Shown here: piece by piece, positions 1-64,000 of the stretch
How the letters are laid out: each line of letters opens with the position of its first letter
Numbering within the stretch: position 1 is the first letter of the stretch
Translations under genes and position numbers: made by a program
Source of the DNA: Phyllobates terribilis
Taxonomy: Eukaryota
Reading direction: 5' to 3'
DNA: 64,000 bases
Assembly: GCF_046119375.1 (NCBI RefSeq)
Contig: NW_027362764.1
Location: 164,548,001 to 164,612,000 of the forward strand
The notes under the pieces: generated by a model
Told to the model about the DNA's origin: nothing
The model's input: only the letters and a program-made list of their open reading frames with translations
Databases searched by the model: none

Positions 1-3000
1 GTGGGTATTACGGAAACCTGGCTGGATGAAATCCATGACTGGGTGACAAACATAGAGGGATACACTACATGTAGAAAAGACATCAAAGACAAAAATTGAG
101 GGGGGTGTATTTTCGTAAGATCCAACTTAAAACCTGTGCTTAATGATAACATTGGGGAGAGTCAGTCTGGGTTAATGTATATGGGGATGGCAATAATGGA
201 AAGCTGCTAATTGTTACAAGCCTCCTAATATAGTTGAACTGGTAGAGGACGAAATGCTGGAACAAATTAAAAATGCAGCAAATAATAACAGGGTTCTTAT
301 TATGGGGGATTTTAACTTTCCAGATATTCAATGGGACATAGAATCTTCCATTTGTGCTAAAAGCTGCAAGTTCTTATCCACAGTTCAGGACAATTGCCTC
401 TATCAGCTGGTAGATGAATCAACCAGGGGAGGTAATCCGCTGGATCTGGTTCTGTCAACTAGACCAGATACAATTTCAGCTCTACAGGTCCAGGAGCATT
501 TGGGAAACAGCAACCATAATTTGGCAAGTTTCAATGTAATATTCAATAAAACATTTCAAAAAGGAAATGCAAAAACCTGGAACTTTAGGAAAGCTGATAT
601 CAACAAACTAAGGGAAGAGCTTAATCGAGTAAACTGGGACCATGTCATGGTAACTTGGGATACCGAACGTAAATGGGGCATGTTTAAGGAAATACTACTA
701 GAATCCTGTAGAAAATGTATACACTCTGGTAATAAAATGTCCAGGAATAAAAAGAAACCATTATGGATAAATAAGACAGTACAAAGTTTAACAAGACAAA
801 AACAAAGGGCATTCAAAATCTTTAAGACCGAGAATAGAGAAATAGCTCTTCAGGAGTATAAAGACCTAAATAAGAAGTGTAAAAAAGAAATCAAGCTAGC
901 AAAATTATCTACAGAGCAAAAAATCGACAGGGACATTAAAATAAATCCCAAAATTTTTTATATATTCATCAATGCCAAAAAGAGAAAATCAGATGTTATA
1001 AGCCCCTTTAAAAACGATAATAAGATAATTATAGAAGACAAAGAAAAGGATGAAATATTAAACAGACACTTTTCATCCATGTTCACCAACAAACAGTCTG
1101 TTCAAGGGATCTTTCAACAGGGAAAAAAAATCAAACTTCACCACCTGATATAACTAGTTTAACACAAAAAGAAGTACGCCTGCGTCTGAGCAAATTAAAC
1201 ATTGACAAATCCCCTGGCCCAGATGGTATTTATCCATGGATACTGAGGGAATTGAGCTCAGTAATTGACAAACCGCTATATCTCTTGTAACAGGGGTAGT
1301 GCCACAAGATTGGAGTATAGCCAATGTGGTACCGATATTTAAGAAAGGTAAGAAGGTGGATCCTACTGTCCAGTAAATCTGACATCAGTAGTGCGCAATG
1401 TTTTTGAGGGCATCATAAGAGATGACCTGCAGAGTTATATAGCTGAGAATAATATAATAAATGATGACCAGCACGGATTCATGAAAAATAGCTTGTGTCT
1501 AACCAACATGTTGGGTTTCTATGAGGAGGTAAGTGCAAATCTGGATGTTGGTAATGCAGCTGATGTGATTTATCTGGACTTTGCAAAGGCATTTGATACT
1601 GTACCACATAGCAGCCTTATACTGAAGCTACAGAAGCAAAGACTTGGGTGAACTATATGTAGATGGGTAACGAATTGGCTAAATGATAGGAAACAAAGAG
1701 TCGTCATAAATGGTACATTCTTTAAATGGGACATAGTCAGCAGTGGGGGCCACAGGGATGTGTGCTAGGACCAATTCTTTTTAACCTCTTTATTAATGAC
1801 CTTGGGGATGGGATTGAGAGTAAAGTGTCAGTTTTTGCTGACAATACCAAACTATGTAGAATATTAAAATCAAATCTTGACATTACGATATGCAGAACGA
1901 TCTGGATAATATGACTCAATGGGCAATCATTTGGCAGATGAGGTTTAATGTAGATAAATGTAGAGTAATGCACCTAGGACGGAGTAATCCTATTGCTACA
2001 TATACATTTAATGGGAGTATACCCGGGACTACAGAACAGGAGAAGGACTTGGGTATTCTGGTTACAAGTAAGCTGAGCAGCAGTACTCAATGTCAAGCAG
2101 CAGCCACAAAAGCAAACAAGATTTTAGGATGTATAAAAAGAGAAATAAAATCCCGCGATCCCAACATATGGTTACCCCTTTATAAATCACTGGTGAGGCC
2201 ACATCTGGAATATGGGATCCAGTTTTGGGCTCCACATTTTAAAAAGGATATTCAGAAGTTAGAGTCAGTTCAAAGACGGGCAATTAGATTATTACAAGGA
2301 AAGGAAGGCCTCTCATATGATGAGAGGTTGAAAAAGTTGAGTTTGTTTAGCTTAGAAAAATGATGCCTCAGAGGAGATCTCATTTACATGTATAAATATA
2401 TGTGTGGTCAGTACAAAGGACTAGCACATGACTTATTCCTTCCAAAGACCATACTAAGGACCAGGGGGCACTTATTACGGGTGGGAGAAAGGCGATTCCG
2501 GCACCTAAACAGGAAAGGGTTCTTTACAGTCAGAACAGTCGGACTGTGGAATGCCCGACCACAAGATGTAGTGATAGCAGACACTATAACAGCTTTCAAA
2601 AAAGGGATGGATGATTTCCTCGATACAGGTAACATTGTGGGTTACAGTTAAATTAGACAAAATGTTACACCTAATGGAGTACATTTGATCCAGGGTTCTT
2701 GTACTGATCGCCTTTTATCGGGGGCAAGATGGAATTTTTCTCAGTGATGCAAATTGGCCAAATGTGTCCTGGAGCTTTTGCCTTCTTCTGGATCAACAGA
2801 TTTAGGTATAGGGATTTTAGTAAAATCATTATTAGAATCATAAGAGTAACACACAATATAAAACTAATTTAAAAAATTATAAACTGGTTCATTTATAATT
2901 GGAATAGTATAGTAATAATAAAAATGGTAATAATACATTTGTGAGGCCTAGTCCCAGTAAGTAAGTAAGTTAGTGTAGTGTTAGTGTAGGGAGTACAATT

Positions 3001-3040
3001 GGGGGAAAAAGGTTGAACTTGATGGACCTATGTCTTTTAC
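1..3040 (+). mobile_element. CR1 LINE, degraded ORF2 (endonuclease + reverse transcriptase) and 3' UTR; continues off the left edge
   Basis: Fragmented ORFs 254-1153 (IMGDFNFPDI, LDLVLS), 1391-1651 (QHGF, YLDFAKAFDTVPH), 1726-1914 ([18 protein letters not shown] where FADD is expected) and 1890-2363 (EKDLG, RPHLEY). Several frameshifts and stops. CR1-type 3' UTR ending GGTTGAACTTGATGGAC near 3030. Confidence 0.95.
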
Positions 3041-4209
3041 AAAGGGTACAAAATAATACAGCATATACAGTTACAGAAAATAAAAGGGATTAACAAGAGA
3101 ACTTACTACACCAGTCGCAGACATGATTCAGTTTAGCTGAAGGAGATCACTTCGATTGGCCATTCAGTGAACGGGGTCCCTACATACACGATGTGTATCT
3201 CTCTACACGAACAAAAATCATAATTCGGCTTGATCTTTGATCATCCATGAGTCCTACCCACACACTCCCGTCTGATGACGCTACCTGGACCAGGTTACAA
3301 GCTGGTTTCAGCCCTTCATGATTTTATGAAATCCCCAACTTATGCGATAACTCCTCTCCGGATGATCTCAGAAGTTGGAGATTGATGCAATATTTTTTAT
3401 CAGGATTTTATCATTACTTAGAGACCAAGCATGGCATAGCTGTTGTCAGTTATCTATTTCCTGTGGATTTATGGCTCATAGGCAGGTGCTACAAATATAA
3501 AAAATATGCATATTCTTCTCCACCTTGCCCCGGCGATGAAAATGTATATCCCATTCCTATGCGGTTTATAAAAACTCCAATATTCTATATTTTCTTTCAG
3601 TGCCTTAGTGTCCAGCAAATATGTGTGGATGAAAGGAATGTGCACCTGTGAAGGACAATAGCTATTTCTAAAGAGTGTGAGATATTCCTTTTGATCCTTA
3701 ATGAGCCTTTTCCTATCTATTCAATCTGTATTTTTCGTGTATATGCAATACACATCCTCGTTCAGTCATTTGGCCCATATGTTAAACTATGTATTTCACT
3801 AGACTAATTGCTCTCGCATGTTAATTAAGCTGGCTCACTATTCAATTTCCTACTTGTATTCTATTGTACAATCCTACATGTAAGTGTCAGCTGAGATTGC
3901 AAATGACAGAGGAATGGAGGGAGGGGAAGAGGGGTTTCAGAGATATTAATATTTTCATATTCTCTATGACACACCCAAACTGGAAAAATTACCATACACA
4001 GTGAAAACTTTATAAGAGAACTACCAAAAATTACAATGAAAAATGGTGTTTTAGAGATGAGCTTCTCGTAGATGATGACCGGTATAGAGATGGTCTGCTG
4101 AATGAGGTCTTCTCTTAGAAAGGTATCAGTGTGTCAAACAGTGATACTCAAAGGTTAGCAATTATCTTTGTTTAACTTACAGAAAAAATACTATTTTTAA
4201 TGCACTTAA

Positions 4210-4374
4210 AAAGGTTGTCCACTACTTTATCATCAATGTCTGATTGGTTGGGGTCCGACACACGGCACCCCTGCCGATCAGCTGTTCTCGGTGTCGGCGG
4301 TGGCAGCCACCAATCAGAGATTGATGACCTATTCTAAGGATAGGTCCTCAATGATAAAGTAGTGGACAACCTCT
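4210..4374. mobile_element. Kolobok/T2-type MITE
   Basis: TIRs AAAGGTTGTCCACTACTTTATCAT / ATGATAAAGTAGTGGACAACCTCT, flanked by TTAA at 4206-4209 and 4375-4378. Confidence 0.85.
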
Positions 4375-4729
4375 TTAAATTAGATAATTTTTCAAAAGTG
4401 ACAGGAAGTGCTGTCATAATTGTTATCACCTTCTGGGTTACATTTTCACAAACTGATGGTTAACCAGGGTTGGACTAACAATCAAGTATTTACTCAGTAT
4501 TCAAGATTCTATGGATTGAAGTGACCTACAGCACGTTAGTTAATTACACCACTTCTTAACTCTTTAACAATCTATGATTTACATTTTTATCATAGGTCAA
4601 TAAGGAATGGATGAAGCAGTCTCAGGAGCTGAGCCTGCTTCATGCTGAGCAAACATCAACTCTTTCAGATAGTTGCCATCTGCCTGCAACTACAACGGCC
4701 GGTTCACAATCTGATCACTGTAGTTTAAC

Positions 4730-4900
4730 TTCTTAATTGCCTCTGTCAATCTCTGACAGCGGCATTTAAATTATGTCAGTGTCAGTGACCATGGTCACCA
4801 GCTTCTATCCGCTCCCTGTAATCACGGGGAACTGATGTGTTACCATGGCAGGCAGAAGCCTGATAAAGGTCACCATTACTACCATCTTGGTCCTCTAATG
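4730..4900 (+). mobile_element. Relic of the hairpin-rich repeat family also seen at 15090-16296
   Basis: Shares the motif TCAATCTCTGACAGCGG(C/T)ATTTAA with the copy near 15270. Confidence 0.4.
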
Positions 4901-6305
4901 AAGCATAGTTACAGGCTGAGATGGGAACACCACTTTAAGGTTCAGGGCCTGTAAAAAATTCCATAAATTATTGTTCCATCAATGCATTATTTTAAAAAGT
5001 GTATTATAGCTGTAAGTCCCAAGACTACTGCCCAGATTATTTACAGTCCAACCCTGCGATAAAATAATGATTTTTATTGATGAATTATGCTGTTACAAAT
5101 TATAATTAATATTAGCTTTTGTAAAAAAAATGTTTACATCTTTTATTGTGCATTTATTTATTTTTTACTTCTTTATTTCATATAACTCTTTGTTTTACTA
5201 CTGGATATTATAAATGTCATCTATGATCTATGGATTGTTTGCTTTCCTCATCAATGAGCACAATGCTCTTCGGAAGAATTTCTTCTGATCGAGTGATAGG
5301 AAATTGATTATTTGACCATGGCAGCCTGGTTTCAGGAGTAGTGAGTTACAGAATTTGCAATTCCAGCCATTTATATAAGGCTTTTCACTGACGTGCATGC
5401 TCAACATAAATACACAGTGGAATTGCTGAGAATCATTAAATAAAATAGAATGTATATGGTTAAAGTAACCAATAGCAACTACTCTATATCTCTGCTTGAT
5501 CTGCACATAGAACTAAACTTACGAGAACTGATTGTTGGCAGGTTGAGTACAATAATTTAGGTCATTTTGATTGTGTTTGAATTCAACATCTGAAGCTGTC
5601 TAAATAACTAAATGTTCATCAATTCTTGCAAGAAGGTAAAATTAGTCTCCTGACAGGATTTTAAATGGTCATAAGATGAAAACAGTCAAAGGGCTTAGTA
5701 CCCATGGTAACAATTATCCCAGGGCTATGATCTTCTGTTAGCCAGGTCTCTGTTGACTCAGGAAGTCAGAGTTATATTGGGTCAGGGTAAAGCTGAAATG
5801 GGTAGGCTGACTTGCCCTGAGCAGCTCACTACTGACCAGACTTCACTTATCCCATTAATTATTCCTGTCCACATGGCACCGATTGATACAGCTCACAATT
5901 AGTCGAGGTATGAAAGGTCACAGGAAAACAGTGCTTCTATTTACGAAAATTAGAATAGACATCTATTTAGTCTAGAGACCATGATTCCTATATTCTGCAA
6001 TGAACGTGTTCTTCTTAAGCAGGCAAACAGATCATTGATTAAAAAACACGGCTCAGCTTCAAATTCAGCAAACCACTTTTCTTCTGATGTGGTCTGTCAA
6101 TTTCCTAACAACAAGTAAAACAAGTGTATTTAGACAGATCACCTAGGGTAAAACTTCATGTTATCCCCTTTGAAAACTAATATCATTGGCATAGTTGTCA
6201 TTGGTATAGCTGATTGATGAGCAACCGCTGTGATCATGAGGTGGCTTGACAGCATTTGTTTAGGTTATAACTACATCAAAGCAGTCTTTCACCAAGAAAG
6301 ACAAA

Positions 6306-6463
6306 GTGGACAGCAATGTGAGCAACCTCTTCTTTCCTCAGCATCCCTGGTATCTCCAATATTAGATCAGAATGACAGGGTGGACAGCAGTGTGAGCAGC
6401 CTTTTCTTACCTCATCATCCTTGGTATCTCCAGTATTAGATCAGATAGACCGGGTGCACAACA
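6306..6463. repeat. 74-bp tandem duplication, about 2.1 copies
   Basis: Unit starting GTGGACAGCA recurs at 6306 and 6380, with a partial copy at 6454. Confidence 0.85.
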
Positions 6464-7381
6464 GATGCAAATTCATTGCAGAAACCTTTGTAGAATTTAA
6501 AGCGCACCTCTCAGCAGGATTGAGCTCAGTAAACTACATAAACTTTCAGGTGGACGACATTATACTGATTAAAATGATACCTTGGTTGATGAAATCGATC
6601 CTGTGGTTCTTGTGTAATCTTTACTTTCAGATTGGAGATAATGATATGCTCGTGTTTTGGGGCAGCCTGGAGGTGGCTCTATCTGGTGCTCTGCTTACAT
6701 ATTCATCTGTATGCTCTTATGACAGCTCATGTGGTTCTAACCATTCATGTTCAACACATAGTGGAGCCCAAAAAAATGGTCTCTTGCCTTGGACTACTGC
6801 CAACCAAAATGTGTTGACTGTAAATCAATATGGCCAAATGGTGCTAGTATTTCTTTAGAAGCAATCCTATAAAATAATAAACAAAAGATATTAGAGATGA
6901 TCTTACTTTTGTAAAAAAAAAAATAACATTACTCTAAAAGGCATCAATTTAGATAATTCCTAACTGTTAACATAACATTAGCATAAGAGCAAACTGTATT
7001 CACAAATCCATTCCTGAAAGGAATATGAGTAACCAAAAATGTTTTTTTCAATCCTAACTCATCATAGAAATAATTCAGTTAGTGTAAATACAATACTCCA
7101 ATTAACCCTTAACAACCAGATGGTTGCATTGGAGAAGTTTAGGATGATACCAGATGTCACAGTGATCGGATGACTTATTAATATCATACTGTTGAAAATC
7201 TGTTTAACGCATTTTTGTGAAACAGCTAATATGACGGCTTGTCACACTTTATTGTATTACTTTCCATCAGGATAACCCAATAATAACCCAATAAAGTTAC
7301 ATTTAGTTGCTTTTAACACTGTAACATTAATGTTTGTTTACACTACACAATAACCAATGCAATGAGCTTCACGCAATATTG

Positions 7382-7972
7382 TGTGAAATCTCGGCTACAT
7401 CATGCCACGCCAGGTGTGGGAAAGACTTAGTGCAACACAGAGGGAAGAGGGAAAGGGAGCCCAGACACTAGGGAAAGGGGAAAGTGGAGACCTCTTAGTC
7501 TGGTCTAGTGTCACCCTGTCTCAACTACCGTCCCTATATTGCCTCTTCAGCAATCGCCGCACGCGTGCCTCGCCTTGTCTTTCCTTGGCGTATGGCTAAG
7601 GCTAGGGATGGGAGGAGATGAGCAATAGTAGATCTCCACTAAACTCTATAGACAACAAGGGTAGACAAACGGGGGGTATTGCTTAGCTTTAGATGACTCC
7701 AGACAAATGCAAACTCGACCTCAAGCTCCAGAGAGGACAAAATACTGCTCTTGCTAAAGCCTCACAAGTAGAAATGAATATAGCCGACACCTCCCTCTCA
7801 GACACACAAGGTATATATACACCCAGGCCAGGGAGCTAATTACCAGAGGGAGGTAGCCGCTAGGTCCTAGAGACAGCCTTTCATCTAAGAAGATGTCTGT
7901 AATGCCAAATGTAGAGATCTCCTGCAACCAACTGCAGGGCGGCTGTCTGTCACCTCTGATACACCCGTGACA
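7382..7972 (-). mobile_element. Possible Ty3/Gypsy-type solo LTR
   Basis: GC-richer ~590-bp block bounded by TGTGA...GTGACA, with a TATA-like TATATATA near 7812. No clean TSD seen. Confidence 0.4.
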
Positions 7973-8664
7973 CATGATCACCTGAGCTCAAGTCAAAATA
8001 TTGTCAGAGTCCGTTTACATTATGTGATCTGCAGTGTTAAAAGACCCCCGATCAGGACATATTTGCTTATTGGCAGTTTAGACTATTTAGTTAGACAGAC
8101 TGCATTTCAGATGCCTACAGAACAATCACTAATAGATCGTTCTGTGTTCATAGACTTTCCTTATTCTCGTCAGTGCAGGTACTTTTTACACAGGACAGTG
8201 ATGAGAACGAAGATCTTTAAGGGAAAGCAAGATCATTTCACAAAATTGGGTGATCGACAGTCTGTTTACTTGCATGATTATTGGGAAACAAGTATTGCCA
8301 GGAATGCTAATTCCTGATAATTGTGGAATGTAAATGCAGTATAAATGCACGTTAAATGAGTTATATAGGACTTCTGTATTTTTTCTTATGGGGCGAAGAA
8401 TTTACAGGCAGGTAGTTGCTAACTACCTATCTGTTCTGCCTGGTTCCTGTCTGTTCTTCTCTGACTCATCCACAGAGAAGAGCAGAAGAGAAGAAGCTGC
8501 TCTGTCGACGAGACGTCAATGGAAGCCACAGACTCACCGGTAGGAGCTGTCACTGAGCCAGCAGAAATTCTTAATGTCATATGAAAAAAGTACAAAAGTC
8601 CAAGAAAACCCCTTTAAGTCCCCCTGAAAATGAGTAAAACATTTAAAATGAAAATTTATTTATT

Positions 8665-8864
8665 TTTTATTTATTTTATTCACTTATATAATGCTATTAA
8701 TTCCACAGCACTTTACAGACATTGTCGGCACTGTCCCAATTGAGGCTCACAATCTACATTCCCTATCAGTATGTCTTTGGAGTGTGGGAGGAAACCGGAG
8801 AACCTGGAGGAAACCGACGCAAACAACGGGGAGAACATACAAACTCCTTGCAGATGTTGTCCTT
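8665..8864 (-). mobile_element. SINE, 5'-truncated copy of the family at 28165-28434
   Basis: Reverse complement of the body and tail (CAAGGACAACATCTGCAAGGAGTTTGTATGTTCTCCCC...TAGATTGTGAGCC...AAATAAA). Confidence 0.9.
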
Positions 8865-11800
8865 GTATTTTATGACTTCAAACCTTCATGTCTTGAAAAA
8901 AACATAAAACAAAAACTCTGATATGTATCTTTTGATTTTTAGTTCTGAAATTCATTGATTATGCCCAACACCTGTTGAGTTGCTATACCTGACATGTTCA
9001 AGAAGAAGAGGGAGGCTGATTGTGAAAATGGGAAAAAAAAACTTTTTCTATTCTTACGCAGCCTCTAAATTCTCCAAATGTATTCTTGGAAATATTTAAC
9101 GTAAAAAGTCACATTTAACATAAAACAATAGAGTTTAACAAAAATATTTGCTGGACCCTGCTCCTGCAACAATGTGGGTAGTCCATGGCTGCCAGACTAG
9201 AACCCTGTTAACTCCTTATACCTGTCAGCATCCCTTGTGCCTCTTCTGATTTGTAGGCCAAGCATACATGCATCCGTCAGCAACAATGACATTGTGCTGG
9301 GCCTGCTAATTAAAAGAGATGCCAGGGAAGCAGACAGGTAGAAGAAGGTTTGCAGGACCGTGGTACAGTGGGCACAGACTATCGAAATAGCTGATGGACG
9401 AGGGTACTGCAACATTTTTTGATCAACTCTATAATACAGTATTGTGGATCGTAGGCATTGAGGCATTTAAAAATTAATTTTAGATTTTGATGACTATTAT
9501 TTTTAGACTATATACTTGTATTTAACAAAATGTTGTATCTTTTTTAGATCTGCACATCCTTGAATTTTCCAAGCTTAACATCAAAGCAGGGATGGTTTTG
9601 GCCTTATATGCATTAAACTTTCTATGTGGCGCCTGTTCTTATAGATAATTCCTTACAAGAACTGTGTTTCTGCTTATTTTTCCTGATTCACAGAACCGTG
9701 TGGTCCCAAAGGAACCTCTAATCATTCACTCTTGCCTTATAGGAACCCATGCCACCGAATTTGGCCAATTATTCTGGAAATAACTCCTACGCTGTTGAGA
9801 AACCTGCTCAAGATGCGATGAAAATTATCCACTTGATCCAGCTGTGGTAAATACAGTGGAAGAGCAATATAGAATACAAAGGCAATACGAATATATTATT
9901 TTGCATATAGAAAATATTTTAACCCTAAGACTATAACATATAACTGTGCGTTTATGAATAGTTTTGTTTTATTTTCCTTTGCTGTGCATTTTAGTAATTC
10001 TTGGTTATTACAAATTGATCCACGATGGGTTTTTATGGATTTGTTGCAGTTGACTGAACTTCTTTTTATAGTGTTTTGTCTGGAGAATAGGAAGGAATCG
10101 TTTATTTACAGAAAGAACATGACCTTGGGCTCATAATGATCTTCACTTAGCTTGTGTTCATTCAACAGGATAATAATAATGAGTCCAACATACAGAATAG
10201 TGTTGCTTTGATTCGAGGGTTGAAAGTGCCAGTCAGGAGGCGCATCAACCAAACAATGACTGAAAAAGCTAAAAGAACTACATGAAGATCCTCATCCACA
10301 CTGATTAGTAGAAGAGGATGTCACTTTAGAGGTTTACTATCCCAGCTTCTGTATATTATGATCTATGCAGGGTCACTGCACAGAAGATCAACATCACATT
10401 AATCTTCTGGAGATGGAGATGGCAATCCCAGACTAAGAAACATTTTAATCAGCTCCACTGGGGATTAGTTTGCCTTAGAAATGATGCATTGACATGCACG
10501 AGGTTCTGCTAGGTCGGTTTGTCTGAGATAGGTAGAGTCTTCTGTCCCCTGCTGTAATTTGAGGAAATCAGAAGGGGTGCAGTCTAGGGAGGTTTACAAG
10601 CTGAACGAAGCCACAACACATGTGTGAACCATTTACCATTTATTTATATATTTGACTTGAGCACATATAGAAATTTTTGGCAGCTCTGTCTGAAGGAGAT
10701 GCTGTTTTCATCTCAGTTTTCTGGCACAGAATGAACGTCTGGTGGAAAAAAATAGAGAAAAATTCAACAGAGCCTCCAACAATGATGGAGCTACCGCACA
10801 CATGCAAACCATTTGCCATTTATGTATACATTGAGATTGTGGAATCCAAGAAAAAGGATTTACGTGCAAGAATCTTCACATCTTTTGCATGCTATATCTA
10901 AACGGAAAAACGAAGGAAAAGCCATTGAATGGACATTTGAAGCTGTTAGATCACATCGGATATATTTAAAATGAAATTTTCACAAAAAGTATCATCGGCC
11001 CTAGTGCATTTTATGGTCAAAAATTCGCGACCAGTTTGACATGAAATTGTAGAATGAAGTCAGATGTATTCTACGCAGAGAGGTCTAGGCATATTTTATC
11101 CTGTAATTAATCGCTGGTATTTTTTTATCACCCACTTTCACTTGAAGTGCTCTATACAATAAAAGTCATATGATAGTTTAGATATATTATCAGCCCATTT
11201 TACCATGTGCTTTTATCTGTCAGTATTTTGCATCACTATTTGTAAGCCAAAACCATGAGTGGATCATAGATAGATAAAATGTGAAAGACCTGTGACCCTT
11301 ATACTGCTTTATGAATGAGGTCTTAGGATGAATCACAGCATTTAAGTCCATTGTGCCAAAAGAAATGCTGTGAATTAAGGTTTGCAAATTTTGGAAGCTA
11401 ATGTAGTGCAAATGATGCAGCCAGTGGGCTATGTGTTATCTTGGACTTGCCCTAGTAGGCTTGGTAACACATTGTTACAGCGGAGCCACTCCTTCCCATA
11501 CCTAACTTTCTGTACCTACTTATGATGGGCTTAGTATTAGTGACTGCTTTTAATACAGTCTTAATCTGAATCTTACTGCTGTGGTGCTGCCATAGTTTGA
11601 CAGCTTTTTTCTTCCAAGTTCAGGTATGAGGGTGGATATTGACGTCACTTCCAGAGGATGGTATTCTCGTTGGGAGAGTATGTGGAAACCACCTGGTTGC
11701 TCATTGGAAATAAGGGAATCCGAGCCTCCTGGAGGGCAAGAGACAGGGCAAAACCTGGTGCCCACTGTGGGCAAAAAACATGCTGTAACCTTTGTTTGTA

Positions 11801-11900
11801 CTACTTGTAGACATCTGGAATAGAGATATGGTTCTAGTGTTGGTCTGGAGTAGTCCCTTTTAAGGTGAGTAACCTATTTTATATAGGAAGAGACTTAGTG

Positions 11901-12148
11901 GACGAGCATGGTGGCTCAGTGGTTAGACTTGTTGCTCTGCCGTGCTGGGGTCCTGGGTTCAAATCCCATCAAGAACAACATCTGCAAGGAGTTTGTATCT
12001 TCTCCCAATGTTTTACATGCATTTCCTTCAGGATCTCTGGTTTCCTCCCACACTCCAAAGACATACTGATAGGGAATTTAGATTGTGGGACACTGTCTGT
12101 AAAGCGCTGTGGAATATGATGGCACTATGTAAGTAAAATTAATAAAGT
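11901..12148 (+). mobile_element. tRNA-derived SINE
   Basis: Pol III A box TGGCTCAGTGG and B box GGTTCAAATCC; same body as 28165-28434; A-rich tail. Confidence 0.9.
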
Positions 12149-13198
12149 TATACTAAAGTGCATATATGGACATGGACCATCCTCAACAATACAGCTATTT
12201 CTTTATTTGTTTAATGAACAAACAACGAGAAGAAAGGAGTTGGCGAAATGAACATGTCTTCATTCATTATTTTACCAATCAGTGGCCACAGAGGTGAGGT
12301 CATCAGTGGTCAGTGACGTCATCACTCCCAACCTGGCAGAGACCGTGGGAATGGCAGAGCTGGAGCGTATATGTGATTTTTCACAGACCAATAGTCCAAG
12401 TAAAAAAAAAAAAATTGCAGCATAGTCTTGTCCATTTTATGGATTGGACAAGTGCATGTAAATACAACTGCTGCAGCCTTCCGCTGTGCAGACGAGCACA
12501 CACATGGAGTCAGTCACTTCCTTAATTAGTGGAAATTTGCCATAGATAAGCTCTCTTTTTTACCATTTTCTCATACTTTTTACAGTTCGTTTTTTTATTC
12601 TTTTTATATTACTCTATTTATTGTTATTTGCTACATTGTTTCTTTCAAATTCATGACCTTTTCTTTATATGGATGTTCCCCATTTGGTCTCGGTCTAATC
12701 TGTTTTCATCAATCCATCCTACTTAGAGGGGTTGGTTTATGTTTATTTAGGACTAATACTAAAAACTGTGTAAAAATTGTGTAATATAGCTCTCTTAATG
12801 TTACTTACTCGTATACTCTAAAATCTTGACTGGCCAGTCTTCTGTGTTGGCAGCAGAAACTTCTCACCCATAAAATGGCAGCAGATAAAGGGGAATGTGA
12901 CCAGATACATCACTCAGCTTCGCCATTGAAACATCCTGCCCTTTGTACTGCGCTTGTGCTAGATTCTCGACAGTGCAAGCAAAATAGACTCTATTAGTAA
13001 TAGCATACATATAGCTATAGTATACAATTTTTAATATTAATTATACCCTTAAAAAATGTTGATAGAGCTAAAGGTAAAGAAGAGTGATGAGAGATGAGCC
13101 TAGTTTGAAAATTTATCCAAAACATATATCCAACAGTTCAAGGATGCAGGAGGTACATTTTTTTCATTTCTAGATTACCCTACCTTTTTTTACCTTAA

Positions 13199-13853
13199 AG
13201 AGAACCTTTCATCACGATTTTTCATGGTAAAGTAAAGGCATGGCCATAATGGCACTGTTATACAGATTCAATAGACACCTTTAGTGAAGAAATTGGTAGC
13301 CTGATTGTTCTTTAATCTGCATTTGAAGTTGCATAGGGGTGTGACTATAGGTAGGGTCTTTGGCTCTGCAAAGGTCCCTCCGCCTGCCTCTGGTGTCTAC
13401 ATCTGAATTTTTTAAAGTTTGTGCCAGTGCCGCCCTCATATTGGCAGCGTTTTCACATATTCATCTCCTGGTGGTCTTCAGTGAAATGGCACTGGTGACA
13501 ACGCATACGCAGATTGAGATCTCGGCTCTTTGTTGAATGGCAGCGCCATGTTACTGGAGACCATCAGGAGATGAATCTGTGCATGTGCCGAAATTGGTGA
13601 AGATGGTGCAAACTTTAAGAAAAGCAGATACAGACGCCAGAGGTTGGTGGAGATGCTGAGGCAGAGCCAAAGACCCTACCCACAGTCTCACCCCCTACCC
13701 ACCAAAAGGTTATTACACCCAAACTTCAGATTTGGATTAAAGAACGACTAGGGAGTGGATTTCTTCACAAAATGTATCTATTGAATATGTATAAGAGCGC
13801 CATTATAGCCATGCCTTTGCTGTAACATGCAAAATAGTGATGACAGGTTCTCT
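13199..13853. mobile_element. Kolobok-type MITE, almost wholly palindromic (655 bp)
   Basis: Termini AGAGAACCT / AGGTTCTCT; TTAA at 13195-13198 and 13854-13857; the arms match as inverted repeats well into the interior (e.g. GTAGGGTCTTTGGCTCTGC / GCAGAGCCAAAGACCCTAC). Confidence 0.88.
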
Positions 13854-15089
13854 TTAAATTACTGTATTTTCCTTTTTTTATAACAATGAGATTTTGGTGC
13901 TTTCTAGGCAATATTAACCTATGCTTGAAGCTCTTTTGTCCTGACTTTCCATATATTTATTATTTCTAAATGCCATGGATAAAGAATAAAAAAAAAAAAA
14001 CATTTCTAAATATGCTCAGAAATAATGGCCAAATACAATGGAAAGTTACAAATCCCTATTCCTGACTAGTTCAGTGATCTATACAAGCGATTCATATCAC
14101 ATGACTGTAGAAGCAAACTGCTGAGAAGTAGTGAAATAAAGTCACAGCGTCTTAGCTTCTAAGGTTACATAATAATAATAAATACAATAACAAGCAATTA
14201 AATCCGACAACAACATAACCGGCGTGTTTAGATTGGAGTCTCAATACAAATGTAAGAAATGCTCCTATTAATATACTCTGCGGAGAGCGATATCAGGGTG
14301 AAAGCCTAGCTGCTGGACACACCTTTGGCGTTGTGTTATTTTATGCTATTCATACCACTTCTGTTGTTTATATAAAACATTTTTTGTTTTCTTTTCCAAG
14401 AAGAATGCTGCCAGTCGCTTGGGGCAGGGGTGTTTATCAAGCCGTGTATCTTGAAGTCTGACATAAAATCCGTGGCCTTTAGTACAGCTGAAAAACATTC
14501 TGTCAACACCTAACAGAGAGCAAACCCATGGCGTTGGCTAGGGACCAGGCAGCTTTTTTAGGATAGAGTGCAGGGAATGGATGAAAATTTGAGCCTAGGC
14601 CAAAAGCTACAAAAAGACATGCAAACCTTTTCCATCTACTCTGTTTAATTTCTAGAAAGCATCCAAACCACAAATCAGCCAGCCCTTATGTGAAAAGGCT
14701 ACTCTTTCTCCATTTCGGAAAAGTGCTTTTGACTGTAGTCAGATGAATAAATCATTATATTAGACCTGAAAGTGTCTGTCAGTGGTGTCTCGAATTCTGC
14801 AAAAATGGTGTGATTTTCTATTGTACTACTGAATCTGTAACTCAAATGGGTAAAGACGGACCTAGTACAATGAAAATAATATAAGCTAATATTATGAAAT
14901 TATGCATCTGGATTTTTGCTTTGATGGATGCAAGGTTTCAAAGTTGCCAGCCAAAATTTCCCTTTTTTTCTGGACAACTTGTCAAAAAAAATAAAACAAT
15001 AGTTTTTATAGACAAACTGGGAAACCATAATGAATAAAAAAAGATAATAAGTAGTACAGCTGTAGCTCAATTAGGCATCTGTACCTTTA

Positions 15090-16296
15090 CAGCCTGTGGC
15101 ATATTAGTACACCCCAGGCCATCACCCCCTGTTCAGTGCGGGCTCCGGCGCTGAGCCCACACTGAACCGGGCACATCTCAGCTGATTATTACAGCTGACA
15201 TGGGCCCGCAACAGCCGCGGGTGGAATCACGATCCACCCGCGGCTGTTAACATGTTAAATGCCGCTATCAATCTCTGACAGCGGTATTTAACAGCGCCGG
15301 AAGCGCTTCACTTACCCCGCCCATCGGTGACCCCGTCACGTGATCGCGGGTCACCGATGTGTGGGCATGACAACCCAGGGTCTGCAGTAGACCAGTAGAC
15401 TCCAGTGGTTGTCATGAGCTGGTCGCTATGAGCGCCACCTAGTGGTCGGCGCTCATAGCACAGGAGCATTTTTGGTACATAGAGGTGATCTGTTCATCAC
15501 CTCTAAGTAGCAGAGGCGATTGGACAGTTGCTGCTTCTAGTCTCCTATGGAGACTATAGAAGCAAGCAAAAAGTGTAAAAAAAATGTTTTTAAAAATGTT
15601 AAAAAAATAAAAAATATATAAAAGTTTAAATCACCCCCCTTTCACCCTATTAAAAATAAATTAATAAAAAAAAAAACACATACACATATTTGGTATCGCC
15701 GCGTTCAGAATCGCCCGATCTATCAATATAAAAAAATAATTAATCCGATCGGTAAACGGCGTAACGATAAAAAAATTCTAAACACCAGAATTACGTTTTT
15801 TGGTCGCTGCAACATTGCAATAAAATGCAATAACGGGCAATCAAAACATCGGATCTACCCCAAAATGGTATCAATAAAAACTTCAGCTCGGTGTGCAAAA
15901 AATAAGCCCCCACCAAGCCCCAGATCACAAAAAATGGAGACGCTACGAGTCTTGGAAAATGGCACCATTTATTTATTTATTTATTTATTTATTTAGCAAG
16001 CTTTGGATTTTTTTTCACCACTTAAATAAAAAAGAACTTATACATGTGGTAAAAAAAAAAAAACATCTGTGGTATTGCACTTTTTTTACAATTTCACCGC
16101 ACTTGGAATTTTTTTCCCGTTTTCCTGTACACGATATGGTAAAACCAGTAATGTCGTTCAAAAGTACAACTAGTCCTGCAAAAAATAAGCCCTCACACGG
16201 CCATATTGACCAAAAAATAAAAACGCTATGGCTCTGGGAACAAGGGGAGCAAAAAACGAAAATGCAAAAACGGAAAATCCCAGGGTCCTTAAGGTG
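15090..16296. mobile_element. Non-autonomous piggyBac-like element; left end eroded
   Basis: Right end GGTCCTTAAGGTG followed by TTAA at 16297-16300; CpG-rich block of internal hairpins (CAGCCGCGGGTGGA...TCCACCCGCGGCTG; ATCGGTGACCC...GGGTCACCGAT) then an A-rich body. Family assignment is by resemblance only. Confidence 0.6.
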
Positions 16297-16300
16297 TTAA

Positions 16301-16686
16301 AGGGGTTGTCCGGCCTTAGCTTACAAGTCTGCAGTCACTCTATGTGACTGCAGACTTGTGAATCTTCACATCGAGCATACTGCATACTGTGAGGATTCTC
16401 TGGCGTCGGGAGTCATATGAATAGCAAATATGCGATTTGCATACTGCCGGACACATTTCGACTAGACTTTGTCCAGTCTCGATCAATAAACTTGCATTAA
16501 GCGAAGCCGCACCCATCTAGCCAGTACGTGACCACATGTATGCAAATCACATACTTGTAGTCACGCACCCACCGCTACCCACACCAGAGAATCCTCACAG
16601 CACGCAGTATGCTCGATGTGAGGATTCACAAGTCTGCAGTCACATATAGAGACTGCAGACTTGTACCCTAAAGCCAGACAACCCCT
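16301..16686. mobile_element. Kolobok/T2-type palindromic MITE
   Basis: AGGGGTTGTC / GACAACCCCT termini; TTAA on both sides; ~100-bp inverted arms, each containing its own hairpin. Confidence 0.9.
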
Positions 16687-17090
16687 TTAATATACTGATA
16701 ATAGCTCATTACCTGCATTTACTGTGTGAACTGTAAATGTATGATCATTTCAATCACAATGATCTGCTGCAGTATCACCAACCTGAAAAAGTCTAGGGTT
16801 TTTTTTACTGACAGTGGAAAAAGTGTCCCATTTTTGCAGACTGTTCAGGGATTTCTTGAAAGGATGGATGCCCCAAAATGCCAGGTGTTAATGCCATAAT
16901 GGTTATAGGTCATCTTTTTTTTTCAAGTGGGTAAGTGATAAAACCAGAGAATTTCATCTTTTCAAGTCGAGACTTAACATCACATATACAGTATGTAATG
17001 GAAGGGAATTTTAATAATGACCCACATATAAATTCTCAGATCTGTCAATGTGAAAAAGAAAAGTAGGTGAAATATATTTTAGCAATGGCA

Positions 17091-17243
17091 TCTGATGGAC
17101 AAGTCTGTGTTTGGTGAATGCCAGGAGAACATTACCCGGTTTCGTGCATTTTCTAACTGTAAAGTTTGGTGGAGGAAAGATAATGTTCTGGGGCTGTTTT
17201 TCAGGGGTTGGCCTAGGTCCTTTAGATCTAGTAAATTAAAATC
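17091..17243 (+). pseudogene. Tc1 transposase catalytic-domain fragment
   Basis: Translates, with a stop and a frameshift, to SDGQVCVW*MPGEHY...TVKFGGGKIMFWGCFSGVGLGPL; interrupted by a TTAA MITE at 17244. Confidence 0.8.
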
Positions 17244-17247
17244 TTAA

Positions 17248-17575
17248 AGGGAATATGTCAGCAGGCATTTGCTATGTGATCTGAGGACAGCATGACGAGG
17301 GGTTTAAATACTGAATTCAATGATATGTCAATTATCAGGCTGTGTGCTGTTGTTTACTTACAGTGAAGGTTTTATCACCTGGTGATTAACATTGCTGTGA
17401 CTGCACACACTTATTAGTCTGACTCCACCCCCTCCTATGATAAGCAGCTCACTGTCAATAGACAATGGAAATTCAGATCCTGGTGTTGGAGTGGTTAGCT
17501 GTGGTGGTGGGGGGGGTTAGCTTTCTCAGCTCTGCTACTTGCTAAGTCAAAAAACTCTGATTTTGTCAGAACTGA
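17248..17575 (+). mobile_element. Kolobok-type MITE, partial
   Basis: TTAA followed by an AGGGAATATGTCAGCAGG terminus; right end not found. Confidence 0.55.
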
Positions 17576-17894
17576 TGCAGACATACATTTTTTTCATTAA
17601 TATTGGACATTATGGTTGTTTAAAGTAGCCATCAATGTCCAGTCCCACCAGCAGAAGGAAGAATGATTGTTCCGGAGTCGCATCAAAAATTCCCCGGCCA
17701 GAGTGCACATCACAAGGTTGCAGCCTTTGGCTGAGCTTCACCAGAGTAAAAACATGGCAGTGACTGGGGCCTTCAGCAGACCCCCGTTTGCCATGGTTAT
17801 CAATTGGTGCCCCACGAAGGTGTTGCGGGTGGCCAATGAGATCCAGTGCACGCGCACGCACAGGGGCATGTTCCATTTAAAAGCCACTGTCAGA

Positions 17895-18086
17895 TATTGA
17901 CAGCTGTATATAAATGGTTAACAGCAGCGCTCAGAGCTCTGCTCTCTCTGCAGCTGTTACATTTTGATGCCGGCTATCTAATGTAAACGCCATCTACTGT
18001 ATGTGGAGGCAACTCAGCTCCTGAGCCCTCTTCCCATGCTGTAACCCCTGCTATAATGTACATGTATGTGATTTTACCTTAAAGGG
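17895..18086. mobile_element. piggyBac-like terminal fragment
   Basis: Ends CCTTAAAGGG followed by TTAA (18087-18090), similar to the end at 16296. Confidence 0.45.
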
Positions 18087-19593
18087 TTAAGTGTCTCATA
18101 TAGGAAAACAGATTTTGAGCACCATTGGGGACAAGGATTGATGTAATTACTGTAAAGGACTTACTGAATATGTTGGCACACAGTAAGAAATAAATAACAA
18201 TAATAACCAATCATTTTATTTATAATGTCAGCAACATACTACAAATAAAATGATATGATCTCGTCCTGTTACAGAGCGCTCAGAAAGAGTAGACATTAAT
18301 AGAAATACAAGTCGAAGATTTGGGTGGGAAAAATACAACCGTCCTGGAAAAACTAGGACACATGGGAGCCCTTAGTATGTCCAACAAGAAAGAACAACAA
18401 ACTGTACATAGCAGCGTGTAAGACAGCAAGTGACATAGAAAAACAAATGATATTATTACTATTAGGGGGGCTCAGCGTTCCTCCCCGCTCCTCTGTATGG
18501 AATATGACACAAAACAACTGACTCCAAAGACAATTAGCACAAGACCCCTTCTGTTTTTGTGGAAATTGTGCTTGTAATTGGCCAATAGTTCAAACAGACA
18601 TTGCCTAATCTGGTAGTCATCAGTCACTAGCGTTCACACCCAGCTAGACTTCCTGCATTACAGCAATGCCTGGGAGATTGTCATCTCAGTCCAGCGGATC
18701 CCATCTCTCCCACAAGACATTGTCGTCTGCGCTGGGCACCGTGCCCTGCGGTGACTGGTCCTATCATTTACTTCATGTACACAGCCAATATTCCATGAAA
18801 TCAGCGTGGATGAAGGCGTTGGAAAGGCTAAAGACTGCAGATGCCGGCCTCGGGAGGAGCGCTGCTGTCTCCTTAATTGGTCAATATTTGTGCCCAGACA
18901 TACAAGTCACACTTCTGTAATTCTCTTATGTAGAAATATGACGACTCTCTCCACAGCGGAGGGAAAAATCTCCACAACGTTCAAAAAGGACAACCCTATA
19001 GAATTACTTCTTCAAATAGACTCAAGACGTGTTTGCTTCTTTCTTTTCACCCAAGGCTCTGACTTGAATTGAAACCCAAGCAGCAGGGAGTGGCTCTTTC
19101 TTTGCACAAATAAATAACCTGGCCTAAGCCCTTTCCCAGGCACTAAATGAGTAACACAAACTCACAATAGAAAAGATAGCTGAAGGGCTTCTTCATGGAG
19201 GCCAAATCCTTTTGTGTGGTTTAACAAAAGAAAACCCACAAGAAAGCAACAGAGTAATCTGAACTTGTCTGTCTGTGCACACCGAGTGATCAACTTTATG
19301 TTTTATACTATGTAGATAGACGGNNNNNNNNNNNNNNNNNNNNNNNNNNNNNNNNNNNNNNNNNNNNNNNNNNNNNNNNNNNNNNNNNNNNNNNNNNNNN
19401 NNNNNNNNNNNNNNNNNNNNNNNNNNNNNNNNNNNNNNNNNNNNNNNNNNNNNNNNNNNNNNNNNNNNNNNNNNNNNNNNNNNNNNNNNNNNNNNNNNNN
19501 NNNNNNNNNNNNNNNNNNNNNNNNNNNNNNNNNNNNNNNNNNNNNNNNNNNNNNNNNNNNNNNNNNNNNNNNNNNNNNNNNNNNNNNNNNNNN

Positions 19594-20050
19594 TACAGGC
19601 AGATCCTGAGCCGGTACAGACTGAACACCCACAGTCTACTCATCGAATCCGGGCGGCACCGACAGAACTTCAAGCCCCGAGAGCGCAGACTCTGCCAGCA
19701 GTGTCCCCAGGAGGCCGTGGAGGATGAGGCCCACTTCTTGCTGAGGTGCCACAAATACTCCACAGTGAGGGACACTCACTTCATGAGACTGTCCATTCTT
19801 CTCCCAGACTTCACCTCCATGGAGGAGGAAGACAAACTGCCTATACTACTGGGTGAAGAGGAAAGTTCAGCGGCCATAGCAGCACAATATGTCAGTGCCT
19901 GCCACAGACTAAGAGGAGCCTGATATGTCATGGACTCAGATACCCCACCCTGGATGTGTCCCTATCCCCATCCCCCCATTATTTTACCACTTGTTTTGGC
20001 AATGCTAACATGTACTTAGTCCTGCCAATAAAGCCCATTTGATTTGATTT
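19594..20050 (+). mobile_element. 3' end of an L2-group (Crack/Daphne-like) LINE; 5' part lost in a gap
   Basis: Open frame 19594-19923 YRQILSRYRLNTHSLLIESGRH...RLCQQCPQEAVEDEAHFLLRC (C-x2-C-x9-H-x4-C); 3' UTR with a TTGGCA...TGCCAA stem, AATAAA and an (ATTTG)n tail. Confidence 0.8.
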
Positions 20051-20051
20051 A

Positions 20052-20062
20052 ATAGATAGATG

Positions 20063-20113
<51 letters not shown>

Positions 20114-20444
20114 CATGGATAGATAGAGAGAGATATATTATATTTTGCACAGCAACTTTTTCATTCCAATCACACTACTATAGTTCAACATAATATAATC
20201 TCCTGAAAATGTATGACAGGTGACAGACATAGTGCAGTTATCCATTACCAGGTCAAGGATTTGTATTTTATTTTATTCCATATATTCACAAAAGATAAAA
20301 ATAGAAATGGCTTTTTACAAAATAAAATCCCTTGGCACACCACAAACTGCCCGACCTTGGGTTTCACCTCTATTTGGACTTTGTTTTTTGGGCAAATTTA
20401 TTTCAGTCTTGCTCAGAATATCAGATCAGATAGATAGATATGGG

Positions 20445-20516
<72 letters not shown>
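20052..20516. repeat. (GATA)n microsatellites at 20052-20130 and 20425-20516
   Basis: Direct reading. Further (GATA)n tracts at about 28436-28580, 39508-39560, 42093-42148 and 48299-48378. Confidence 0.97.
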
Positions 20517-20517
<1 letters not shown>

Positions 20518-21509
20518 AAATTTTGTTTTACTATTAAAAAAAATACCCATCACATTATAAATTATTTCGCTAGCGCTCAAAACAGAACATTTCTATAGGA
20601 TTTCTAGCTAATTAGTGCACTTCCTTAGGTTTGGGCCCTGTGCAATTATATTTGCGTACTAACAAACATCTGGATTTTTTAATGGCCTAGAGTAATTAAA
20701 AGCCATCTGAAACACTTATTAATAACTGCTTGATTGTGATAGCTCCAATTCACTACAAGCATTTTGTGTGGGATTTGAACCAGCACCGGCTAAACTTCCT
20801 CTGAGCTGTTTTTACTGCCCTGCGAGAGTGTTAATTCCTTGTGTAGACTGGCTTGTAAATGTATGAATCCATTGTACTCAGAAAATGTGTCCGTTTATAG
20901 GGTGAAAATGAAGAAAACATGTTTATTAAAGGAAACTAGGTATTCGCTGCCAAGGATATATTGGCATATGCCATAATTCAATTTCAAAATTGCCAACAGA
21001 ATCAATCTGATGTAATTCTGGTAATCAAATTAACCAATTTCAAGAAATACTTTCTTTCGCCTTTTATATTTTTCAAATGTATAACATTAAAACATATAAT
21101 CACACATAAAATGCTGAAAGATTGCAGAACTGCGGGCAGAAAGTCACTTCACAGGCATTGTGTTTGGGTGCCCTCTAGTGGCCTTGTCATATATTTTCAG
21201 AATTTCAATCTGAGTTTTCTTGATGATCATAGTTTACTATTTTAACAAAGTGACGTGTGAAATAAATGGTTAAATTGGGCTAGATTTTAAAAAAGAATAT
21301 GTTGTAATCTACTTTGTAGCATTAAACACCTACACCATTGTGGATAATTGTAGATAGGGCCACAACAAAGACCACCGAACTGTAGAAAGTTCGAAATACG
21401 AAAGGGAGGGTATTTAATAGTTTTGATCTGCAGTGATACATATATCAACGCTATGTAAATTATGATGATAAGTGATATATTATTACATAATGTTAATTAA
21501 AAGATATAT

Positions 21510-21513
21510 ACAT

Positions 21514-21573
<60 letters not shown>

Positions 21574-22673
21574 TTACATATATATATTTATTTATGGTGT
21601 GGGGACAATTAGCAAAAAAAAAGTACCCTTTCCAATGCAATTTTGGATAGTTGTCTCAAAAAAGATTTACAATATATATGTTTGGAAGTATCCCAGGAGG
21701 CACAACTTAAAATTCAGTAACACTTTTACTAATATCTGCAGTTTGCCTATGGGAGCCCATTAGGTATTGTTTAAAAAATTTAAAAAATATTATGTCTGTC
21801 CCCTTTTTTTTAGGTGACCCGTTTCTGCATACGTAGAGATACATATGTTGACATTTAATAAACTACTGGTAAAATTGATAATAAAATATAAGTGCCAATG
21901 AAGGCAGCAATTAGTGGATGATTCCTGCAGTGCTCAATGGGTTACATTCTCCCTCTTTCAAAACATTTTACTGATGATTTACAAGGGTGCATGTCACAAG
22001 CTTCTGGAAACTAGCCAGGCGGCTGAAATCCGATATATGTTAGGCCACAGACCTTGCAAACCATGTCAATCGTCAGAAGGTAGCCTGCTAGGCATCAGTC
22101 TGCCTGCAAAGAGGGTCGGGATTAGTGTGAGAGCTAACAGCAAATACATCTCTGGGGAGTAAGAGAGGTGGAGAGACAGAGAGTGTGCTGGAGGGGGCTG
22201 AGGAGGAGGAGGAGGACAGGGGGATGGAGAGCAGCGAGGAACTCTAGCAGAAAGCTGGAGGAAATTAAAAATAGAAAAGGACAGGTAACTGCAGGACTAA
22301 AGTGAATATATGGGAACACTTATGTGTGTGACTATGTGTCTTTAGTATTTGGATTTATATTATTTCTATAACTATCCTTATTTTTTATGCTTTTCTATAT
22401 ATTGCCAACTATTCCACAGCACTCTACAGACATCATTATCCCTGTCCCCATTGGGGCTCACAATCTAAATTCCCTATCAGTATGTCTTTGGNNNNNNNNN
22501 NNNNNNNNNNNNNNNNNNNNNNNNNNNNNNNNNNNNNNNNNNNNNNNNNNNNNNNNNNNNNNNNNNNNNNNNNNNNNNNNNNNNNNNNNNNNNNNNNNNN
22601 NNNNNNNNNNNNNNNNNNNNNNNNNNNNNNNNNNNTATATGAGCCACTCTATCTGTACTTATGTATAATGTGT

Positions 22674-22725
<52 letters not shown>

Positions 22726-22850
22726 TCGCACACATCTACATATAAACAGATGGCCTGGCTGTTCATGCCGATGATATCCTATGAGCGCAGTAAATCTACG
22801 GAGCTAACCACTGAGCCACACTATATATATGTATATTAAAAATGCATACG

Positions 22851-22896
<46 letters not shown>

Positions 22897-22970
22897 CTGT
22901 ATATATATATATATGAGCCATGCTATCTGTATATATGTAAATGTGTGAGCATACATATATATATATATAT
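21510..22970. repeat. (TA)n microsatellites at 21510-21590 and 22636-22970 (compound)
   Basis: Direct reading. Further (TA)n tracts at about 33390-33440, 34524-34585, 53247-53300 and 63620-63676. Confidence 0.95.
22385..22491 (-). mobile_element. SINE 3' fragment running into a gap
   Basis: ATTCCACAGCACTCTACA...GGGGCTCACAATCTAAATTCCCTATCAGTATGTCTTTGG, the reverse complement of the SINE tail. Confidence 0.85.
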
Positions 22971-23177
22971 TGAGATAAATGGATTCTGGAGGCGCTCCCG
23001 TGGAAGAAAGAGTAACCAAAAAATTGTTGAATCTTCCATATGAGATGCAATCACATGGAGGATATTCCACCATGGATTAATATTTATAGGTTTATTAAAA
23101 AATCATAAAACCGTGAATACACATAAGGGACATGGATGTACAAAAAGGGAAGGGAGAAGGGAGTCTTTAAAAAGGAT

Positions 23178-23218
23178 CACACAACGCGTTTCTGCTCATA
23201 GAGCCTTCATCAGGTGTG
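23178..23218 (-). ncRNA. Minimal type I hammerhead ribozyme motif (Penelope/retrozyme-type)
   Basis: Minus strand CACAC-CUGAUGA-A-GGCUC-UAU-GAGCA-GAAA-CGCG-UU-GUGUG: intact core, 5-bp stem I, palindromic ACGCGU stem III. The stem II closing pair is G-A instead of G-C. Confidence 0.72.
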
Positions 23219-26200
23219 TACAATGTATTACTACACATATATAATGATATTTAGCTTTTTTTACATCAACTTCAAATGTCCAACCTCGTCAGTTTCCTCC
23301 CCCACTTTCCAAATGGCTATACATTTAAACTTTTCTCCAAAAATGTAAGCTCTATGATAACTATAAAAATGATACAATTTAATTCAATTAAATTATATAT
23401 ATTATTGTGTACAGATAAGAAGGCAGCGGGGAAATAAACACAAAAATACTTATTACACAATATTACACCTAAAATCTTTTTTTCATTAATAATAATAATT
23501 TTCTTTTATATGGCACCAAAATATTCTGCAGCAATTTAAAATGTATTTTTCTAACTAGTTATCTAGATTTCTATATTTCAAAATATAGAAAATCAAAATG
23601 CTAAAAAAATACATGGAATAAAGATAATAAGGATCCATGATTAAACTTTACTGGAACTAACCAACTTGTTCCATACAAGTGTAGAAGTATCTAAAAAGTT
23701 TCAATAAAAACATTTCACATGTGTGTTAATATTTTATATTTATTTTATATTAATCATATTTTCAAACTGTTACTATGATGACAGTGATCTATAATAATGG
23801 AGATAATTATATTTGTATAGTTATGTATTATTAGTATATTATTATTACTGTCTTTTAGGTTTTTTTATGCTTCTTTTTTAAAGCAAACTTCCTTAATATT
23901 TAGCACATTACTGAACAGCTGTATTTCTTAAAAGGCAGCCGCCAGCTACCAGTTTCGTGCTAAATATTTTGCAGTTAAGAAGTCCTAAATCTAGTGTGGA
24001 GAAAAATTACCCTAACTCCAAAAATAACATATTCCGTGTTTTCTCTAATTATACGTCTTGTAGGCAATTATTACATGTGATATTTTTAGGAACTTAACAG
24101 ACGGCAGTTTTCCATAGAGTTTATGTTAAAAAGATTGGGTCGGCAAGAAAAAAAAAAAGTTTCTAATTTGATGCTGTGGAATTCCTTCTTTTGTTTGGAG
24201 AAAAGTCATTGGAGAATGTGTAAATAGCAGTGATCAGCAAAAGAACAAAGAACGTCTCTCCCTGGGCCATAAGGACAACAATGCTTCCAAGCCATCGCGT
24301 TTCCCATGTTAACGACCATTTTAATTACTAATATGAAGATACGTGTTTTATATTGTACAAATAAATAGCAGGTCATAATCAAGAGTGAGATGTGTGGGAG
24401 ATAAATACATAATGGAACATTAAATTATACAGCTATTACTCTCCAGCCATAACATAACCACCCACCAAATCCCTGCAGGGTCTTTAGTTATATCTGCTTT
24501 TATGATTGCTATAAATCGTTATTGTGGACGACTTAGAGGAAGGCGACCGTATTAGGATCAGCTGAAAAAGCACAAAAAAAATATATATATTTTACTATTT
24601 TTAAAAAATGTCAGTTACAGAAATATGGATTACATTAATTAAATCAATAGAAATGATTGTAGATATAAAGGCGTGAATTGAACGGTTTCCCTAAAAATAT
24701 GGATTACTTTAATACAACTTACCATTAAGGGATATAATTGATACAAAGTTTCTATTAATGATAAAAAGAATAATCNNNNNNNNNNNNNNNNNNNNNNNNN
24801 NNNNNNNNNNNNNNNNNNNNNNNNNNNNNNNNNNNNNNNNNNNNNNNNNNNNNNNNNNNNNNNNNNNNNNNNNNNNNNNNNNNNNNNNNNNNNNNNNNNN
24901 NNNNNNNNNNNNNNNNNNNNNNNNNNNNNNNNNNNNNNNNNNNNNNNNNNNNNNNNNNNNNNNNNNNNNNNNNNNNTGATAGATTATTGTAATATTTCGC
25001 TTTAAAAACCTTTCATTTTTAAGAAGACATTGTAAAAAGTTTATTTCACGGAGATTTACGTCTGAGAAATGATTGCATGTGTGGTCCGACAGTCGATTTT
25101 GCGCCCCTGTGTGATAGACTTGTAAAATTGCATGCATCTGCTCATTGTAAAGAGTTTTAGCACAGGCGGTCGGCTTCTGAACTTGTTTTCCGCGTGTAAA
25201 AAAAAAAATAACATTTTCTAAAATTAAAATAAAAGTTAAATGCTTTTTGATTAAAAAAAATCCATAGTAAAAAATCTGCAGGAAAAGAACTCTATGATAT
25301 AATGCACAAGTAAATACTTTTATTCTAAAAATACAAAAGTATTCTAGAAGTGATACTTTTATTGGGCAACCAAAATAACGTGTACCTTTCTCTTTTTTTA
25401 TGGGCATAAAAGTATTTACATATAGTTTTCTGGCTAACAGAGTATCACAATCTAATTTTTTTTATTGTAAATTGGCTTAAAGCATAAAATAGAAAATGTG
25501 ATTTGAAAAAAGACATGTATATTGGGTAAATGAACACCAGAGGGCGCCACAATACTCAATCTCAAACCCTCCCTCTGATGTCATAAGTACAACCCCCTTC
25601 AATTTACATATGTAATCTCATTGGTTAATGCTGCACTGACACATCACATTGAGCTGAAAACCAATCGCTGGCTTGTAGTGATTGTATTGGTTCACAGCAT
25701 GGCTGTCAATCAAACCAAATTTGCATACTAAGGCTCAGCAGTGCATGAGCTGTCAGTGTGCGTCTAACCACGGAGCAGGCAATGTGTAGCCATAGAAAGT
25801 ATAGGAAACCTAATGCAGCCCACTATATAGACATGAAGCCTATCAGAAGCGACATGCAAAGAGTTATCCATCTCATTACTTCAGAGCAGCTGCCTATACA
25901 CTCTACACTCATAGTCACAAGTGTTCACAGGATTTTGTTCTGGGGGGTTTTTTTGGTGCTTTTGTTTTGCTTTTTTTTTATATTAAAAATTACATTTATG
26001 GTTTACATTTATTTTGAAATTATTTATATTTAAAAAAATAGATGCATTATTCTGTTAATTTATTTTAAATAAAAATATTATTGGGGGTTAAAAAGTTAAA
26101 CATTTTTTTAACCAATAATTAAATAATCGTTCAATTGTATCACGTTTTTGTATTAATTTCATTTACATTTTTAATTTAATATTAAATTAATTTCTGTCAT

Positions 26201-38690: not shown

Positions 38691-39559
38691 CTTGGGAAAA
38701 CCATAATGGAAAAATACTATTAAATATCATAGTACAACATGAGCCGTGCAACATTAGGAAAACAAAGAGTATGTTTAAACAAATGTATGCAGATAAGTGT
38801 TCTGTACATGTATGTATGCATATAATATGTACAAACACAACATCTATAGTTCTCATCATGATAAAAAGAAGGTTCGGGGAGATTTGCCATCATCCACAAA
38901 TCCTAATCCTGAGGCTCTGAGCATGAAAACTTTAGCCGGAGTGAGGGGAGTGGTCCCCTGAAGAGGATGGCCGGTGGGAGGTTGATGTAGGGGGTCTAAT
39001 TACCTCTGGATGGCTCATGACTATGCTGGATTGTCTCATCCATTCTTCATTCCCATAAATCTGGATTCTTTTGCTGGTCACTCTGGGATATTCACTGCTG
39101 ATATCTATCAACTTTCATTTTCTATATGGGCGGTCACTGAGAGGAAAACATCATGTAATGCAGCTTTTGCTTCAAGTGCTTGAAGCAGTAAAGGAATGTT
39201 GATGCCTTTGGTTTGGATGTGTGATACATGAATTATTGAGTTCAGGGACTTACCTGGTATCCTGTCGCACTGCTGCCTTACTGCATCTGCTTACATGGGA
39301 CTGCCTGTGGTGCAATGACTCTGTGACTACAATCTACTCTCTTTGGTTATGTACTGTGGCTTTTAGATGATGCAATTAATGCATTATTCCCAAATATTTG
39401 ATGTGAAAGCTGTATTTTTACCTAATTGGAGTAACATTAATTATTAACAACTTTTTGTTTTACTTTTAGAGATACATGTATAATTTCTAGGCAGTATACA
39501 AATATAGCAGGAGATAGATAGATAGATTACAGATAGATAGAGTACAGATAGATAGATGA

Positions 39560-39709
39560 TAGACTGTAAGCCCGCAAGGGCAGGGTCCTCTTCTCTCTGT
39601 ACCAGTCTATCATTGTTAGTTTGTTTACTGTAAGTGATATCTGTATTTCGTATATAACACTTTATGTACAGCACCATGGAATCAATGGCGCTATATAAAT
39701 AATAATAAT
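39560..39709 (+). mobile_element. L2-like LINE 3' tail
   Basis: TAGACTGTAAGCCC...GGGCAGGGTCC...GTACAGCACCATGGAATCAATGGCGCTATATAAATAATAATAAT. Confidence 0.7.
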
Positions 39710-42093
39710 GATAGATGTATGCCAGTGAGAGTAGGGTATTATGCCCCTCCGTATCAGTCTGTCACTGTTAGTTTGTTTGTTGTACTTGTATTTTTTATCG
39801 TTATGTAAAACCTATTCACATGTACAGCACCCTGGAGTTAATGGTGCTTTAAAAGAAGTAGAAGTTATATATCTATATATCCATACATCTATTGATATAG
39901 AGAGAGATGTGGATATATATACATAAATATATATATGTGTGTGTGCATACGTCTATATATATACATATATATTACCATGCGCTAAAAAATTAAATACTGA
40001 CTCACTTTTATTTTTGTTTCTGATTTTCCCTTCATTGCTGCACTTTCTCATTCTATTAAGTCTCACACAGCATTATACATATATATGAATATAGAAAGGA
40101 ATCACAAAAAAACTGAAACAAAAAAGTCAGTTTAGTTAAAACCATGCTGGTGCTTTGGTTCCTGTACATACAAACATATTAAAAAAATATTATCGTTTTA
40201 TGCATCCCTTGTCCAGTTTAGGTCAGCAGTACCATAGATAATACATAGTGATAGTTATTAAAGGTCCAGTTTCAGATGACTGATCAGTTGTAACCAATGG
40301 AAATTTCCATCAAATACAAAAAGGAACTGAGGACTTCCTAAATATTACGACAATTAGCTTTTAGATGAAAAAGTAATGTGTGCAACAATGTATTAGAAAT
40401 AAATTATATTTACAATGGAGGGAACAATTTTCTGCATTGAAAATCACTCCCATCATTGCAGATATCGTCACTCTTGAATGAATATTCATAGAACAGTCAT
40501 ACTTTTCATTGTGTGAATAATAAAGAAAAGCATCATATTTAATTCAGATTGTTTACATTGCTACACAATACAAGGTTTAAACCCAAATCCAGAGCAAACT
40601 TTTCCCAGTTCTTAGTATCAAGTTGTCAGCCACAAACAGATTGAACATCAAAGAGAAGGAAGGAATCTGAGCTCAGTGAGGTAGTGAGAAAATCTGTTTT
40701 GCATTTTACCACCTCTGTGTGGCAGGAAAAGTAAACTTGAATCTATTGAGATAAACGTTTCCTTCACATTCTCGAAATTCTCCAAAGAACGTGATGTTAG
40801 TTTTATGGCTAATATTGTATTAATACTTAGAATCACAGTTACATGTGTGGAGATATTACTTTCCATATTGATGGAAAAAAAATTGGAAACAAAAACTGTT
40901 ACGACTTCAATTCATGTAATAAGATTAATTGAACATTTATTTATATTTATTATATTCAAGTAATTGATGTAAGTAATAATTATATTAATTCAATTAATTA
41001 TTGAATTGTGTTATAAAGGTATAAAAATATTAGAAATTGGTAATACTAAACACAATTGATATCATTTTTTTTCTCTGCTCTTACTTGTATTCATATCTGT
41101 AAAATAAAGTACATAAAGCCGATGACATTTTTTTATGTGCTCTCTTTTAAAAAAAATTAAGAAAGGGTTCCTTAGATCCATTTTAATGAAATACAAACAA
41201 AGTGCAACAATTTTTATCAGTCAGGATTAAGTAATAATTTAAAATAATAGTTTTATTTCTATAGCGTCAACATATTCTGCTGCACTTTACAGTTCAGAGT
41301 GTTTTGATAGAAAAAAACCTTCAATAAATGGTTTTATTTCTAAGAACCTATCATAAAGAGCTTTAGTTTAAAAAAAATGACAGGGAGGAAAGAGCCCATG
41401 CTGAGCTTAAGAGCTTATGCCTGAAGCTGTATCAAAATTCTGTAGTGTATGGAGTAATAATATGACTTCCATAGAAGTGCATGAACCATCTATAGTACCT
41501 CTGTATGCCTCCAATTTCATATGAAAGAAAATGCAATATGAAAGTTTTTATTTCTGGTGAATTCCATTGAAAAGCAATATAACAGAAATCATGCTATTTT
41601 GCATTTGACTACTGTTTGGTGATTTAGAAAATGATCACTTCTAGAGAAGGATATATCTGTGCACATGAAGCCCTAAAAGTAGCAACTAGCATCAGATTCA
41701 AAAATATCACTGAGAAACATATGTTGGTGCTATATAAATAAAGTTATTAATTGTTAACTTATGCAGAAGTATATAATATTTAGCATCACTTGTCTAATCA
41801 GTTTGAACCATATTTTACAAAACTATACAGGAAAATAAAAACACACGCAAAAAAGTAGTGGGAATGTGCCCTAAAGCCAAAAATGTTATTAAGAAAAAAT
41901 GTATCTGCTCTAAAGAAATAATGAATTCTGTAAAATAAGGATAGTGCCCGGGCTTAACTAAAATAGTAATAATAATAATAATACAATGTAAATAGAAATT
42001 GCTTAGTTCCACACACTAAATAAGTTACAATATTATATTTTGGATCATGATGAACTTTATGTCTAGTAGGTAACTTTTTTTTAACAAGAAAGG

Positions 42094-42149
<56 letters not shown>

Positions 42150-42154
42150 AAATT

Positions 42155-42316
42155 GAGGCAGCACTCAAATAAAAGAGGACTCTTTATTGGCCCAGGTTGC
42201 TATGTTTTCTTTCTATAATAGAACCTTCTCAAGCTTCTTAATGAAGCTTCTGTTATGGAACTGAAACATCACCATATGGGCCAATAAAGAGTCCTCTTTT
42301 ATTGGAGTGCTGCCTC
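42155..42316. mobile_element. Short palindromic Penelope-like insertion with two degraded hammerhead relics
   Basis: Arms GAGGCAGCACTC-AAATAAAAGAGGACTCTTTATTGGCCCA / TGGGCCAATAAAGAGTCCTCTTTTATTGGAGTGCTGCCTC; the centre has UUGAGAA...AAAC and UUAAUGA...GAAACAUC relics on opposite strands. Confidence 0.55.
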
Positions 42317-42417
42317 CTTTTTCTTTATTATATTGTGAGACAATTCAGGTATATGTCTGAGATGCTTGGCACTCGAAACAAAATACCCTGGTGCTGCTAC
42401 ATCACAGTTTTTTTGTA

Positions 42418-42942
42418 GCTAGATAGATAAATAAATAAATAGATACAATAGGTAGATAGATACAATAGATAGATACAACAGATACTGTAGGTACGTAGAT
42501 AGATAAATGGATAGATACATACAATAGATAGATATAATAGATAGGTAGATAGATATAATAGATAGATAGATACAATATATTGATACGTAGAGAGATAAAT
42601 ACGATAGATAGCTACAATAGATAGATAGATACATAGATCGACAAATAGATATAATAGATAGGTAGAGATAGATAAATAGATAGATATATACAATAGATAG
42701 ATAGTTACGTACGTAGATAGATAAATAGATACATATGTAGAGAGATAAATAGATAGATACATACAATAGATACAGTAGATATGTAGATAGATAAATACGA
42801 TAGATAGATAAGATAGATAGATACAATAGATAGATAGATACATACGTAGATAGATAAACAGATATAAAGATACGTAGATAGATAAATAGATACAATAAAT
42901 AGATACGTAGACAGATAAATAGATAAATACGATAGATAGATA
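42418..42942. repeat. Long degenerate (GATA)n tract
   Basis: Direct reading; source of the low-complexity ORFs at 42397-43047. Confidence 0.95.
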
Positions 42943-43009
42943 AAAAATCCAAAAAATGAGGACAGCACTCCTATTAGAAATCCAGTGATTTATTTGCTCA
43001 AAAAGAGCT

Positions 43010-43052
43010 AAGGCGACGTTTCGGCTCTGTGTTTGAGCCTTTCTCAAGCCTT
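43010..43052 (-). ncRNA. Minimal type I hammerhead ribozyme motif, U3-A8 variant
   Basis: Minus strand AAGGC-UUGAGAA-A-GGCUC-AAACACA-GAGCC-GAAA-CG-UC-GCCUU: 5-bp stem I, 5-bp stem II, GUC triplet, palindromic ACGU stem III. AATAAA and a GGAGTGCTG end follow downstream. Confidence 0.75.
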
Positions 43053-43937
43053 TTTTGGATTTTAGATGTTGGGTTTGGTCTAAGCCTGGAGGACGTGCAC
43101 CCGATTTATATATTTTTGTTTGCTTGCTGGTGCTGTTTGGATTTTATTTTTTCTAGATAGATAGATCTACTGCAAAACTTGCTGAATTATTTTTATTAAA
43201 ATGTTTCAAAATAAACAAATGATTAAAACGAAAAATAATAAAAATCAGACAAGAAAAAAAAAAAAAAGACTGATAGGATGGGCCATTCTACCTTCAGACA
43301 TGCATATGGCTCCCATGGTTAACCTAACACTATGACCCCATACAGTTCTACACATTTAGCTGGGTTCGATCTGAAAGAGAGACTGTAAAACATGGCTGCA
43401 ATTTGCTTGTCTAAATCCAGTCTATATTAGCAAATACTGACAATTTGGCCAATTATGTAAAATTAGTTAAATAATTTGACAAATTCCCTTGCAAAAACAA
43501 CCAAGTAGCAACATATAACCTGCTAAAATTCCGATTTGCTGCGTTAGTTCTGATAATGTAGTTGATATGAAAATTAAGGAAGATTTATTAATCCTAATAT
43601 TTAGATGTTGTTAACTTGCCTAATTCATCACTGTGGCTCACGCTGGATGCATTTGGTGCATTTTTAGACACTTTTATTTCATTTTATACCACCTGTTGAT
43701 TGGCTTAGTTTGTGGCAACATTATGCACTAATATTTTCAATATTTTGGTACAATTTTCCTGCATGTGGTCACATTTTAAGCCATGTCCTCTGTCCACCAA
43801 AACGTCTGTTCTTTTGGCACAAAAGCTTGATAAATGTGTCTATAAATATCTTCCCCTAAATTTTGCAACTTCAGTAGTAATTATGCTTTCTGGATTTCTG
43901 TAATAAAGTTTCACACATCTACCAACATTTGTATGTG

Positions 43938-45295
43938 CAGTTGCAATAATAATTAACTAACTTTGCAAATTAAGTTTATTAGCAAAATTTACAAACTTTC
44001 TGCTGTTTGCAAGAAACCAATTAAACAAGAAAAAGTAAATGATATAACAAGTGGTTTCTCCATATGCAACACAAAATGCCACTTTTCATGACTACTGCAG
44101 TCTCAGAATTATTCATCCCCTTTATGACAAACATTTTTGCTGCTTAGTATTTTTTGGCTGTTCATGCTGCAAACGTGATGCATAGCCAGACACAAGCTTC
44201 TGGCAGTGTTCCTGAGAAATGTTTATTTGGTGATGGCCTCCAGTTCACTAATATTCCTGGGTTGTCAAGTCAGTGGTCCAAAAAGTCAGGAGGAGAGATC
44301 ATTGCCTTGTACAAAAAAAGGAAAACGAATCAAAAAGATAGTAAAGCATTGAATGTTCCTAGAGATACCGCTGGAAGCAGAGTTTGCAGATTCATAGTTA
44401 AAGGAACACTGGCTGCACTACCTGAAGATTCCTGAGGAGACAGGTGGTCAAAAACCCTCAAGTGACTTCAAGAGACCTGCAGCAAGATTTGGCAGGAACA
44501 AGCACTGAGGTTTTAATTTAAGTCCATAAAGCGCTCAAAGGCTTGGTTTCAGAAGTTCGGAAAATACTGAAGGGGCCAACACAGTCACCTGACTTGAGCC
44601 TGAAAGAAAATCTTTGGTGGGATATGAAGAAGTCAGATGCAGATTGCAAACCCAAGAATATTAGAAAACTGGAGGCCATTGCCCATGAGGAATGGGCTAA
44701 GATTCCTCAGGATTAGGGATGAGTGGACCCGTAGAAGTTCGGGTTTTGGTGCTTGACCCGAACTTTATTCCAAAGTTCGGTTTGGGTACCACAACTGTAC
44801 CCAAACCTGATCTAGAACCCGAACCCATTCAAAAGAATGGGGACCCAAACTTTTGAGCTGGAAAATTCTCTCTCCTCCCAGACTTCCCCAGGAAACAGGA
44901 ACATTGCAACTGATTTCCAGGAGAAGCTCATATTCGACGTTTCGCACCGGACACTAACGAACCTGAACTTTCAAGTTCGGGTTCGCTCTTCTGTACTCAG
45001 GAATGCTGCCAGAAGATGGTGTCTGAATATGTATCACGTTTGCTGCAGTTTATAACAGTCAAAGATACAGTAATAAATACTAAAGACGCTTGTCATGAAG
45101 GGGGGGATATTCTGAGTCTGCAGCAGTCAGCAGAAAGGGCATTTTGTAATGAATTTGGAGGAACCACTTGTTATATGGTGCTGAGCTATTTCAATTTATG
45201 TCATTTGACTGATTTATTGCAAACAGCAGAAAGTTTATAAAATTTGCTAATAAACCTAATTTGCCATGGAGGTTGAAGAATTTTCATTGCATCTG
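43938..45295 (+). mobile_element. Degraded, internally deleted Tc1 element
   Basis: Imperfect long TIRs (GCAAATTAAGTTTATTAGCAAAATTTACAAACTTTCTGCTGTTTGCAA and its reverse complement); transposase relics EIIALYKK...ALNVPRDTAGS and ENLWWDMKK...LEAIAHEEWAKIPQ. Confidence 0.85.
44714..44995. mobile_element. hAT-type MITE nested in the Tc1 relic
   Basis: Termini TAGGGATGAG / CTCTTCTGTA; near-perfect 8-bp TSD CTCAGGAT (44706-44713) / CTCAGGAA (44996-45003). Confidence 0.8.
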
Positions 45296-45455
45296 TAGTG
45301 TTGGTGATGGAATTGGCAAGCAGTACAGACGTTAGGTTGATTGGTTGTCCATCTATCTGCCTATTTTAAACTAAGGTCAGTGTCACAACTCAGGCATTAA
45401 TCCCCATGATGTTTCAGGATTCAATTTTATTGCAAATGTATTTCATATTTATTTG

Positions 45456-45603
45456 TAGACTGTGAGCCCTCGTGGGCAGGGTCCTCGCTCCTGTACCAGT
45501 CCCCGTCACGCTTTGTTCAAGATTATAGTAATTGTTCTTGTATGTATACCCCTTTTTCACAGGTAAAGCGCCATGGAATAAATGTCGCTATAATAATAAT
45601 AAT
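45456..45603 (+). mobile_element. L2-like LINE 3' tail
   Basis: TAGACTGTGAGCCC...GGGCAGGGTCC...AAAGCGCCATGGAATAAATGTCGCTATAATAATAAT. Confidence 0.7.
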
Positions 45604-46003
45604 TTGTGCTGTTTAGAACTGTTATGGTGCACTCCGATAACTGGTGGATGTTCGGTAGTTAACGTGCAGTCCTATGCAAAACTATAGATAATCTGAGATC
45701 ACTCACACTCAGTTCTGCTGCAATTCACTGAATTCTGTTTTGCTTCAGATCGTGTAATGTACTTTGTGTATTGGTTTTATCATTTTCTTTCCTTATAAAG
45801 CTGTACGTGATAGCAGATTAAGAACCCAACAGTACTACGCCTCATGTTACTACACCATTAGAAGGGAATTTGATAGATTTAGTGAGAAGCATACGCTCCA
45901 TCACCCGGTATTTACTAAGGTGTTTCTCCACTGCGGTATGCGAGTGGAAACACTAGAAAGCTCTACATAAGAAACTTGGAAAAAAACTGCTTGCTTCTGC
46001 CAG

Positions 46004-46102
46004 GCTTCAAATGGTGAAATTGGAAGATTTATTATGTGAAGAACCTGTAAAAACAACTGATGATTCGATTCAATTGCTCATGAAACGCAACACAGGAAAA
46101 TG
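46004..46102 (+). CDS. Candidate 99-bp internal coding exon of an unidentified host gene
   Basis: Acceptor TTGCTTCTGCCAG, consensus donor ATG|GTAAGT, symmetric phase 2/2, open frame LQMVKLEDLLCEEPVKTTDDSIQLLMKRNTGK. Protein not recognised. Confidence 0.4.
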
Positions 46103-46654
46103 GTAAGTGGGCTCTGCTGGAATATTTCAGGACCCAAAGCCAAGTTAAAAGTACCAGTTATGTACATGGCACTGTAGTTTGAGATAAAGTACATCCGAAA
46201 ATATTGGCAAGTAGAGAGTTTTGTCAACACCTACAAAGTAATTCAGATATAGGTTTACTGGATCCAGGATCCTTAGCAGTATGTATCACTACCTGACGGA
46301 TAAGTGGGTGTAAAGCAGTTACTAAACTAACGATGTGACAATAATGTAAAAATAGAAATCTACTAAGATACCACAGGACAGAATTCAATTCTTTTGAGCT
46401 CATGTGTACCCGATTAACACCCTTACAAAATATATTCCAATTAGTATGTATATATATTTGGACTNNNNNNNNNNNNNNNNNNNNNNNNNNNNNNNNNNNN
46501 NNNNNNNNNNNNNNNNNNNNNNNNNNNNNNNNNNNNNNNNNNNNNNNNNNNNNNNNNNNNNNNNNNNNNNNNNNNNNNNNNNNNNNNNNNNNNNNNNNNN
46601 NNNNNNNNNNNNNNNNNNNNNNNNNNNNNNNNNNNNNTGACTGATAGATAGGTA

Positions 46655-48284
46655 CAGTACAGACCAAAAGTTTGGACACACCTTCTCATTTAAAGATTTT
46701 TCTGTATTTTCATGACTATGAAAATTGTACATTCACACTGAAGGCATCAAAACTATGAATTACCACATGTGGAATTATATACTTAACAAAAAAGTGTGAA
46801 ACAACTGAAAATATGTCTTATATTCTAGGTTCTTCAAAGTAGCCACCTTTTGCTTTGATGACTGCTTTGCACACTCTTGGCATTCTCTTGATGAGCTACA
46901 AGAGGTAGTCACCGGAAATGGTTTTCCCTTCACAGGTGTGCCCTGTCAGGTTTAATAAGTGGGATTTCTTGCCTTATAAATGGGGTTGGGACCATCAGTT
47001 GTGTTGTGCAGAAGTCAGGTGGATACACAGCTGATAGTCCTACTGAATAGACTGTTAGAATTTGTATTATGGCAAGAAAAAAGCAGCTAAGTAAAGAAAA
47101 ACGAGTGGCCATCATTACTTTAAGAAATGAAGGTCAGACGGTCCGAAAAATTGGGCAAACTTTGAAAGTGTCCCCAAGTGCAGTTGCAAAAACCATTAAG
47201 CGCTACAAAGAAACTGGCTCACATGAGGACCGCCCCAGGAAAGGAAGACCAAGAGTCACCTCTGCTTCTGAGGATAAGTTTATCCGAGTCACCAGCCTCA
47301 GAAATCGCAGGTTAACAGCAGCTCAGATTAGAGACCAGATCAATGCCACACAGAGTTCTAGCAGCAGACACATCTCTACAACAACTGCTAAGAGGAGACT
47401 TTGTGCAGCAGGCCTTCATGGTAAAATAGCTGCTAGGAAACCACTGCTAAGGACAGGCAACAAGCAGAAGAGACTTGTTTGGGCTAAAGAGCACAAGGAA
47501 TGGACATTAGACCAGTGGAAATCTGTGCTTTGGTCTTATGAGTCCAAATTTGAGATCTTTGGTTCCAACCACCGTGTCTTTGTGCGACGCAGAAAAGGTG
47601 AACGGATGGACTCTACATGCCTGGTTCCCACCGTGAAGCATGGAGGAGGAGGTGTGATGGTGTGGGGGGGCTTTGCTGTTGACACTGTTGGGGATTTATT
47701 CAAAATTGAAGGCATACTGAACCAGCATGGCTACCACAGTATCTTGCAGCGGCATGCTTTTCCATCTGGTTTGCGTTTAGTTGGACCATCATTTATTTTT
47801 CAAAAGGACAATGACCCCAAACACACCTCCAGGCTGTGTAAGGGCTATTTGACCAAGAAGGAGAGTGATGGGGTGCTACGCCAGATGACCTGGCCTCCAC
47901 AGTCACCAGACCTGAACCCAATCGAGATGGTTTGGGGTGAGCTGGACCGCAGAGTGAAGGCAAAAGGGCCAACAAGTGCTAAGCATCTCTTGGAACTCCT
48001 TCAAGATTGTTGGAAGACCATTTCCGGTGACTACCTCTTGAAGCTCATCAAGAGAATGCCAAGAGTGCGCAAAGCAGTCATCAAAGCAAAAGGTGGCTAC
48101 TTTGAAGAACCTAGAATATAAGACATATTTTCAGTGGTTTCACACTTTTTTGTTAAGTATATAATTCCACATGTGGTAATTCATAGTTTTGATGCCTTCA
48201 GTGTGAATGTACAATTTTCATAGTCATGAAAATACAGAAAAATCTTTAAATGAGAAGGTGTGTCCAAACTTTTGGTCTGTACTG
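46655..48284 (+). mobile_element. Full-length Tc1/mariner element of the DD38E (Intruder/IT) type, 1630 bp
   Basis: TA target duplication (46653-46654, 48285-48286); 273-bp near-perfect TIRs (46655-46927, 48012-48284) starting CAGTACAGACCAAAAGTTTGGACACA. Confidence 0.96.
47069..48121 (+). CDS. Tc1-family transposase, 350 aa, DD38E spacing, first catalytic Asp replaced by Tyr
   Basis: Paired-like HTH N-terminus, GRPR motif, WSYESKF (WSDESKF expected), FQKDNDPKH (D247), SPDLNPIE (E286); 38 residues between D247 and E286. Confidence 0.93.
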   Translation: MARKKQLSKEKRVAIITLRNEGQTVRKIGQTLKVSPSAVAKTIKRYKETGSHEDRPRKGRPRVTSASEDKFIRVTSLRNRRLTAAQIRDQINATQSSSSRHISTTTAKRRLCAAGLHGKIAARKPLLRTGNKQKRLVWAKEHKEWTLDQWKSVLWSYESKFEIFGSNHRVFVRRRKGERMDSTCLVPTVKHGGGGVMVWGGFAVDTVGDLFKIEGILNQHGYHSILQRHAFPSGLRLVGPSFIFQKDNDPKHTSRLCKGYLTKKESDGVLRQMTWPPQSPDLNPIEMVWGELDRRVKAKGPTSAKHLLELLQDCWKTISGDYLLKLIKRMPRVRKAVIKAKGGYFEEPRI

Positions 48285-48310
48285 TATATATATATATTTG
48301 ATAGATAGAT

Positions 48311-48378
<68 letters not shown>

Positions 48379-49129
48379 ATAAATAGTGTGTGCATGTTTC
48401 TGTAGCTCTCTGGCAAGGGGGCAAAATCTCTTTTGCTTAACATGTGGATTATCTGGTTTTGAATACTGGGGCAATTATGAGTTAATACAGAGGGGTCTTA
48501 CATTTACGATACCTATCTATCCTCCAGTGTTTCTCAAGAACCCAGCTTTACCCCACCTTGTACATGACCAGTTTATAGAATCTGTAATACTTCATTCTTC
48601 ATGTGGTGGCGCTGCAGAGCAGTTAAAACATTTGCTCTTAGATTCCCCAATAGATAATAGCTGATTGCTGGGAGTGATCTCAGCAGGACACACTATAATC
48701 AGCGTATCCTCAGGGGATCCTTCCAACAAAAAAGCATTGTCTAAATTAGAAAGCCCCTTTAAATCTGTTTACCTATAATTATACTCTGGCAATGGTGAAC
48801 AACATCCCTGCCATTATGTGTCATTATTTTTGCATTACAATGGGCTATAATGCTAGCAGGGATTTCCACCAGTACTATCTTCTAAACCAGCCACCTAATT
48901 TCATGTTGGCTTTCTCTTGCAAGCACTGAGCCAGCTCGGAGATGAAGGGCTTACATGTGTGAATGGAGTGTGTTTGTCTATCTGGGAGTTTGGAGATTTT
49001 AATTACTGGGGAGAGGCTGAATGTGAATGCAGCTGAAGAAATGATAGAAGAAGCCGGCCTTATCATAATGGCTTATTGAGTACATCATTCAGTGCTAACT
49101 GAATGATGGCTCCCTGGAGGGGATGTCAG

Positions 49130-49181
49130 TTTCTTGTATATCAGTCCCTGCTCCATTTCTTGTATATCAGTCCCTGCTCCA
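49130..49181. repeat. Exact 26-bp tandem duplication
   Basis: TTTCTTGTATATCAGTCCCTGCTCCA twice. Confidence 0.95.
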
Positions 49182-49243
49182 TCGTAGGTTATAAGCTTCC
49201 AGCTAAACGTGGTGACTGCAGCGATGTGAAAAACCATGATTAA

Positions 49244-49430
49244 AGCACCACTCCAGCGTTTTTGTTTTTTTATTATTTTGAGTGCTGGAGTGGTGCCACT
49301 AATATAAGTTCCCTAACCCTAGTATACTTACCAGCTGCCGTCTTCAGCTCTTTCCAGTGCCGACCCGGTTCTATGTCGCCATCTTGTGACCACATCTCCC
49401 GACTGACCAGAAGTCAGAGGTAATAAAAGA
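49244..49430 (+). mobile_element. Kolobok-type MITE left portion
   Basis: TTAA followed by an AGCACCACTCCAGC terminus with the internal hairpin ...TGCTGGAGTGGTGC. Confidence 0.55.
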
Positions 49431-50879
49431 AAATATGAATGCAAATGTGAACATGAGGCATGAATGTGAATTGTTTTAAAGTAGACGAAAATGTCTCCAT
49501 ACGCCAGACTACATACCTTGTGTGTGGTGAAATCCTACAGTCATGTCACTCCCAATCATTCTTTATAGCCAAGACTATATGTACATTTTCTGATTCTAAA
49601 TGGTTTAGAATCCCCCCATACACACACACCCCAATCCCCCGGGTTGCTTGTAGTGATCACAGTGCTGGTGCGAGCGCTGCTGCCGCCTCCATGGTACTGT
49701 ACTGCAATGCCTGCACCACTACTGGCAGGTAGGTAGACATGAGCACCAAGGCCCCCACAAAAAGCTAATCAGTATCAGTACTAAGAGTCGACCCCCCACC
49801 AATTCTGTATTCCTAATGGTAGATGATCAATATTTTGATCATGGAAAATCCCTTTAAGGCTTTACACACTTTACCACACAAAGAGAATGTCTGTTTCCAA
49901 AACTCTCAGTTTTCTTTCTGGCTGCAGAGAATATATTGAGGTGGAGAAGGTGTGTGAATTTTGATAGATTGTATTACTAAGCTTGAATGAACTCTGTAAC
50001 TTAGCCTTTGGGCAATTGTATCTTGAACCCACGCTACATAATTATTATCTGGCATATACTGAATGTGAGTTGCTTATCAGACAATCATTATTTAATTTTT
50101 TACTGATGCTATGATAATTTTCTTAGGCAAACATACAGTTTAGTGATAAACCTATCCGGCAAGTACACAGCTAGGAGTAGCATATTATCATTTGTTTTAA
50201 GATTTAAAGGCTTTTTCTATTTTTCTTTAAGTTCAACTTAAAATGGGTGTTCTGATCTCATCTCGTATCTCCAGGATATGCTATCACCTAATGAAGGTAA
50301 ATTCTCCCCACAATCCTAATATAGAGTTGCATCCACGTCACAATTTTTCCTCTGCTCCTTTTGCCTCTGCTTCTGGTCACCTGCTGTACTGTGGCTTCAT
50401 TCAAGTGGATGGGGTGGGCTGTAGCCCCCTGTGCTGCCAGGTAGCCAGAAGCAGGAAAAATTGTGAGGGCGTCAGAGCGCTGCTTCATGCTCTGGATCAC
50501 TGAGGGTCTCTCTTCGCTGTTGGCAATTGGAACCATTCTTGTTTGTATTCACAAGCTGTACCTGATTCCTTCACCAAGGGCAAAGATTCCTTTTTCTGCC
50601 CCAGTAATATATCTAAATTCTCTTGCCAAGATTGGCAGTGCCCCTATCACAGACCTCTACAGCCCTGCCCTAGCTACACCTCTGCTGATTACATCTAACT
50701 CACAATGGTGCATCATTAGCTGCAAGTATGAATAGATTTTGGAAATGGAAAAATACAGATAAAAAAGTCTATTAAAAATGCAATTGTATTTGTTGTACAA
50801 TGATTAAAGATGTTGTCTGCTTTAGGACGCATTGAGAAGTCAGTACTTTACTCGTACAATAAAAACAGACTGATTATTT

Positions 50880-51200
50880 TGACCAGACTTTGATTACAGT
50901 GTGATCAGAGTGTGGCGTGGTCCGAGTGTCATCAGTTTTTCTCATACGTGGAGAAAAAAATCAGACTGCACTCTGATGTCATTCGAGTGCGGTCTGATTT
51001 TTCAATGGACCCATAGACTTGCATTGTTGATTTTCATCCAACCTTAGGACCAAAATCGGACAATGTCTCTGTTTTTTTAAATGAACCACTTGGTCTGAGG
51101 AAAAAAATTGGGCATGTGAACAACCCCAAAGACTATCATAGGTACAAGTGCTATCCTGGAAAAACACTCGTACGAGAAATACTCACGTCTGAATGAACCC
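50880..51200. mobile_element. Harbinger-type MITE, right portion
   Basis: Ends TGAATGAACCC followed by TAA; inverse-orientation relative of 60808-61190 (GGACCCATAGACTTGCATTG motif). Another relic lies at about 51585-51800. Confidence 0.6.
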
Positions 51201-52126
51201 TAAGAAAAACCCATAAAAATGGAGTGCAGCTACAAGGTGTATCTTTCCATCTGAACGGTCCATCATGTTCATACATTACATGGACAGACTATGTACACTA
51301 GGGAGAGACCTGCCAATCACCTCTAGCAGTGCTGGGAGGAGCCGGGTGGGGGCTAGTCGTATATCCAGCTATGGTCCTCGGCTGGATCCCTAAAGGATTT
51401 AAAGTATAAGTATAAACGTTAGAGCGTTTCAAAGAAAAATATACCTGGCTGTAATCAGACAAAAGGTTCTGATTCATGCTGCCCACAGTTTCGGCATAAT
51501 GACTCAGATTACAGGTTCCTTTTAATAATGTATACAGTCTGTATGGTGAAATCTAGTAACAGATCCACATTATTCAGAAAAGTAAATGATCTAGTTTTTC
51601 ATTCTATGGGCAGGTGTCAATGTTTTCCATGGACTCATTGACTTGATTGGCCGAGTGTGATCCAAATATTGGATCAAACTCAGACATTTTTTCCTTGGAC
51701 AGACTCTGTTGGAGGAAAAATCGGACATGTGCACGGCCCCACAGAGTAACATTGGTCCAAATGATCTGAGGTTTTGACAAAACATTGGATCACACTCAGA
51801 CCAAAAATAAGCTTATCTGCACAAGTTCTTACAGTGAAAATGATACCAAGAATTTATTTTGGCAAGACACCTCAAATCTGCCTGCATTATCAGGCACATG
51901 AACAGTATTGGGGTTAATGACAATCCCTTGTTAAGGAGGTTTTTCAGGGTTAGAGAAAATGCTTTCTCCAAAATCCAGTCCCTCCTTTCCTTGCAGGTTG
52001 TGTCTGGTAATTCAACTTGAAAGAATTCACTTTCTAAGAGCTGAGCTGCAAAACCAGGCATAACCTTTGAACTGGGGTGGCGCTATTTCTGGAAGAAAGT
52101 AGCTATAATTTTGTAATCCTTTAACA

Positions 52127-52288
52127 CAGTGTTCCCCAAATCCAGTCCTCAAGAGCCACCAACAGATCATGTTTTCAGGAATTCCTTAGTATTGCACGGA
52201 AGAAAATGTCCCCACCTGGGCAATACTAAGGAAATCCTGAAAACATGATCTGCTGGTGACTCATGATGACTGGAGTTGGGGAACCCTG
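52127..52288. mobile_element. hAT-type palindromic MITE (162 bp)
   Basis: TIRs CAGTGTTCCCCAA / TTGGGGAACCCTG; perfect 8-bp TSD CTTTAACA at 52119-52126 and 52289-52296. Confidence 0.92.
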
Positions 52289-53244
52289 CTTTAACATCTG
52301 CTGTAAATCTGCAGTGTGCCTGTGAGCAATAAAGAAGACAGGTCCTTATAATAGCAGCTTGACCTGCTGCAAGCTCATAATTCCAAACTACGTTGGTGGG
52401 TTATGGAGATAAGCTTTAGGAGCGATGGGTTCAGAAAGAGGAACAAGACAATTATATTATCCCAAGATGAGAAGATTGCAGGAACTTTGGATGGAAGAAG
52501 GCTTTTTAGAAAAAGGCATCCATTGTGCATATCCATTATCTTTCAGATTGGTTTTTGGGGTTTTGCCAGGAGAAGATTCATAATTTAATAAATACGAGAT
52601 AAATATCTTTTTCTGGACATGAATCATATAAATGTAGAGCGTATGTACCTGAGAGTAAAATAAAGGCAAGTGATTTATATCTTCTGATTTATGTAATGAA
52701 CATGTATAGAAAAATAATTCTCAAGCCAAAGAACTTGATGTCACTCCAGAATATGAAGCCTGTGGGGTGTATTGTATCTTCCTGCAGACAACGAGCAATT
52801 GTAGGAGATGGATTTCTCCTAAATGATGATAACTCTAGTCATATTATATCAGGAATGTTTTTGTATGTGGACCGGCACCCAAAATACCAGCTATTTCTCA
52901 GTATTAACTGGGGCAGCCGTGTGACTAGACATTGGCTCCATAAAAGCCACACCACGCTTTCTTTCTGGTGCCAAGTGCAGTAAAATTGTCAAGGGCATAT
53001 ATGATTATATGTTTTTATTTGGGCACTTCTAGGAAACAACTAAGCTTTTCTACATAATATTCCCATGTAACATCCTCCAAAAGTGGGTCAGAAGAAAACG
53101 GATCTGCTACAATATAGTTCTGTAGTGGAAATGTGTCGCTTAGGCTCGGTCCACATTGTCGGGCTCATACACTCAGAATGCATGCACCAAACAGTGTGAA
53201 CAGTCAGGATGAATGGCCAGTGATACGTCCACCATAGGGACCAA

Positions 53245-53302
<58 letters not shown>

Positions 53303-53526
53303 CATGGTATATTCTTTGCAGCGACCCTCTGCACATCAAAGTGCTGTCGGTTTCGCTTTCCTATACTGTTAAATGGTATGACACTCTTTTGGCCTCCATC
53401 TGGTTTATGGTCGCCTATAGGGAACACTCTTTTGACCTCCGTCTGGAGGACACTACCCTAGGATTTTCATTGTGTAATTTGCCGTAGATGTACAGCAGAT
53501 CCGTAACCAAGTTGTGTGAAGATTAA

Positions 53527-55784
53527 GGCTGTGTGCCCACGATGCGTTTTTTAAGCGTTTCCGCAGCGGCAAAAACGCTGCAGAAACGCTTAAAAAACGC
53601 ATGGTAGAAGGCCTGCCATGTTCCCCAATGATAATCCGCATGTGCTGTGCACATGCTGCGGAAATTTCCGCTGCGGATTATCATTGCGGAAAAAAACGCA
53701 GCACTACCAATTACTTTGCGGAAGCGCTGCGTTTTCGCCACCATTGACTTGCATTACAACGCGCCAATTCCGCTTCACTAGATAAGGACATGCAGAATGC
53801 ACGCGTTCCAATGTGCGGATGGTACCCAGGTCTAGAGGAGAGGAGACTCTCCTCCGGACCCGGGTACCATAGAAAACTGTGAAAAAAAGAATAAAATAAA
53901 AAATACAGATTATATTTACCTTCTGGCGGCCCCCGGTCTCCTTGTCTGTACTTGCCGGCAGTTCGCGATGGACTGAAGGACCTGCGCTGACGTCATAGTC
54001 ATGTGACGGGTCACGCGACGCTGACGTCGGCAGGTCCTTCAGTGTACCGCTGCCGGCAGCCAGGACGGAGGGAATCAAGACACTGGGGGCCATCGGAAGG
54101 TAAGTATACATTATTTTTTTTATTTTTTTACATTCTCTCGGGTCACACTATATAAATCCATGCCATTTGCATGGATTTATATAGTGTGACCAAGTTGTCA
54201 AGCACTTTCCAAGTGAAGGGGAAGAAGGTGGACCCAGGGAACTATAGGCCGGTGAGTCTGACTTCTATACCAGGAAAGATCTTTGAACAAATTATTAAAC
54301 AACTTGTATGTAAGTACATGGATAAGAATGAAGTGATTAACCAGAGTCAGCATGGGTTTGTAACTAACAAGTCATGTCAGACTAACTTAATTTCCTTCTA
54401 TGACAGAATCACTGACTGGGTGGATCAGGGAAATGCTGTAGATATAGTATATCTTGACTTCAGCAAAGCATTTGACAAAGTATCTCACACCATCCTTATT
54501 GAAAAAATGACCAAGTATGCAATGGACCAGGCAACTGTTAGGTGGATTCATAACTGGCTTAGTGATCGGACTCAAAGGGTGGTTGTAAATGGCTTCACAT
54601 CCAGCTGGATGAATGTCTCAAGTGGGGTACCACAGGGCTCCGTCCTGGGACCTGTATTGTTCAACATTTTTATCAATGATTTAGATGAAGGAATTGAGGG
54701 TAAACTGATTAAATTTGCTGATGACACAAAGCTAGGAGGGATAGCTAATACTAGAGAAGAGAGAGAGAGTATTCAAAAAGACCTAAATAAACTGGAGCAG
54801 TGGGCAGCAACCAACAGAATGGTTTTTAACAGGGAAAAATGCAAAGTACTACATCTGGGCAATAAAAATGAAAAAAGCATATACAGAATGGGAGGAATAG
54901 AGCTAAGCAACAGTACATGTGAAAAAGACTTAGGTATACTAATAGATCATAGACTGAACATGAGTCAACAGTGTGATGCAGCAGCAAAAAAGGCAAATAC
55001 AATTCTGGGATGTATTAACAGAAGCATACAGTCTAGATCACGTGAAGTCATTATCGGTCTTTACTCCTCTTTGGTCAGACCTCATCTGGAATACTGTGTA
55101 CAGTTTTGGGCACCACATTTTAAAAAAGACATAGACAAACTGGAGCAAGTTCAGAGAAGAGCGACCAGAATGGTGACTGGTCTGCAAACCATGTCCTATG
55201 AGGAACGGTTGCAGGATTTGGGAATGTTTAGCTTGCAAAAAAGAAGACTGAGAGGAGACTTAATAGCTGTCTACAAATATGTCAAGGGCTGTCACATTGT
55301 AGAAGGATCATCTTTATTCTCATTTGCACAAGGAAAGACTAGAAGCAATGGGATGAAACTAAATGGGAGGAGACACAGATTAGATATTAGAAAAAACTTT
55401 TTGACAGTTAGGGTGATTAATGAGTGGAACAGGCTGCCACGAGAGGTGGTGAGTTCCCCTTCAATGGACGTCTTCAAACAGAGGCTGGACAGACATGATC
55501 TAGTGAATCCTGCTTTGAGCAGGGGGTTGGACCAGATGACCCAGGAGGTCCCTTCCAACTCTACCATTCTATGATTCTATGATTCTATGCTAAAATCGCT
55601 TGGAAAGTGCTTGTCAACCCGTATGCGGAAATGCAAGTGAAGAACGCTTCACATCCGCATGTCCCTGGCAGGAAAACGCATGTACAATCCACATGTACAA
55701 TCCGCATGCGTTTTTTTCTGCCAGGGAGATGCAGAAACGCTCAGGAAAAAATCCTGAGCATTTCTGCATCGTGGGCACATAGCC
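53527..55784. mobile_element. Harbinger-type non-autonomous element containing a CR1 insertion
   Basis: TIRs GGCTGTGTGCCCACGATGC / GCATCGTGGGCACATAGCC; TAA on both sides (53524-53526, 55785-55787). Confidence 0.88.
54217..55589 (+). mobile_element. 5'-truncated young CR1 LINE (RT domain and 3' UTR)
   Basis: Uninterrupted ORF 54171-55574 with NYRPVSLTS, QHGF, YLDFSKAFDKV, PQGSVLGP, FADDTKL and EKDLG; tail (ATTCTATG)x3 at 55566-55589. Confidence 0.97.
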
Positions 55785-55925
55785 TAACTCTATTTTCCTT
55801 CATGTCCATGAGTGACTATACCACTTTCTATCCCACAGCTGAAAATCCTCTGGAAAATGGTCAGATCACCCACCAGAAGATCCGAAGCACGGAGGCTTGT
55901 AGTGCCACAGGGAAAACATAGAAAA

Positions 55926-56142
55926 GGAAAAAAATCTAGTTTCAAGAATTTCAGTTGAACACATCAATTTATTGAAATGTGGATGAAATAGTTGTAATTC
56001 CCATACCAAAGTCTATGAATAAAGAGACTGGTGTCTTAAACACTTTTCATAAATCACTCTGATATGGGGATTGCGACTTTTTTTATATACATTTCAATAA
56101 ATTGATGTTTTTAACTGAAGAACGTAACGCTGGATTTTTTCC
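55926..56142. repeat. Short palindromic insertion, possibly Penelope-derived
   Basis: Perfect 20-bp inverted repeat ACATCAATTTATTGAAATGT (55961-55980) / 56089-56108 with imperfect outer arms. Confidence 0.5.
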
Positions 56143-57760
56143 ATTTCTGCAGTTGAAAATCAGCACAGAAAAGTTTCATTTCACGTGAATGTCATTGAAG
56201 TAAATCCATTCACATGTACCACATATGGATTATTAGCAGGTTTCACATGGATTTAAGTGCAGAGTACATTCCAATATGTGTAAACGTGGCATTAGTGTCA
56301 CATATATACCCCTTATTATACTGAAGAAGCATGTCCACCTAGAATTAAGAAAATAAAAACATCACTGTTTGGCCCACGTTTATCTTTTATTGTATGCTTT
56401 GATTTTTCAAGAATTAGTCCTACCTAAATTTGCGTCAAGTTTGTCTTCTCACTTAAAAAATAAAAATAAAACAGTAAAAAGTCGGCTTGGTCACGCCGTA
56501 CAGGTAATGTTAGCTGTAATATTGGTTGTCAGCCAAATATTTTAGAAACAAAACATTTTTTAACTACGATTAACGCAAGGATTCACTTAAAAAAAAGAAG
56601 GAAAGAAAGAAAGAAAGGAAATGAAGAAAGAAAGAAAGAAAGACTGTCTTACAAAGGCATACATACAGTCCATACAGTATGTGCTATGAGATCCTCTGCA
56701 CTCAGGACCCCCCTTTCTGAGTCAGAGTGGCTATCTTTAGGGAAGGGTCTGTCTTCATGATACAACCCCCTTTTAGTAATTAAAGGGCTTATACAGGATT
56801 ACAAATATATACCTTCCTTCTTCTAGAAACAGTGCCACACATGCCAGTAGGTTGTGGTTGGTATTACAGCTTAGCCTTATTGAGCATAACCTGTGGACAG
56901 ATGTGGTGTTATTTTTGGAAGAAAGCAGCCAAACATTTTTAATCCAGTTCAGCCCCTTTAAGTGACTTGTCAGCAGTTTGATGAGTGACCGCATGTTAGT
57001 CCGCTTATCAATGCTCTTATTATTAATACTTCTATTGCTATTACTTGACATATTTTACTTGGGACCGTTTAGCACACAGAAGCTCGGCGTGGTTTCTTTT
57101 ACTGGTTTATTAGGAGCAGTGTTCACTATGTGACAGCTGCATTTTATATACATACCAGGAACGCCACGCTCTTATGTTTACAAGCCTGTAAGTTCCACTA
57201 TCATTTAACAATATTTCAGAGATTTGCTTTACAAGGTTTCTGAGCTATTTTTACTAAGCAATGCTTCCTGGGAAGTCGTCAGCAATTTGTGGCTGTCAAA
57301 GTAATCTAAGGGTGAAAGACTTGACATGACGGAATGAGTAGAAGTAAAAGTGGATGAGGTCAGTGTCTTCTTATTTATGTCCACACGTTTAATATTTCAG
57401 TACTTCAGACAAGTAACATGGGGCCGGACATTATTATAACCAGGCTTTGGGCTTATGTTCTTAGGATAAATAGAAAATCCCAAAATTCATCAATGTTATA
57501 GACAGAAAACATGTTTTGTCCAGATGCCTAGAAGTAGAGCAGTGCTTAGGCCATACTCGCACAGCACAGATTTGCAAATCCTCCATTAATCTTGTTTTTA
57601 GAAAATCTGTACCAGAAATTCTGCACATAAACTTGGATTTCTGCTATGGATTGGCAAGTAGAACCACACACAGTTTGGCCTAACTATTTAATTTAATGGT
57701 GCTAATGAGCAAATTTTCCATGTGGAATCTCTGCCAATAATGACCATGGCATCCCAGCCT

Positions 57761-57796
57761 CCCCAACGCGCGTTTCGCCCTTTCTTCATCAGGGGG
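57761..57796 (-). ncRNA. Hammerhead ribozyme-like motif with degenerate stem II
   Basis: Minus strand CCCC-CUGAUGA-A-GAAAGGGC-GAAA-CGCGCG-UU-GGGG: intact core, 4-bp stem I, palindromic ACGCGCGU. Confidence 0.55.
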
Positions 57797-58192
57797 CACA
57801 CAATCAGCGGAAGCTTATGTAAGTGCTTGTATGAACCTTGACTTTATTCATTATTAGGCATAGCGCAGTTCCACACCTACCATGATACACATCATTCTAT
57901 TTGGTACTTATGCACTGGCTCATGAGTTGCGTATTCAATTGCTATAGTGTATGGCTTGTTCCTGTATTTAAATAGCAGCACCTGTTTCATGTTTTTAACA
58001 AATTTGATACTCTGTTTATTTAAAAAGATTTATTGGTTTTAATATACTCATGCTGTTTGTGGCCTTTTCATGCCCTTTATTTAAGTATAACATAATATTT
58101 TGTAGCCGTTTTGTAATGTTACTTTATGATGTGTAGCTTGTGCAAGTGAAGCACAGTGAGGCTGATTTTTTTTAAAAGTTGTCTAGCTTTTA

Positions 58193-59144
58193 GGGCGATT
58201 TCACATGTCCGTATATTTCCTGTACCGGAAAAACCAGTACCGGAGATATCCGTGTCCCGTGTGTCCGTGTGTGTCACACGTGTGGCAACCATGTGCCGCC
58301 TGTGTGCCGCATCAAGATCACACGGACGGGCGCCTGGGAATCAGTTTACAGTTAGCGCTGTTCCCAAGTGCCGGGTGCTGAACGCTGCCCTCATCATAGT
58401 TCCTTGTTCACGCTGTGATCAGCACGAGCAAGAGACAATGTTGGGAGTAGTAGTGTCTGCTCCCACTGTGTCCCTGTGTAAAAATAAGAGTAAAATAATA
58501 AAATCCTTATACTCACCAGTCCAGAGATGTCCTCTGCTGTAATCCTTTGACCGCTGACGCTGGGGAGAATGAGCCACTCAAGATACTGGGCCCCGGAGGT
58601 GCGCTGAGCTCAGGAGCGGTGTCCTGTCACTCAGTGAGCTCCGCTCAGTGCAGGGCCCCGTTCGCTGGAACGGCTCATTCTCCCAAGCTCCTCGGCGCCA
58701 ACGGTAAGAGGATTACAGTGGGGAACATCTCTGGACAGGTGAGTATAAGGATTTTATTATTTTATTCTTATTTTTACACAGGGACTACTATTCCCAACAT
58801 TGTCTCTTGCTCGTGCTCATCGCAGCACCGGCAGGAACCATGATGAGGGCAGCGTTCAGCACCCGGCACTTGGGAACAGCGTTAACCATACACTGATTCC
58901 CAGGCGCTGGTTTCGTGTCACATGGATGACACACGGATGTCATCCGTGTGGGACGTTTTGCAGACCGTGCATCCGGAAAAAATGGACATGTCAGCCTGTG
59001 AAGCACACAGACACACGGTCCATGGAAACACACTGACATCTGCACAGACTCATAGATTTGAATGGGTCTGCGCGTGTCAGTGTCTCCAGTACTTGTGGAA
59101 ACTGTCACCAAACGTACCGGAAACATGGACGTGTGAAAGAGCCC
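58193..59144. mobile_element. Harbinger-type non-autonomous element with nested inverted repeats
   Basis: TTA TSDs; termini GGGCGATTTCACATGTCC / GGACGTGTGAAAGAGCCC; internal inverted repeats at about 58350-58450 / 58785-58885 and 58498-58533 / 58726-58758. Confidence 0.88.
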
Positions 59145-60807
59145 TTAAATAGAGCTGGGACAGACACAAACGAAAGAGGGCCTCTGCGCAAAAACATTAT
59201 AAGGGCGTTTTGTGTCCAATATTGTGTCTGTGACAGAAGCTGTTTACTGCTTTAGAGGTGGTAGTGGGCTCACTTAGCCCTTGGGTCCACTTGGGTGGAC
59301 ATACACTTATTGGAAGCTGGCACCAAGAAGTAATAGAGTACGTGTTGCTGTCAGATTCAACTAGGCGAATACGGCTGAAAATGATATATGATAGAGCACA
59401 CTGTGACTCCATCAGCATCATTACTACCCATGGCCCCAATCAGTCTATACGCCTGAATCCCATTTTGCGGGGGGTGCTGATGTAAGCCGCAACGGAGCCA
59501 CTGAACATAAGGTAAAATGCGATGTGAACACTGCCTAAAGATTTTTGGATTGGATATTGCCATACATTGTTTTGGTGTAAATAATAACTATTATTACTGT
59601 TCCCATTTACAGTTTAGGTGTTTTGTAATAATGCTATGACTTCAGATTTAATAGCTCATTTTATCATAAAATGTGACAAGAAATAGATGGTGAAATAAGC
59701 AATTTACAGCGTAAAGCACTATATTCTCCTTTCAGTAACATGATGTTTATTGGTTTTATAACTCTTATTTTATAGATATGATTGGACAGGGTGTTTCTGA
59801 CATGTTTTGGCAGAGACATTTTAGCTGTGGGTGTGGAGTGGGTCGTTTGTGTGAACCCTGATGGGGATCCTAATCTTGGCACTGTCTCTGAGGGGCTGGC
59901 AGGACGTCCCTGAAGATGATGGACTGATTACCTCTTTTCCATCATGTGTTAATGGCTTTGTGCTTTTTTTTTTTATAAATAATTTTTTTCCACTTCTTTC
60001 TGTTGGTGTCTTTTATTGCTGATTAGGATTTTATTGCTTTTGAACAGGATACACATGAAGATGAAAAATGAACACCTCAGCAGTTCAGGTTAATAGGGAA
60101 GCAGTGTATTCATAATTTTAGGACTCAGCAAAATGAAAAATCCTCCCCATATGAGTCAGCTAAAATATAAACTCTAAAGCCAGAAAACTTATCCAGAAGT
60201 TCGGTATGTGTACTAAATAAATTCCGGCCTCTCGTGTGTCTTACAGATTTCCCAGGTCACTCCCATTTTATTAATTTTTCCACACTTTTCCGTAGCACAG
60301 CAACGTATGATTGGTATGAGAGGTGAGGGTGACTTATCAGTACTGCTACAATTAGCAGAACTAAGGGAAGATGGCACTTGCTGTAGTACACACACTTCTC
60401 ATTTTATCATTATAAGCTAATAGCTCCTATGCAGACCTAATTGTCTCCATAGTAACAGACTACAAACAAACCCTTTGTGTAGTCAGATTCTGCAGTCATG
60501 TGACATACATACAGGGGGGTTTCATTGTATACTATGTGTTAAAATGGTCCCATACTAGTATAAATATATATAACAAAATACCAGCAGTTTGTAATATTCC
60601 ATATCTTTACACTACACTTAACTGTATGACAGGCACCATACTGTAATACCAAACATCTACATCCAACCACCACCTCATGGATGACTGTTCACCAGTATTT
60701 TACACCTGTTCTACCGCTATCATATTCCAAATAACATAAATTGCAAGTCTGCAGAAGTCTGATCTATGAAAAAATACATTTAATGAGTCCATATGGTAAA
60801 TGCCTGA

Positions 60808-61190
60808 GGGCTCGTTCACATGTACAATTTTCTTGTACGAGTGCTAGCAGTGGTTTTAAAGGATAGCACTCACACCTGACATGGCCTATGGCGCTGTGCA
60901 CATGTCCAATTTTTTCCTCGGACCAAGTGGTCTGTGGAAAATATTGGAGATGTCCGATTTTGATCTGAGCGTCGGATCAAAATTATCAATGCAAGTGTAT
61001 GGGTCCATGAAAAAATTGGACCGGATGTCACCTGAATGTGGTTCAATTTTCACAGACTGTCAGAATGGAGGTGGAGACATTTTTATTTCTCTACGTACAA
61101 GAAAAACTGAAGACACTCGGACCACACTCTTATCAAACTCTGATTATAATAATTGGTCCGTTTTTCTGAGATGTGGAAAATACTGAAGTC
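60808..61190. mobile_element. Harbinger-type MITE, left portion
   Basis: TGA followed by a GGGCTCGTTCACATG terminus; same family as 50880-51200. Confidence 0.6.
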
Positions 61191-61649
61191 TGACTTAATT
61201 ACTGATGTAAGAGGAGGAAAATGAAAATTCCAAAGTTGCTCTTTTTTGTCACCACATCTCTCCCAAAAAATGCAATCAAAACCTTGTATGTATCACGTAA
61301 CTGTATTCATAAAAATTGGTAAAAGGAATGGTGTCCTCCAAAACTACAACTTGTCCCACAAAAAACAAGCCCTCATACAACTATATTATCAAAAAAATAA
61401 AAATATGAAGACACAAAAATGAAAAATTGCGCAGTATTGAAAAATGAGATTTGCCTGAGTTGATGGTGCGAGCTGCTCAGAGCCGCTAAGCTCAGTGTTT
61501 GGCTGCAGCAATGTCGATGTAGACAATAACAGAGGAAGCAGAGACAGAGACTCAGTGCTGGACCCTGTAAGTAAAGGGTAAGTAAAGCACAGATTGTTTT
61601 TTAAAACAAACTGTAGCTGAGGAAGAGTGTTTTCCGAAACTCCTTTATT

Positions 61650-61947
61650 GTGGACCCCTGGAAGTTTGGGTTCTGGTACCCAACTCGAACTTTAGTCCAA
61701 AGTTCGGTTACAGTAACAGAACTGTACCCGAACTTTAACCAGAACTCGAATCCCATGTTAAACAATGGAGACCCATACTTTGAATCTGGAAAAAAAACTC
61801 TTTCTCTTCCTCTCTCCAACGGACTTCCCGCGGAACTCCGAACTTTGAAACAGGCTTCCAGGAGAGGTCCGTGTTCGGTGCTTAAAGCCGGACACTAACT
61901 GTCCTGCACGAACCCCGAACTTTCAAGTTTGGGTTGGCTCATCTCTA
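61650..61947. mobile_element. hAT-type MITE of the family at 44714-44995
   Basis: Shared GTTCGG/CCGAAC motifs and right end GAACTTTCAAGTTTGGGTTGGCTCATCTCTA; left end unclear. Confidence 0.7.
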
Positions 61948-63615
61948 GTTGTAATCATACAGGGAGGCCACCTGTATTTGACTCTTATTTATTAGCCACA
62001 GTAGATAGCAGGTGCAAGGAGCATCTCCATGGAGGACCATCCAGTGCAATGCTTCAATGTGGGGTGCTACAGGGAGATTGAACACTTACTGCTTAGATCC
62101 CCTACATAGTTGATTACTGGGAGACATCCTGTGATTGACACTTTGTTCAAATATTTGCAATTTTTTTGTATGGGTGAAACAAGTTGAAATAATATATCAC
62201 AAAGAGGTGAAAAAGGCCAGAGATCTTTTCTGTTAATATGGAAGAAATGAAGATAATGTGCTTATTAGAGCATCTCATTTCACTACTTCTGCTCACCAGA
62301 AATCATTTTTAGGCTAAGGATTTTGTAATGTTTATGGCTATTCACTGGCCATGGAGTTGGCCATATCTGCCCCGGTATATGACCCCTATAACTAAGTCCT
62401 CAGCACTGTATGGGAATATTATTCTTGAATTATGCATCGCTTCCTTTTACTAATTAAAGCCTATATATTCTGAATGCTTTACATAGCGATACTCTGTACC
62501 TTTTCTAGAAGTCTATTTTCTTTATTTCTAAGACCTCCCAAGCCTGTCCCCTGATACATCAATTAGCCACTAATTGCACAGAAATGTCTGTGTGTAATGT
62601 ATCAGTAATACAGACAGACTGGCCGGGTAAGTATCTCGTGTTTGCTTTGGATTAATGTTTGTGCTCCAGTGGAGATCATGTCCTTTTGGCATCCCCCAAG
62701 AGGAAATGAGGACAAGCCATTAAAGGTTTACGTTTTTTGGCAAGCGTTCACATGGAGAGCTGAAGTCACATAGAGAGTTTTATTTTTTTATATTAATCCA
62801 TAGAAGATGAATCCCCCCGCCTCACGCTGCCCCCGCTCTGCCTTTTGCTCTCTTTCCATTCCTGTGATGTACATCTGTTCCATTAGGTTTTACCGCTCAG
62901 TATTCAGAATAACTAGAAGGAAGTCCTCACAATTGCACTTTTCTATCCCATTCTTGTCTCATTTATATTTCGGACATAAGTACAGGCCACCGACATAGAG
63001 GATATTAAAAACAGGGCATTTCCTCTTTCCTGCCTAATTCCCTTGATTCTTTTGGGGAGACTTCTGTTTTTAATTAATTGTTTCCCAGCAGGGCTATTGA
63101 AATTGTGTGATGTCTACCCCAATCTCTGGCATCCTTCACAAGCTTATTACTGCCGTCATTTAACTCATGCCCCAAAGACTTTTATTGTACCTGGCCGAGA
63201 AATCATCTCTGATCACAGGGCGATGGTATATAGCGGGCCCATATATCCTCATAGGCAATAGATGCAGGGGTAAGGAAACCCTATGACTGACAGCCAAGGA
63301 AGGAGTCTCCATATACACTATGTAAATGGAGAAAATATTGCTTACTGATTTTCAAAAATCTTTGCTCATTATGAGGCGTCAGTCAGATGTTGGGACCATC
63401 AAAGTCACCACTTTATCAAAGCTACTTAATTCTGAACATTAAAACTTTGACAGATCATCGTATGATATATGTCCCTTGTAGCTAAATATGGAACATAGTC
63501 TTTGTTCCGTGTTCTAAGGTGCATAGATTTATTATTTACTATTAAAGGAAATATATCATCAGAAAATTACCTATTATTTAAATCAAGCTTTCGTGTTACA
63601 TGTATATATTCTTTA

Positions 63616-63676
<61 letters not shown>

Positions 63677-63679
<3 letters not shown>

Positions 63680-64000
63680 CTCTGGCAAAAATTAAGAGAC
63701 CACTGAACAGTTTTCTATTGGAAAGACTGGTGGAAAACACACCAAGACACATGAAAGCTGTGATTAAAAATTATGGTTATTCCACCAAATATTGATTTCT
63801 GAACTATTCCTGGGTTAAAACATGAGTAATTTGAGGTCTGAAACCACTGTTTCTTTTTTAGTATTTTGACGCTTTATCATTTGCAGCAAATAAATAACAT
63901 TTTTAGCTTTGAATTTCGGAGACATGTTGTCAGTAGTTTATAGACTAAAACAACAATGTACATTTTACTAAAAAATATACCTATAAAGAGAAAAATCAGA
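63677..64000 (+). mobile_element. Internally deleted Tc1 element inserted in (TA)n; continues off the right edge
   Basis: TA followed by a CAGCTCTGGCAAAAATTAAGAGACCACTG terminus joined directly to the transposase C-terminus LERLVENTPRHMKAVIKNYGYSTKY*. Confidence 0.8.

What the first reader, a model, noticed from the sequence alone, without database searches (positions are those of the whole stretch)
43010..43052. Structurally intact hammerhead ribozyme with a compensatory U3-A8 core
Seen: stems I and II pair fully (5 bp each), the triplet is GUC, and the core reads UUGAGAA rather than CUGANGA. Established: C3-G8 is a tertiary Watson-Crick pair, so U3-A8 is a compensatory variant. Minimal type I hammerheads with palindromic stem III occur in Penelope-like elements and retrozymes and can cleave as dimers. 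An extra A after A9 is known in natural hammerheads. Inference: this ~210-bp cassette (about 42945-43155, with AATAAA and inverted CAGCAC/GTGCTG ends) is a non-autonomous Penelope/retrozyme unit that may still self-cleave and could cut an overlapping minus-strand transcript.
Basis: partly seen in the sequence, partly recalled or inferred. Interest (0 to 1): 0.7.

Follow-up and report, generated by a model that had tools for sequence, protein, structure and literature searches.

The report
Penelope-type mini hammerhead, U3-A8 variant
The stretch is a real, sequence-intact copy of the small hammerhead self-cleaving RNA motif carried by Penelope-like jumping genes, with a paired U-A core swap published for these elements in 2014; here it is a lone copy in a frog microsatellite, so it is ordinary.

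Summary
On the minus strand, 43052 to 43010 reads as a minimal type I hammerhead:
- 5-bp stems I and II
- core UUGAGAA (U3/A8) plus one extra A
- GAA
- palindromic ACGU helix III
- GUC cleavage triplet

It is not chance. Simulated windows give no such motif. In DNA contigs of two frog samples, these same roughly 40 nt are 10 to 50 times more abundant than their flanks. Fewer than 5% of that depth differs at U3 or A8, so the swap is fixed in the family and is not decay.

The same core string occurs in other organisms with different, still pairing, stems. In one case it lies 220 nt after the RT and GIY-YIG ORF of a full Penelope-like element.

The unpaired base, G10.1-C11.1, the palindromic helix III and the U3-A8 covariation were all described for Penelope hammerheads by Cervera and de la Peña (2014).

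The proposed 210-bp unit is not supported. It is a composite, not tandem, and its hammerhead-bearing half lies the other way round at two other contig junctions. No partner hammerhead lies within 64 kb, so cleavage here is unlikely. No transcript or gene was found.

Earlier notes of this scan reported U3-A8 Penelope hammerheads elsewhere in this genome.

The parts
43010..43052 (-). Minimal type I hammerhead motif with U3-A8 core, one unpaired A before stem II, ACGU helix III and a GUC triplet. Predicted cleavage is between 43015 and 43014.
   Evidence: for sequence and fold; this same stretch is a high-copy island, with no variant of at least 5% at U3 (43047) or A8 (43042).
43041..43047 (-). 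Catalytic core strand UUGAGAA (positions 3-9). 43040 is the unpaired A between A9 and G10.1.
   Evidence: The feature is described for Penelope hammerheads in PMC4209133.
43023..43039 (-). Stem II (GGCUC/GAGCC, with G10.1-C11.1) and its 7-nt loop.
   Evidence: In one search the only family variation here is in the loop (43031, and a 3-nt insertion behind 43028).
43015..43022 (-). G12-A13-A14, the palindromic A15.1-C-G-U16.1, and C17. It holds two CpGs, which are the main sites of family variation (43015 G>A in about 30% of depth, giving U17; 43018 G>A in about 9%).
42944..43063 (-). The ~120-nt hammerhead-bearing module, bounded by a perfect 13-nt inverted repeat (42944-42956 / 43051-43063). 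After the hammerhead come a small hairpin, AATAAA (42994->42989), a second hairpin and the end motif GGAGUGCUGUCCUC followed by a U-run.
   Evidence: this block is inverted relative to 43062-43152 at two other contig junctions; the end motif is shared with the arms of the element at 42147-42324.
43064..43152 (+). Right segment (R), ending CTGGTGCTG...TTGGATTTT and a T-run. It has lower copy number than the hammerhead. At the other junctions it follows the hammerhead module head-to-tail.
   Evidence: (depth, joints, records 1 and 11).
42416..42944 (.). Degenerate (TAGA)n array on the left of the cassette. A short (TAGA)4 resumes at 43152-43168 on the right, so the cassette sits inside a tetranucleotide microsatellite.
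42147..42415 (.). Sister element in the same (TAGA)n array. It has 82-nt inverted arms, each ending AATAAA-hairpin-GGAGTGCTGCCTC, then an R-like piece ending CTGGTGCTG and a T-run. It has no hammerhead.
   Evidence: (I1), and (GTGCTG invariant in all five ends).

Best explanation
This is one solitary copy of a Penelope-like-element (PLE) minimal type I hammerhead, identical to its family's consensus. It belongs to a frog lineage in which the tertiary C3-G8 pair is replaced by U3-A8. In source elements such motifs lie in the non-coding pseudo-LTR near the 3' end. They are thought to process multimeric element RNA by pairing two copies through the palindromic helix III (a double hammerhead). Here only a ~120-nt non-coding 3'-terminal fragment survives (hammerhead, AATAAA, conserved GGAGUGCUG...U-run end). 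It is joined in inverted orientation to a second short fragment with the same kind of end, and both sit inside a (TAGA)n microsatellite. That is the truncated, inverted, microsatellite-biased geometry that PLE insertions leave. With no PLE ORF and no second hammerhead within 64 kb, the copy is most likely a catalytically idle relic. Shown: the motif, family membership, fixation of U3-A8, and the same variant in a bona fide PLE elsewhere. Inferred: PLE origin of this particular copy, insertion mechanism, and inactivity.
For: Motif and fold. Beyond chance. Family: in contigs of two DNA samples the depth over 43009-43050 is 1600-3500, against about 200 in the flanks and about 50 at 43058-71. Many contigs lose likeness exactly at 43049 and at 43001/43012. 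The only variants of at least 5% are C17->U, CpG decay in ACGU, loop 2 and outer stem I, with none in the core or stem II. Published PLE minimal-hammerhead features are all present: an unpaired nucleotide between 9 and 10.1, G10.1-C11.1, palindromic 15.2-16.2, a 4-5 bp helix I, and U3-A8 covariation. The same core strings in a metagenome scan gave 32 unique hits. Eight of them have stem I of at least 3 bp and stem II extended by at least 2 bp, against 0.74 expected (0 of 10000 permutations), and their stems differ from the frog's. [quoted passage not shown] Further U3-A8 motifs with other stems occur in the same contigs. The PLE insertion geometry (5' truncation, inverted copies, microsatellite bias) is described in PMC8557442. 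The locus shows inverted arms with homologous ends inside (TAGA)n.
Against: No PLE ORF was found in the window, so PLE origin of this copy is by analogy. I could not retrieve the individual frog copies. Within-family stem covariation is therefore untested, except for one linked case: contig X10 record 8 carries 43011 A>T together with a different upstream strand. The metagenome rows share 20 fixed bases by design, and the rows aligned were chosen by their stems, so that count is partly circular. The 13-nt perfect inverted repeat around the module, and its occurrence in both orientations next to the same neighbour, would also fit a small DNA-transposon or fold-back element. No cleavage data exist for this sequence.
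Confidence: 0.75

Rival explanations
1. It is a working ribozyme unit. The ~200-bp cassette would be a non-autonomous PLE or retrozyme element that is transcribed from the minus strand and self-cleaves after C17 (as a trans-dimer with RNA from other copies), perhaps giving circular RNA or cutting a host transcript.
For: The motif is identical to the family consensus and keeps both CpGs. The hammerhead fold is the MFE in a 120-nt context. AATAAA lies on the same strand. Contig X9 record 16 (a run of unknown library type) covers 42981-43131 with one difference, and a contig from a run guessed to be RNA holds a paralogous copy.
Against: There is no tandem unit and only one hammerhead in 64 kb. 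The helix III duplex ACGU/ACGU is worth only about -1.7 to -3.1 kcal/mol. Published minimal hammerheads show no monomer cleavage and weak dimer cleavage. The cassette is not a coherent repeat unit. No listed holder of the locus is on record as RNA. Contigs cannot show RNA ends.
Confidence: 0.1
2. It is a MITE or fold-back DNA element that carries a captured hammerhead. The module 42944-43063, with its perfect 13-nt terminal inverted repeats (or the whole cassette with its CAGCAC/GTGCTG ends), would be moved by a transposase, and the hammerhead would be a passenger.
For: There are perfect 13-nt inverted repeats. The module is found in both orientations beside the same neighbour. The sister element has 82-nt inverted arms and the same GTGCTG ends.
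Against: No target-site duplication is visible at either boundary. Most family copies share only the hammerhead and lose likeness inside the supposed terminal repeat, at 43049. Inverted 5'-truncated copies are themselves a PLE hallmark. The ends carry AATAAA plus a U-run on the hammerhead strand, which looks like a retroelement 3' end.
Confidence: 0.12
3. It is a chance look-alike. A degenerate 43-nt pattern with two non-consensus core positions would have arisen at random in AT-rich repeat DNA.
For: Over the tens of megabases scanned in this genome, a few hits to so relaxed a descriptor are expected (my estimate and base frequencies). Rfam finds nothing.
Against: The exact 40-nt stretch is a high-copy family with boundaries that coincide with the motif. 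The same variant occurs with covarying stems in other organisms, including in a PLE. The Rfam blank is uninformative.
Confidence: 0.03

Closest known systems
Minimal hammerheads (min-HHRs) of metazoan Penelope-like elements (Cervera & de la Peña 2014, PMC4209133)
   Same: Type I topology, a 5-bp helix I, an unpaired nucleotide between A9 and G10.1, G10.1-C11.1, palindromic ACGU in place of helix III, and the U3-A8 covariant core. It is a high-copy family that is mostly solitary and ORF-less. Amphibian genomes are already known to hold thousands (about 9000 in Xenopus tropicalis).
   Different: U3-A8 was reported for Schistosoma mansoni Cercyon elements, and here it is fixed in a poison-frog family. 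Linkage of this copy to a PLE pseudo-LTR was not shown.
Non-LTR retrozymes / amphibian satellite-2-type repeats (Cervera & de la Peña 2020, PMC7229834; Li, Clavereau & Pollet 2026 preprint)
   Same: A type I hammerhead with a weak palindromic helix III that needs dimers. These are non-coding, PLE-related, and monomeric dispersed derivatives exist.
   Different: Retrozymes are tandem units, each with a hammerhead, and give circular RNA. Here there is one hammerhead, no tandem repeat, and a composite rearranged flank.
EN+ Penelope-like element in metagenome contig WLWD01000365.1 (locus L028)
   Same: Identical core and helix III strings (UUGAGAA-A-GG...CC-GAAACGUC), and a similar stem II and loop (GGCU-AGCACAC-AGCC against GGCUC-AAACACA-GAGCC).
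   Different: There the motif sits 220 nt after an intact 879-aa RT-GIY-YIG ORF. Stem I (ACCC/GGGU) and the flanks are unrelated to the frog copy. The organism is unknown.

Membership tests
Hammerhead ribozyme, type I | Three-way junction with conserved core C3-U4-G5-A6-N7-G8-A9 / G12-A13-A14 and cleavage after H17 | tested here: inconclusive
   9 of 11 core positions are canonical. Positions 3 and 8 are U and A, a pairing-preserving swap. H17 is C. No Rfam hammerhead model matches, but Rfam also misses a canonical-core minimal hammerhead.
Hammerhead ribozyme, type I | Self-cleavage activity | not testable with these tools
   Needs in vitro transcription or RNA-end mapping. Only contigs were available, and contigs cannot show RNA ends.
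PLE minimal hammerhead (min-HHR) | [quoted passage not shown] | tested here: met
   A at 43040. The feature is listed in PMC4209133.
PLE minimal hammerhead (min-HHR) | G10.1-C11.1 closing pair of helix II | tested here: met
   G at 43039 pairs with C at 43023.
PLE minimal hammerhead (min-HHR) | Palindromic 15.2-16.2 or loop 3, allowing a dimeric helix III | tested here: met
   ACGU at 43019-43016. The duplex is predicted to be weak, -1.7 to -3.1 kcal/mol.
PLE minimal hammerhead (min-HHR) | Consensus families within a genome, with compensatory changes in the stems | tested here: inconclusive
   A high-copy family is shown, but at 80% likeness or more no stem II variation is seen, and individual copies could not be fetched. 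Across organisms the same core has covarying stems.
PLE minimal hammerhead (min-HHR) | Location in the pseudo-LTR of an element encoding RT and a GIY-YIG endonuclease | tested here: not met
   No PLE ORF was found among the window's large ORFs. It is met only for the homologous variant in L028. Most published min-HHRs are likewise solitary.
Non-LTR retrozyme | Tandem repeat of units, each carrying a hammerhead | tested here: not met
   The only tandem repeats are the (TAGA)n arrays. There is a single hammerhead-like motif in 64 kb.
Non-LTR retrozyme | Circular RNA of unit length | not testable with these tools
   No raw RNA reads were available.

The most novel reading that the evidence does not exclude
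The U3-A8 minimal hammerhead is an independently conserved module in this frog. It is kept nearly invariant across several otherwise diverged repeat families (a 40-nt island 10-50 times more abundant than any flank) because it is catalytically active in vivo, for example as trans-dimers between dispersed copies. Even solitary copies such as this one could then cleave RNAs that contain them.
Probability: 0.08. Interest if true: 0.55.

Novelty: new member of a known kind. Interest (0 to 1): 0.2.

Why it matters
It adds a vertebrate (poison-frog) family to the U3-A8 core variant of Penelope-type hammerheads. In the one paper read here that names it, the variant was reported for a flatworm element. 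It also shows the variant is fixed in the family, not a product of decay, which is natural support for the C3-G8 tertiary pair being replaceable by U-A. For this locus itself nothing follows: it is a gene-less relic with no partner ribozyme. A useful by-product is the calibration that Rfam hammerhead models miss minimal Penelope hammerheads altogether, so blanks from that search should not be read as absence.

Tried and rejected
- Rfam at gathering and at E<=10 found no hammerhead. The control shows this blank is uninformative.
- A search of the window for a second copy or a partner hammerhead found none.
- The viral-contig scan with the core pattern gave 0 hits.
- The search of earlier findings by sequence was blank.
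- A search for a host gene or PLE ORF turned up only LINE and Tc1 ORFs and nothing near the locus, so the 'cuts a host transcript' idea could not be tested.
- RNAcofold of two monomers gives a trivial extended duplex, not the double hammerhead, because the double hammerhead is a crossing structure. Only the helix III duplex energy was kept.
- I did not build a covariance model from alignment A2. Its rows share 20 fixed bases with the frog motif by design, so a hit in the window would be circular.
- The big protein searches were not used. Pfam already settled the L028 ORF.

Full report
**1. The observation**

Reading the minus strand from 43052 to 43010 gives AAGGC | UUGAGAA | A | GGCUC-AAACACA-GAGCC | GAA | ACGU | C | GCCUU.
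- Stems I and II are 5 Watson-Crick pairs each.
- The triplet is GUC and helix III is reduced to the palindrome ACGU.
- The core differs from CUGANGA only at positions 3 (U) and 8 (A). One extra A precedes G10.1.
- RNAfold gives exactly this junction as the minimum-energy structure for the 53-nt stretch and for the 120-nt module around it.

The motif is on the minus strand.

**2. Chance**

It finds none in 300 simulated windows. From base frequencies I estimate about 0.004 hits per window. Over the roughly 50 Mb of this genome already scanned, a few chance hits are therefore possible. The descriptor statistic alone is not decisive.

Rfam finds no hammerhead even at E<=10 on 701 nt. It also finds nothing for a canonical-core minimal hammerhead in the same locus as a genuine Penelope-like element. 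That blank therefore carries no weight.

**3. Family evidence in the frog**

Earlier notes of the scan call the genome a frog, the golden poison frog. I did not verify the species. Contigs of two DNA samples of the same organism were laid on 42946-43152 at 80% likeness or more.

Summed depth by segment:

| Segment | Depth |
|---|---|
| 43009-43050 (the motif) | 1600-3500 |
| 42946-43000 (left part) | 170-700 |
| 43051-43071 (spacer) | about 50-115 |
| 43072-43152 (right part) | 160-390 |

- Contigs identical to the locus have a depth of about 10-19.
- Many contigs lose likeness exactly at 43049 (25 in X1 and 16 in X5) and at 43001 or 43012.
- So the roughly 40 nt that make up the hammerhead are themselves a high-copy module, far more abundant than anything around them.

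Variants within the module that reach 5% of depth:
- 43015 G>A changes C17 to U17, still an allowed H. It accounts for about 30% of depth and is a CpG site.
- 43018 G>A breaks the ACGU palindrome. It accounts for about 9% and is a CpG site.
- 43011 A>T lies in outer stem I.
- There are also loop-2 changes: 43031, and a 3-nt insertion behind 43028.

Nothing is listed at U3 (43047), at A8 (43042), in the rest of the core, or in stem II. A C3/G8 relative would still pass the 80% threshold. U3-A8 is therefore the fixed state of this family and not decay of this copy, and this copy equals the family consensus.

One contig (X10 record 8) links 43011 A>T with a different upstream strand that restores the 2.4-1.4 pair. 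That is a single case and I give it little weight. The tool does not return contig sequences, so within-family covariation could not be counted.

**4. The same variant elsewhere**

An exact-pattern scan of metagenome contigs fixed only the core, G10.1-G10.2/C11.2-C11.1 and GAAACGUC. It gave 46 loci and 32 unique sequences.
- Eight unique sequences also have stem I of at least 3 bp and at least 2 further stem II pairs. The expectation after shuffling flanks and inner sequence is 0.74, and 0 of 10000 permutations reach 8.
- Their stems differ from the frog's and from each other. In alignment A2, 90.7% of cells pair and 8 of 10 pairs show double changes. That count is partly circular, because the rows were chosen by their stems. 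The permutation test is the independent figure.
[quoted passage not shown] That is an endonuclease-bearing Penelope-like element.
- A generic descriptor run on these loci found three more minimal hammerheads not forced by the pattern. Two have U3-A8 with other N7 and other stems, and one has a canonical core. All carry the extra A and ACGU.
- L038 holds a 140-nt tandem repeat of 4.3 copies with the motif in its units.

**5. Literature**

Cervera and de la Peña 2014 (PMC4209133) describe minimal hammerheads in the pseudo-LTRs of Penelope-like elements with the following properties:
- helix I of 4-5 bp;
- a conserved G10.1-C11.1 pair;
- palindromic 15.2-16.2;
- about 9000 minimal hammerheads in Xenopus tropicalis, mostly solitary;
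- no monomer cleavage and only weak dimer cleavage in vitro.

Every feature of the frog motif is in that description. It was the only paper in the library that holds both 'hammerhead' and 'U3-A8'.

Craig et al. 2021 (PMC8557442) describe strong 5' truncation, tandem and inverted partial copies, end 'tails' and microsatellite insertion bias for these elements. A 2026 preprint derives vertebrate non-LTR retrozymes from Penelope pseudo-LTRs. That C3-G8 is a tertiary Watson-Crick pair whose double swaps partly retain activity is from my own knowledge of the hammerhead literature (Martick and Scott 2006; Przybilski and Hammann 2007; Nelson and Uhlenbeck 2008) and was not checked here.

**6. The cassette**

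The 210-bp 'unit' is not one unit.
- Besides the depth steps, two junction contigs per DNA sample join the reverse complement of 42946-43044 directly to 43062-43152. The contigs have single-copy depth, and I read them as the same two other loci seen in both samples.
- There the hammerhead-bearing block lies head-to-tail with the right segment. In the window it is inverted (joints and records 1 and 11).
- The block is bounded by a perfect 13-nt inverted repeat, 42944-42956 / 43051-43063.
- Its 3' end on the hammerhead strand is AATAAA, a hairpin, GGAGUGCUGUCCUC and a U-run.
- The right segment ends on the + strand with CTGGTGCTG...TTGGATTTT and a T-run.
- A second element 800 bp away in the same (TAGA)n array (42147-42415) has two 82-nt inverted arms with the same kind of end, plus a similar right piece.

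Both elements are embedded in (TAGA)n on both sides. I read this as two truncated, partly inverted insertions of related non-coding Penelope-type 3' ends into one microsatellite. This is inference. A small fold-back DNA element is the main alternative, but I saw no target-site duplication.

**7. Function at this locus**

- No second hammerhead lies within 64 kb.
- The monomer cannot close ACGU.
- The intermolecular ACGU/ACGU helix is worth only about -1.7 to -3.1 kcal/mol.
- No PLE ORF and no coding evidence lie nearby.
- No listed holder of the locus is on record as RNA.
- A near-identical 151-nt contig comes from a run of unknown type, and one paralogous contig comes from a run guessed to be RNA. 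Neither shows transcription of this copy.

The most likely state is an intact-looking but idle relic. Self-cleavage is neither shown nor excluded.

**8. Verdict**

- Novelty: it is a new member of a known kind.
- The scan has already noted U3-A8 Penelope hammerheads on other pieces of this genome. I treated those notes as leads and checked the 2014 paper myself.
- Interest is low.

Noticed in passing
window 42147-42415: A second element in the same (TAGA)n array. It has 82-nt inverted arms (42147-42228 / 42243-42324, 83% complementary, 14-nt spacer), each ending AATAAA-hairpin-GGAGTGCTGCCTC. An R-like piece ending CTGGTGCTG and a T-run follows. It has no hammerhead and shares its end motifs with the hammerhead cassette.
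   Followed up: partly
window 43965-45264: A ~1.3-kb fold-back structure with three collinear inverted arm pairs (75, 68 and 52 nt, 82-85% complementary). ORFs inside have no Pfam match.
   Followed up: partly
window 47069-48121 (+): An open 350-aa Tc1/mariner-type transposase ORF (HTH_Tnp_Tc3_2, DDE_3).
   Followed up: no
window 254-1153 (+) and 54171-55574 (+): Non-LTR (LINE-type) ORF pieces, one with Exo_endo_phos_2 and one with RVT_1 (E 1e-35). They are not Penelope-like and not near the hammerhead.
   Followed up: no
L028:3435-6325 (metagenome contig WLWD01000365.1): An apparently intact Penelope-like element ORF (879 aa, RVT_1 plus C-terminal GIY-YIG) with a U3-A8 minimal hammerhead 220 nt after the stop. 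An unrelated canonical-core minimal hammerhead lies at L028:1981-2017. The host organism is unknown.
   Followed up: partly
L038:746-1343 and L033 (termite-gut metagenome contigs): A 140-nt tandem repeat (4.3 copies). The U3-A8 core pattern recurs at 138-140-nt spacing (three exact pattern hits per locus), but their stems pair poorly in my simple check. The layout is retrozyme-like and probably host insect DNA.
   Followed up: partly
L028:1800-2500: Rfam release 15 finds no hammerhead family, even at E<=10, for a canonical-core (CUGAUGA...GAAAC) minimal hammerhead in the same locus as a Penelope-like element. Rfam blanks are therefore uninformative for this class.
   Followed up: yes
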